The notes under the pieces: generated by a model | Databases searched by the model: none | Told to the model about the DNA's origin: nothing | Seen by the model: the letters and a program-made list of their open reading frames with translations, nothing else | Program-made: the position numbers and the translations under genes | Part shown: in pieces, positions 1 to 48,310 of the stretch | How the letters are laid out: each line of letters starts with the position of its first letter | How positions within the stretch are numbered: the first letter of the stretch is position 1 | Sequence record: SRR20825006_1527 | Reading direction: 5' to 3' (one strand) | DNA length: 48,310 nucleotides

Positions 1-861
1 GAAACCACTTTTTTCTGGATATTTCAAACTCAATATTTTAAAAGCTTGGATGGCCTTTTTATACTTTTTTTGTTCTAAATAGACCTTGGCCAAAGTCTCG
101 GTCATTAACTCGTTTTGGTCAATTTTGGTAGACTCTTTTATGTTCACTTTTGGGTTGGATTCTTTTGGAACTATTTTAGGATTGTTCTCAATGAATTTGT
201 CCAAGAGTTCAAACTTTTTCTTTCGTTCCAATTCTTCCAGCACATTTCCGCTCCCTTGGTCACCATTAGTGTTTTGCTTCTCAACAGGTTCGTCATGGGT
301 GGATGTCAGTTGAAGCCATTCGGTAAACGAGTGTTTTTCTTTTTTGGTGAACGGAATGGGTTTGCCCAAGTTTAAATTGGTGTCATCCTCCTTTTTTGGT
401 TCCTCAATCTTTTTAAGCTTGACTTCAGGTTTTCTGGATTCAAAAAGTTTTGGGTTCAGAATCTGTTCGGCATCATTTAGGTTTTGGGGCAGGGCAGGCT
501 CGCTGGATTCCGAAAGCATGCTAGCCGTATTTGGGTTCGGCTCTATTTCTTCAGAAATGGCTTCCTGGTCCTCGAGTTTGGAGCCTCTACCGGCAATGGC
601 ATCGGCGATATTGTTTTGAAAGAATTCTTTGGAGGTAATGTAGTCAAAAAGCACATCCCTATCAGCTGTATGTGCAGCCGTTACTTTTAACGCATTGTTG
701 TATTTGTAACTGTCCAGATTTTTAAGTCCCTTTAGGTGCAAGGCCCGTGCAGCCTGAAAATAGGGGTACTCTTCAATAATATCCTCTAGTTCCCGAGTTT
801 GTTTGGGAGATAGAATGGTGTTTGAATTTTGAAGAATATGTATAAAATCTGAAATGTTCAT
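1..861 (-). CDS. Conserved hypothetical protein with C-terminal TPR-like helix (3' end runs off the window)
   Basis: Not in the ORF track because it is truncated. ATG at 861 (MNISDFIHILQ...EEYPYFQAARALHLKGLK...); the same frame reads LMTETLAKVYLEQKKYKKAIQAFKILSLKYPEKSGF at the window edge. Starts 6 nt after the LptE-like stop. Confidence 0.8.
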   Translation of the reverse strand, partial: MNISDFIHILQNSNTILSPKQTRELEDIIEEYPYFQAARALHLKGLKNLDSYKYNNALKVTAAHTADRDVLFDYITSKEFFQNNIADAIAGRGSKLEDQEAISEEIEPNPNTASMLSESSEPALPQNLNDAEQILNPKLFESRKPEVKLKKIEEPKKEDDTNLNLGKPIPFTKKEKHSFTEWLQLTSTHDEPVEKQNTNGDQGSGNVLEELERKKKFELLDKFIENNPKIVPKESNPKVNIKESTKIDQNELMTETLAKVYLEQKKYKKAIQAFKILSLKYPEKSGF

Positions 862-867
862 AAAATT

Positions 868-1386
868 TTACCAATTTCCCAAGGAGGCATTAAAAATGTC
901 CTGGGTGAGTCGTTCAAAAATTTCCTCGTGCGCGGCAGCCTGTACGGATGGCAGGGGAGCTGCGGCATCAAAATCGTAAAAGAAGGAAAATCTTCTTTCA
1001 AAATCAGCATCTTCTTTGGTTGTATTGTAAAACCTGACGTTTACGCTCATGGTCAATCGGTTTTGAGCGGTCCTTTGGTCGGCGGTGGCAGTCATTGGTA
1101 CCACTTTGTATTCCACAATTTCGCCTTCATAAACCAAATCTCCATTGCTCCCGGTCAGTGAAAGACTCGTAAGATTGTTAATCATATCTTGCAGCGCCAA
1201 GGTAAAATCCCTTCCCAAACCGGGCACGATTACCGAGCCGGGCGTTTGGTCCGCATAGTTTTGGAAAAAATTGACCTGAAAACTCTGCGCGGTACCAATA
1301 TCGGCGCCGGAAAAGTTGTAGGCACCACAACTTTGCAAGAAGAAAACCAATCCTAGCAATCCGATTTTAATTCCATTTTTTTTCAT
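868..1386 (-). CDS. lptE: LptE-family (LPS assembly) lipoprotein
   Basis: Lipobox LQSC followed by GAYNFSGA; 172 aa; C-terminal EEIFERLTQDIFNASLGNW typical of Bacteroidota LptE-like proteins. Confidence 0.75.
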   Translation of the reverse strand: MKKNGIKIGLLGLVFFLQSCGAYNFSGADIGTAQSFQVNFFQNYADQTPGSVIVPGLGRDFTLALQDMINNLTSLSLTGSNGDLVYEGEIVEYKVVPMTATADQRTAQNRLTMSVNVRFYNTTKEDADFERRFSFFYDFDAAAPLPSVQAAAHEEIFERLTQDIFNASLGNW

Positions 1387-1415
1387 CTCTGACTTGTAAC
1401 TGTTTTGGGTATAAA

Positions 1416-2696
1416 TTAAAGATCGTACTGCTTTATTTTTCTGTAGAGCGTTCTTTCCGAAATACCGAGCTCTGCGGCAGCGGCTTTCCTTTTTCCTTTA
1501 TTGCGCTCCAATGACTTTTTGATCAATTCAATCTCCTTTTCCTGTAAAGATAGGGTTTCTTCTTCTTCGATTTCCTCAGCAAAATGATATCTATCTTCTG
1601 GAGGCAATTGGGACGGAGCGGGAGGCGTTGGTTCCAAAACTGGCTCTGGCAAATGGAGCAATTCGGCAGGTGTTTCCTCGTGCTCTATTTCTTCTTCAGG
1701 CTCTTGATTGCCATAGATTTTACGAATCAAGCCTTCATTTTCCCGTTGCACCTTATTGGAATCGTTATCCTTCAGCAATTCCAAAGTCAATTTTTTGAGG
1801 TCGTTGAGGTCGCCCTTCATATCAAAGAGCACTTTGTACAGTATTTCGCGTTCGTTGCTAAAATCACTTTCCTTTTTGGTCTGCCCCACAACTGCAGGTA
1901 AACTGGAGCCGGTGGAATTCGGAAGATAACTGTTCAAGGTTGAAGCGGAGATATTCCTGTTTTCTTCCAATACAGAAACTTGCTCTGCAATGTTTCTTAA
2001 TTGACGGATATTGCCAGGCCAACGGTATTTTAAGAGCAGGTTCACCGCATCGTCCTCCAAACGAATAGTGGGCATTTTGTATTTCTGACCAAAGTCGGAA
2101 GCAAATTTTCTAAAAAGCAGATGAATGTCGTCCCTTCTGTCACGAAGGGGCGGTAAACTTATTTCGACCGTGCTTAATCTATAATAAAGGTCTTCCCTAA
2201 ATTTTTCCTTTTTTATGGCCTCGAACATGTTCACGTTTGTAGCGGCCACAATCCGAACATTGGTTTTTTGAACCTGTGATGATCCCACTTTCAAAAACTC
2301 CCCATTTTCCAAAACCCGGAGCAAACGTACTTGAGTGGTCAGTGGAAGCTCGCCTACCTCGTCCAAGAAGATGGTTCCGCCATCGGCCACTTCAAAATAA
2401 CCGCTTCGTGTTTGTGTGGCACCGGTAAAGGCCCCTTTTTCGTGTCCGAACAATTCACTGTCGATGGTTCCCTCGGGAATCGCTCCACAGTTTACCGCAA
2501 TGTATTTGGCATGTTTTCGGTGCGATAGCGAGTGGATGATCTTTGGGATTGATTCTTTCCCCACACCACTTTCACCTGTTACCAAAACGGAGATATCCGT
2601 AGGAGCAACCTGTATTGCTTTTTCTATTGCCCGGTTGAGCTTGACATCGTTTCCGATAAGCTCAAATCGTTGTTTTATGGATTGTACACTTTCCAT
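1416..2696 (-). CDS. Sigma54-dependent transcriptional activator (AAA+ plus Fis HTH, no receiver domain)
   Basis: Walker A GESGVGKE, GAFTGA loop, Walker B IFLDEVGE, FREDLYYRL, WPGNIRQL; C-terminal HTH AAAELGISERTLYRKIKQY. Confidence 0.93.
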   Translation of the reverse strand: MESVQSIKQRFELIGNDVKLNRAIEKAIQVAPTDISVLVTGESGVGKESIPKIIHSLSHRKHAKYIAVNCGAIPEGTIDSELFGHEKGAFTGATQTRSGYFEVADGGTIFLDEVGELPLTTQVRLLRVLENGEFLKVGSSQVQKTNVRIVAATNVNMFEAIKKEKFREDLYYRLSTVEISLPPLRDRRDDIHLLFRKFASDFGQKYKMPTIRLEDDAVNLLLKYRWPGNIRQLRNIAEQVSVLEENRNISASTLNSYLPNSTGSSLPAVVGQTKKESDFSNEREILYKVLFDMKGDLNDLKKLTLELLKDNDSNKVQRENEGLIRKIYGNQEPEEEIEHEETPAELLHLPEPVLEPTPPAPSQLPPEDRYHFAEEIEEEETLSLQEKEIELIKKSLERNKGKRKAAAAELGISERTLYRKIKQYDL

Positions 2697-2700
2697 ATGT

Positions 2701-2782
2701 TGTCATTCCTGTGAAAGCAGGAACTTTATTTTTTAGGTATTCCACATCGTTCTTCGACTACGTTTAGAAATCGGTGTGAAAT
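2701..2782. repeat. Degenerate REP-like palindromic composite
   Basis: TGTCA-TTCCTGT-GAAA-GCAGGAA hairpin (2701-2723). A second imperfect hairpin ATTCCACATCG...CGGTGTGAAAT (2739-2782) encloses CTTCGACTACG. Confidence 0.55.
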
Positions 2783-2794
2783 TAGAAATGGTTA

Positions 2795-4258
2795 TTAATT
2801 ATTTTCTGAATACCCTACTGCTTCTCCGATAAGGGTAGCCGAGGTGCATTCGTTGATTTTTACATTTACAAAATCACCTACTTTGTAGTGTTCTTTAGGG
2901 AAGACAGCTACGGTATTCTGTGAATTTCGCCCCATCCAATGAGCGTCCGATTTTTTGGAAGTCCCTTCTATCAAGATCTCTTCGGTTTTTCCCAAATGCT
3001 CTTGGGTACGATAATGACTGTGTTTTTGTTGAAGGTCGATGATTTCGGTTAATCTCCTTTTTTTGATTTCATCAGGAACATCATCATCCATTTTACGCTC
3101 TGCAAGTGTTCCGGGACGTTCGGAATAGGCAAACATGAATCCAAAATCATATTTCACGTATTCCATCAAACTTAGAGTGTCCTGATGGTCCTCTTCGGTT
3201 TCTGTTGGGAACCCGGTTATCATATCCTGACTGATGGCACAATCTGGAATTAGTTTTTTGATGCTGTCGATTAACTCAAAATATTCCTCACGAGTGTGCA
3301 AACGGTTCATTGCCTTTAAAATACGGTTGCTTCCACTTTGTACCGGCAAGTGAATGTACTTACAGATATTTCTATGCTTGGCCATGGCCTCGATTACGTC
3401 CAAGGTCATATCCTGAGGGTTGGATGTCGAGAAACGGATGCGCATTTTGGGCTGCGCCTGTGCTACCAGTTCCAAAAGTCCGGCAAAGTTTACGGAAGTG
3501 GCCTTTTGCATGTCCGTTGCCTTGTCGAAATCCTTCTTCAATCCGCCACCATACCAGAGGTAGCTATCCACATTCTGGCCTAACAGGGTGATTTCTTTGA
3601 ATCCTCTGTCCCATAGATCGTTCACTTCTTCCAAAATGGATTGTGGGTCGCGGCTACGTTCCCTTCCCCGGGTAAAAGGAACCACGCAGAACGTACACAT
3701 GTTGTCACATCCGCGCGTTATGGAAACAAAAGCGGAGACTCCGTTGGTGTTTAATCGAACCGGGGCCACATCGCCATAGGTCTCATCTTTGGATAGGATA
3801 ACATTAACGGCATTCCTGCCTTCGTCTATTTCTTGTATCAGGTTGGGAAGGTCTTTGTAGGCGTCCGGTCCTACCACCATGTCCACTATTTTTTCTTCTT
3901 CCAAAAACTTGCTCTTCAAACGCTCGGCCATACATCCCAAAACACCCACTTTCATGTTGGGTCTGGTTCTTTTAACGGCGTTGAATTTTTCCAAACGCTT
4001 GCGTACGGTCTGTTCGGCCTTTTCCCGAATGGAACATGTATTTACCAAAACCAAGTCTGCATCGTTCAGGTCTTGGGTGGTATTGAAACCTTCCTTTGCC
4101 AAAATGGATGCAACAATTTCACTGTCCGAAAAGTTCATCTGGCAACCGTAGCTCTCTATGTAGAGCTTTCGACCGTTCTTTTCGTTGTTTTCCAGCGATA
4201 ATGTACTTCCCTGTTGGCTTTCGTCTATTATCTTTTCCACGCTTTTTTCCTCTATCAT
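2795..4258 (-). CDS. miaB: tRNA-2-methylthio-N6-dimethylallyladenosine synthase (radical SAM methylthiotransferase)
   Basis: YGCQMN, NTCSIRE and GVLGCMAER (UPF0004 cysteines); CDNMCTFC radical SAM motif; C-terminal TRAM domain. Start moved from the track's TTG (4279, inside the -7 promoter box) to ATG 4258. Confidence 0.96.
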
Positions 4259-4276
4259 AAATGTTTCAATGGGGTG

Positions 4277-4308
4277 CAAAGATAGTGCTTATTACATTTT
4301 AGTGACAA
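4277..4308 (-). promoter_or_regulatory. Bacteroidota housekeeping promoter for miaB
   Basis: Minus strand TTG (4308-4306), 21-nt spacer, TATCTTTG (4284-4277), matching the TTTG/TTG-N19-21-TAnnTTTG consensus. Confidence 0.7.
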
Positions 4309-4389
4309 TATGGCAGTATTTTTTAATAATATATTGCGATATCCCTTGTTAATATTACCTTTCACTTTAAAAACAATCTAAACAGTACA

Positions 4390-5118
4390 ATGAATTTCAC
4401 TAGTCTTTCCGAAAGAATACAGCAAAGCGCCCAGGTAGAATTCGGGTCTGTGTTCAACAACTCCGTTGAGCTTTTTAAAAAAGTATGGCTACAAGGTTTT
4501 ATAACGCTTATATTGACATTTGCGGCAATTCTTCCGTTCTATTTGTTGATCTACTTGCCAATGATAGCTATGGGGATAAGTGATCCTGATATTTTTGAAC
4601 AGCAAGAAATACCGCCTTTATTTGCAGGGTTGATGACTTTGGTTATGCCTTTGTTTGTGATCGGTGTGATGACAATAGGTATTTGTTTGAATGCCGCTTT
4701 TCTAAGAATCTGTAGAAAATATGATTTGAACGAATCGGGGAAGGACGACTACTTCTACTATTTTAAAAGGGAGTATTTGTCCAAGGCATTGATTATTTCT
4801 TTGATCATGGTCGGTTTGTCCTTTTTGGGTGTTTTGGCTTGCGGCTTGGGGATAATTTACCTTATGGTGCCCATGTCCTTGTTTCCTGCATTTTTTGCTT
4901 TTGACAGGGAACTTACCGCTTTGGAAGTAGTGAAGGCAAGTTTTGCCCTTGGCAACAAAAACTGGTTGATGATATTCCTTTTGATACTTGTTTCGGGATT
5001 GGTCGGTCAATTAGGAGCGATCCTATGCTTGGTCGGAGTATTGTTTACTGCAATGTTCAGTAAAATTCCGATCTACTTTATACATAAAGATGCGGTTGGG
5101 GTTTCGATGGACGTATGA
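4390..5118 (+). CDS. Hypothetical integral membrane protein
   Basis: 242 aa with several long hydrophobic segments and repeated G-x-L/I-x-C-x-x-G motifs; no enzyme motif seen. Confidence 0.8.
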   Translation: MNFTSLSERIQQSAQVEFGSVFNNSVELFKKVWLQGFITLILTFAAILPFYLLIYLPMIAMGISDPDIFEQQEIPPLFAGLMTLVMPLFVIGVMTIGICLNAAFLRICRKYDLNESGKDDYFYYFKREYLSKALIISLIMVGLSFLGVLACGLGIIYLMVPMSLFPAFFAFDRELTALEVVKASFALGNKNWLMIFLLILVSGLVGQLGAILCLVGVLFTAMFSKIPIYFIHKDAVGVSMDV

Positions 5119-5137
5119 TTTTTTTGTGGTAAATGGC

Positions 5138-5165
5138 GCAACGAAATGCTTTGGTCTGTGTCTAA
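5138..5165 (+). promoter_or_regulatory. Candidate ECF-sigma promoter
   Basis: GCAAC (5138-5142), 17 nt, GTCTAA (5160-5165), 21 nt upstream of the ATG at 5187. Confidence 0.45.
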
Positions 5166-5186
5166 ACAACTAAAAAACAAGCCGCT

Positions 5187-6440
5187 ATGAAGACCAAGGT
5201 CCTTTTATTTTTATGCATCAATTTTTTATTGTTCACCTCTTGCTCCGATGATGATTCCAACGGTACATATGAGGAGTATTTGGTAGCCCGTCCTTTGACG
5301 ATGAATCGTGCAGAGTTTGCCAATAGTGTGGATGTTATAGCCCCTCGACCCATGAACGAATCTGGCAAGGTTTATACCTATGGGGATTATATTTTCATCA
5401 ACGATAAATATGAAGGAATACATGTTATAGATAACAGTAATCCGAACCAACCCGTAAAGGTGGCTTTCATTCAAATCCCGGGAAATGTGGATATTTCCGT
5501 AAAGAACAATTTTCTTTATGCCGATAGTCTAATGGATTTGGTGATATTAGATATTTCTGATCTTGATAACATCACAATCGTAAATCGGTTAGAAAATGTA
5601 TTGCAAGATTATGTGGCAGCCCCTTTTGAGGCCGACTTGGTCGATTATGGCGATTATGATTATTACTCTGATGAAATTATTGTAGGGTGGGAAATGGTCT
5701 CTGAACGTATGTCGAAGGAGCAATACCAATCTCGTTTTGGAGATTTTGGGATTGCTTTTGCCGAAGTGGCGAACGATGCCAGTGGAGGAACTGGCCAAGG
5801 TGGGTCGTTGGCAAGGTTTAAAATTGTGGAGGATTATTTATACGCCGTCGATAGTCACAACATCAATATCTTCAATATTTCAGATTTGGACAATCCTCAG
5901 GTTTTGGACGATGTGCATGCAGGTTTTGATATTGAAACCATTTTTAACCGGGACAATTATTTGTTCTTGGGCAGTATGAGGGGAATGTATATTTATGATA
6001 TTTCATCTCCGGCAACACCAACTTTTGTATCGGAGTTCCAACATGGCACGGCCTGTGACCCTGTTGTAGTAGATGGCGATTATGCCTACGTAACCTTAAG
6101 GGGCGGCAATATGTGTGGCGCTACCGAAAGCGGATTATATATTGTGGATATTTCCAATATAGAAAATCCTGAACTGGTCATAACCTATCCTATGGATGGG
6201 CCGTATGGTCTGGGAATCAAGAATGAAAAAATATTTATATGCGACGGGGCCTCAGGTCTTAAGGTTTATGATAAGACAGACATTAATAATTTAATCGAAT
6301 TGAACCATTTTGAAGATATCGTCACCTATGATGTGATTCCCATGGAAAACCATCTGATTATGGTCGGCGATGAAATACTATATCAATATGAATACCTTGA
6401 CGGTAGTATTAAACTAATAAGTCAGATAGGGCTCAACTAG
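5187..6440 (+). CDS. LVIVD-repeat (beta-propeller) lipoprotein
   Basis: Lipobox FTSC plus acidic SDDDS; repeats GIHVIDNSNP, LVILDISD, INIFNISDLDNP, MYIYDISSP, LYIVDISNIENP. Confidence 0.85.
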   Translation: MKTKVLLFLCINFLLFTSCSDDDSNGTYEEYLVARPLTMNRAEFANSVDVIAPRPMNESGKVYTYGDYIFINDKYEGIHVIDNSNPNQPVKVAFIQIPGNVDISVKNNFLYADSLMDLVILDISDLDNITIVNRLENVLQDYVAAPFEADLVDYGDYDYYSDEIIVGWEMVSERMSKEQYQSRFGDFGIAFAEVANDASGGTGQGGSLARFKIVEDYLYAVDSHNINIFNISDLDNPQVLDDVHAGFDIETIFNRDNYLFLGSMRGMYIYDISSPATPTFVSEFQHGTACDPVVVDGDYAYVTLRGGNMCGATESGLYIVDISNIENPELVITYPMDGPYGLGIKNEKIFICDGASGLKVYDKTDINNLIELNHFEDIVTYDVIPMENHLIMVGDEILYQYEYLDGSIKLISQIGLN

Positions 6441-6459
6441 ATAAAAAATCAACTTTTCT

Positions 6460-6487
6460 TATCCCACTTTTAGTGGGATATTTTTTT
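6460..6487 (+). terminator. Intrinsic terminator after the LVIVD gene
   Basis: TATCCCACT-ttt-AGTGGGATA followed by T7. Confidence 0.8.
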
Positions 6488-6526
6488 ATTGGTAAAGGGC
6501 AAAACCACAAAATCGAAAAATTGATA

Positions 6527-6534
6527 TACTTTTG
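6527..6534 (+). promoter_or_regulatory. -7 promoter box for topA
   Basis: TACTTTTG (TAnnTTTG) ending 19 nt before the ATG at 6554. Confidence 0.6.
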
Positions 6535-6553
6535 TTAGGACAAAACCAAGTGC

Positions 6554-9034
6554 ATGCCAAAGAATTTAGTTATTGTAGAGTCCCCCGCAAAGGCAAAGAC
6601 CATTGAACGATTTCTAGGAAAAGAGTTCCAAGTCGAGTCCAGTTTTGGGCATATTGCCGACCTCCCCTCGAAAGAGCTTGGAGTAGACGTGGAAAACGAT
6701 TTTAAGCCGAAATATACTGTTGACAAGGAGAAAAAAGCCTTGGTAAAAAAACTCAAGGATTTAGCTAAAAAAGCAGAAACCATATGGCTTGCGAGTGATG
6801 AGGACCGTGAAGGAGAGGCGATATCATGGCACTTGGCAGAGGAATTGGGACTGGACAAGAGCAAGACCAAAAGAATCGTATTCAACTCCATTACCAAATC
6901 GGCCATCCAAAAGGCGATAGAAAACCCAAGAGACATTAACTATAACTTGGTTAATGCACAGCAGGCCCGTAGGGTTTTGGACAGGTTGGTGGGTTACGAA
7001 CTGTCACCCGTTCTTTGGAAAAAAATAAAACCGGGACTTTCAGCAGGGCGTGTGCAATCTGTGGCGGTACGTTTGATCGTTGAGCGCGAAAGGGAAATTG
7101 AAGGGTTTACGCCTGAGGCATCTTTTCGTATCAAAGCTGAGTTCAAGACCAACGAAGGAAATACATTTGCCGCAAAGCTGAACACTACGTTCCCGACCAA
7201 GCAAGCAGCAGAATCATTTTTAAAGGAAAATATTGGAGCGGATTTTTCGGTTTCGGATTTGGCCCAAAAACCGGCAAAGAAATCTCCGGCAGCACCGTTT
7301 ACCACATCTACCTTGCAGCAGGAAGCTTCAAGGAAACTTTATTTTTCGGTAAGCCGTACCATGCAGGTGGCACAACGCTTGTACGAGGCAGGTCTTATTA
7401 CCTATATGAGAACGGATAGCGTCAACCTTTCCAACGAAGCATTGGCTGCGGCAAAAGATGCTATTCTGGATAACTACGGCGAAAAATATAGTCAAACCAG
7501 AAACTTTACAGGGAAATCCAAAGGAGCGCAAGAGGCGCACGAGGCCATCCGGCCTACCGATATGAAGTTGCAATCGCCCCAATTGGAGCGAGACCAGGCC
7601 AAATTATACGAACTTATTTGGAAACGTACCCTGGCATCCCAAATGAGCGATGCTCAATTAGAACGTACCAATGTTAAGATAAAAGCCAGTACCCATGGCG
7701 AAGAATTTTCTGCAAACGGTGAAGTGGTAAAATTTGATGGTTTCTTAAAGGTATATCTCGAAGGAACTGATGATGAGGATAGTGAAGAGCAAGAAGGAAT
7801 GTTGCCAGCCATGAAGGTGGGAGAGCCACTTCAAAACGTATTTATTTCGGCAACCGAAAGATTTTCCAGGCCACCCTATCGTTATTCGGAAGCTTCTTTG
7901 GTGAAGAAATTGGAGGAGTTGGGCATCGGAAGACCATCTACTTACGCCCCCACCATATCTACCATACAGAACAGAGGCTATGTAGAAAAGGGTACTGTTG
8001 AAGGTTCCGAGCGAAAATATATGCAATTGGTACTGGAGAACGGGAAAGTGTCCGATAGCCAACTGAGCGAAATGGTCGGCTCCGAAAAGGGAAAGATTGT
8101 GCCTACCGATATAGGGATGATCGTAAACGACTTTTTGATGACTCACTTTACCCAAATTTTGGATTACAACTTTACCGCGCAAGTAGAAGAGGATTTTGAT
8201 GAAATCGCTTCAGGAGATGAGGATTGGCAGGAAATGATGAAAAATTTCTATAAAGATTTTCATCCTAATGTGCTGGAGGTAGAGGAAAATGCCGAGCGCG
8301 CCAGTGGAGAACGTGTTTTGGGAACCGACCCAAAATCAGGCAGACAAGTTTCAGTAAGGTTGGGCCGTTTTGGACCGATGGTTCAGATTGGGACCGTAGA
8401 TGATGAAGAAAAACCAGAGTTTGCCAGCTTGCTGCCAGACCAGTCCATTGGTACCATTACTTTTGAAGAAGCAATGACTCTTTTTGAGCTTCCACGAAAA
8501 TTAGGTGTTTACGAAGGCGAAGAGGTAGAAGCTAATGTAGGTAGATACGGTCCTTATGTGCGATTTGGAAAAAAATTCATTTCGCTGGCTCAAGGAGAAA
8601 GCGCTTTTGATGTGGATATGGAACGTGCCATTGAACTTATCAAGGAAAAGCAAAAAGCGGATGCGCCCATCGGCACTTATGAAGGAAAGGATGTTACCAA
8701 AGGTAAAGGTAGGTTTGGACCATTTATCAAGTGGGACGGCATGTTTATCAATGTGAACAAGAAATACGATTTTGATGATTTATCCGACGGAGATATCGCT
8801 GAATTGATCGAGGCCAAGAAGAAAAAGGAGGCTGAAAAAATCGTTCAGGAATGGTCAGAAGAAAAGATACGGATAGAAAAAGCCCGTTGGGGGAGACACA
8901 ATATTATAAAAGGTAGGGTAAAAGTGGAGCTTTCCAAGGATGTGGATGCTACAAAAATCACCTTGGAAGAAGCGCAGGCCCTACTGGAAAAGAAATCACC
9001 AAAGAAAAAAGCCAAGACAAAAGCTAAGAAATAA
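6554..9034 (+). CDS. topA: DNA topoisomerase I (type IA)
   Basis: LVIVESPAKAKTI, ASDEDREGEAI (TOPRIM), SAGRVQS, catalytic GLITYMRTDS, GIGRPSTYA; C-terminal GRFGP repeats and Lys-rich tail instead of Zn ribbons. Confidence 0.97.
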   Translation: MPKNLVIVESPAKAKTIERFLGKEFQVESSFGHIADLPSKELGVDVENDFKPKYTVDKEKKALVKKLKDLAKKAETIWLASDEDREGEAISWHLAEELGLDKSKTKRIVFNSITKSAIQKAIENPRDINYNLVNAQQARRVLDRLVGYELSPVLWKKIKPGLSAGRVQSVAVRLIVEREREIEGFTPEASFRIKAEFKTNEGNTFAAKLNTTFPTKQAAESFLKENIGADFSVSDLAQKPAKKSPAAPFTTSTLQQEASRKLYFSVSRTMQVAQRLYEAGLITYMRTDSVNLSNEALAAAKDAILDNYGEKYSQTRNFTGKSKGAQEAHEAIRPTDMKLQSPQLERDQAKLYELIWKRTLASQMSDAQLERTNVKIKASTHGEEFSANGEVVKFDGFLKVYLEGTDDEDSEEQEGMLPAMKVGEPLQNVFISATERFSRPPYRYSEASLVKKLEELGIGRPSTYAPTISTIQNRGYVEKGTVEGSERKYMQLVLENGKVSDSQLSEMVGSEKGKIVPTDIGMIVNDFLMTHFTQILDYNFTAQVEEDFDEIASGDEDWQEMMKNFYKDFHPNVLEVEENAERASGERVLGTDPKSGRQVSVRLGRFGPMVQIGTVDDEEKPEFASLLPDQSIGTITFEEAMTLFELPRKLGVYEGEEVEANVGRYGPYVRFGKKFISLAQGESAFDVDMERAIELIKEKQKADAPIGTYEGKDVTKGKGRFGPFIKWDGMFINVNKKYDFDDLSDGDIAELIEAKKKKEAEKIVQEWSEEKIRIEKARWGRHNIIKGRVKVELSKDVDATKITLEEAQALLEKKSPKKKAKTKAKK

Positions 9035-9036
9035 CT

Positions 9037-10194
9037 ATGGCGTTCGATTTTCTGGTTCCGGTCAAGGACAAGGTATTGGCACATTCCGAATTGTTGCCAG
9101 AACAGGCATTGGGCAAGAACGTTCATATGCATACCGAAAAGGATGGGCTACCTGTGTTCGCTCAAGCTGATGTTGCCATTTTTGGTGTCTTGGAATCCAG
9201 AAACGCTTTTGAGAAAAAACCCGAAAAATTGGATCTTGATGAGGTCCGTATCCAGCTTTACCGTCTTATGATGGGTAACTGGAACTCCACTATTATCGAT
9301 ATTGGCGACGTGGAGGAGGGCAATACTGTAGAGGATACCTATTTTGTGGTAAAGGAAATTGTAGCCGGTCTCCTTGAAGAAAATATTATACCAATTGTTC
9401 TGGGACTTACCCAGGACATTACCTTTCCCACGTATCGTGCTTTTGATAAAATAAAGAGTATGGTGAATCTGGTCTCCATCGATAGTCGTTTTGACTTTGG
9501 TGAGGACGATGAATTGATTTCATCACATTCCTACATGAGCAAAATTATCACCGACAAGCCCAACAACCTATTCAATTTTTCCAATATTGGTTACCAGAGC
9601 TACTTCAATGCCCAGGAGGAAAAGGATTTAATGGAGCGTCTGTTCTTTGATGCTTACAGGTTAGGTGAGATTGCGGCCAACATAGAATTGGCGGAACCGG
9701 TATTGCGCAGTAGCGATATTGTTAGTTTGGATTTAAGGGCGATTCGAGCAAGTGAAATGGGCGGCTCCAGAAATTTTTCTCCCAACGGGTTTACCGGAAG
9801 GGAGATATGTGCCATTGCCCGCTATGCAGGGATAAGTGACAAAGTAACCCTGTTCGGTATCTACGAGGGAGAGAATTCACACCAAGCCTTTCAGATGATC
9901 GCCCAGATCATCTGGTACTTCATAGAAGGGTTGAGTTTTAGAATAAAAGAATACCCAAGCTCCAAGAGCGAAGACTTCACAAAGTTTACCGTGCCCACGG
10001 ACACCGAGGAATTGGTCTTCTTCAAAAGTCATGTTACAGAAAGATGGTGGGTAGAAGTGCCAACAATTTTAGCTGAACATACTAAAACAAATTCGGTGGC
10101 GTTATTACCATGCACCGAAGAGGACTATCTGGATGCTTGCAACCAGAACATTCCGGAAAGGTGGTTCAAAGCCTATAGAAAGGGGCTGAACTAA
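9037..10194 (+). CDS. Arginase/formimidoylglutamase-fold protein with degenerate metal site
   Basis: IIDIGDV, SIDSRFD, FSNIGYQ and SPNGFTGREICAIARYAG match the ureohydrolase fold; 2 nt downstream of topA. Confidence 0.8.
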   Translation: MAFDFLVPVKDKVLAHSELLPEQALGKNVHMHTEKDGLPVFAQADVAIFGVLESRNAFEKKPEKLDLDEVRIQLYRLMMGNWNSTIIDIGDVEEGNTVEDTYFVVKEIVAGLLEENIIPIVLGLTQDITFPTYRAFDKIKSMVNLVSIDSRFDFGEDDELISSHSYMSKIITDKPNNLFNFSNIGYQSYFNAQEEKDLMERLFFDAYRLGEIAANIELAEPVLRSSDIVSLDLRAIRASEMGGSRNFSPNGFTGREICAIARYAGISDKVTLFGIYEGENSHQAFQMIAQIIWYFIEGLSFRIKEYPSSKSEDFTKFTVPTDTEELVFFKSHVTERWWVEVPTILAEHTKTNSVALLPCTEEDYLDACNQNIPERWFKAYRKGLN

Positions 10195-10315
10195 TTAAAT
10201 TAAATTTTGACCATTAATTGTTTTTACACAATAATTCATTCAAAAATCAGTTTTGAGAATAATAAACCTGTGTAGTGCAGTTATAAATCTTGAATCGAAT
10301 AATTTAACCTAAAGT

Positions 10316-11695
10316 ATGAGAAAGCTATTCTTTTCATCTATAGCACTTGTTTTTTTGCTTACCAGTTGTGGCTCTAAATCAAGATCAAAAGGTGAACTAG
10401 TTGGGGTCAGTGGAAAAAAATGGCATCCAGAAAAACCCTATGGAATGGAACTGATTCCCCGCGGCGCCTTTGTTATGGGTAAAGCCGAGGAGGATCAGGC
10501 AAAAGTATTGAACGCTCCCACAAGAACGGTTACCGTACGTTCCTTTTATATGGACGACACGGAAATCACCAATAGTGAGTACCGACAGTTTGTGGAGTGG
10601 GTCAAGGATTCCATAGTAAGAACAAAATTGGCCATTTTGGCCGACGAGCTGGGGATAAGCCCAGAGGATGAAGGTATCGGGGAGTATGCTTTTAAAGATA
10701 CAGATACTACCGAACTATCCGTTTATGATAAATATATGCTCGACAACTACGCGGGTCTGGGAGCGACCGGGTACGAAGGAAGGGCATTGAACAAAGATGT
10801 GGACTTGGTATGGGATACATCCGAATATCCAGATGAGTACTACGCAGAGGTTATGGATTCCATCTACCTACCCGAAGAAGAAAGCTATAACGGCTTGAGA
10901 AGTGTGGACGTTACCAAGTTAAAATATAAGTACAGCTGGATGGATATCGAAGCAGCCGCTAGGGCCAGGACCGGTAACAGAAAGGATTTCATTAAGCACG
11001 AAGAATTGGAGATTTATCCCGATACCACTGTATGGATCCGGGATTTTGAATACAGCTACAACGAGCCAATGCACAACGATTACTTTTGGCACGACGCCTA
11101 CAGTGATTATCCTGTGGTTGGTGTTAACTGGATGCAGGCCAAAGCTTTCTGTAACTGGAGGACCAAGTTCAAGAACGATGACCAAAAAAGTCGCGGCAAG
11201 CAGTTCGTAAACCAGTTCAGGTTGCCCACCGAAGCTGAGTGGGAATATGCCGCAAGAGGTGGAATCGAAGGAGGGACATATCCTTGGGGTGGTCCGTATG
11301 TGATCAGTGATACAGGATGTTTTATGGCCAATTTTAAACCACAGCGTGGTGATTATGCCGCTGATGCCGCCCTATACACCGTGGAAGCCAAATCTTTTGA
11401 GCCAAACGAATACAACCTGTACAATATGGCCGGTAACGTATCCGAATGGACCAACTCAAGTTTTGATCAAGGTGCATACGAATACCTGTCCACCATGAAC
11501 CCGAATATCGGTTCACAGGACAATCAACGTAAAGTAATCCGCGGAGGTTCTTGGAAAGATGTTGCCTACTTCTTGCAAGTAAGTACCAGGGATTACGAAT
11601 ATCAGGATTCCGCTAGAAGTTACATTGGATTTAGAACCGTTCAAGATTACATGGGAGAAGAAGATTCTACCAACGGTAGCAGAAGCGGACTATAA
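10316..11695 (+). CDS. gldK: Gliding motility / T9SS lipoprotein GldK
   Basis: Lipobox LTSC; FGE-sulfatase-like motifs RLPTEAEWEYAARGG, NMAGNVSEW, RGGSW, IGFR; first gene of a KLMN block. Confidence 0.95.
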   Translation: MRKLFFSSIALVFLLTSCGSKSRSKGELVGVSGKKWHPEKPYGMELIPRGAFVMGKAEEDQAKVLNAPTRTVTVRSFYMDDTEITNSEYRQFVEWVKDSIVRTKLAILADELGISPEDEGIGEYAFKDTDTTELSVYDKYMLDNYAGLGATGYEGRALNKDVDLVWDTSEYPDEYYAEVMDSIYLPEEESYNGLRSVDVTKLKYKYSWMDIEAAARARTGNRKDFIKHEELEIYPDTTVWIRDFEYSYNEPMHNDYFWHDAYSDYPVVGVNWMQAKAFCNWRTKFKNDDQKSRGKQFVNQFRLPTEAEWEYAARGGIEGGTYPWGGPYVISDTGCFMANFKPQRGDYAADAALYTVEAKSFEPNEYNLYNMAGNVSEWTNSSFDQGAYEYLSTMNPNIGSQDNQRKVIRGGSWKDVAYFLQVSTRDYEYQDSARSYIGFRTVQDYMGEEDSTNGSRSGL

Positions 11696-11780
11696 TAAAA
11701 CAACGAGAGAACATTATATAAACAAGTAAGAGTAGTAACCAAATACTTATTTTTTATATAACTTAATTAAAACTAGAATT

Positions 11781-12437
11781 ATGGCGCAGTCAAAATCAAC
11801 AAAAAAGCTGTTTAACATGGCCTACGGGCTTGGAGCATCAGTAGTAATTATTGGTGCATTGTTCAAGATCCTTCACTGGGAGTTCGGACCACTTACAGGT
11901 GGACTTCTTCTTGCTGTTGGTCTTATTACCGAAGCATTGATCTTTGCTATCTCTGCATTTGAACCGGTAGATGATGAGTACGATTGGTCTTTGGTTTATC
12001 CTGAATTGGCAGGAGGTCAGCAATCTGCTTCCAGAAAACAAGAGGCTAAAGATGCTCAAGAAGCTGAAGGTCTTCTTTCCAAGAAATTGGACAACCTACT
12101 TAAAGAAGCCAAAATCGATTCTGATCTTTTTGCCAACTTGGGCGAAAGCATCAAGAGTTTTGAAGGTGCCGCTAAGAATATCACTCCTACAACAGATGCT
12201 ATCCAACACACTAAGAAGTATTCTGAGGAATTGTCTCATGCAGCAGCTCAAATGGAATCTTTGAATAGCTTGTACAAAGTACAATTGGAAAGCGCTAGCA
12301 GACAAGCTTCCATCAACGAGGAGGTTGTACAGAACGCAGGTGCTTTGAAAGACCAAATGCAATCGTTGGCCACTAACCTTTCTTCTTTGAACGGTGTTTA
12401 CGGTGGTATGCTTACAGCCATGGGCGGAAGAAACTAA
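11781..12437 (+). CDS. gldL: Gliding motility motor protein GldL
   Basis: YGLGASVVIIGALFKILHW, GLITEALIFAISAFEP, WSLVYPEL; C-terminal NLSSLNGVYGGMLTAM. Confidence 0.96.
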   Translation: MAQSKSTKKLFNMAYGLGASVVIIGALFKILHWEFGPLTGGLLLAVGLITEALIFAISAFEPVDDEYDWSLVYPELAGGQQSASRKQEAKDAQEAEGLLSKKLDNLLKEAKIDSDLFANLGESIKSFEGAAKNITPTTDAIQHTKKYSEELSHAAAQMESLNSLYKVQLESASRQASINEEVVQNAGALKDQMQSLATNLSSLNGVYGGMLTAMGGRN

Positions 12438-12500
12438 TTAGAGTTTGATCAACAGAAAACAAACCAAATCAAATTAATTATTAAATCTAATTAGAAAAAC

Positions 12501-14072
12501 ATGGCAGGAGGAAAACAAACACCACGTCAGAAGATGATCAACCTTATGTACTTGATCTTCATCGCGATGTTGGCCCTTAATATGAGCAAGGAAGTACTTG
12601 CAGCTTTCGGACTTATGAACGAAAAGTTGGAAACTTCCAATACGAACATGGATTCCAATAACGCTAGTTTCTTTGCTAGCTTGGAAACCAAAGCTTCCGA
12701 AAATGCTGAAGAGTATGGAGCGCTTTACGAAGATGCTCAAAAGGTAAAAGAACTATCCGATAGCTACTACAGCTATTTGGAAGGATTGAAAAAAGAAATG
12801 ACCGCAGATTTGGAGGATCCAAAAGATTATGTGGTTATGGATAAGTCCGATTACTTGGACCAAAAATTCTTTCAAGGTGACAATTTAGGCCCAGAAGGAA
12901 AAAAGTTCATGGAATACATCAACAACTACCGTGAAGGCGTGATCAATGCATTGCCGGAAGGTAAGTTCGAATCTTTGAAATCTGCAGTGAAAGCTCGCTT
13001 TGCTACAGGTGGTGAAGACGGTAAGGTTGAGAAGAGAGACGGAACCCGTCAAGATTGGATCAACTATCACTACGAAGGATTCCCATTGGTAGCTTCTTTG
13101 ACCAAGATGACCCAATTGCAAGCTGACATCAAAACTACGGAGCAAGAGGTGTTGAAAACCCTTTTGGAAGGTGAGTTGACCGAAGCTGTATCGTTGACCA
13201 ACTTTGCAAGTTCATTGTCCGCTCCAAAAACGGCTTACTACGCAGGTGAAAAGTATGATGGAAAAATCATTGTTAGCAAAACCGACAAGACTTCCACACC
13301 TGTAAAAGCTGAGTTGACCTTGGATGGAAGACCAATGACAGAAGGTAAAGATTACGAATTGGAAGCTGGTGGTATCAAAATGTTGATCAGTGCCGGTACT
13401 CCAGGTGATCACACAATCAAAGGAACAATGACCTTTATGCAGGATGGTGAAGAAGTTCCTGTAGAAGTGAACAATACTTTTGCTACGATTTCCATGCCCA
13501 ACGCAGCGGTTATATCTGCTGATAAGATGAACGTGGTTTACCGTGGGGTAGCCAACCCAATGACGATTTCTATTCCTGGAATTCCAGATAACAAGGTGTC
13601 TGCAAATGCTCCTGGTTTGAGCAGAAGAAGTGGAAGCCAGTACGTTATGAATCCTGGAACAGGTAGGTCTGTGACCATTACAGCTTCCGGTACTTTGCCA
13701 GATGGTAAAGGCATCAGCACTAAGTCCGAGTTCCGTATCAAGGATATTCCAAGACCAAGCGGTACCGTTCGTGGTGAGTCTGGTAGCGTTAAAATGCCAA
13801 GAAACAACCTGGAAATTTCCACTGTTAGCGCTATGTTGGAAGACTTTGATTTTGACTTGAACCTTGCTGTAAGCCAGTTTAAGTTCAAAGTTCCTGGTCA
13901 ACCTACTGTAGTTGTAAACGGAAACAAATTGGATGCCAGAGCCAAATCTGCACTTAAGAGAGCAGATAGAGGTGAATCTGTCCAGATATTCGATATTCAA
14001 GCTTACATCACAAACAACAAGAGCTACAAGTTGAAAAAAGTATCTCCTGTAGTGGTTGAGCTTACAAACTAA
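12501..14072 (+). CDS. gldM: Gliding motility motor protein GldM
   Basis: N-terminal PRQKMINLMYLIFIAMLALN; ADKMNVVYRGVANP. Confidence 0.96.
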   Translation: MAGGKQTPRQKMINLMYLIFIAMLALNMSKEVLAAFGLMNEKLETSNTNMDSNNASFFASLETKASENAEEYGALYEDAQKVKELSDSYYSYLEGLKKEMTADLEDPKDYVVMDKSDYLDQKFFQGDNLGPEGKKFMEYINNYREGVINALPEGKFESLKSAVKARFATGGEDGKVEKRDGTRQDWINYHYEGFPLVASLTKMTQLQADIKTTEQEVLKTLLEGELTEAVSLTNFASSLSAPKTAYYAGEKYDGKIIVSKTDKTSTPVKAELTLDGRPMTEGKDYELEAGGIKMLISAGTPGDHTIKGTMTFMQDGEEVPVEVNNTFATISMPNAAVISADKMNVVYRGVANPMTISIPGIPDNKVSANAPGLSRRSGSQYVMNPGTGRSVTITASGTLPDGKGISTKSEFRIKDIPRPSGTVRGESGSVKMPRNNLEISTVSAMLEDFDFDLNLAVSQFKFKVPGQPTVVVNGNKLDARAKSALKRADRGESVQIFDIQAYITNNKSYKLKKVSPVVVELTN

Positions 14073-14098
14073 GAAGTATAAAAAGTATACAAGTGATC

Positions 14099-15001
14099 AT
14101 GAATTGGAAAAACGCATTATTAATAGGATTGTTGGGCATATTGCCAGTATCAATCATGGCACAGGCAAACATTTTGAATGCCAAGCTGCCCGAAGATATC
14201 GGTAAGAAAACCCAAGCTCAAATAGAGCAAGATGCCGATGAGCCCTTGGAATACGGTTATGTGGATGATAGGGATATCCTTTGGTCCAAGACCGTCTGGG
14301 AAATCATCGATCTTGACGAGCGAGTTAACTTTCCATTGTATTACCCAACCGATACCATAGGTATTGGAGCGGACAGAAGGTCTTTGTACCACGTTTTGAT
14401 GAAAAACATCAGAAACGGTAATCTTACCGAGGTATATGCAGACTCTTACTTTACAGAGAAGAGAAAGTTGGAGGACCTTTCGGCAACCTTGCGTAAAGTG
14501 GATACCACTGATCTTGGATATGAACAATTGAATGCTGGTGAGCAAATATCCCCTGAGTTTATCAACAGAAGGGATTTGACAGCCGCTGATATTGAGGAAT
14601 TCCGAATTAAAGGAATGTGGTATTTCGATAAGCGCCAAGGTGAGCTTAAGTATCGCTTATTGGGAATTGCCCCAGTTGCTCCCGATGTAAACTTCATAGA
14701 CGATGAATCTATGGGAACTGGGGAGAACAAAGTAGAGTTGTTCTGGGTATGGTATCCTGCGGCACGTCAAATTTTGCACGATGCCAAGGTGTACAACCAG
14801 CAAAACTCTGCAAGACCAATTTCTTTTGATATGTTGTTGAACGCGCGTCGATTCAATGGTGTCATCTATAAAGAAGAAAACGTTCACGAGGATCGTGAGA
14901 TAAGCGATTACATTTTTGATAATGCCTTGTTCCAGCTCTTGGAAGCCCAAAGAATCAAAGAGGGCATACGAGATAGAGAGCAAGATATGTGGGCGTACTA
15001 A
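14099..15001 (+). CDS. gldN: Gliding motility protein GldN
   Basis: Signal peptide; ILWSKTVWEIIDLDERVNFPLYYP, WYFDKRQGELKYRLLGIAP, ELFWVWYP. ATG 14099 preferred over GTG 14093. Confidence 0.94.
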   Translation: MNWKNALLIGLLGILPVSIMAQANILNAKLPEDIGKKTQAQIEQDADEPLEYGYVDDRDILWSKTVWEIIDLDERVNFPLYYPTDTIGIGADRRSLYHVLMKNIRNGNLTEVYADSYFTEKRKLEDLSATLRKVDTTDLGYEQLNAGEQISPEFINRRDLTAADIEEFRIKGMWYFDKRQGELKYRLLGIAPVAPDVNFIDDESMGTGENKVELFWVWYPAARQILHDAKVYNQQNSARPISFDMLLNARRFNGVIYKEENVHEDREISDYIFDNALFQLLEAQRIKEGIRDREQDMWAY

Positions 15002-15033
15002 ACGTTCATAGAATATTTCCAATTCAATACAGT

Positions 15034-15063
15034 AAAACGCCGCACCTAGTGCGGCGTTTTTTT
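15034..15063 (+). terminator. Intrinsic terminator of gldKLMN
   Basis: AAAACGCCGCAC-cta-GTGCGGCGTTTT followed by TTT. Confidence 0.9.
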
Positions 15064-15106
15064 GTTTTAAAGTCAAATGAAAATGCCAAGGACTCGTTCA
15101 GTTGCT

Positions 15107-15114
15107 TAATTTTG
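15107..15114 (+). promoter_or_regulatory. -7 promoter box 4 nt before the start codon (probably leaderless)
   Basis: TAATTTTG-tggt-ATG (15119). Confidence 0.6.
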
Positions 15115-15118
15115 TGGT

Positions 15119-16174
15119 ATGGTTGATTATTTAGTTGTAGGTCTGGGTTTGGCGGGAATCACTTTTTGTGAGGTTCTGGAGGAAAATGGAAAAACCTTTA
15201 AGGTAATCTCCGATGACTCCCAGCAAGCATCACAAGTTGCCGGGGGCTTGTACAATCCAGTTATTTTGAAGCGGTTTACCATGGCGTGGAAGGCCAAAAT
15301 GCAATTGGAAGTAGCAAAACCGTTTTATCAAAAAATAGAAAAAAAAATAGGGACCAGTATCGAGTATGAGCTTCCAGTGCTTCGAAAATTCGCCTCTATT
15401 GAAGAGCAAAACCTATGGTTTGAGGTATCCGACCGTCCAGATCTGGATTATTTTCTGTCCACTAAAGTGCTCCCCAATAACAATCCCGCCATTGACGCTC
15501 CGTATGGTTTCGGAGAAGTAAAATATACAGGTAGAATTGATACTGCCGCTTTGGTGAGGTCGTACAGCAATTATCTCAAGAAACGTGATTTGCTTTTAGA
15601 AGAGTCTCTGGATTTTGATGCAATTTCAATTACAAACGAAACCGTATCGTACAACAATGAAACGGCAAAGAATCTCGTGTTCGCCTGTGGTTTTGGACTC
15701 AAACAGGACCCATACTTTGGATATCTGCCCTTGAACGGGACCAAAGGGGAATTGCTTATCATCCACGCCCCGGAATATCGAGAGAACAACGTTATAAAAT
15801 CGTCCGTTTTTACCATTCCCATGGAAAATGATAGATATTTGGTCGGCGCTACCTACAAGTGGAAGGACAAGACCAATATACCCACAGAAGAATCCAAAAA
15901 TGAGCTTTTGGAAAAGTTGACAACCTTTTTAAAGTGTGATTTTGAGGTTGTGGATCATGTAGCGGGTATTAGACCAACGGTTGTAGACCGTAGGCCATTG
16001 GTGGGAAGGCATCCAGAGCATAAAAACCTTTATGTGTTGAACGGTTTTGGTTCGAGAGGAGTAATGATCGGACCGTACGCTTCCAAACAACTTTTTGATT
16101 ACATAGAAAAAGAATCCGAGCTCGACCCAGAAATGGATATTCAACGATTTACTAAAAAATACTACTCAAAATAG
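15119..16174 (+). CDS. FAD-dependent oxidoreductase (DAO / glycine oxidase family)
   Basis: N-terminal VVGLGLAG, ASQVAGGL, AGIRPTVVDRRPLVG, NGFGSRG. Confidence 0.9.
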   Translation: MVDYLVVGLGLAGITFCEVLEENGKTFKVISDDSQQASQVAGGLYNPVILKRFTMAWKAKMQLEVAKPFYQKIEKKIGTSIEYELPVLRKFASIEEQNLWFEVSDRPDLDYFLSTKVLPNNNPAIDAPYGFGEVKYTGRIDTAALVRSYSNYLKKRDLLLEESLDFDAISITNETVSYNNETAKNLVFACGFGLKQDPYFGYLPLNGTKGELLIIHAPEYRENNVIKSSVFTIPMENDRYLVGATYKWKDKTNIPTEESKNELLEKLTTFLKCDFEVVDHVAGIRPTVVDRRPLVGRHPEHKNLYVLNGFGSRGVMIGPYASKQLFDYIEKESELDPEMDIQRFTKKYYSK

Positions 16175-16176
16175 CT

Positions 16177-16572
16177 TTATGCGGTTTCGTGCTTTTTAAC
16201 AGAGGTTGCATCATACTTCACAAAAAGATTGATCCAAATATTTCTGGAAAGTCTAATTATGACCGGCATAAAAACCACTAAAGTGCCCACAATGGCAATA
16301 AAAGTCGTGGGTAATGAAGCGTCCAGAAACAAGAATGAAATCACAAAGGCGGCTACGGCAAAAGCAATGCCGACAGCATAGCTGACATACATCGCCCCGT
16401 AAAAAAATGAAGGCTCAATCTTGTATTTTAAACCGCAATGTGAACACCTTTCGTTCATACTGAAGATTTTGGAAAGAGCATAGGGGTTGGATTTCTCATA
16501 CATACTCTCTTCTTGGCACCTTGGACAGTTTCCTGTTAAAATGCTGTACATTTTGGTTCCTTTTTTTAACAT
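16177..16572 (-). CDS. DUF983-family membrane protein
   Basis: CPRC...CSHC pair, EPSFFYGAMYVSY, two TM helices. ATG 16572 chosen because it lies downstream of the TACTTTTG box at 16596-16589. Confidence 0.85.
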   Translation of the reverse strand: MLKKGTKMYSILTGNCPRCQEESMYEKSNPYALSKIFSMNERCSHCGLKYKIEPSFFYGAMYVSYAVGIAFAVAAFVISFLFLDASLPTTFIAIVGTLVVFMPVIIRLSRNIWINLFVKYDATSVKKHETA

Positions 16573-16588
16573 TTGCACGGCTTTTGTA

Positions 16589-16604
16589 CAAAAGTATACA
16601 TTCG
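16589..16604. promoter_or_regulatory. Back-to-back divergent -7 boxes (DUF983 and ABC-F)
   Basis: Minus strand TACTTTTG (16596-16589) directly abuts plus strand TACATTCG (16597-16604). Confidence 0.5.
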
Positions 16605-16637
16605 CCAATTAATGTTTTGTAATCAAGGTCACATATA

Positions 16638-18551
16638 ATGCTAAATATTCATAATCTATCCGTAGCCTTTGGAGGGGAATATCTGTTCGAGGAAATATCT
16701 TTTCGTCTCAATGGGGGCGACAGGGTAGGGCTTATCGGAAAGAACGGTGCCGGAAAATCAACCATGCTCAAACTCTTGGCCAAGGAAATGTCCTTGGACG
16801 AAGGTGCCATAGCTACCGAAAAAAATGTCAAAATTGGGTTTCTAAAACAGGATATCGATTTTGAGGAAGGTAGAACCGTGCTGGAAGAATCCTATCAGGC
16901 ATTTTCAGAGATCAAGGAGATGGAGCTGAAGTTGGACGAGATCAATACGGCTTTGGCCGAACGTACAGATTATGAAAGCGAAGGCTATCACCAATTAATG
17001 GTAGATCTTAACGATGTTACCCATCGATATGAAATATTGGGCGGTTACAACTATCAGGGAGATACGGAGAAGGTACTTCTTGGACTAGGTTTTAAGCGGG
17101 AAGATTTCAACAAGCTCACCGATACATTTTCTGGTGGTTGGCGTATGCGTATCGAACTTGCCAAATTGTTGCTCCAAAGCAATGATGTACTCCTGCTCGA
17201 TGAGCCAACGAACCACTTGGATATTGAGTCCATCATCTGGCTGGAACAATTTTTAAGGAACTTTACCGGAGCAGTAGTGATCGTTTCCCACGATAAAATG
17301 TTTCTGGATAATGTGACCAACCGAACCATCGAGATTTCTTTGGGCAGGATATATGATTACAGTAAGCCCTATTCACAATTTTTGGTACATCGCAAGGAAA
17401 TCAAGGAACAACAATTGAGTGCCCAGAAAAACCAGGAAAAACAAATTCAGCAGACCGAAAGGTTGATAGAAAAGTTTAGGGCCAAGTCCAGTAAGGCTTC
17501 CATGGCGCAATCCTTGATCAAGAAGCTGGATAAAATGGAGCGAATCGAAGTGGATGAAGAGGATAACAGCGTAATGAACTTGCGCTTCCCTGTTTCCATA
17601 AATCCTGGTAAAGTAATCGCTGAATTGGATGGCGTTTCAAAAAGCTACGGTTCTAAAAGAGTATTAGAGGATATTGACCTTTTGGTAGAAAGAGGGAGCA
17701 AAACAGCTTTCGTAGGCCAAAACGGACAGGGTAAGACTACTTTGGCCAAGATCATGGTCGGAGAACTTGACCATGATGGAAACCTAAAAATCGGACACAA
17801 CGTGCAGCTAGGGTATTTTGCCCAGAACCAAGCTGAGTATCTGGATGGCAGCAAAACCATTTTGGATACCATGATCGATGCGGCCAACGAGAGCAATCGG
17901 AGTAAAGTAAGGGACATCCTTGGCTCATTTTTGTTCAGGGGCGATGATGTGGACAAGTATGTAAAAGTGTTGTCAGGAGGTGAAAGGAATCGCTTGGCAT
18001 TGGCAAAGATGTTGTTGCAGCCCTTTAATGTGCTGGTAATGGATGAACCTACCAACCACTTGGACATAAAATCCAAGAATGTACTGAAACAAGCTTTGCA
18101 AAGTTTTGAAGGTACACTGATATTGGTATCTCACGACCGTGATTTTCTTCAGGGATTGACGGATAGGGTTTACGAATTCAAGGAAGGGGGAATCAAGGAG
18201 TATTTGGGCGATATCGATTTTTACTTGGAACAGCGTAAAATGGATGATTTCCGAAGTGTTGAAAAAGGAGATCAAAAGAAAGAGGAAAAAACTCAGGAAA
18301 AATCAAAGGAAAGTGACTACCATACTCAGAAAAAGCAAAAGTCATTGAAGAATCGACTCAGCGGAGTAGAGAAGAGGATCTCGCAATTGGAAAAGGAAAT
18401 TGCGAATATTGACCACGACCTTCTTATGGATTACGATACCACCATTGCCAAACCAAACTTTTTTGACAAATACGAAGGGAAAAAGAAGGAATTGGAAGGC
18501 CTTATGGAAGATTGGGAAACCCTCTCGCATGAACTAGAAACATTGGATTAA
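16638..18551 (+). CDS. ABC-F family ATPase (ribosome-associated)
   Basis: Two NBDs (GKNGAGKS / FSGGWRMR / LLLDEPTNHLD and GQNGQGKT / LSGGE / VMDEPTNHLD), no TM segments, C-terminal coiled coil. Confidence 0.94.
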   Translation: MLNIHNLSVAFGGEYLFEEISFRLNGGDRVGLIGKNGAGKSTMLKLLAKEMSLDEGAIATEKNVKIGFLKQDIDFEEGRTVLEESYQAFSEIKEMELKLDEINTALAERTDYESEGYHQLMVDLNDVTHRYEILGGYNYQGDTEKVLLGLGFKREDFNKLTDTFSGGWRMRIELAKLLLQSNDVLLLDEPTNHLDIESIIWLEQFLRNFTGAVVIVSHDKMFLDNVTNRTIEISLGRIYDYSKPYSQFLVHRKEIKEQQLSAQKNQEKQIQQTERLIEKFRAKSSKASMAQSLIKKLDKMERIEVDEEDNSVMNLRFPVSINPGKVIAELDGVSKSYGSKRVLEDIDLLVERGSKTAFVGQNGQGKTTLAKIMVGELDHDGNLKIGHNVQLGYFAQNQAEYLDGSKTILDTMIDAANESNRSKVRDILGSFLFRGDDVDKYVKVLSGGERNRLALAKMLLQPFNVLVMDEPTNHLDIKSKNVLKQALQSFEGTLILVSHDRDFLQGLTDRVYEFKEGGIKEYLGDIDFYLEQRKMDDFRSVEKGDQKKEEKTQEKSKESDYHTQKKQKSLKNRLSGVEKRISQLEKEIANIDHDLLMDYDTTIAKPNFFDKYEGKKKELEGLMEDWETLSHELETLD

Positions 18552-18686
18552 GAGAAATCACCGCTTTCTTACAACGTTTTTTCGCAAATTCACAACATAT
18601 AGCTGTTAGTTTATCGATAAAACTTGTAAGATGTTTCTCATTTTTATTATTTTGTATGTAAATTTCCTACAACTAAATAAGAAATA

Positions 18687-19574
18687 ATGCTTCGTATTAC
18701 GATTTTTCTCTTTTGTTTGATGTCCTCAGCTGGTATATCGTTGGCCAATGGACAGGTTTCCCCCAAGGAAAAATCTGCATTGGTAGACCTTTACAACAGT
18801 ACCAATGGCAAGGAATGGAACTCATCTTGGGATCTAAATGCTCCTGTCAACACATGGAAAGGTGTGGAAATCAATCAGGGACATGTGATTGGGCTTACCT
18901 TATTTATGAATAATTTAAATGGTACCCTGCCCGAAAGTTTGGGCGACCTTAAGCATATTTCCACTTTAAACTTGGCCTTTAACCAAATTACAGGTGTACT
19001 TCCCAAAGATTTGGTCAAATTGGAGAAGCTCAAAACGTTGCGTTTGGAGATGAATAGGATCAAAGGAGAAATTCCTGAAGGGGTAGGGCATCTTAAACAG
19101 TTGGAAATTTTTTCCATGTTCAATAATTTTTTAACAGGAACTATACCTGAAAGCTTTGGAGAGCTTAAAAATTTGAAAGAGCTCAATTTATCCAGTAATA
19201 ATCTAAAAGGAGACATACCCAAATCCATTGGTAACCTTTCAAACTTGGAGGCTTTGGGTCTTTTTGAGAACAAATTGGAGGGACAGATACCTGCGGAAAT
19301 TGGGAATTTGGTCCAACTGAAAGAGCTGGTTTTATCCAACAACCAACTGGGTGGCGAGATTCCTGCCGAATTTGGACAATTGGCTAGTTTAAAAATATTG
19401 CAACTTCAAAATAATAGGTTCAATTCTTTAAATGTCCTGCATGGAATGGACTCCGACCAGTTTTTGGTTTTTGACTCCGATGATAAGACTTTGAATCCGA
19501 AATTCAATGAAATTAAAATAGACCGTACTCGAATGGCAGATACCAAATTCGAGGACGAAAACGAAAACGAGTAG
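18687..19574 (+). CDS. Exported leucine-rich-repeat protein (24-aa plant-type LRRs)
   Basis: Signal peptide, N-cap ALVDLYNSTNGKEW, seven full and one partial LxxLxLxxNxLxGxIPxxxGxL repeats. Confidence 0.9.
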   Translation: MLRITIFLFCLMSSAGISLANGQVSPKEKSALVDLYNSTNGKEWNSSWDLNAPVNTWKGVEINQGHVIGLTLFMNNLNGTLPESLGDLKHISTLNLAFNQITGVLPKDLVKLEKLKTLRLEMNRIKGEIPEGVGHLKQLEIFSMFNNFLTGTIPESFGELKNLKELNLSSNNLKGDIPKSIGNLSNLEALGLFENKLEGQIPAEIGNLVQLKELVLSNNQLGGEIPAEFGQLASLKILQLQNNRFNSLNVLHGMDSDQFLVFDSDDKTLNPKFNEIKIDRTRMADTKFEDENENE

Positions 19575-19601
19575 TTAGTATTACTTTAGTTTGTTTGGTT
19601 T

Positions 19602-19631
19602 GGGGATACAGGCGTGTATCCCCTTTTTTTT
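19602..19631 (+). terminator. Intrinsic terminator after the LRR gene
   Basis: GGGGATACA-ggcg-TGTATCCCC followed by T8. Confidence 0.9.
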
Positions 19632-19690
19632 GTGACAAAATTTTCGATAGATTTTATGAAATATTTAACCATTGTAAAAAATGTAGGGGA

Positions 19691-19698
19691 TAGATTTG
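19691..19698 (+). promoter_or_regulatory. -7 promoter box for the RND operon
   Basis: TAGATTTG ending 22 nt before the ATG at 19721. Confidence 0.6.
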
Positions 19699-19720
19699 CA
19701 CCGACTAAACCAACTAGCGC

Positions 19721-20842
19721 ATGCGAAAGCTAATAATATCGGCTGTTCTTGGAGGTATAATTATTTTTGCCTCCCTATATTTTGCCGGCTTGATCGCCGA
19801 CAGCAAAGAAAATAAAAGACCGCCATCACAAAAAATAGTTAAGACAGTCTTTGTAGATACAGTTCAGAATACCACCGTACCTATAATGGTTCCCGCAAAT
19901 GGAAATCTTCAAGCCAAAAAGAGAGTCGAACTTTACTCCGAAGTACAGGGCGTTTTTAGGCCGGGAAGTAAATTGTTCCGGACTGGGCAGGAATATGCCG
20001 CTGGCCAAACACTTATCAGAATAGACGCTAGCGAGTATTATGCCACTGTACAATCAGCCAAAAGTAATCTGTACAATTTGCTTACTTCCATAATGCCGGA
20101 CCTTAGACTGGATTATCCAGAGATCTACCCTAAATGGCAGCAATATCTCAACGAGTTCGATTTGGAGAAGACCACACCGGAACTTCCAAAATTGGATTCC
20201 GAAAAAGAAAAGTTTTTTATAACTGGAAGGGAAATCATCACAACATATTACAATGTCAAGAATTTGGAACAGCGTTTGTCCAAATATGCCATAACAGCCC
20301 CATTTACAGGAGTATTGACCGAGGCTTTGGTCACTGAAGGGACTTTGGTGAGATCGGGACAAAAACTAGGGGAGTTTATTGATACTGGATTATATGAATT
20401 GGGAGTATCCGTAAGCAAAACCTACGGGGATTTCTTAAGAGTGGGCCGTAAGGTAGAACTCAGTAATTTAGAAAAGACCCAGACCTACATGGGAGAGGTC
20501 ACACGCGTAAATAGTAGTGTAGACCAAAATTCACAGACCATAATGGTGTACATAGAGGTCAAAGGTGATAATTTGAAAGAAGGCCAATATCTCGAGGCCA
20601 ATCTCGAGGCCAAGGAAGAACCCAACGCCATTGAGATCAATAGATCACTATTATTGGAAAACAATCAAATTTTTGTGGTACGGGACTCCATTTTGGACCT
20701 AATGGATGTTAACCCTGTGTTTTTTACGGATAAGACCGTTGTGCTCAAGAATGTTCCTGACGGTGAAGTGATCGTGGCCAAACCGATTACTGGTGCCTAT
20801 GCTGGTATGTTGGTGCGCACTTTTGACGAAAGTAAATCATAA
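19721..20842 (+). CDS. RND efflux periplasmic adaptor (MFP)
   Basis: N-terminal TM anchor, lipoyl half-motifs (ELYSEVQG; ITAPFTGVLTEALVTEGTLVRSGQKLG); upstream of an RND permease. Confidence 0.9.
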   Translation: MRKLIISAVLGGIIIFASLYFAGLIADSKENKRPPSQKIVKTVFVDTVQNTTVPIMVPANGNLQAKKRVELYSEVQGVFRPGSKLFRTGQEYAAGQTLIRIDASEYYATVQSAKSNLYNLLTSIMPDLRLDYPEIYPKWQQYLNEFDLEKTTPELPKLDSEKEKFFITGREIITTYYNVKNLEQRLSKYAITAPFTGVLTEALVTEGTLVRSGQKLGEFIDTGLYELGVSVSKTYGDFLRVGRKVELSNLEKTQTYMGEVTRVNSSVDQNSQTIMVYIEVKGDNLKEGQYLEANLEAKEEPNAIEINRSLLLENNQIFVVRDSILDLMDVNPVFFTDKTVVLKNVPDGEVIVAKPITGAYAGMLVRTFDESKS

Positions 20843-20853
20843 AAACCCCCGCC

Positions 20854-23800
20854 ATGAGAAATCTCATCTCGTATTTTATTAAATACCACATGGCAGTCAA
20901 TGTCTTTATTTTGGCATTTTTTGTTTTTGGGGTCGTAGGGATTCTTTCCTTAAAATCATCATTTTTTCCACTCAATGAAGCTAGGAACATTACCATTACC
21001 ATTGCTTATCCGGGCGCGTCTCCACAAGAAATAGAGGAGGGTATTGTCCTCAAAATTGAGGACAACCTAAAAGGACTCGAAGGAGTGGAGCGGGTAACTT
21101 CCACTTCAAGGGAGAACAGCGGTACTATCAATGTGGAGATCGAGAAGGAAAGAAATGTGGATTTCATGCTATTGGAGGTGAAAAATGCAGTGGACCGAGT
21201 ACCTACTTTCCCAACCGGTATGGAACCTTTGATTGTTGCCAAGCAAGAACCTGTAAGGCCTACTATCAGTTTTGCCGTAAGCGGAAAAGATATTCCATTG
21301 GCGACACTGAAGCAAATTGCACGTCAAATAGAGAACGATTTACGCGCCATTGATGGGATATCCCAAATACAAATCGACGGCTATCCGGACGAAGAAATTG
21401 AGATTGCCGTAGATGAAAACAGTCTTTTAGCGTACAATCTATCTTTTACAGATGTGGCACAAGCCGTTTCCAATGCCAATATTTTGGTAACGGGAGGGAA
21501 CATTAAGACCGTGACCGAAGAATACCTGATCAGGGCCAACAATCGTTCGTATTATGGTGATGAACTTTCCAATATTGTAATCCGGGGCGATGCTGCTGGA
21601 CGTGCAGTGCGTTTAAGGGATGTTGCCGTTATTCGGGATAGATTTTCCGAAACGCCCAACGCTTCATATTTTAATGGTGAACTTGCCGTAAATGTTACCA
21701 TAACAAGTACCAATACAGAAGACCTCATGGGCTCTGCTGAAAACGTCCGACAATATATCGGCGATTTCAACGAAAAATATACCAATGTACGGTTGGATGT
21801 AATCGATGACCGTTCCACCACCTTGACCCAACGGACTGAACTCTTGACCGAGAACGCCATTGTGGGGATGATTTTGGTATTGGTGTTTCTATCCCTCTTC
21901 TTGAATACAAGATTGGCATTCTGGGTAGCCTTTGGTCTTCCCATTGCATTCTTGGGAATGTTTGTTTTTGCCCCCATGTTCAATGTCACCATCAATGTAC
22001 TATCCCTTTTCGGGATGATTATTGTAATCGGTATTCTGGTGGATGATGGAATCGTGATCGCAGAGAATATCTATCAACATTACGAAGATGGAAAATCACC
22101 CGTGCAAGCCGCCTTGGATGGGACCATGGAGGTGATACCACCCATTATTTCGGCTATCATCACTACCATATTGGCATTTTCCATTTTCTTGTTCCTTGAT
22201 AGTAGAATTGGGGAATTCTTTAGTGAGGTTTCTGTTATAGTGATTCTCACTTTGGTAGTTTCCTTAGTAGAAGCGTTGATTATATTGCCCGCTCACTTGG
22301 CACATTCAAAAGCCTTGCACCCACAAAGTGATAAACCCAAAACAGGCATTGCCAAGGTATTTGCCGAGCTACGCGTCATCAATAAGATTGGTGACCGGAT
22401 AATGAACTATATGCGTGATAAGTGGTACAGCCCGGCCCTCCATTTTATGCTGAACTACAAGTTTTTGACCTTTGCCCTTTTCTTTATGGCTTTGGTCTTA
22501 ACGCTGGGCTCCATTGGAGGAGGAATTATCCGAACTGCATTTTTTCCAAGAATTGCCAGTGATCAGGTCTCCATAGACCTGACTATGCCCAACGGCACCA
22601 ATGAAAAGGTTACCGATTCCATTATCAGTCTTATTCAAGAAAAGGCACATATCGTAAACCAAGAATTGACAGATGAATATTTGCAGGGCATGGACAAAAT
22701 GCTCTTTGTGAATATGATAAAAAACCTTGGCCCCGGTTCATCCACGGCAACATTGGAAATCAACCTCCTGCCCGGAGAGGAAAGGCCGGATGGGATACGT
22801 GCCGATATGGTGACCACAAGACTTCGTGAGCTCGTAGGCCCGGTAATTGGAGTGGAAAGCTTGATTTATGGTTCAGGAGGTAACTTTGGAGGAAATCCTG
22901 TATCAGTTTCCTTGTTGGGTAACAATATAGAAGAGCTAAAGGCGGCCAAAATGGAGCTTAAACAAGCTATGGAAGCCAATTCCAATCTAAAGGACGTAAC
23001 GGACAATGACCCGGCCGGAATCAAAGAGATACGATTGCAGCTTAAGGAAAATGCATATTCGCTCGGGTTAGACCTTCGTACGGTAATGAACCAGGTTCGT
23101 GGCGGATTCTTCGGCGCACAGGCGCAGCGTTTCCAAAGAGGACAGGATGAAATAAGGGTTTGGGTACGATATGATAGGGAGAACAGATCATCAATTTCCG
23201 ATTTGGACGAGATGCGAATCTTGGCCCCAAGCGGTGACCGGATTCCATTAAAGGAAATAGCTACGTATACCATTGAAAGAGGAGATGTGGCCATCAACCA
23301 TTTGGAAGGTAGAAGGGAAATTCAGGTGTCTTCCGATTTAACGGATCCCGAGACCACCAGTGGAACAGATGCCATGTTGTGGATACGTAACGAGGTATTG
23401 CCCGATATTCTGGCAAAATATCCAACCATAAGCCCATCTTATGAAGGACAGAACAGGGAGGCCAACAAACTAATTGGTTCACTTGGATTTGTGGGTCCAA
23501 TTGTATTGTTCCTCATTTTTATAACCATAGCCTTCACCTTTAGAAGTATTAGTCAACCTTTATTGTTGATTTTTATGGTGCCCTTCAGTTTAACAGCGGT
23601 GGCATGGGGACATTGGTTGCACGGTTTCCCGATCAATATTCTTTCCATGTTGGGAATTATCGCACTGATAGGTATTATGGTAAACGATGGATTGGTGCTC
23701 ATTGGCAAGTTCAACATCAATCTAAGAAATGGAATGAAGTTCGATGATGCCATTTATGAAGCTGGTCGTTCACGTTTTAGGGCCATCTTCTTGACATCGG

Positions 23801-24144
23801 TAACCACTATTGCCGGTTTAGCACCCTTACTTTTGGAAAAGAGCCGCCAAGCACAGTTCTTAAAGCCAATGGCCATTTCCATTGCCTATGGAATTGCCTT
23901 TGCCACTATTTTAACGTTGCTCATGCTACCATTGCTACTTTCCTTTGGAAACAATGTCAAAGTGCTGACAAAACGCTTATGGACAGGCGAAGAGGTTACA
24001 CCAGAGGAAGTAGAACGAGCCATTCGCGAACAGCATGAAGAAGAAGAGATGTACTCAAATAGTGTAAGCCTGAACGGAAGTGACAACAGCAATATGCCGC
24101 AAAACGGAGAAGAAACCCCAAACGTTGCAGAAGAGACCAGATAA
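20854..24144 (+). CDS. RND efflux permease (AcrB/AcrD/AcrF family)
   Basis: 1096 aa; YPGASPQEIE, GILVDDGIVIAENI, GIMVNDGLVL, RFRAIFLTSVTTIAGLAPL. Confidence 0.95.
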   Translation: MRNLISYFIKYHMAVNVFILAFFVFGVVGILSLKSSFFPLNEARNITITIAYPGASPQEIEEGIVLKIEDNLKGLEGVERVTSTSRENSGTINVEIEKERNVDFMLLEVKNAVDRVPTFPTGMEPLIVAKQEPVRPTISFAVSGKDIPLATLKQIARQIENDLRAIDGISQIQIDGYPDEEIEIAVDENSLLAYNLSFTDVAQAVSNANILVTGGNIKTVTEEYLIRANNRSYYGDELSNIVIRGDAAGRAVRLRDVAVIRDRFSETPNASYFNGELAVNVTITSTNTEDLMGSAENVRQYIGDFNEKYTNVRLDVIDDRSTTLTQRTELLTENAIVGMILVLVFLSLFLNTRLAFWVAFGLPIAFLGMFVFAPMFNVTINVLSLFGMIIVIGILVDDGIVIAENIYQHYEDGKSPVQAALDGTMEVIPPIISAIITTILAFSIFLFLDSRIGEFFSEVSVIVILTLVVSLVEALIILPAHLAHSKALHPQSDKPKTGIAKVFAELRVINKIGDRIMNYMRDKWYSPALHFMLNYKFLTFALFFMALVLTLGSIGGGIIRTAFFPRIASDQVSIDLTMPNGTNEKVTDSIISLIQEKAHIVNQELTDEYLQGMDKMLFVNMIKNLGPGSSTATLEINLLPGEERPDGIRADMVTTRLRELVGPVIGVESLIYGSGGNFGGNPVSVSLLGNNIEELKAAKMELKQAMEANSNLKDVTDNDPAGIKEIRLQLKENAYSLGLDLRTVMNQVRGGFFGAQAQRFQRGQDEIRVWVRYDRENRSSISDLDEMRILAPSGDRIPLKEIATYTIERGDVAINHLEGRREIQVSSDLTDPETTSGTDAMLWIRNEVLPDILAKYPTISPSYEGQNREANKLIGSLGFVGPIVLFLIFITIAFTFRSISQPLLLIFMVPFSLTAVAWGHWLHGFPINILSMLGIIALIGIMVNDGLVLIGKFNINLRNGMKFDDAIYEAGRSRFRAIFLTSVTTIAGLAPLLLEKSRQAQFLKPMAISIAYGIAFATILTLLMLPLLLSFGNNVKVLTKRLWTGEEVTPEEVERAIREQHEEEEMYSNSVSLNGSDNSNMPQNGEETPNVAEETR

Positions 24145-25469
24145 TGAAAAGCTTTTTTTATAGACTACCCCTAATTTTGATATTTCTTGGCCTTTCCGCA
24201 AGTGCGCAAGATGAGGTGCTTACCAAGCAGGAGGCGATCAACCTTATTTTGGAAAACAATTTGGATATCAAGGTCGCTAGAAATACCAGGTTAATTGATG
24301 AGAACAACGCAGATATTCTAAATTCGGGCTACTTGCCTTCGGTTACGGGGAATGCCAGCGGTAGTATAGACAAGCAAAATTCGGAAGGGGTTTTGGCCAA
24401 CGGGGATACCAGGACAGCTCAAGGGGCGGAGACCCGAAGGTACAGCGCTGCTGTGAATGTGAATTATACGTTGTTCGATGGCTTGGGGAGGTACTACAAT
24501 TATAAGAGCTTTCAGGAACGCTCGGAACAATCCGAATTGGAGGTCAGACAGACCATTGAAAATACTATTTTACAATTGTTCACCGTGTATTACGAAGCGG
24601 CCCGCCTTACCGAGAATACGGCTACTTTGGAACAGGCCTTGGAGATTTCCAAGGATAGGCTCAAAAGGGCACAGTACCAATTTGAGTTTGGACAGAATAC
24701 CGGTCTGGATGTGTTGAATGCCGAAGTGGATATCAATACGGATAGCATCAATTTATTGAATTCCAAACAGCAGCTTCGAAATACAATGAGGGACTTGAAC
24801 CTTATTCTTAACCGAGACCTATCGGCTAAGTTTGCTGCGGATACTACTGTGACTTTTGTTCCTGGGCTTCAAATGGAAAATATGTACAATGAGGCCCAAA
24901 TGAACAATGTTAGGCTTCAAATTGTGGAAAAGGACATAAATATGGGTCTCAACGACGTCAGAATAGCCAAAAGTGGCTACTTGCCCACCATTGGACTTAC
25001 CGGAACGTATGGTTGGAACGAGTCCAGCAATAACAGTCCGTTGGCCTTTGCCTTGCAAAACACCTCGACAGGGGTAACGGGAACCGTGAACCTTACCTGG
25101 AATTTGTTTGATGGAGGAACTACCATCACTGGGATAAAAAATGCCAAAATTGCCTACCAGAATCAAGAGATTGCAAAAAAACAGATCCAGTTGGAGGTAG
25201 AAAGGGATATCCGAAATGCATGGGACAGTTATACCAATGCGCTTTATGTTTTACAGGTCCAGGAGAAAAACTTGCAGACCAACCAGAACAACTTCAACCG
25301 TACCGATGAAAGATATAAACTTGGTCAGGTAACTTCCATAGAGTTCCGACAGGCCCAGTTGAATTTATTGAATGCCGAGTTGGCCAAGAGCCAAGCCAAA
25401 TACAACGCAAAATTGGCAGAACTTCAAATGCTTCAAGTTAGTGGTCAACTGCTCAATATTGATTTTTAG
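24144..25469 (+). CDS. TolC-family outer membrane efflux protein
   Basis: Signal peptide, two OEP repeats (YLPSVTG / YLPTIGL; YTLFDG / WNLFDG); TAATG stop-start overlap with the permease. Confidence 0.92.
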   Translation: MKSFFYRLPLILIFLGLSASAQDEVLTKQEAINLILENNLDIKVARNTRLIDENNADILNSGYLPSVTGNASGSIDKQNSEGVLANGDTRTAQGAETRRYSAAVNVNYTLFDGLGRYYNYKSFQERSEQSELEVRQTIENTILQLFTVYYEAARLTENTATLEQALEISKDRLKRAQYQFEFGQNTGLDVLNAEVDINTDSINLLNSKQQLRNTMRDLNLILNRDLSAKFAADTTVTFVPGLQMENMYNEAQMNNVRLQIVEKDINMGLNDVRIAKSGYLPTIGLTGTYGWNESSNNSPLAFALQNTSTGVTGTVNLTWNLFDGGTTITGIKNAKIAYQNQEIAKKQIQLEVERDIRNAWDSYTNALYVLQVQEKNLQTNQNNFNRTDERYKLGQVTSIEFRQAQLNLLNAELAKSQAKYNAKLAELQMLQVSGQLLNIDF

Positions 25470-25472
25470 GCC

Positions 25473-25655
25473 ATGTACGAGCATTTTTTTCAATGTCCAT
25501 ATTGTTGGGAAGAAATTTCCTTTTTGTTGGATAGCTCTGTGCCGCAACAGACCTATGTAGAGGATTGCGAAGTATGTTGCAATCCCATTGAGGCCACTGC
25601 AAGGTTCAGTAATCAAGAGCTGGTCTCTTTTGAGGCAAAGGAACTTGGTCAATAA
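25473..25655 (+). CDS. CPXCG-motif cysteine-rich small protein (Zn-ribbon-like)
   Basis: CPYCWE...YVEDCEVCCNPI; 3 nt after the TolC stop. Confidence 0.85.
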   Translation: MYEHFFQCPYCWEEISFLLDSSVPQQTYVEDCEVCCNPIEATARFSNQELVSFEAKELGQ

Positions 25656-25684
25656 AAAAAGCCGAAGTCTAAACTCCGGCTTTT
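25654..25684. terminator. Bidirectional terminator between the RND operon and the GH16 PUL
   Basis: A7-GCCGAAGT-ctaa-ACTCCGGC-T4 between convergent genes. Confidence 0.8.
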
Positions 25685-25775
25685 GGTTGGTTGGAATAAG
25701 TTAATAGTTTTTACTTTTCCAAAATCTTGAAATAACAATGCTCAGCAATCTAACCCCTTTGCACTGGAATTGTGT

Positions 25776-26921
25776 TTACTGATATATTCTTACATAGTCA
25801 ATTTCAAAGATGTCTTCGGTGAAATTCGCAGGTACATCACCACCCAAATTTCCACCTATTGCAATATTCAGCAACAAATAATGTTCGTGGTTAAATGGTT
25901 TGTTACTACCATTCTGAAATTCATATACCAAGTTATCGTCCACATAGGTTTTAATACTTTCGCTGTCCCACTCCATGGAGTATATATGAAACTCTGAATC
26001 TGCATTTTCTACGGCTATTTCACCTCCTTCATCGCTGTACACCTCTGTGTTTAAATCTCCCCAATGATAATGTGAAATGGTACTGTTTTTATCCCATCCG
26101 GTTTGTTCCATAATGTCGATTTCCCCGCAAAGAGGCCACCCTACATTGCCGTATTGATCTCCAAAATAGTTTCCGATTTCATTCGAGTTTGCACCTAACG
26201 TCCAAATGGCCGGCCATGTACCCGCCGTTTTAGGAAGTTTGGCCCGGACCTCTATGCGTCCGTAAGTAAAAGCGAACTTGGCGTTCAATCTGGCCGAGGT
26301 ATATTCTTTTGTACTTCCGTTATATGAATACTGCTCTTTGATGGCCTTTATTTTTAAGGTTCCATCGTTCACATAGGAATTGTCCTCCCTATCGGTATAG
26401 TGCTGTAATTCGTCATTGTGCCAGCTACCGTTGTTCGGGGGGATTATCTGATGATGCCACTTTTGGTCATCCGGTCTGCCTTCGTTTTCAAATTCATCGG
26501 AGAAGACCAATTTGGCAAAAGCCTCATCGGACCTGTAAATATCTACGCTGTAACTTTCGTTTACGAACGCGCCGGACCCGGAGTAGGCCCATACGGTAAT
26601 ATTGTGGGTGTTTGTTCCATCTTGAAGGAAGGTATGTTCAATATTTCCAGATTCGCTGTCAATTTGGTCCCCTGTTCCAAAACGGAACGCATACCTGACC
26701 GCATTATTGGCGGAAGCGGTTATCTGCACCGTTCCTGAACCATCCCCATTAGGATTGTTGTCGTTTGACCCAACAACAGAAATGTCCACGCTGAGGTTAG
26801 TAGGAATATCGTTGGAGTCTGAATCCCCCGAACTACAAGAAATTGTCAGTAGGAGGGACAGTATGGAAATATTGAAAATGCTCATTTTTACTATTTGGTG
26901 AATGTACAATTTGTTTTTCAT
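25776..26921 (-). CDS. GH16 glycoside hydrolase lipoprotein (laminarinase-like) with N-terminal PKD-like domain
   Basis: Lipobox TISC; LVFSDEFE, YTSARL, TWPAIW, catalytic GEIDIME (ExDxxE), FHIYSMEW, IDYVRIYQ. Confidence 0.92.
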   Translation of the reverse strand: MKNKLYIHQIVKMSIFNISILSLLLTISCSSGDSDSNDIPTNLSVDISVVGSNDNNPNGDGSGTVQITASANNAVRYAFRFGTGDQIDSESGNIEHTFLQDGTNTHNITVWAYSGSGAFVNESYSVDIYRSDEAFAKLVFSDEFENEGRPDDQKWHHQIIPPNNGSWHNDELQHYTDREDNSYVNDGTLKIKAIKEQYSYNGSTKEYTSARLNAKFAFTYGRIEVRAKLPKTAGTWPAIWTLGANSNEIGNYFGDQYGNVGWPLCGEIDIMEQTGWDKNSTISHYHWGDLNTEVYSDEGGEIAVENADSEFHIYSMEWDSESIKTYVDDNLVYEFQNGSNKPFNHEHYLLLNIAIGGNLGGDVPANFTEDIFEIDYVRIYQ

Positions 26922-27027
26922 AGAAAACCTTAGTTGGATTTTGCTCCTTTCTTTTTGGGAAAGGAGCTCATCCGTTTGCTTAATTAACTAACTCAAATCA
27001 ATTTATGATCTGTTTTTCATTATATGA

Positions 27028-29163
27028 TTAGTGGAAATAGATATTGTCTAAGAAAATAGTTCCATTTCCATCAAATTTCAATTGAATTACATCGGTTAAA
27101 TCAACTACACCGGAGAACTCTGTCAAAGGAATGTCTACACTTACCCATTCTCCTGCAGTTACCTCGAATGCATATGGAGTTTCTACGGGTCCTGTACTTA
27201 TCAAAGATAAATTAAGGGCTGATGAATCCGGCGTCCAATAATCTACGTGGATCATCGTCATACCAGAAACATCCAGTGAAGATGAGAATTGTGTTCCCTG
27301 ATAGTTGAGACCTGCATACTTTAAGGTATTGTTCCCATCTATGTCTTCTTGTGTAACCACGGTTGCCTGCCCCCAATTAGGATTAAATTCGGTATCGGCA
27401 ACATCGGTATAGGTATCACTGAATATAGATAATACATCGGCCTGTGCCAAGGTTGGGGTCGGTGCCCCAGCTACAGGCTCTGTGGGAGGTGGTGAAAAGA
27501 AATAAATGTTATCTAAAAAGATGGTTCCATTTCCATCCAATTTCAATTGGATTACGTCTGATAAATCAACTGTACCGGAGAACTCTGTCAAAGGAATATC
27601 CACACTTACCCACTGACCAGTGGTCACGTTAATTGGATAAGGTATTTCAACAGGACCTGTGCTAACCAAAGATAGGTTAAGGTCGGAAGAATCAGGCGTC
27701 CAATAATCCAAATGAATCGTCGTCATTCCAGAAACATCCAATGCATTTTCGAATTGAGTTCCCTGATAGTTCAGGCCGTCATATTTCAAAGTGTTGTTGC
27801 CAGCTATGTCTTCTTGTGTAACTACCGTAGCTTGTCCCCAATTTGGATTGAAATCTGTACCGGAAACATCAGTATATGTGTCACTGAATACGGAAATCAC
27901 AAAATTATCAGGGACTGTAGGTGTTGGGGCTCCCGATAAAGGGGTGTCGGATACTCCAGCTTCATTATAAAAGAAAACATTGTCCACGAAAACTGTATTT
28001 GCTCCTGAGGGTGTACTGATAAATAGCAATTGTGCAATATGCTCCTTAGTTGTAAGTCCAGTAAAATCAGATAATGGAATATCCAAGGTCACCCATTCTT
28101 GTTGTGTGGGTGCTTCAAATACAATTTCATGCTCAACATCATCGCCACCATCGTAGGCTCCATCAGCACCAAAATCTACTAATTTTATTCTGAATTCGGT
28201 AGCATCACCGGTCCAGATATCGGTTCTAAAATGTGTCATGCCGGTAGCATCGATTGGATTGGATGTTGCTTCAATTCCAGCAACGTTGAGTTCACTGTAC
28301 TTTTTAACCGCATTCCCATCAATTTCGATGTCCTCCAATGTTGCGTTGGACCAATCGGTTCTCCATGTGTCCACGGTAACGTTGGTGTACACATCGCTAA
28401 ACAATGAAATTACCTCTGTTGGGTCTATGTTTGGGTCGGGTGCGGGAGCGGTAGGTTCACCAGTTTCAACTGGCTCTTCCACTTCGCCACCTTCGCTCAT
28501 CACGATGTCATCAAAGTAATGAATGGATTCTGCGTCCTTCTCTCCGTTGAAATTGAAGAACAAAACCAATCTGTCATACTTATCGGAATCACTTGGAGAA
28601 AAAACAAATGAGAGTTCTTCCCATTCATTGGCTACGGTTGTGGTCGCCTGTACCTCTTTGTTAATAGTGTTGTCCGTGCTATCCTCAAATTTCAAAAGAA
28701 CTACTTCGTCCGCAGCTGGCGCATAGACTTTTATTTTGACGGTTTGCATTTCGTTAAAATCCACTTTACTTGCCAAGTCAAAAAGGAAGCCTGCCCATGG
28801 CTCCACACTTGGGGTCTGTGTATATGCTACAACGGTTTCCGAAGTGTTTATTCCGGAAGGGTCTGGATTTTCTACGTATTCCAAGTTAAAAGAACCATCA
28901 ATTTCTCCAAAAAACTCTACTTCGGGTCCCCCACACTCAAAATCGATTCCTTCGGACAATTCAGGAACGATAGTGGAGAACACACAGTCTTCACCAGGTT
29001 CGGGCTCTGGTTCCGGTGTTGGTGGTACATAGGCGGAAGGAGGCGGAATATCGTCCTCCGTTTCGCAAGAAATAATGGTTCCCAATATACCCAAAGCCAT
29101 TAATAGGGCCATTATGGGCAATTTTGAACGGGATATGTTCTTGTTGTTATTATGCTTTTTCAT
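27028..29163 (-). CDS. Surface glycan-binding lipoprotein with four CBM-like modules
   Basis: Lipobox IISC, PEPEPEP linker, four modules ending in YFDDI / FVDNVFF / FLDNIYF / FLDNIYF; lies between susD and GH16. Confidence 0.8.
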   Translation of the reverse strand: MKKHNNNKNISRSKLPIMALLMALGILGTIISCETEDDIPPPSAYVPPTPEPEPEPGEDCVFSTIVPELSEGIDFECGGPEVEFFGEIDGSFNLEYVENPDPSGINTSETVVAYTQTPSVEPWAGFLFDLASKVDFNEMQTVKIKVYAPAADEVVLLKFEDSTDNTINKEVQATTTVANEWEELSFVFSPSDSDKYDRLVLFFNFNGEKDAESIHYFDDIVMSEGGEVEEPVETGEPTAPAPDPNIDPTEVISLFSDVYTNVTVDTWRTDWSNATLEDIEIDGNAVKKYSELNVAGIEATSNPIDATGMTHFRTDIWTGDATEFRIKLVDFGADGAYDGGDDVEHEIVFEAPTQQEWVTLDIPLSDFTGLTTKEHIAQLLFISTPSGANTVFVDNVFFYNEAGVSDTPLSGAPTPTVPDNFVISVFSDTYTDVSGTDFNPNWGQATVVTQEDIAGNNTLKYDGLNYQGTQFENALDVSGMTTIHLDYWTPDSSDLNLSLVSTGPVEIPYPINVTTGQWVSVDIPLTEFSGTVDLSDVIQLKLDGNGTIFLDNIYFFSPPPTEPVAGAPTPTLAQADVLSIFSDTYTDVADTEFNPNWGQATVVTQEDIDGNNTLKYAGLNYQGTQFSSSLDVSGMTMIHVDYWTPDSSALNLSLISTGPVETPYAFEVTAGEWVSVDIPLTEFSGVVDLTDVIQLKFDGNGTIFLDNIYFH
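27031..27951 (-). repeat. Intragenic tandem duplication, 465-bp (155-aa) period
   Basis: GTTCCATTTCCATC at 27059 and 27524; both units encode FNPNWGQATVVTQEDI, GLNYQGTQF, WVSVDIPLTEFSG, DGNGTIFLDNIYF. Confidence 0.9.
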
Positions 29164-29200
29164 CTTTCAATGTTATAAGTTAATTCTAGTTTGTGCCGGT

Positions 29201-30814
29201 TTAGTTATACCCATCGTTTTGTGGATAGTTGGGTCCTAAAAGGTCCATTTGTTGCTGTGGAATGGGCCAATTTTGCATGTACTCCCTAAGAATATCTTTT
29301 GGATTTCCTTCGGGATAGGATTCGTTCATGTTGTCGTTGTTCATATGGTCCAAAAGGTAATCGTACAACAATCCGGTACGTTTTAGGGTAAACCAACGTT
29401 GACCTTCAAAAGCAAGTTCGCGGGCCCTTTCTTCCAATATGGTTTCCAGGTCAATGCTGTTCACTGGGGCGGTATTTGCCCTAGTTCGTATGGCATTAAG
29501 ATATTCCAAAGCCTTGGCTGAATTGTTCAGCATCATATGGGCCTCGGCACCGATTAAATAGGTCTCTGCCAAACGATAGATCATAATGTTCTTAAAGTGA
29601 TTTCTATCGGTGGGTTCTACGGTCTCATCAAGGAACTTGATAATCCCAGGGTTTTGCCTTCTGTAGTAAAGCATAAACTCGTTTTGATCATCTTCGCTGT
29701 TTTCGTATAGGTCCAATGGGTCGCCTATTTCGCTTCCAGCTGGCACTGCGGTCTCATCGTTGTAGAGATATTCGAAAATATAGTAGGTGCCATTTTTTCT
29801 GGTATCGTTGGGATCTTCGTTGAGCAGGTCGATGGTGTATTGGTTCAAGGAAATAAATCCAGCTCCGGCGCCACCATTTTCCACGGACTGAATCAAACCT
29901 GGGGCATCTGCATAGGAAGATACCATGTTCCAGTTCATGATATGGGGATTTCCGCCACCGATAGTTTGTCTTTCAAAGTTGATGGCGAACAGTGTCTCGG
30001 AATGATTGAGTTCTTCGGCAAAAACTTCCGCCGTGGTCTCGGTCAAACTATGACTGCCACTTGTGATGATGGCATCAGTCTGAGCGGCCGCTTCGGTCCA
30101 GTCGTTTTCCCACATGGCCACTTTGGCTCTCAGGTGTCTTGCGGCACCTTGTGCCCAACGTCCAAATTGAGGGGTAGCGTAATCCAAGTTTGCTATGGCG
30201 AAGTCCAAATCGGAACGCAAAAGTGCAAAGATTTCTTCTTCGGAAGATTTGTCCTGTGGTACATCAAATGCATTCTCGGGCGTAGTGGGCTCCGTAGTGA
30301 TAAAGATGTTGTTGAACAGACGGTACAAAGTGAAGTAGGCATGGGCGCGCATACATTTGGCCTCTGCAAGAATCTGATTTCTTCTACTTTCCTCGATATC
30401 CTCTAAATTTTCCGCGCCTTGAATCACGGCATTGGCCCGGTCAACTATTTTATAGTAGTTCACCCAATAGGCATTAATGCCCGAGGTGGTACCGTAATCA
30501 CCCAAACTGGCTCCCCACAGCAAACGGCTATAAAGGGAAACCTCTCCGGTGATGCCTACGCCCAAATCGCTTTTAGCTTGCGGAATTAGGGGATAGGTCC
30601 CATTCAAGCTTAAATCTTGGTAAAGGTTCCTGTTAAGTGTGTACAGGCCTACAACGGCATTTTCCAAGCCCTCTGGTGTGGAGTATAGGAAGTCGACCGA
30701 GGTATCGGACAACAGTTCGTCCTCCAATTCTTTTTCGCATGATGCGAATGTGGCAACGGCAAGCAGTATTGCCAATGCCCTTTTTGATGCTATGTATTGA
30801 AATATATTTTTCAT
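29201..30814 (-). CDS. susD: SusD/RagB-family lipoprotein
   Basis: Lipobox FASC, AEAKCMRAHAYF, YRLAETYLIGAEA, ERARELAFEGQRWFTLKR; directly follows SusC. Confidence 0.92.
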   Translation of the reverse strand: MKNIFQYIASKRALAILLAVATFASCEKELEDELLSDTSVDFLYSTPEGLENAVVGLYTLNRNLYQDLSLNGTYPLIPQAKSDLGVGITGEVSLYSRLLWGASLGDYGTTSGINAYWVNYYKIVDRANAVIQGAENLEDIEESRRNQILAEAKCMRAHAYFTLYRLFNNIFITTEPTTPENAFDVPQDKSSEEEIFALLRSDLDFAIANLDYATPQFGRWAQGAARHLRAKVAMWENDWTEAAAQTDAIITSGSHSLTETTAEVFAEELNHSETLFAINFERQTIGGGNPHIMNWNMVSSYADAPGLIQSVENGGAGAGFISLNQYTIDLLNEDPNDTRKNGTYYIFEYLYNDETAVPAGSEIGDPLDLYENSEDDQNEFMLYYRRQNPGIIKFLDETVEPTDRNHFKNIMIYRLAETYLIGAEAHMMLNNSAKALEYLNAIRTRANTAPVNSIDLETILEERARELAFEGQRWFTLKRTGLLYDYLLDHMNNDNMNESYPEGNPKDILREYMQNWPIPQQQMDLLGPNYPQNDGYN

Positions 30815-30824
30815 GACAGTTTTT

Positions 30825-33803
30825 TTAGAATCCTAATTTTACACCTAGGGTTATGTTTCTGGTCTCGGGGAAAGCAGAGCCATTTTGATCATTGTTTAAA
30901 GGCGTCTGTTCCGGGCTGTACGACTTAAAATCGGTAAAGGTGAACAGGTTGGTTCCGGTTAAGTATACTTTGGCACTTTGTAATCCAATTTTGGAGAACG
31001 TATCCCTGGGAATGTTGTAGCCCAATGTAAGCGTACGTAATCTCACGTAGGATGCATCCCTTACAGCAAAAGGGAACAGGTGCAAGTGCGTATCCGGTTT
31101 TGGCCTTGGGTATTCGGTGGATGGAAATTCCGGTGTGTAATATTTAGTCCTGATACCGTTTATGGCACCCTTCCAAAGCTCTCCGTTGGCAAGAACAGGA
31201 TTTAACCTTGTTGCGTTTTGCACAATGTAGATATCGGCAAACAGATCAAAGTTCTTGTAGGTAATGGTGTTGGTAATGGAGCCGTACCAATCCGGGTCCG
31301 TGTTTGTGAACACGTTATCGCGATTGTCTATTTGTCCATTGCCGTCCTGATCCACCACACGAACATCACCTGGCTGGGCCAATGGGTTTCCAGAACCGGC
31401 AATATCATCGCCTTCTTGATAAATGCCATCATATTTTGGCAACCAGATATTGTTGATGGACTGTCCAACGGACAAACGTCTTCCTGAATTTGCATCGGTG
31501 ATATCGATAGGGTTTCCTTCGTCATCAAGTTCTCCTGTAAGAGATATAACTTCGTTTCTGTTTCTGGAGAAAACAAGTCCCAAAGACCAACTAAAATCTT
31601 CTTTTCGGATAATGTTAGAGGTCAAAGACGCTTCGATACCTTGGTTTTGAATCTCACCTGAATTGAATCGAATCACATTAAAACCTGTGGTTCCAGCAAT
31701 AGCCCTGTCCAATAACAAGTCGGTAGTATTGGCTTTGTAATATTCAAAAGTTCCTTGGAAAAGGTTATTGAACAACCTAAAGTCGACACCAGCGTTCAAC
31801 GTGGTCGTGGTCTCCCATTTAAGGTCAGGGTTGGGCAATCGGGATGATGCGGTGGCACCTGCCACGGTTTCATCACCAAACACATAAGGTAGATCGTCGG
31901 CAACCCCTAAAGATTCCAAGGGGTTGATACCTTGATTACCTGTGGCACCATAACTTACCCTAAACTTCATTTCGTTAATGGCATCGATATCTTGCATAAA
32001 GGGTTCCATATGCATTTTCCATGCTGCGGATACGGCAGGGAAGAAGCCCCATTTGTTATTCTCGGCAAATACCGAGGCACCATCCGCACGTGCGGTCGCT
32101 TCCAGAAGGTATCTGTCCAAATAACCATATCTAACCCTTCCCAAGAAAGAAAGTAGCCTACGTTGTGAAACATCTCTTACGTTGTTCAGCAATTCGGTAG
32201 CGTTGCCATTAAATCCGAGGGCATCGTTGGTGAATCCGGATTTATCCAATTGCGTATACTCGGTACGGCGTTCATCGAAGGCCTGTACGGCTGTCAAATC
32301 AAGACTATGCTTGTCATTGATTTGAGGGGTATAGTTTAGGATGTTTTCCACAAGCACCTGTTTGAACAAGGTGTTGGACAACACTCCCAATCCATCGATG
32401 CCTTCGTCACCCGCGGAGTGCAGTGATGAACGGTAAACGCCTTGGTTGGTGTTCCGGTTCCTTAAGAAAGTTTTCAATGTATAGCTTAGGTTGGGTGCTA
32501 TGTCATAGATAAGGCTCAAGTTGACATCCGTAAGGTTGATTTTGGTCTCATCTACAGATTCTCTCTGGTCCCACAAGGGGTTTACAGATGTGTTCGATGG
32601 GCCCAGATAGAACTTCTGTAGCTCACCATCCGCAGTATAGGGCTGCGCAAGTGGTGTTATTGTGGTAAAATTTATTCCTCCTGTTTCACGGTCTTGCTTT
32701 GCGTTCTGATAGTTGATGATTCCTAGGAAAGTCAATTTATCAGATATTTTTTGTTCTAAGTTTAGTTTGAATGTGCCTCTGTCAAAACCTGAATTTGGAA
32801 TAATACCTTCTTGTGAAAAATAGTTGACGCTGGAAAAAACCTTGGTCTTTTCGCTACCTGCGGAGAAGCTTAGAGCATGGCTCTGGATAACAGCGTCCCT
32901 AAGTACCAAATCTTCCCAATCTACAAAGTTTTGGTTCTCAATGGCCTCTAGTTCAAAAGGTGTAAATATGTTCTCATCACTCAAATAATCGCCAGTGAAC
33001 CTATTTCTATTGGCCTCTCTTCTTAGGTCTATAAATTGTGAACCAGTGTATTGGTTAAAGTTTTTGGTCAATGTTTGAACGGTGGTATAACCGTGATAGT
33101 TTACAGTAGCTTTCCCTACTTTACCTCTTTTGGTCGTTACCAAGATAACCCCGTTGGATGCCCTTGAACCATAAATGGCGGTTGAGGAGGCATCTTTTAG
33201 AATCTCAATGTTGGCAATATCGTCGGGTGCCACATCATTAAGGTTGTCAAAGGGAAGTCCATCCACAATAATCAAAGGGGAATTTCCTCCGGGTGCAACA
33301 GATACGTTACCCCTAATTACGATATTGGAATTACCTCCAGGTCGTGCATCCCCGAGGTTTACCTGAACACCAGCGGCTCTACCCCGAAGCATTTCCGATA
33401 CGTTGGTAGTGGGTACGTTGGTGGCTTCTTCCACTTCAACGCTGGTCACGGACCCGATAACGTTACTTTTCTTTTGGGTACCGTACCCTACAACAACCAC
33501 TTCGTCCAAGGCTTGTGTGTCCTCGATCAATGTAATGTTGATTTCAGTTTGTGTGCCAACGGGCACTTCTTGGGATACAAACCCAATGTAGCTGAACACT
33601 AGGGTGTCATCATTGGAAACATCGTCAATGGTGAATTCACCATCGAAATCGGTAACAACCCCATTGGTCGTTCCTTTTACAAGTACGTTTACACCGGGCA
33701 TGGGTCCCATGTTGTCGGATACTGTACCTGTTACAGTTTTAGTTTGTGAATATCCATAGGCAGTGCATAAAAGCACAATCCATGTTAAGATTCCATATCT
33801 CAT
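30825..33803 (-). CDS. susC: SusC/RagA TonB-dependent transporter
   Basis: N-terminal carboxypeptidase-regulatory-like domain, LDEVVVVGYG, ILKDASSTAIYGSRASNGVILVTTKRG, NPDLKWETT, terminal F. Confidence 0.96.
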   Translation of the reverse strand: MRYGILTWIVLLCTAYGYSQTKTVTGTVSDNMGPMPGVNVLVKGTTNGVVTDFDGEFTIDDVSNDDTLVFSYIGFVSQEVPVGTQTEINITLIEDTQALDEVVVVGYGTQKKSNVIGSVTSVEVEEATNVPTTNVSEMLRGRAAGVQVNLGDARPGGNSNIVIRGNVSVAPGGNSPLIIVDGLPFDNLNDVAPDDIANIEILKDASSTAIYGSRASNGVILVTTKRGKVGKATVNYHGYTTVQTLTKNFNQYTGSQFIDLRREANRNRFTGDYLSDENIFTPFELEAIENQNFVDWEDLVLRDAVIQSHALSFSAGSEKTKVFSSVNYFSQEGIIPNSGFDRGTFKLNLEQKISDKLTFLGIINYQNAKQDRETGGINFTTITPLAQPYTADGELQKFYLGPSNTSVNPLWDQRESVDETKINLTDVNLSLIYDIAPNLSYTLKTFLRNRNTNQGVYRSSLHSAGDEGIDGLGVLSNTLFKQVLVENILNYTPQINDKHSLDLTAVQAFDERRTEYTQLDKSGFTNDALGFNGNATELLNNVRDVSQRRLLSFLGRVRYGYLDRYLLEATARADGASVFAENNKWGFFPAVSAAWKMHMEPFMQDIDAINEMKFRVSYGATGNQGINPLESLGVADDLPYVFGDETVAGATASSRLPNPDLKWETTTTLNAGVDFRLFNNLFQGTFEYYKANTTDLLLDRAIAGTTGFNVIRFNSGEIQNQGIEASLTSNIIRKEDFSWSLGLVFSRNRNEVISLTGELDDEGNPIDITDANSGRRLSVGQSINNIWLPKYDGIYQEGDDIAGSGNPLAQPGDVRVVDQDGNGQIDNRDNVFTNTDPDWYGSITNTITYKNFDLFADIYIVQNATRLNPVLANGELWKGAINGIRTKYYTPEFPSTEYPRPKPDTHLHLFPFAVRDASYVRLRTLTLGYNIPRDTFSKIGLQSAKVYLTGTNLFTFTDFKSYSPEQTPLNNDQNGSAFPETRNITLGVKLGF

Positions 33804-33827
33804 TTTCGAGTAAATTTAGTTTGGACA

Positions 33828-33860
33828 TAAAAGTAGGTGGCTTAACGTCTTCTTAACAAA
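33828..33860 (-). promoter_or_regulatory. Promoter of the glucan PUL
   Basis: Minus strand TTTG (33860-33857), 21 nt, TACTTTTA (33835-33828), 24 nt before the susC ATG. Confidence 0.6.
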
Positions 33861-34078
33861 GGAGCTACCTCTATAAAAAACCTACATCGGTAATTTTATT
33901 GGGTTAAAATTGATGTTTTGCTATTTAAAGTCCCTGAAATATGATGATTTGAAAAAAATAGACGTATGATTATGCTATCTGACAAATCGCTGAATTTGAG
34001 GTGATTTGTCAAAATGTAGAGTTGTTGTAGGGGTAATTTTAAGAAATGTAGTGTAGTGATGTGGGAAAGTAGAGTCGC

Positions 34079-36874
34079 CTAAAAGTTTAAAATGTAATCT
34101 ATAAGGTTATCGTGGTGCGGCAGGTCGAACTTTTTACGGAGCCTATAGCGCTTCATTTCTACACTTTTTACCGATATATTCAGCAATGGTGCAATCTCTT
34201 TGGAGGAAAGATTCAGCCTTAAATAGGCACACAATCTTAAATCGTTATTGGTTAGACTATCGTGTTTACTCTTGATTCGCTTTAAAAAGTCCTTGTCCGC
34301 ATTGTTGAATGCGTCTTCAAAGAACTTCCAATCATCTTCGCTGTTTATGTTCTGGTCTATTTCCCTAATTACTGATCGAATATTCCTGTCCTTATTGGGC
34401 ACCTCCTTAAGTTGAGATTTTAGGGAGGAAAGAAATTTGTTTTTCTTTACTAGGCTCATGGTAGAGATAGCGAGTTCGCGATTTTTGTTTTCAATCTCAT
34501 TTTGAAGTTTCTCTGTCTGGATTTGCGCTATACGTTCTTTCTTTTCCAGTTCCCTTCGCTCAAGTTCTTTGCGGTTCTTTTTAATTAGTGATTCCTGCTT
34601 TTTCTGGTAATAATTATTGTAAAGTCTGTGCACCAAAATAAACACCGATCCAATGGTCACCATGTAAATCAAAAGTGCAAGATTTGATAGGTACCATGGG
34701 CGCAATATGGTGAAACTGTAAGAAGCGGTATTTTCACTCAGGTTACTGCCCACCATCGCCCTAACGGTAAAGGTATAATCTCCAAAGGAAAGGTTTTTGA
34801 ACGTGACCTCGGTGTTTTCGGACCATTCGCTCCAACCTTCGTACAGGTTCTCCATTTTATACTGGTACCGGACTTCGGTATATTTATCAAACTCAGGGAC
34901 ACTGTACTCGATTCTAATATTATTGTTGACATATTCAAATGCTCCTTTGGTATCTTTTGCAGCTTTAAAATCCAGTTCTTGATAGTCTCCGAAATAAACG
35001 GAATTTATCTGCACTTCTTGTTTGGAAGGTTCTACCTTGGTCAGGTCTAGGGATACAAAACCGTTGGAACTCCCTATCAAATATTTGAAATCGGATATTT
35101 TTGAGATGTTCTCAAATCCTGAAACCCCAAAATTGGCACGAATGTCCTGGGGAATGGAAATATGGGAAGAGTTCAGTTTGTTGCTAAGGGTGCTTAGAGT
35201 AACGTATTGGAGTCCGTATTTTGTGAAAAACCAAAGCCGCTGCTCAGAGTTTTCTGGAATAATGATGCTGACCTGCGCATCATCTTGATTAAAAATTGTT
35301 TGGGTCATGGTGCTGTCCATCTCAATATTATTTTCTCCATTAATATTATAGATTCCAGCATTTGTTTTATAATAAAGTTCATCCAGAAAACTGAAGATAT
35401 TAGAACTGTGACCGATACGTTCTACATTGGTTACTTGTTTGACTTCTCTGAAGCTTGGGTCGAGCTCGATAAAATACAGTCCTTTTTTTTCATGGTCCAC
35501 AACTACTTGAAGGGAATCCATCTCAAAAAAACGACTTGAAATTGTGAAACCATCGATGGTATTGCGGAGTTTCCATGAACCTTCTACCTTTTCAAGAATG
35601 CTCAAACCATTATAGTTTCCCTGTAACAAAAGTTCCTCATGACCTTTTATCGGTTTTACGCCCCATGTTCCGGGGTAATCAGAGATAAGTTTTGCTTGGT
35701 TATTATCGATAATGAAGGTCCCATTGTTGTGCCCACAGAAAACAGTGGAATCCAAAAGTTGAAGGTTCCAAACCTGCCCTTCGGTTCCATCAATCAAACT
35801 AAAATTGTCTTGTGAAGCCGTCTCACGATAAAACAGACCTTGATTGGTGCCCAAATACAAGTGTCCTTCGTGGTTCAATGCGGCGTATACCAGCCCAAGG
35901 TTGCCCAATTTGTCGACGTATTCATTAAAGGGGGAGTAGAGGTTTACGGTCGCAATACCGTTGTCCAGACCAAGCCATAAGTTGTTTTCAGCATCTTCAA
36001 AAAGGGATAGAACCGTATTGTTGTTCAATCCTTTTTCCTGGTCGATGTTCCGAATGATAGTCTCACCATCCGGTGAGAGGTGATAAAAACCGTTGGATAT
36101 GCTACCGAGCACAAAAGAACTATCGTTTAGTCGAATGCTGCTATATAGTTTGATGTTCAAATCATCCATGGCGGTTTCCCAGGGAGTGACATTTTCCGAA
36201 TCGTATCTGTAAAACCGAGAACTTTCGGTAAGTATCAACAGATCATTTCCAACACCGTACAGCCCAACCATGGGTTCTTTCGTAAAAACAGGGTCGTTGC
36301 TAATCAATTGTGCCTCTCCATTCTGGATGGTGAACAAACCTTCTTTAGCAATTTGAAAATAAACATTGTTGTTTACCACGCCCATGTTTGCCTTGTCCGA
36401 TTTTGCTTCGATCACCTTAAAGCTGCTTTCAAGGTTGTCATAGATATAGATTCTGTCCAGTGATTGGAAAAGGACCCATTGGTCCAGGACAACAATATCC
36501 CAAAATTCTTCGTCCTCGGAAATGGGGTTCTCCATTTTTTGGGATAATGAGGTATATATGAGCTCACCATTTGCTTTTTTTGTCCAAAAACCAAATTCAC
36601 GGTAGGATCCTATGTAAATTTTGTCTCCAACAGCCTTTACTGATCGTATTATGGGTGAGGTGGGGAGCTTATATTGATGCCACTTGCTTCCATCAAACTC
36701 CAAAAGACTGGTATGGTTTGCTACATAAATGTTCTTTGAAGGGGATTGTGTGATTCCCCAATTCTGAAATTCCCCATTATATTCCTTTGGGGTATAATTT
36801 TTAATGGGGGGAAGCTCCTGACCAACTAGCGTTGAAGAAAATACAAATAATAAAAAAGCGATTAGGAGTCTCAA
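34079..36874 (-). CDS. Membrane-spanning PUL sensor-regulator (beta-propeller, Y_Y_Y domain, TM, coiled coil, LuxR-type HTH)
   Basis: TTG start and signal peptide; GLNNNTVLSL...NLWLGLDNG; YQYKMENL...FKNLSFGDYTFTVRA; ILRPWYLS TM; LTNNDLRLCAYLRLNLSSKEIAPLLNISVKSVEMKRYRLRKK. No kinase or receiver domain. Confidence 0.9.
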   Translation of the reverse strand: MRLLIAFLLFVFSSTLVGQELPPIKNYTPKEYNGEFQNWGITQSPSKNIYVANHTSLLEFDGSKWHQYKLPTSPIIRSVKAVGDKIYIGSYREFGFWTKKANGELIYTSLSQKMENPISEDEEFWDIVVLDQWVLFQSLDRIYIYDNLESSFKVIEAKSDKANMGVVNNNVYFQIAKEGLFTIQNGEAQLISNDPVFTKEPMVGLYGVGNDLLILTESSRFYRYDSENVTPWETAMDDLNIKLYSSIRLNDSSFVLGSISNGFYHLSPDGETIIRNIDQEKGLNNNTVLSLFEDAENNLWLGLDNGIATVNLYSPFNEYVDKLGNLGLVYAALNHEGHLYLGTNQGLFYRETASQDNFSLIDGTEGQVWNLQLLDSTVFCGHNNGTFIIDNNQAKLISDYPGTWGVKPIKGHEELLLQGNYNGLSILEKVEGSWKLRNTIDGFTISSRFFEMDSLQVVVDHEKKGLYFIELDPSFREVKQVTNVERIGHSSNIFSFLDELYYKTNAGIYNINGENNIEMDSTMTQTIFNQDDAQVSIIIPENSEQRLWFFTKYGLQYVTLSTLSNKLNSSHISIPQDIRANFGVSGFENISKISDFKYLIGSSNGFVSLDLTKVEPSKQEVQINSVYFGDYQELDFKAAKDTKGAFEYVNNNIRIEYSVPEFDKYTEVRYQYKMENLYEGWSEWSENTEVTFKNLSFGDYTFTVRAMVGSNLSENTASYSFTILRPWYLSNLALLIYMVTIGSVFILVHRLYNNYYQKKQESLIKKNRKELERRELEKKERIAQIQTEKLQNEIENKNRELAISTMSLVKKNKFLSSLKSQLKEVPNKDRNIRSVIREIDQNINSEDDWKFFEDAFNNADKDFLKRIKSKHDSLTNNDLRLCAYLRLNLSSKEIAPLLNISVKSVEMKRYRLRKKFDLPHHDNLIDYILNF

Positions 36875-36965
36875 AGGGAACCGATTTAATTAAGCATCAA
36901 AACATTTAAAGATAAAGGTAAGTACTATAATTAAAACTCGCTTTTTTATCTGTTTAGATAAAATC

Positions 36966-36990
36966 AAGGGGCTTATCATAAAAGCCCCTT
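36966..36990 (-). terminator. Hairpin, probable terminator after the HAEPLYID gene
   Basis: AAGGGGCTT-N7-AAGCCCCTT, 21 nt past the stop; U-tract imperfect. Confidence 0.55.
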
Positions 36991-37011
36991 GGTTTCTGTA
37001 TGGATTATAAA

Positions 37012-37869
37012 CTACTTATGTTTTGGTTCCCAAATAAGTCGCAAAAATGAACTGAAACGCTCATTCTCCCTGCTAATGGGAACTCCCGCGATAATGCCTA
37101 TCATTAAATTATCAGCGATTCCGAGTCGCATTTGGGGGCGCATGGTCATATCAAAATCACTGCCCTCCCAGATTTTGTTGAACTCTACCCCAATAAAGTT
37201 CCGTGTACCGGGAATCATGTAGTGGAAACTAGTGTTAACATCGTAGGATGTATGTACTTCCCCGCTTTCGTATTCGTGACCTATCATAGGACCGGTATAC
37301 ACCAAGGAGTGGAAATTGTTGCCCCATCGTTTGGCAACCACTAAGAAAGGGTTGTATACATTTCCAGAAATCAAGGGCTTGCCAAAATTTCTGAAGTCCG
37401 ATAGTTCGAACTCATTGATATATCCGATTGCCATCGAAGTGGCCAGTCGTTCATTTACAAAGAACGACCATTGAGTCGCTATTTTTATACTGTTCAATCT
37501 ATTGGAAGGTGTTTCGACCCCGCCATTGTCCGCCAACGGAGAATAAAAGGTAAAGGGCAGCTCCACTTCAAGGCCCAACCTATCCATTGGGGCCCATTCG
37601 TACTCGATAAGAGCTTCGTAGGAATCAAAAGTGAGCTCGTCTGTCAGCCCCAATCCAAGGTTCCATTCCCGTTCCCCTTTTCGCGCACCCAGGTCACGTA
37701 TCAGGTCAATATATAAGGGTTCTGCGTGCAGCACCTTGGCAGGTTGTTTTTTTTTCTCGATTTGATTTATGTAAAGACTGTCTTTTGCGGTATTACTAAT
37801 TTGGGAATAAGCTATACTGGATGATGCCAATAGAACTATCGGCATCATATTTTTTATGATGTTTTTCAT
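37012..37869 (-). CDS. HAEPLYID-family protein (probable outer-membrane beta-barrel, function unknown)
   Basis: Signal peptide; KVLHAEPLYIDLIRDLGARKGERE; alternating amphipathic strands; C-terminal FLRLIWEP. Confidence 0.82.
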   Translation of the reverse strand: MKNIIKNMMPIVLLASSSIAYSQISNTAKDSLYINQIEKKKQPAKVLHAEPLYIDLIRDLGARKGEREWNLGLGLTDELTFDSYEALIEYEWAPMDRLGLEVELPFTFYSPLADNGGVETPSNRLNSIKIATQWSFFVNERLATSMAIGYINEFELSDFRNFGKPLISGNVYNPFLVVAKRWGNNFHSLVYTGPMIGHEYESGEVHTSYDVNTSFHYMIPGTRNFIGVEFNKIWEGSDFDMTMRPQMRLGIADNLMIGIIAGVPISRENERFSSFLRLIWEPKHK

Positions 37870-37875
37870 GTATTC

Positions 37876-37952
37876 TGATTTGTTTTATGTGAATGTTGAA
37901 TTGCCCGGACCTTATGGTGAAAAGGGACGGGTTTGATTAAGAAAACAAATCA
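37876..37952 (-). promoter_or_regulatory. Putative translational-attenuation hairpin linking the upstream ORF stop to the HAEPLYID initiation region
   Basis: Perfect 11-bp inverted repeat at 37876-37886 and 37942-37952 (the latter includes the TGA stop), plus inner stem CCCG..CCTT / AAGG..CGGG (37904-37931). Confidence 0.55.
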
Positions 37953-38336
37953 TACTTCGGGAGGAGGGGTGTCCTTTTGGATGTATAGATGGGTCAAGAG
38001 AGAGTTCTTATCCGGAAATTTTTTCTTTTTACCCATCAAAATATGGTATCGGGAATAATCATGATTGGGTTGATGTACGGTAAGCTTAATTTTAAAACTG
38101 GAACCGCTATTATGGTCTTCTTTATCAGGGTCGTCGTATTCTTTAAATACATCCCCGTATCCTAGCACCTTTTCAACCAAAATCTCGATAATACTCTCTT
38201 GGTCGTTAACGGATAGGTCTTCGGGAACATGATCGGGATACCGGTCCGGCGAATCCACACTGATGTTCAATAGGTAAAGGCCCATCAAACTCCAGAATAT
38301 CTTTAGAAAAGCGCTCTTTCGTAAAAGACCTATCAT
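37950..38336 (-). CDS. Hypothetical 128-aa protein with N-terminal hydrophobic segment, acidic/His-containing middle and C-terminal TPPP (candidate regulatory leader ORF)
   Basis: MIGLLRKSAFLKIFWSLMGLYLLNISVD...EDLSVNDQESIIE...EYDDPDKEDH...QKDTPPPEV; co-oriented between the MFS and HAEPLYID genes. Confidence 0.78.
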   Translation of the reverse strand: MIGLLRKSAFLKIFWSLMGLYLLNISVDSPDRYPDHVPEDLSVNDQESIIEILVEKVLGYGDVFKEYDDPDKEDHNSGSSFKIKLTVHQPNHDYSRYHILMGKKKKFPDKNSLLTHLYIQKDTPPPEV

Positions 38337-38345
38337 GCTGTAAAA

Positions 38346-39542
38346 CTAAGACTCTTTTTTTCTTTTAGATAATTTATCCATGTAAAGAATCACAATACCT
38401 ATAACACCACCGATACAGGCCAAAACTCCGCCAACAACACTAGCGTAATTGAATCCTAGTCCAAAAACCATGGGCAGACCGCCAAAATATGCGCCCGAGG
38501 CATTTCCCATATTAAAAGCGCTTTGGTTCATGGAAGACCCTAGTTTCTCTGCGCCCTTGGCAGCTCTTATGATGGCTATTTGGATGGGTGCCGAAATGGA
38601 AAAGGTAATAACGCCGACAATAAAGCTAAGTACGTATATGGCAATGTTGTTGCTTGCGAAAATGGAGTTCAGCAGAAGTATCATCGTCATGCTAAACATG
38701 CTTATGACCACGGATTTTACGGGATTGAAAGTTTCGACCATTCTCGCTCCCAAAAAATTCCCAAAAAACATCCCAAATCCTGCTACGATCATAACGTATC
38801 CAACGTTTGCTTCGGGAAGCTTGGTTACATTGATTACCAAAGGGGCAATGTAGCTGTACCAGGCAAAAAAGCCGCCGGTGCCCACAGTGGTCAAGGCAAT
38901 CAAAGCCCATAGTTTTTTGTTTTTTAGGCCGGGTGAAGGGTTTTTAGAGTCGGAATCATCAGCTTCATCCAATCCTTCTTTTGGCATCCAAAAATAAAGG
39001 CTGCAAAAGGTGGCAATACCAGCAACTCCTACCAACATAAAAGAGTAGCTCCAATGCAGTTCTTGTCCAATATATGTGCCTAGCGGCACCCCTATAATAT
39101 TGGCGACGGTCAAACCTGAAAACATTACGGCCATGGCCTGAGCAGCTTTGCCCGGTTTGGCCAAATAACCCGATACCACGGCACCAATACCAAAAAATGC
39201 ACCGTGTGGCATACCGGAAAGAAAACGGAAAACCATCATTGTCCAATAATTGCCCGAAAAGGCCGACAATGTGTTGAAAATGGTAAACCAAACCATTAAG
39301 AAAAGCAAGGTTTTCTTTGGATTGAGGTTGTTGGTGATTCTTGCCATTACGGGCGCACCTATAACTACCCCAAGGGCATAGATGGCTATGAAATGTCCCG
39401 CTTTAGGAATGGAAATATCAAGAGAACCGGCAATATTGGGAAGAATTCCCATGATTACAAATTCTGTAAGGCCTATGCCGAAACCACCGATGGCGAGAGA
39501 TAAAAGGGCTTTTTTATTGGTTGATCGTGAAGTCTTGTCCAA
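38346..39542 (-). CDS. MFS transporter, DHA1 / AraJ-like
   Basis: LLSLAIGGFGIGLTEFVIMGILP, FRFLSGMPHGAFFG, GLTVANIIGVPLGT, SAFNMGNASGA; about 12 TM segments; TTG start. Confidence 0.9.
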   Translation of the reverse strand: MDKTSRSTNKKALLSLAIGGFGIGLTEFVIMGILPNIAGSLDISIPKAGHFIAIYALGVVIGAPVMARITNNLNPKKTLLFLMVWFTIFNTLSAFSGNYWTMMVFRFLSGMPHGAFFGIGAVVSGYLAKPGKAAQAMAVMFSGLTVANIIGVPLGTYIGQELHWSYSFMLVGVAGIATFCSLYFWMPKEGLDEADDSDSKNPSPGLKNKKLWALIALTTVGTGGFFAWYSYIAPLVINVTKLPEANVGYVMIVAGFGMFFGNFLGARMVETFNPVKSVVISMFSMTMILLLNSIFASNNIAIYVLSFIVGVITFSISAPIQIAIIRAAKGAEKLGSSMNQSAFNMGNASGAYFGGLPMVFGLGFNYASVVGGVLACIGGVIGIVILYMDKLSKRKKES

Positions 39543-39561
39543 GCTTATTTTATTAAGTGGA

Positions 39562-39569
39562 CAAAGGTA
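39562..39569 (-). promoter_or_regulatory. -7 promoter box for the MFS gene
   Basis: Minus strand TACCTTTG ending 19 nt before the TTG start. Confidence 0.65.
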
Positions 39570-39634
39570 ATTGGAATCACTTAATTCCTGAGCAAGGATA
39601 TTGGCTTAATTCTATATTGAATTACCATTGAAAT

Positions 39635-39722
39635 AAACAGCCTTGAAGTTTGGACTAATTCAAATACATTCAAAAAATGAAACAAATACTTTTGAATGGA
39701 TATTTTGGGTTCAAGGCTGTTT
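39635..39722. repeat. Nested inverted repeat (88 bp)
   Basis: AAACAGCCTTGAA (39635-39647) / TTCAAGGCTGTTT (39710-39722); inner CATTCAAAA (39667-39675) / TTTTGAATG (39690-39698). Confidence 0.75.
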
Positions 39723-39826
39723 TTAGGATATTAATTTTTACTGTTGCCAAATTATGGCAATGCCTGTGTTTTATCGGAAATCCTCAACAACAAGTACTCT
39801 TCCCGATTTATAAGAACCTTTTTATC

Positions 39827-39861
39827 AAAAAAAAAGACCCGCCCCCAAATGAAGCGAGTCT
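39827..39861 (-). terminator. Intrinsic terminator of the second SusC/D operon
   Basis: Minus strand AGACTCGCTTC-attt-GGGGGCGGGTC-T9, with G-U pairs. Confidence 0.8.
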
Positions 39862-39886
39862 CTTTCTTGAACAAATATGTAAAAAA

Positions 39887-40687
39887 TCAATTGATACATG
39901 GAGATGGATTCGGTCCAAAAGGGCCCAAAACCTCCCCGTCGGGTGTTTCAATAGTGTAAACATGTTCTTCCTCGAAGGCACCACTGGTATACGAAATCAC
40001 TAAACTGCTGGTTCCCTCGGGTACATTTACATTAAAAGTGGCTGCATCACCAGCGGTAAATGTGTAGTCCGTGGTTGCCCCATCAATCTCGAACGTTACA
40101 AAGGCTCCGTCCCATCCGTCCCCATATAGGTCTTGCATCTCTATTACCCAGGTTCCTGGTACAGTAGTCCCTGAAACGGGAGAGCACTTAACAAGAATGA
40201 TAAAGTTAAATGCTTGTAATTGTTCTGGCTGTCCTGTGAGGGTTGCGCTATAGTTGGCCACTGTGGTCACTGTTCCATCTGTTCCTGTGGATTCTCCCAA
40301 AAACCGGATGAAGTCGCCTCCAGAGATATCATCCACTGTTATGCCCAGTGCACTGGCAATGTCGGTATAAGGAATGGAAAGATCGCTTGGGAACTCTGTT
40401 ATTGTTGCCAACGGCACGGTGTCGGAAGATACCCCGCCAGACTCCAAAGTTACACTCAAATCCCATGATGCGACATTGTCACTGGGGTCGTCAACGGTAC
40501 CGGAGAAAGTGGAGTTGGCCAAGTCACCTTTGGCAACAATGGTTTCGTCCAGTTTTATCCTTACATAAGGTGCGGCCGAATCTTCCAGTTCAAACACGTT
40601 GAGTGGATTTTTGTCCTCGTCTTCACAGGCCGCTATTCCCAAAATCAGTAGTGATAGACCGAGTATATATTTAAAGTTACTTTTCAT
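39887..40687 (-). CDS. SusE-positioned lipoprotein of unknown function
   Basis: Lipobox IAAC-EDED; Ig-like N-terminal part; C-terminal module with MQDLYGDGWDGA flanked by two cysteines. Confidence 0.8.
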   Translation of the reverse strand: MKSNFKYILGLSLLILGIAACEDEDKNPLNVFELEDSAAPYVRIKLDETIVAKGDLANSTFSGTVDDPSDNVASWDLSVTLESGGVSSDTVPLATITEFPSDLSIPYTDIASALGITVDDISGGDFIRFLGESTGTDGTVTTVANYSATLTGQPEQLQAFNFIILVKCSPVSGTTVPGTWVIEMQDLYGDGWDGAFVTFEIDGATTDYTFTAGDAATFNVNVPEGTSSLVISYTSGAFEEEHVYTIETPDGEVLGPFGPNPSPCIN

Positions 40688-40710
40688 AAGTATTGTTTTT
40701 TAGAATTAAA

Positions 40711-42426
40711 TCAATCAACAAATCCATCGAGGTTGGTGTCCCAGAACACGGGAGTACTTGGTGCACTTTTCTGTGTAATGTTCGTGTTGCTGTCCGCAGC
40801 TGTCTGTGAATACCACATAGACCTTAGGAATGGTCCTGGGTCGTTGGTGGTAAAGGCAGGTGTCAGGTTATCGGGTTGACCTGTTCTTCTATACGTATTG
40901 TATGCTTCAATTCCGTTGCACCATAAAGCAATAAAGTATTGCTCCACAATAATTCGAAGTTTGTCCGTATCATTACCGGCATCATATGCTGCCAATATTT
41001 CTGCAATATGGTTGTCGACGGCTGTTGAGGTCGGGACAAATCCTGTACCCTCTGCTAAAGAAGCCCCAAAGTCCATAACAGTGCCAATGGATTGTCGTAT
41101 GCCTGTTTCCAGATAATCTCTTGCACTTCCGGTAGTGTTCAATGTCAATGAAGCTTCTGCTAACATGAAATAGGTATAGGAAGACATCAAAATAGGGGAT
41201 ATTCCCGCACCTACGAGCCCTTCGTTCACTGCTCCGGAACCGGATACATTCCTAAAAGAGTTGTCATCGAACGGTCCACCAACTGGGTAGGTTCCGTGCA
41301 GCGTTCTAAAGGCATCATCAGGTGGAATACCGTCATCATCTAAATGATTTCGTCCCCAATATCCACTTAAGCCATTGGTAGCGGGAACCAAACAGTAGGG
41401 TTCGGAGGGGTCCCACCATGCAGGTAGTGATATTTCGGTAACACATTCCTTGGTAACTACATCCGCACCAGAAAAGTCTTCTTGTTGTCTGTAGAAATAG
41501 TAGCGAATCCGTGGGTCAGGTTCACCATATTGGTTGGCCATCAAATTCATATAATAATTACAGGTGTAAAAGTCCGAACTTGGTCCCGCACCATCGTAGT
41601 TGGCATCAAAATAAGGGTGTCTACTATCTGGTGAAGCATTGTTGGTACCCCATTGAAAGAAAAAATCATCAGCAGGATCCAAAATCAGTTGGTTGCCTGC
41701 AATCAATTCATTGATGCGCGAAGTGGAAACGGATGCTCCAAAACCTTCGGCAGAGGCCAAACGGGTCTGAAGATATAGCTTCAAACGCATGGTGTTTGCC
41801 ACTTTCTTCCATTGGTCTTCATTGGCATTGTAAAATAGGTCATCCGATGGGAGGGAGGTTTCATCCTTGTTCAGATTGGCAATGGCATCCACTAATAGTT
41901 GGTCTGCGGCTTGGTAAATGGAAGCTCCCGAGTCAACCGTTGGATTTAAGATTCCTTCGCCGCCCATTGCCGCTTCCGAGTAAGGTACATCACCGAAGAA
42001 GTCTACCATGGACATCATGATATATGCTTCCAGAATTTGGCCAATGGCGATATGCGTGAATTGACCTGCTTCTTCGGCCAAAGGATTCATGGTCCTAATG
42101 TCTATCAAGGCCCTGGCATACACATTGTCCCAAACCCTATCAAAATCTGAAGGATCGTAACTTTCACGATAGGTAGGGCCAAATCCATGCTGTATTCTTA
42201 CAGGTTCCATTCCAAATTGACTTAGGCCATTTTCGGCACGACCTTCTTCGCCGGAATGAATCTGGGCGGTCATTAGTTGTATTTGATTCAAAAAGAAATC
42301 AACGCTCGCCTGCGACGGATTTAATGCATTGGGGCTCTCCACTACATCCAAGGTAGTGCTCTCGCAGCCCAGCATAACTGTCAGTGCAGCGATTATGAGA
42401 CTTAGTATATTTGATATTTTTTTCAT
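40711..42426 (-). CDS. susD: SusD/RagB-family lipoprotein
   Basis: Lipobox MLGC; MVDFFGDVPYSEA, YFMLAEA, IIVEQYFIALWCNGIEAYNTYRRTG, PVFWD. Confidence 0.92.
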   Translation of the reverse strand: MKKISNILSLIIAALTVMLGCESTTLDVVESPNALNPSQASVDFFLNQIQLMTAQIHSGEEGRAENGLSQFGMEPVRIQHGFGPTYRESYDPSDFDRVWDNVYARALIDIRTMNPLAEEAGQFTHIAIGQILEAYIMMSMVDFFGDVPYSEAAMGGEGILNPTVDSGASIYQAADQLLVDAIANLNKDETSLPSDDLFYNANEDQWKKVANTMRLKLYLQTRLASAEGFGASVSTSRINELIAGNQLILDPADDFFFQWGTNNASPDSRHPYFDANYDGAGPSSDFYTCNYYMNLMANQYGEPDPRIRYYFYRQQEDFSGADVVTKECVTEISLPAWWDPSEPYCLVPATNGLSGYWGRNHLDDDGIPPDDAFRTLHGTYPVGGPFDDNSFRNVSGSGAVNEGLVGAGISPILMSSYTYFMLAEASLTLNTTGSARDYLETGIRQSIGTVMDFGASLAEGTGFVPTSTAVDNHIAEILAAYDAGNDTDKLRIIVEQYFIALWCNGIEAYNTYRRTGQPDNLTPAFTTNDPGPFLRSMWYSQTAADSNTNITQKSAPSTPVFWDTNLDGFVD

Positions 42427-42453
42427 AATATTTCTGATTCTTGTTAGCTGCGA

Positions 42454-45400
42454 TTAAAATGATGCTCTTACGGTAAGGCCATATCTTCTGGTGGACGGCC
42501 CAGTGAAGAAATCAATTCCTTGTCCATTACCAACACCTGTACTCGACGAATTGGTGTCGTATCGAACGTCATCGGGGAAATTCACCGCCTTGTACCAAAG
42601 GTTGGAACCGGATAGTGTTAGCGATAGGCTTCCGAAAGGGGTTTTTTCCAACATTTTCTTTGGAATGGAATATCCCAATGAAGCTTCCTGTAACCTGATA
42701 GTGGTGCCGTCAAATACGTTTACTTCGTTGATATCTCCCCCAAAAAAGGTGTTGAAGCCAAACTCGGTTGCTGTAATGGCCACGTTGTTCGGGCTTCCAT
42801 CTGCAAAAACGCCTGGAAGGATATAATTGGACTCCCTATCAATCGGGTTGTCCGGGTCAACTACTCCACGACCTATCAGTCCAGCCGTTGTTACCGAATA
42901 CACATCTCCACCATGACGATATTGCAAGTTGGCGGAAAGGGTGAAGTTCTTAAAGCTGATGGTCGGGATCATCGCAGTGGTCCAGTCTGGGTTTGGGTCA
43001 CCAATTTCTGTGATGTTATTGTCCACTAAATATCTGCCGTTTGGCCCTACCACTTTGTTGCCGTTATCATCTCTTTGGATGGTACTGCCGAGCAATACCC
43101 CAAATGGTCTGCCTTCCACGGCGTAGTTTGCAGCTTCACCGGCCACAGCGAAGGTCAACAAAATGTTGTTGGTTCCCTCAGCCAGGTCGGTCACCGTGGT
43201 TTCACTGGCGGTAAAGTTTCCTGCAAGGTTAAAACCGATACCTGCTTCGCTTTCCCTGAGAATGGTAAGGTCGTAATCGGCTTCTATACCTTTGGTTTCT
43301 ACTTCACCAATGTTTACAAAAGTGGAGCGGAAACCTGTTGAGCTATCCAATGTACGGTTGGTAATCAGGTCTGTTGTGGATTTTTGATACAAGCTGACAT
43401 TAAAGTTCAACCTATTAAAAAGTCGGGTATCCAAACCTACTTCCAGTTCCTGGACTCTTTCTGGGGATAAATCACGGTTACCGAGCACATCCGAAACAGT
43501 ATTTCCTGAAACTACGTTGCCGTTGAGGTCCACAAATGTTCTAGAATTCAAGGTGAGTACATCCCTAGTGTTAAATGGAGTCGGGAAGCCTGCGGAGGAA
43601 CCGTAGCCGACCCTAAGTTTTGCATAGTTGAGCACATCTCCCTGCAATGCAGGAAATGCTGTGGTAGGAATAAAGGATAAACTGGCTCCCGGGTAAAACA
43701 AAGAGTTGTTTTCTCTTTCCAATGTGGACGACCAGTCGTTTCTTCCTACTACGTTGAGGTACAATAAATCTTTATAGGATATGGTCGCATCCAAATAAAT
43801 ACCTACTAGGTTTTCCTCAAAGTTTTGATTCAGGTCGGTCCCAGAAAAGGAGTTTATGGATGATGGAGTCGTAAAGTTATAGTGTTCTAGCACTCCAAAA
43901 ACCAATTGTCCTTGGCTTTCGATACCGTCCTGTGCATAGGTGTCCCTACGACTATTGGCACCCAACGTGGCGGTAAGGTTTAAATCTTCGGAAAGATTTT
44001 TCTCTGCACTAAGAATCAAATCGTGGTTCCAAATGGAATTTCTTACAGATGAAGTTCTTAGAATTCCCAATGTAGGTCCATCTACACCGCCTCTGTTCTG
44101 CCCGTACGAGTTTAATTCGGTATACGTATCCAGACCTACCCGGTATGTCAGGTTCATCCAGTCGTTCAAGGCATAGCTCATAGAAACGTTTCCGGTAAAT
44201 CGGTCGGTTTCTTGACTGGTCTTTGAGTTGGCAACGGTCCAGTATGGGTTTTGAATATCGTTACCTGATCTATAATATAAGCTTCGGCCATCCGCTGCTT
44301 GGAATGGGAGATTGGTCAAATCGATGTTTCTCGGCGTGTAGAGTACGTCACCAAATATGGCGGAACCGTTAAAAGCGGCACCGCTACCTGTACTCACGGC
44401 ATTTGGCGGTGACTTGTAGCCTGTTCTGGCAAAATTGAAGACCCCGGACACGGTAAAGTTGTTGGATAGTACCGCATTTCCTCCTAAACTGAAGTTGTTA
44501 CGTAGCAACTTGTTGCCAGGGGTTACCCCGATATCTTCCGTACGGCCATAATTCGCATTGAAATTTACCTTTTCGGAACCACCACGAACATTTACTGATG
44601 TACTGTACACATATCCCGTTCTGAAGAATTCTTCAACTCCATTATAAGGTTGGTAAGGATATTCAACCCCCAATAAGTCTTCGTAACCGGCAATTAAGGT
44701 TGGGTCAGCGATATAGTTGAACGGGTGTCGCGTCAATGCCACTCCGTTTGGACCAGTTCTTATGTATTGGGCTGCTGTGGCAATACCATCATCATCCGTA
44801 CGGTCAAAACGCGGTCCCCAGTTACTAAAGAAGAATCCAAATCCTTGATGGAATCCACTACCATAGTTATTTTGAAACTTTGGAAGCACGGCATTGGACA
44901 TAAATACGGATTGTGTAACGGAAACTTCTGTTTTGGAAGGAGCATCTCCGGAGGCAGAACCTTTTGTAGTGATAAGTATTACCCCATTTCTACCTCGGTT
45001 ACCATAGAGTACCGTTGCACTCAACCCTTTCAATACGCTTACACTTTCAATATTGTTCGGGTCCAGGTCCAGAAATCGGCTGGATTCCGTATTTCCATCT
45101 AAAAAGTTGGTCTGGGTATTGGTTCCAGAATCAAAAGGAATTCCATCAACAATAAACAAGGGTTGATTGGACTGTGTTGCCGAAGAATAGCCCCTAATTA
45201 TTATGTTGGTTCCAGAACCGGACATACCGTTGTTGGAGGTGATGTTTACCCCAGCAACTTTACCATTGAGCACCCGAGCTACATCTGCTTCGGGCCGAGA
45301 TTCAACCTTGTCGGATTCCACAGTGGTTACCGAATATCCCAAGGAACGCTTTTCCCGGACTATACCTTGTGCGGTGACCACTACTTCTTCCAGTTGCGAT

Positions 45401-45696
45401 GCGTCTTCCTCCATTTGAACGTTCAAAACGCTTGCTGCACCTACGCTTCTCTCAAGTGTTCGTTGTCCTAAATAGGAGAATACAAGGACATCTCCTTCGT
45501 TGGCTTCAATGACGTAGTTGCCATCAAAATCGGACTGAGTTCCCTTAACGGTGCCTTTCACAACAATGTTGACACCTGGTAAGGGTACCCCGTCTTGGTC
45601 GGTGACCGTACCGGTAACCGCTTTTTCTTGAGCGTGGGCAAATGCAATGGATAAGCAAATAGCCAGTAGCGCTCCAAACAGTTTCTTTACTTTCAT
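42454..45696 (-). CDS. susC: SusC/RagA TonB-dependent transporter
   Basis: LEEVVVTAQG, VLKGLSATVLYGNRGRNGVILITTK, RNDWSSTL, LSPERVQELEVG, terminal F; 1080 aa. Confidence 0.96.
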   Translation of the reverse strand: MKVKKLFGALLAICLSIAFAHAQEKAVTGTVTDQDGVPLPGVNIVVKGTVKGTQSDFDGNYVIEANEGDVLVFSYLGQRTLERSVGAASVLNVQMEEDASQLEEVVVTAQGIVREKRSLGYSVTTVESDKVESRPEADVARVLNGKVAGVNITSNNGMSGSGTNIIIRGYSSATQSNQPLFIVDGIPFDSGTNTQTNFLDGNTESSRFLDLDPNNIESVSVLKGLSATVLYGNRGRNGVILITTKGSASGDAPSKTEVSVTQSVFMSNAVLPKFQNNYGSGFHQGFGFFFSNWGPRFDRTDDDGIATAAQYIRTGPNGVALTRHPFNYIADPTLIAGYEDLLGVEYPYQPYNGVEEFFRTGYVYSTSVNVRGGSEKVNFNANYGRTEDIGVTPGNKLLRNNFSLGGNAVLSNNFTVSGVFNFARTGYKSPPNAVSTGSGAAFNGSAIFGDVLYTPRNIDLTNLPFQAADGRSLYYRSGNDIQNPYWTVANSKTSQETDRFTGNVSMSYALNDWMNLTYRVGLDTYTELNSYGQNRGGVDGPTLGILRTSSVRNSIWNHDLILSAEKNLSEDLNLTATLGANSRRDTYAQDGIESQGQLVFGVLEHYNFTTPSSINSFSGTDLNQNFEENLVGIYLDATISYKDLLYLNVVGRNDWSSTLERENNSLFYPGASLSFIPTTAFPALQGDVLNYAKLRVGYGSSAGFPTPFNTRDVLTLNSRTFVDLNGNVVSGNTVSDVLGNRDLSPERVQELEVGLDTRLFNRLNFNVSLYQKSTTDLITNRTLDSSTGFRSTFVNIGEVETKGIEADYDLTILRESEAGIGFNLAGNFTASETTVTDLAEGTNNILLTFAVAGEAANYAVEGRPFGVLLGSTIQRDDNGNKVVGPNGRYLVDNNITEIGDPNPDWTTAMIPTISFKNFTLSANLQYRHGGDVYSVTTAGLIGRGVVDPDNPIDRESNYILPGVFADGSPNNVAITATEFGFNTFFGGDINEVNVFDGTTIRLQEASLGYSIPKKMLEKTPFGSLSLTLSGSNLWYKAVNFPDDVRYDTNSSSTGVGNGQGIDFFTGPSTRRYGLTVRASF

Positions 45697-46002
45697 ACGA
45701 ATAAAGTTTTGTTAGTAATTTGAAATGAGTTAGTGCAACTGAGAAAGGTGGACGGCGCTAGGAAATTGATAGCTAATTCAAATAATACTTCTGGGAAGTG
45801 AACAAAACTCAATGGATTTTGTCTTTTAGAAGTAGAGCCTCTCACCGCCCTACCTTTACAATTGCACAACAAATCAACTTATAAGTGTGTAGGTGAGGGT
45901 ACTTTTTAAACGGCTAGAACCTCAAAAAAATGGACGCCCTTGGGGAAGGACTGTTTTTAACAACTTATGATGTGTTTTATAACAATTTGGTAATGAAGTA
46001 TT

Positions 46003-46032
46003 AAAAAACCTCTTGGTGTTCCAAGAGGTTTT
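46003..46032 (-). terminator. Intrinsic terminator after the short AraC gene
   Basis: A6-CCTCTTGG-tgtt-CCAAGAGG-T4. Confidence 0.85.
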
Positions 46033-46066
46033 GTGGGAATAGCTCTAAACGATTTAGAGTCCGCTA

Positions 46067-46549
46067 CTATGCCATCTGCATTTCGTGTTGCCTATCGAAA
46101 CCGGTGTTTACTGCAGTTCGGTAATCGTTGGGGCTATACCCGGTGGTTTTCTTAAAGGCACTGTAAAAGCTGTTTTTGCTGTTAAAACCAACTTCATACA
46201 TAATTGCCTTTACACTGAGAGAGGGATTTTCGACCAATAGGTCTTTAGCTTCTTCTATTCTATATTCGTTCAGAAACGAATAGAAATTCTTGGAGAAGAA
46301 GGTGTTGATGACCTGTGAAACCTTATACCTATTTTCCTTAATATGATCAGAAAGATCATCGAGGCAAAGGGTATTGTTCCGGTAGATCTTGTTTTCATCA
46401 AAGGCATTTTTGATTTTCCTTCGAATCAAAACAGCTTCCTCCTCGGTTAATCCGGACTTTTTATACTTTTCATGACTGTCCGTTGGGTCCAAAGTCCGTT
46501 CATGGCCCCCAACATACTTCACAACGAATTGTTTTAGTAGTTGTCTCAT
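46067..46549 (-). CDS. Stand-alone AraC-family HTH regulator (no sensor domain)
   Basis: KYKKSGLT, VSQVIN...NFYSFLNEYRIEEAK, IMYEVGFNSKNSFYSAFKKTTGYSPNDYR. Confidence 0.9.
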   Translation of the reverse strand: MRQLLKQFVVKYVGGHERTLDPTDSHEKYKKSGLTEEEAVLIRRKIKNAFDENKIYRNNTLCLDDLSDHIKENRYKVSQVINTFFSKNFYSFLNEYRIEEAKDLLVENPSLSVKAIMYEVGFNSKNSFYSAFKKTTGYSPNDYRTAVNTGFDRQHEMQMA

Positions 46550-46622
46550 TGATTGATGATTTTTGATTGATGACTACTAGTTAACCAGAAAACCAATGTT
46601 TTTAGGTGTTCCCGATAAGATT

Positions 46623-48143
46623 TTACCCTTGTTTTAGGGCATTGAGGTATTCGCTGGGAGTGAGTTGGGTATCTTTCTTAAAAGCTTTATTGAAAGAGAC
46701 TTTGTTGTTGTAGCCGACCTCGTAGGCAACATCAATAATGTTCAGTTCATTTTCTTGAGCAAGCAGTTCCTTTGCTTCTTGAATACGATGGGAATTTACA
46801 AATTCACGAAAGCTCATATTAAAGTGTTCATTGATGAGTTGCGAAGCATTGTGGCGTGTAGTGTCCAATTTTTCGGCGACCATATCCAAATTGATATTAC
46901 TTTTCCTGTACAATTTTTCATTGCGGAACAGGTCGCTCAACTGCTGTTTCAGTTCTTGTGATAAACTATCCGTTAGCCCGGACTTTACATATTTAGGAAA
47001 AAGAGGGTTGGTATAGGCATATCGTCCACTGAACACATCGGGCTGAACATTGGCGGCATATCCCACATATAATACCATGGTGCTTAAAAGAACAATGGGT
47101 GCATGATAAAGGATTCCGCTGTTGTTCCCGGTAATAATGTACGCACCATATATAAGGTAGACTGCAACATAGCTAACATGTATCAAATAAATATTCCTTT
47201 GCCAAGTCCTCGTCTTTTTGCTCAGTTCGGATGTATTCTTGCTCAAGATCAAGTGCACAAAAAAAGCATATATCCCCAAGGATAAGGATTTGAGTGCAAC
47301 CATCAGCACTAGTTTAGTTGAATCCCCTGGATTTAAACCTTCTTCCAGCCTCTGTAACATTTGATTGACTTTTTCTATCCCGGAAAACCCATAAATTGTG
47401 AATATGAGATAAATAGTCAGAATTACTGTCGGCAGAAAGTGCCACAAATCCGTTCTATCCAAATCCGATGATTTTGACACCCTTTTAAAATATAGAAAAA
47501 GCAAGGGCCCATATAAAAAGGAGCACCAGGTCGACATCAAATAGGTGTGGGGAAATACGAACACATAATTGGTCTGGTTGACGCATATATTCAAAATGAA
47601 AAGGGAATGGATAAATACAAATGTGGCAATAAGATTTCTAGCCTGTTTATCAATTTTTTTATTGATGATCAGCATGAACGTTACGTAGAACCCAATAAGT
47701 GACACAAAAAAGTAAAATATGGACCACGTATTTATTTTTGGCAAAACAGTGCCTGACAATTTTTGAAACTCCTGGTTGTCTCGAATTCCGTCAAAATCCT
47801 CGTGCAATAAAAAAGTGGGCTGAAAATCGATTTTGAAATAATCGTATATATATCCAATAGATTCTTCTGGTTTATTCAATGCAGCCTGACTAAGGGCCAA
47901 CTTTTTCAAAATGTGTATTTTATCCTCTTGATTGGTAACATCAAGATTCTTTTGATATAAAGGAACGGCCTCTTCAAATCGGTGAATATTGAAATAATAG
48001 TCTGCCCAATCCAATGAGTCTTTGAAGGTTTCTGCTGTGGGTACAGGAAAACCACCATAACCGCTGTTTACGATAAGGCCGTAGGCAAACGTGAGGTTTA
48101 GCCATAGAAACAGTAAGACAATATAGTTAGTAGATTGTCTCAT
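46623..48143 (-). CDS. Membrane-bound AraC-family regulator (TPR-like periplasmic part, multi-TM domain, AraC HTH)
   Basis: Signal-like N-terminus, helical ADYYFNIHRFEEAVPLY, about 7 TM segments (FLYGPLLFLY, WHFLP), KYVKSGLT, AYEVGYNNKVSFNKAFKKDTQLTPSEY. Confidence 0.9.
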   Translation of the reverse strand: MRQSTNYIVLLFLWLNLTFAYGLIVNSGYGGFPVPTAETFKDSLDWADYYFNIHRFEEAVPLYQKNLDVTNQEDKIHILKKLALSQAALNKPEESIGYIYDYFKIDFQPTFLLHEDFDGIRDNQEFQKLSGTVLPKINTWSIFYFFVSLIGFYVTFMLIINKKIDKQARNLIATFVFIHSLFILNICVNQTNYVFVFPHTYLMSTWCSFLYGPLLFLYFKRVSKSSDLDRTDLWHFLPTVILTIYLIFTIYGFSGIEKVNQMLQRLEEGLNPGDSTKLVLMVALKSLSLGIYAFFVHLILSKNTSELSKKTRTWQRNIYLIHVSYVAVYLIYGAYIITGNNSGILYHAPIVLLSTMVLYVGYAANVQPDVFSGRYAYTNPLFPKYVKSGLTDSLSQELKQQLSDLFRNEKLYRKSNINLDMVAEKLDTTRHNASQLINEHFNMSFREFVNSHRIQEAKELLAQENELNIIDVAYEVGYNNKVSFNKAFKKDTQLTPSEYLNALKQG

Positions 48144-48282
48144 TTTGATTGATGATGAATTAGTATTAACAATTTATGAAAATACCGTGTTAAAAACGTT
48201 AACAAACTATTAAAGTAGGTAAGCCCCGATAAAAGTTTACTCTTGAAACACCTGTAAGGACGTAGGTTTTGGAAGATTGCAT

Positions 48283-48310
48283 AAAAAAAGCCGAGGAAAA
48301 TTTTCCTCGG
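48283..48310 (-). terminator. Terminator of a gene outside the window
   Basis: A7-G-CCGAGGAAAA/TTTTCCTCGG palindrome at the window edge. Confidence 0.65.

Follow-up and report, generated by a model that had tools for sequence, protein, structure and literature searches.

A predicted exported small ORF ending in Pro-Pro-Pro, with a stop codon that pairs with the HAEPLYID start region: a candidate CutF-like cassette of Bacteroidota

Does the end of a small gene control the translation start of the gene behind it? The question is raised by a locus in a 48,310-nt stretch of sequence record SRR20825006_1527 (the window), in which a first-pass annotation had proposed a ribosome-stalling leader: a 128-aa ORF at 38336-37950 on the minus strand, with Pro-Pro-Pro two codons before its TGA and a stop codon that sequesters the start of the following HAEPLYID gene. 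The coordinates, the length and the place of the prolines all hold (Table 1). The last codons read ACC CCT CCT CCC GAA GTA TGA, with the stop at 37952-37950 (-), and the protein is built, in order, of an N-terminal membrane anchor, a conserved acidic domain, a variable linker and a PPPEV tail.

Table 1. Coordinates of the features of the small ORF and the HAEPLYID gene in the window
Feature	Position	Strand	Remarks
Predicted sigma-A -7 promoter box, TAGTTTTA	38341..38348	(-)	-12..-5 from small ORF start codon
Small ORF, 128 aa + TGA	37950..38336	(-)	Coding periodicity along whole length
Predicted transmembrane/signal-anchor helix, residues 9-26	38259..38312	(-)	AlphaFold2 helix and positive-inside charges
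Conserved acidic segment, residues 28-76	38109..38255	(-)	D..D...PEDLS.NDQESIIE..EKVLGY.D..EYDD.D.EDHN.
Variable linker, residues 81-120	37977..38096	(-)	Near-free sequence, conserved length
Pro-Pro-Pro codons, residues 124-126	37959..37967	(-)	Two codons ahead of TGA
Outer helix, 5' arm: GTA + TGA (stop) + TTTGTTTT	37942..37955	(-)
Inner hairpin, inside outer-helix loop	37904..37931	(-)	Minimum-energy fold and RNAalifold consensus
Outer helix, 3' arm: AAAACAAATCA + gaa + TAC	37870..37886	(-)	HAEPLYID initiation region, -17 to -1
HAEPLYID family gene, 285 aa	37012..37869	(-)	Signal peptide and predicted 12-strand outer-membrane barrel

The hydrophobic, export-like segment that the annotation had noticed at the N-terminus was recovered as the AlphaFold2 helix, and the charges around it are consistent with an N-in, C-out topology: among 142 family representatives, residues 1-12 hold 2.5 K+R against 0.25 D+E, and residues 28-80 hold 14.3 D+E against 3.3 K+R. 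AlphaFold2 predicted disorder for most of the chain (pLDDT 56), including the acidic segment outside a short helix at residues 49-57. The linker is the least constrained part, with codon-position entropies of 1.33/1.14/1.62 against about 0.6/0.3/1.3 elsewhere in the ORF. With most of its chain predicted to be disordered, and a linker that keeps its length but hardly its sequence, the small protein resembles a leader or sensor more than a folded subunit. On the other hand, conservation in the N-terminal half is no weaker than in an ordinary functional protein, and N44, Q46, E47, S48, E51, E55 and G59 are invariant among the aligned homologs.

Homologs form a family of at least 910 clusters, nearly all from Bacteroidota. 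No Pfam or NCBIfam model matched it (Pfam at E up to 0.1), in agreement with the annotation, which did not recognise it as a described arrest peptide; the family is undescribed, the published list of CutF-like proteins (PMC9973294) being taken here by its totals and not by its entries. The annotation had also looked to homologs for a conserved terminal PPP at a conserved distance from the stop, and both were found. The prolines were present in 35/35 aligned homologs and 134 of 142 representatives; 95 of 97 loci have them near the C-terminus, and in 93 of the 97 exactly two residues separate them from the stop (family consensus PPPK[IV]-stop). Since they are encoded by 24 different codon combinations, selection acts on the amino acids. 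Total length is nearly constant too, 82 of 93 loci encoding exactly 128 aa. No Cys or His is invariant in the family: the protein of the window has no Cys, as have 41 of the 142 representatives, and HHH or Cys clusters occur at an aligned position in distant relatives only, where the alignment stands at 15-20% identity.

In 95 of 97 loci the next gene on the strand is HAEPLYID, and the gap measures 75-83 nt in 87 of 93 (80 nt in the window). These gap and start-site counts leave out L015, which gave no tblastn match with the window protein, L094, with an apparent in-frame stop, and L006, where the HAEPLYID start was not placed. No third gene is conserved, other neighbour families occurring in at most 4 loci each (those examined among L019-L098).

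The small ORF usually begins with GTG. About one third of database entries begin it at Met18 instead, giving a 111-aa form. We rejected the Met18 start since codons 2-17 show coding periodicity (0.89/0.61/1.15) and codon 18 is other than ATG in 12 of 84 sequences; placing the start at the GTG would improve the annotation of these entries. The predicted -7 box shares bases with the TAG that ends the upstream MFS gene, and in relatives the box, TAnnTTTG, lies at exactly -12 of the small ORF start in 54 of 93 loci. In F. johnsoniae the -7 box is reported to span -12 to -5 from the transcription start (PMC6847099), so that the transcript is predicted to begin at the start codon and the mRNA to be leaderless. 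The annotation had reckoned with a promoter of HAEPLYID's own in the 80-nt gap. A scan with the sigma-A motif found the Bacteroidetes -7 box there in 1 of 93 loci, and a sigma-A promoter inside the gap was rejected on these motif grounds only. Of two public runs, one is labelled RNA and has contigs over part of the HAEPLYID gene, and the other was probably made from a relative's DNA; as both consist of contigs, they are silent on transcript ends, co-transcription and expression.

We then considered the complementarity itself. TGATTTGTTTT (37952-37942, including the stop) is exactly complementary to AAAACAAATCA (37886-37876) on the minus strand, an inverted repeat with arms of 11 nt each (37942-37952 and 37876-37886), 100% complementary and 55 nt apart, as the first-pass annotation had described. 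Its 3' arm lies at -17 to -7 relative to the HAEPLYID ATG at 37869, in an initiation region (-17 to -1) that is A-rich and without a Shine-Dalgarno sequence. The GTA/TAC extension and the inner stem that had been suggested both appeared in the minimum-energy fold of 37975-37860, which holds the outer helix, the GUA/UAC pairing past a 3-nt internal loop and the inner hairpin at 37931-37904. The fold energy was -19.8 kcal/mol against -13.45 +/- 2.56 for shuffled sequences (z -2.48; equalled by 4 of 200 shuffles). Of 2000 dinucleotide-preserving shuffles of the 116 nt, 3 contained a perfect inverted repeat of at least 11 nt at any position. An Rfam search of 37700-38500 found no known RNA family, its 4 matches falling far under the gathering scores (best 21.6 bits against 100). 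The window sequence by itself gives modest evidence for the helix; together with the comparative evidence it is strong.

The pairing between stop and initiation region covaries, as had been anticipated. Across 86 sequences the outer helix is 93.9% paired, and the pair formed by the second base of the stop codon is GC in 71, AU in 10, GU in 4 and unpaired in 0. Over the complete structure, paired cells make up 89.8% (84.7% in shuffled alignments), the covariation score is 0.235 against 0.147 (0 of 500 shuffles reached either value), and slid controls gave 37-60% paired. The outer helix was specified by hand for this count; RNAalifold, run on the 86 intergenic regions, returned the inner hairpin only as its consensus and did not return the outer helix, which is A/U-rich. 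All 6 pairs of the inner hairpin show changes on both sides. Its counts on the mRNA strand favor G-U over A-C (73 vs 23), while in the outer helix the two are balanced (11 vs 13) and do not fix the strand, so that the inner hairpin alone is informative on this point.

The pairing also recurs, with other arm sequences, before different downstream genes. A stop/start-region helix of 11 bp ends at -1 of the AUG of a TolC-like/OEP gene, one of 12 bp precedes an ABC exporter, and helices of 12 and 13 bp run across the AUG of a Phenol_MetA_deg barrel gene and of an HlyD_D23 adaptor gene, respectively. Cognate arms formed a mean contiguous helix of 8.52 nt against 6.04 nt for non-cognate arm pairs, and in the 11 loci with a downstream gene other than HAEPLYID the values were 8.27 and 5.43 nt (0 of 20000 permutations in both cases). 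This permutation test was used in place of a ranking of duplex energies against background windows, which was uninformative because the arm took in GC-rich proline codons that pair with many coding windows. In 88 of the 91 loci with a helix of at least 8 bp, its 5' edge lies 0-7 nt past the PPP codons, loci with 3-6 residues after the prolines included; the position of PPP is thus tied to the helix rather than to the C-terminus. A clear helix was missing in 4 of 18 distant loci (L015, L018, L103 and L113) that keep PPP, which may point to a role of the prolines independent of the helix. Start-region pairing was also absent from three loci linked to ABC or SulP genes, whose gaps measure 179-304 nt.

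The gene behind the helix was assigned to the HAEPLYID family by NCBIfam equivalog model NF041634, which it matched at 419 bits (curated cut-off 125; E 6.2e-126). The AlphaFold2 model of its product (pLDDT 75) has 12 strands after an N-terminal segment of which residues 27-57 fall under pLDDT 50. The best Foldseek matches were the FapF structures 5o67/5o65 and the COG4313 channel 4rl8 (E 2.5e-8 to 1e-7, TM 0.55-0.63), at 7-14% sequence identity. The modelled 12-strand barrel resembles FapF and the COG4313 channel in fold; the protein gave no match to Pfam PF13557 (Phenol_MetA_deg), and its family has an NCBIfam model of its own.

How could the two genes work together? We favor, at a probability of roughly 0.6, a self-contained two-gene cassette acting like CutF-cutO, in which the start of the channel gene would be masked, a pause at PPP would unmask it, and the exported acidic domain would modulate that pause. 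A promoter right at the small ORF start codon would give the predicted leaderless mRNA, and the protein made from it would be anchored N-in/C-out with its acidic part exported during synthesis. In the free mRNA the stop codon and the next 8-11 nt would pair with the A-rich region just 5' of the HAEPLYID start, the inner hairpin aiding closure of the loop of ~55 nt; the pairing would mask this initiation region, which lacks a Shine-Dalgarno sequence and has to be single-stranded. A ribosome at the PPP codons would already have drawn the beginning of the 5' arm into its mRNA channel, and by the stop codon the whole arm, leaving the 3' arm free for a second ribosome to start HAEPLYID. The prolines, 0-7 nt ahead of the helix, would act as a programmed pause that prolongs the open time, and the acidic domain, held at a fixed distance from them, might tune the pause through export pull or the binding of a periplasmic cation.

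Thermodynamic modelling of the start region (-18..+5; 86 loci, 37 C) fits this order of events. The mean unpaired probability was 0.38 in the free mRNA, 0.54 and 0.65 with Pro125 and Pro126, respectively, in the P site, and 0.71 with the stop codon in the A site. On this reading the channel is probably made only while a ribosome occupies the end of the small gene. That the modelled free mRNA is still 38% unpaired there counts against the masking. The genome encodes EF-P, which normally resolves PPP stalls, and its presence counts against a pause at PPP. An LPPP arrest peptide of Planctomycetota is reported to arrest weakly in E. coli in vivo (PMC10987492). Overall, each computational check that the first-pass annotation proposed turned out in its favor, and its interpretation is supported. 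The data show the anatomy, its conservation, the covariation, the synteny and the lack of a sigma-A box in the gap, from which we infer the masking, the ribosome pause and a modulation of the pause by export force or an ion.

A wider form of the proposal seems to us unlikely. It would make the family a large class of sensor ORFs, leaderless and of fixed length, that extends across Bacteroidota independently of DUF2946 and in which the pull on the nascent chain sets the opening of the start region. With the ribosome on PPP, the constant 128 aa would place the invariant acidic cluster (residues ~66-76) in or just past the translocon, some 50-60 residues from the peptidyl-transferase centre; membrane potential or a periplasmic cation would set the pull and hence how long the start region stays open, and the module would have been reused before outer-membrane channels, TolC-like proteins, ABC exporters, membrane-fusion proteins and SulP permeases.

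The alternative that survives best, though we think it somewhat unlikely, is plain translational coupling, in which the channel has the small protein as a stable partner in the inner membrane, PPP(K/E)x serves structure or binding as a tail and not as a pause signal, nothing is sensed and the helix merely keeps the channel proportional to the small protein. The geometry allows it, as any terminating ribosome would open the helix with no pause needed, and the protein-level conservation of the N-terminal half with its seven invariant residues, the strict pairing of the two genes, the EF-P gene and the retention of PPP in the 4 distant loci without a helix all fit. A complex prediction for HAEPLYID residues 24-285 with small-protein residues 28-128 (score 0.00, mark 0.34) counts neither way. 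However, the identical C-terminal motif stands before five unrelated kinds of downstream gene, which makes a partner-binding tail hard to sustain, and the helix edge follows PPP and not the C-terminus. The predicted disorder and the linker of free sequence but fixed length also speak against a stable partner, and CutF, with the same tail, is described as degraded after export and acting only in cis.

It is quite improbable that the intergenic structure acts instead on the transcript, as a stability or processing element or as a block to Rho termination, so that a ribosome at the end of the small ORF would decide whether downstream RNA is made or survives. CruR offers a published precedent, conservation and covariation of the inner hairpin do not depend on the start region, and the three ABC/SulP loci with long gaps do without start-region pairing; against this, nearly every locus has a 3' arm that reaches or covers the start codon, with several unrelated arm sequences, and the gap is only ~78 nt and A/U-rich with no T-run past the inner hairpin. 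A repeat that works at the DNA level, for instance by binding a protein, or a match by mere chance would agree with the sequence conservation of both arms in most loci and the balanced G-U and A-C counts of the outer helix, but is scarcely credible given the rarity of such repeats among the shuffles, the compensatory changes across many arm sequences, the anchoring of the arms at a stop and a start codon, a 55-nt spacing unlike operator layout and the mRNA-strand G-U excess of the inner hairpin.

Bacteroidota ribosomes are reported to dispense with Shine-Dalgarno pairing, initiation being tuned by mRNA structure and A-rich context (PMC6847099). A conserved, covarying helix whose sole visible job is to hide a start of this kind is apt for reporter study. 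The cassette would also provide a first regulatory handle on HAEPLYID channels, a family whose name is absent as a word from the literature searched, and a condition that prolonged the pause would hint at what the channel does.

Judged by analogy, the closest known system is CutF-cutO of Rhodobacter capsulatus (Ozturk et al., mBio 2023, PMC9973294; bioRxiv 10.1101/2025.02.05.636593), which the first-pass annotation had not named although the layout is the same. CutF ends in P109EPEGPPPRL118-stop, is reported to require both its signal peptide and its PPP, and melts a stem-loop that covers the cutO ribosome-binding site (PMC9973294; 10.1101/2025.02.05.636593). As described there, both families consist of an ORF of <150 aa directly upstream of its target on the same strand and in the same operon, with a gap of <100 nt, an exported N-terminus (here predicted from helix 9-26 and the charges) and PPP + two residues + stop, the prolines lying within the last 15 residues (GPPPRL-stop in CutF). 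Both have a stem-loop over the initiation region of the next gene, here an A-rich region and not a Shine-Dalgarno sequence, and envelope or transport genes downstream, OEP and HlyD_D23 neighbours among them. Unlike CutF, our family has no CxxxC or His-rich motif, and so no Cys/His metal site, carrying an invariant acidic motif instead; its anchor is probably uncleaved, the stop codon itself lies within the helix, a GTG start opens the predicted leaderless mRNA, and the target, of another class, is an uncharacterised, predicted outer-membrane barrel. The CutF survey counted 5,334 'CutF-like' proteins, 19% of them from Bacteroidota (PMC9973294). Our family has no detectable homology to CutF: DUF2946 (PF11162) or CzcI gave no match, with Pfam searched at E up to 10 for 10 distant relatives and PF11162 at E up to 1 in the window's genome, and hhalign against Bacteroidota DUF2946-like ORFs gave a probability of 0.2%. 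The sole hint of a relation came from a comparison of ESM features, in a hit at rank 29 (score 0.94, 123 features shared), which we note as a lead only.

Other systems share parts of this design. CruR-bfrG of Bordetella pertussis (Roy et al., mBio 2022, PMC9426467) and the RAPP/RGPP small ORFs, reported to precede TonB-dependent receptors and metal genes (EMBO J 2025, PMC12992588), likewise place an exported ORF with a C-terminal proline motif upstream of an outer-membrane transporter controlled after transcription initiation. They differ in that the CruR motif is RAPP and not PPP, its read-out is Rho-dependent termination and copper is sensed through CxxC; copper-related RAPP/RGPP ORFs are reported to be lacking in Bacteroidota (PMC12992588). 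Fujiwara et al. (Nat Commun 2024, PMC10987492) describe arrest classes specific to Bacteroidota, but with NSP-stop or NAP-stop as their ending and not PPPKx-stop. The same study reports uA_LPPP arrest peptides preceding secA in Planctomycetota, with toeprints that place the P site at the third codon of the LPPP motif. These peptides, like SecM, MifM and VemP, are described from other phyla and without sequence relation to the small ORF, and their downstream genes encode Sec or YidC components where ours encodes the HAEPLYID barrel. All have in common with the small ORF an exported N-terminus, XPPP within the last 15 residues and a C-terminal arrest, here putative, that governs the next gene.

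On rechecking, the window bore out the first-pass annotation in its description of a small ORF whose stop region is complementary to the start region of the next gene, HAEPLYID; the ORF, the arms and the fold were all correct (Table). The inverted repeat formed by the two arms (I3) was 11 nt long and 100% complementary, with its arms 55 nt apart, and the minimum-energy fold consisted of the outer helix between stop and start regions, a GUA/UAC extension and an inner hairpin within the loop. The fold energy was -19.8 kcal/mol against -13.45 +/- 2.56 for shuffled sequences, 4 of 200 of which were equally stable, and a perfect inverted repeat of at least 11 nt occurred in 3 of 2000 dinucleotide-preserving shuffles of 116 nt. 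Judged from the window sequence by itself, the stop/start pairing is only suggestive. We also noted a second inverted repeat (I2) within the part of HAEPLYID that encodes the signal peptide, 22-49 nt 3' of the start codon, that could contribute to structure around the HAEPLYID start.

Table. Positions of the small ORF, the downstream gene and associated elements in the window
Feature	Position	Strand	Details
-7 box	38348-38341	minus	TAGTTTTA
Small ORF	38336..37950	minus	128 aa; 3' end ACC CCT CCT CCC GAA GTA TGA
Outer helix, 5' arm	37952-37942	minus	TGATTTGTTTT; stop codon + 8 nt; exact complement of 3' arm
Inner hairpin	37931-37904	minus	
Outer helix, 3' arm	37886-37876	minus	AAAACAAATCA; -17 to -7 relative to the HAEPLYID ATG
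HAEPLYID start codon	37869	minus	ATG
Inverted repeat I2	37821-37848		13 nt, 92% complementary, 2 nt between arms
Y_Y_Y / Reg_prop / LuxR-type regulator	34079-36874	minus	931 aa; same strand, 137 nt past HAEPLYID

We analyzed the numbered loci of small-ORF relatives for this pairing and found that the stop region was complementary to the stretch just 5' of the HAEPLYID ATG in nearly all of them, with arm sequences that varied by locus: TGATTTGTTTT and AAAACAAATCA (5' and 3' arms) in most loci, TAATTTGTTTT and AAAACAAATTA in L005 and others, TAATTGTTAA and TTAACAATTA in L007, TAATCTTTT and AAAAGATTA in L011, and GATTTTAGTTAA and TTAACTAAAATC in L014. Covariation was counted in an 86-sequence alignment of the intergenic regions (A2), with the outer helix specified by hand and the inner hairpin taken from RNAalifold. 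For the two together, 89.8% of cells were paired compared to 84.7% in shuffles, and the covariation score of the whole structure was 0.235 compared to 0.147 (0/500 shuffles reached either value), statistics that are inflated by kinship among the sequences. More persuasive are the numerous independent arm sequences and the controls with shifted partners, in which a shift of 1-3 columns left 37-60% paired. The outer helix was 93.9% paired; the stop and initiation regions do covary, as the earlier reading had proposed to check. Changes on both sides were seen in 5 of 10 outer-helix pairs and in 6 of 6 pairs of the inner hairpin. The pair involving the second base of the stop codon was GC in 71 sequences, AU in 10, GU in 4 and unpaired in none, and the partner base was U in every locus with a TAA stop. 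On the mRNA strand, G-U exceeded A-C in the inner hairpin (73 vs 23), as expected for RNA; the outer helix (11 vs 13) carried no strand signal. Across 97 loci (L001-L098 minus L015) the small ORF ended in TGA 82 times, in TAA 15 times and never in TAG; since the G of TGA pairs with a C of the 3' arm, the helix or the speed of termination may limit which stop codon is used.

The two genes were found together with high regularity. In 95 of 97 loci HAEPLYID lay downstream of the small ORF in the same orientation, and the gap measured 75-83 nt in 87 of 93. When a conserved third neighbour was sought among the loci examined in L019-L098, no family occurred in more than four, and the four with the commonest family were the closest Flagellimonas relatives. 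In the window, an AraJ-like MFS gene lies upstream of the small ORF and a Y_Y_Y/LuxR-type regulator downstream of HAEPLYID; the regulator neighbourhood is common only to the closest Flagellimonas relatives. With the small ORF present in 16 of 301 genomes sampled from the window's family and in 18 of 401 phylum-wide, the pair is a patchily distributed, self-contained cassette. One locus (L099, G620:C46) had a gap of 356 nt in place of the usual ~78 nt and retained the stop arm together with its complement at -21..-1 relative to the HAEPLYID ATG, which suggests an insertion into the helix loop.

A promoter of HAEPLYID's own in the gap between the two genes had been named beforehand as grounds for abandoning a leader; the Bacteroidetes -7 box TAnnTTTG, sought there, was present in only 1 of 93 loci. 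In 54 of 93 loci, drawn from L002-L098, the same box occurred exactly 12 nt 5' of the small-ORF start codon. The -7 box of F. johnsoniae is described at -12 to -5, 4-5 nt from the transcription start (PMC6847099), and the same placement is described in F. psychrophilum, in which 5.5% of mRNAs are leaderless (PMC9723704); the transcript is therefore predicted to begin at the small-ORF start codon. Of 93 loci, 70 start with GTG, 16 with ATG and 7 with TTG, so the sequences predict a conserved leaderless mRNA beginning with GUG, an unusual arrangement. The box in the window overlaps the stop codon of the MFS gene, so that read-through from that gene is also possible. Many genera carry a ~45-nt conserved stretch with a consensus near TTGGTAGCCATATAAGAAAACCGACAAAAGAACG 5' of the -7 box, at about -60 to -15 from the small-ORF start (L003, L023, L035, L046, L048, L054 and many others); it may bind a regulator or be an atypical promoter element. 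In the window, the MFS gene's 3' end occupies its place.

The downstream protein of 285 aa matched NCBIfam NF041634, 'HAEPLYID family protein' (E 6.2e-126, 419 bits, cut-off 125), and had no Pfam match; a literature search on the word HAEPLYID found no publication. It is ~74% identical between orders. Its AlphaFold2 model (30-sequence alignment; pLDDT 75, pTM 0.69) comprised a signal-peptide helix and 12 strands, and the best PDB matches by Foldseek were the FapF amyloid-secretion channel (5o67, 5o65, 5o68) and the COG4313 channel 4rl8 (E 2.5e-8 to 1e-7, TM 0.55-0.63). HAEPLYID is therefore predicted from the model to be an outer-membrane 12-strand channel.

The small ORF matched no Pfam or NCBIfam family, and its AlphaFold2 model was poor (pLDDT 56), with helices at 9-26 and 49-57 (short) and the remainder disordered. 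A word-indexed search identified 80 relatives out of 82 candidates, every one named hypothetical, in Flagellimonas, Winogradskyella, Psychroflexus, Reichenbachiella, Fluviicola and other genera, and a full profile search gave 910 clusters at 50% identity with E <=1e-3, 590 of them with E <=1e-10. Of 93 loci, 82 encode a protein of exactly 128 aa. Database entries often start the protein at Met18 (111 aa); we preferred the 128-aa form because coding periodicity extends over codons 2-17 and 12 of 84 sequences have a codon other than ATG at position 18. Residues Y21, L23, N24, N44, Q46, E47, S48, E51, E55, G59 and P124-P126 were invariant in 35 aligned members, while residues 81-120 were nearly free (codon-position entropies 1.33/1.14/1.62 vs about 0.6/0.3/1.3 in conserved parts). 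The 142 near-full-length representatives averaged 2.5 K+R in residues 1-12, and 14.3 D+E against 3.3 K+R in residues 28-80, a charge pattern that fits an N-in, C-out anchor. The acidic cluster EYDDxDxEDHN aligned with HHH or Cys/His clusters of TolC-linked and COG4313-linked relatives (15-20% identity), which hints at possible cation binding.

PPP was found near the C-terminal end in 95 of 97 loci (of the other two, one had TPP and one a tail that the script did not resolve), and was followed by two residues in 93 of these 95, by three in one and by four in one. Among the 142 representatives, 134 had PPP within the last 15 residues, and five of the other eight had PP. The triplet was encoded by 24 codon combinations, and hence selection acts on the amino acids. 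A contiguous helix of at least 8 bp was present in 91 of 103 distinct loci, and its 5' edge lay 0-7 nt past the last proline codon in 88 of these 91. Where three to six residues follow PPP (L014, L016, L106, L107, L114), the helix was shifted into the coding sequence, 0-6 nt from PPP. Counted from the first base of the P site, a ribosome covers about 12-15 nt of downstream mRNA; with this footprint, a ribosome on the proline codons is already within the helix, and at the stop it covers the full 5' arm. We modelled the unmasking in 86 loci by forcing ribosome-held bases to be unpaired in the partition function (a thermodynamic estimate at 37 C). On average, the probability that bases of the start region (-18..+5) are unpaired rose from 0.38 in free mRNA to 0.54 with Pro125 in the P site, 0.65 with Pro126 in the P site and 0.71 with the stop codon in the A site.

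A phylum-wide profile search identified distant small ORFs upstream of several other kinds of gene, sharing the N-terminal hydrophobic segment and a tail like [FY]x[ED][IV]x[ST]PPP[KE]x. An 11-bp stop/start helix ending at -1 of the AUG preceded an OEP / TolC-like gene (L105), and 13 bp over the AUG preceded a HlyD_D23 membrane-fusion protein (L013). Before ABC exporters, L108 had 12 bp and L107 was paired too; no stop/start helix was found in L015 or L018. Before Phenol_MetA_deg (COG4313-type) barrels (L109, L110, L115), L109 and L110 had 12 and 10 bp over the AUG. SulP permeases followed in L113 and L114, with no helix found in L113, and none was found in L103, which precedes HAEPLYID. A permutation test set the pairing of each stop arm with the start region of its own locus against its pairing with start regions from other loci. 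The mean cognate helix was 8.52 nt against 6.04 nt for non-cognate pairs in all 25 loci, and 8.27 against 5.43 nt in the 11 non-HAEPLYID loci (0/20000 permutations each); the pairing thus recurs before different downstream genes, another check suggested at first pass. The small ORFs of L109, L110 and L115, 150-247 nt upstream of their barrels, have Cys/His clusters (C..C..C, HKDHDMDSH) and an SPPPKA-stop tail, and the stop arms of L109 and L110 are complementary to the AUG and first codons of their barrel genes. In L015 (G234:C34), the proline and lysine codons CCUCCAAAAUC pair with UUUUGGAGG, ~54 nt 5' of the ABC gene's ATG, in place of stop-region/start-region pairing.

The best-supported reading is translation-dependent unmasking of the HAEPLYID start region. 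Initiation regions without a Shine-Dalgarno must be single-stranded in Bacteroidota (PMC6847099); that of HAEPLYID, which has none, would be paired with the small-ORF stop region and freed only while a ribosome sits between PPP and the stop codon. PPP, invariant and constant in its distance from the helix, would most simply be a programmed pause that lengthens the open time, and the acidic domain, whose spacing from PPP is also fixed, would most simply be a modulator of that pause. The main rival, plain translational coupling of two partner proteins, seems to us rather unlikely. Against a pause, the genome encodes EF-P, LPPP peptides arrest only weakly in E. coli in vivo (PMC10987492), four distant loci (L015, L018, L103, L113) keep PPP without the helix, and the N-terminal half of the small ORF is as strongly conserved as an ordinary protein. 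The original interpretation of the small ORF as a leader controlling the HAEPLYID start is supported computationally by covariation, synteny and PPP conservation, with the pause as its prediction.

By analogy, the closest known system is CutF of Rhodobacter capsulatus, described as having a signal peptide, a CxxxC copper site and the tail P109EPEGPPPRL118-stop, and whose regulation is abolished by a PPP-to-PAP change (PMC9973294, bioRxiv 10.1101/2025.02.05.636593). A catalogue of 5,334 'CutF-like' proteins, 19% from Bacteroidota, places them upstream of OEP, HlyD_D23, ACR_tran, TonB-like and other genes (PMC9973294), and the small-ORF family may already be listed there bioinformatically. Among other systems, CruR combines a RAPP motif with Rho-dependent termination (PMC9426467), and in the uA_LPPP peptides of Planctomycetota stalling occurs when the third LPPP codon is in the P site (PMC10987492). 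The small-ORF family has the architecture of CutF/DUF2946 leaders and differs from them in sequence and metal motif. No PF11162 match was obtained for the window's small protein, for 10 distant relatives or genome-wide. Only 2 of 201 Bacteroidota genomes scored above the cut-off of PF11162, and the 13 of the 201 that belong to the window's family gave no match at E <=0.01. Profile-profile comparison with Bacteroidota DUF2946-like ORFs gave a probability of 0.2%, and an ESM-feature match, ranked 29th, to a DUF2946/CzcI cluster offers no more than a lead. In other Bacteroidota families, the ORFs of L118-L125 have weak DUF2946 matches, are His/Cys-rich and end in RAPP or RGPP, 2-4 residues and the stop; therefore, classical CruR-like leaders are also present in parts of Bacteroidota. 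Computation thus supports the small ORF as a putative CutF-like stalling leader of variant form. Unlike CutF, its protein family is unrelated and much larger and has no Cys/His site, the masked start region has no Shine-Dalgarno, the stop codon is itself part of the helix, and the mRNA is predicted to be leaderless with a GTG start; the regulated target would be an uncharacterised predicted outer-membrane channel.
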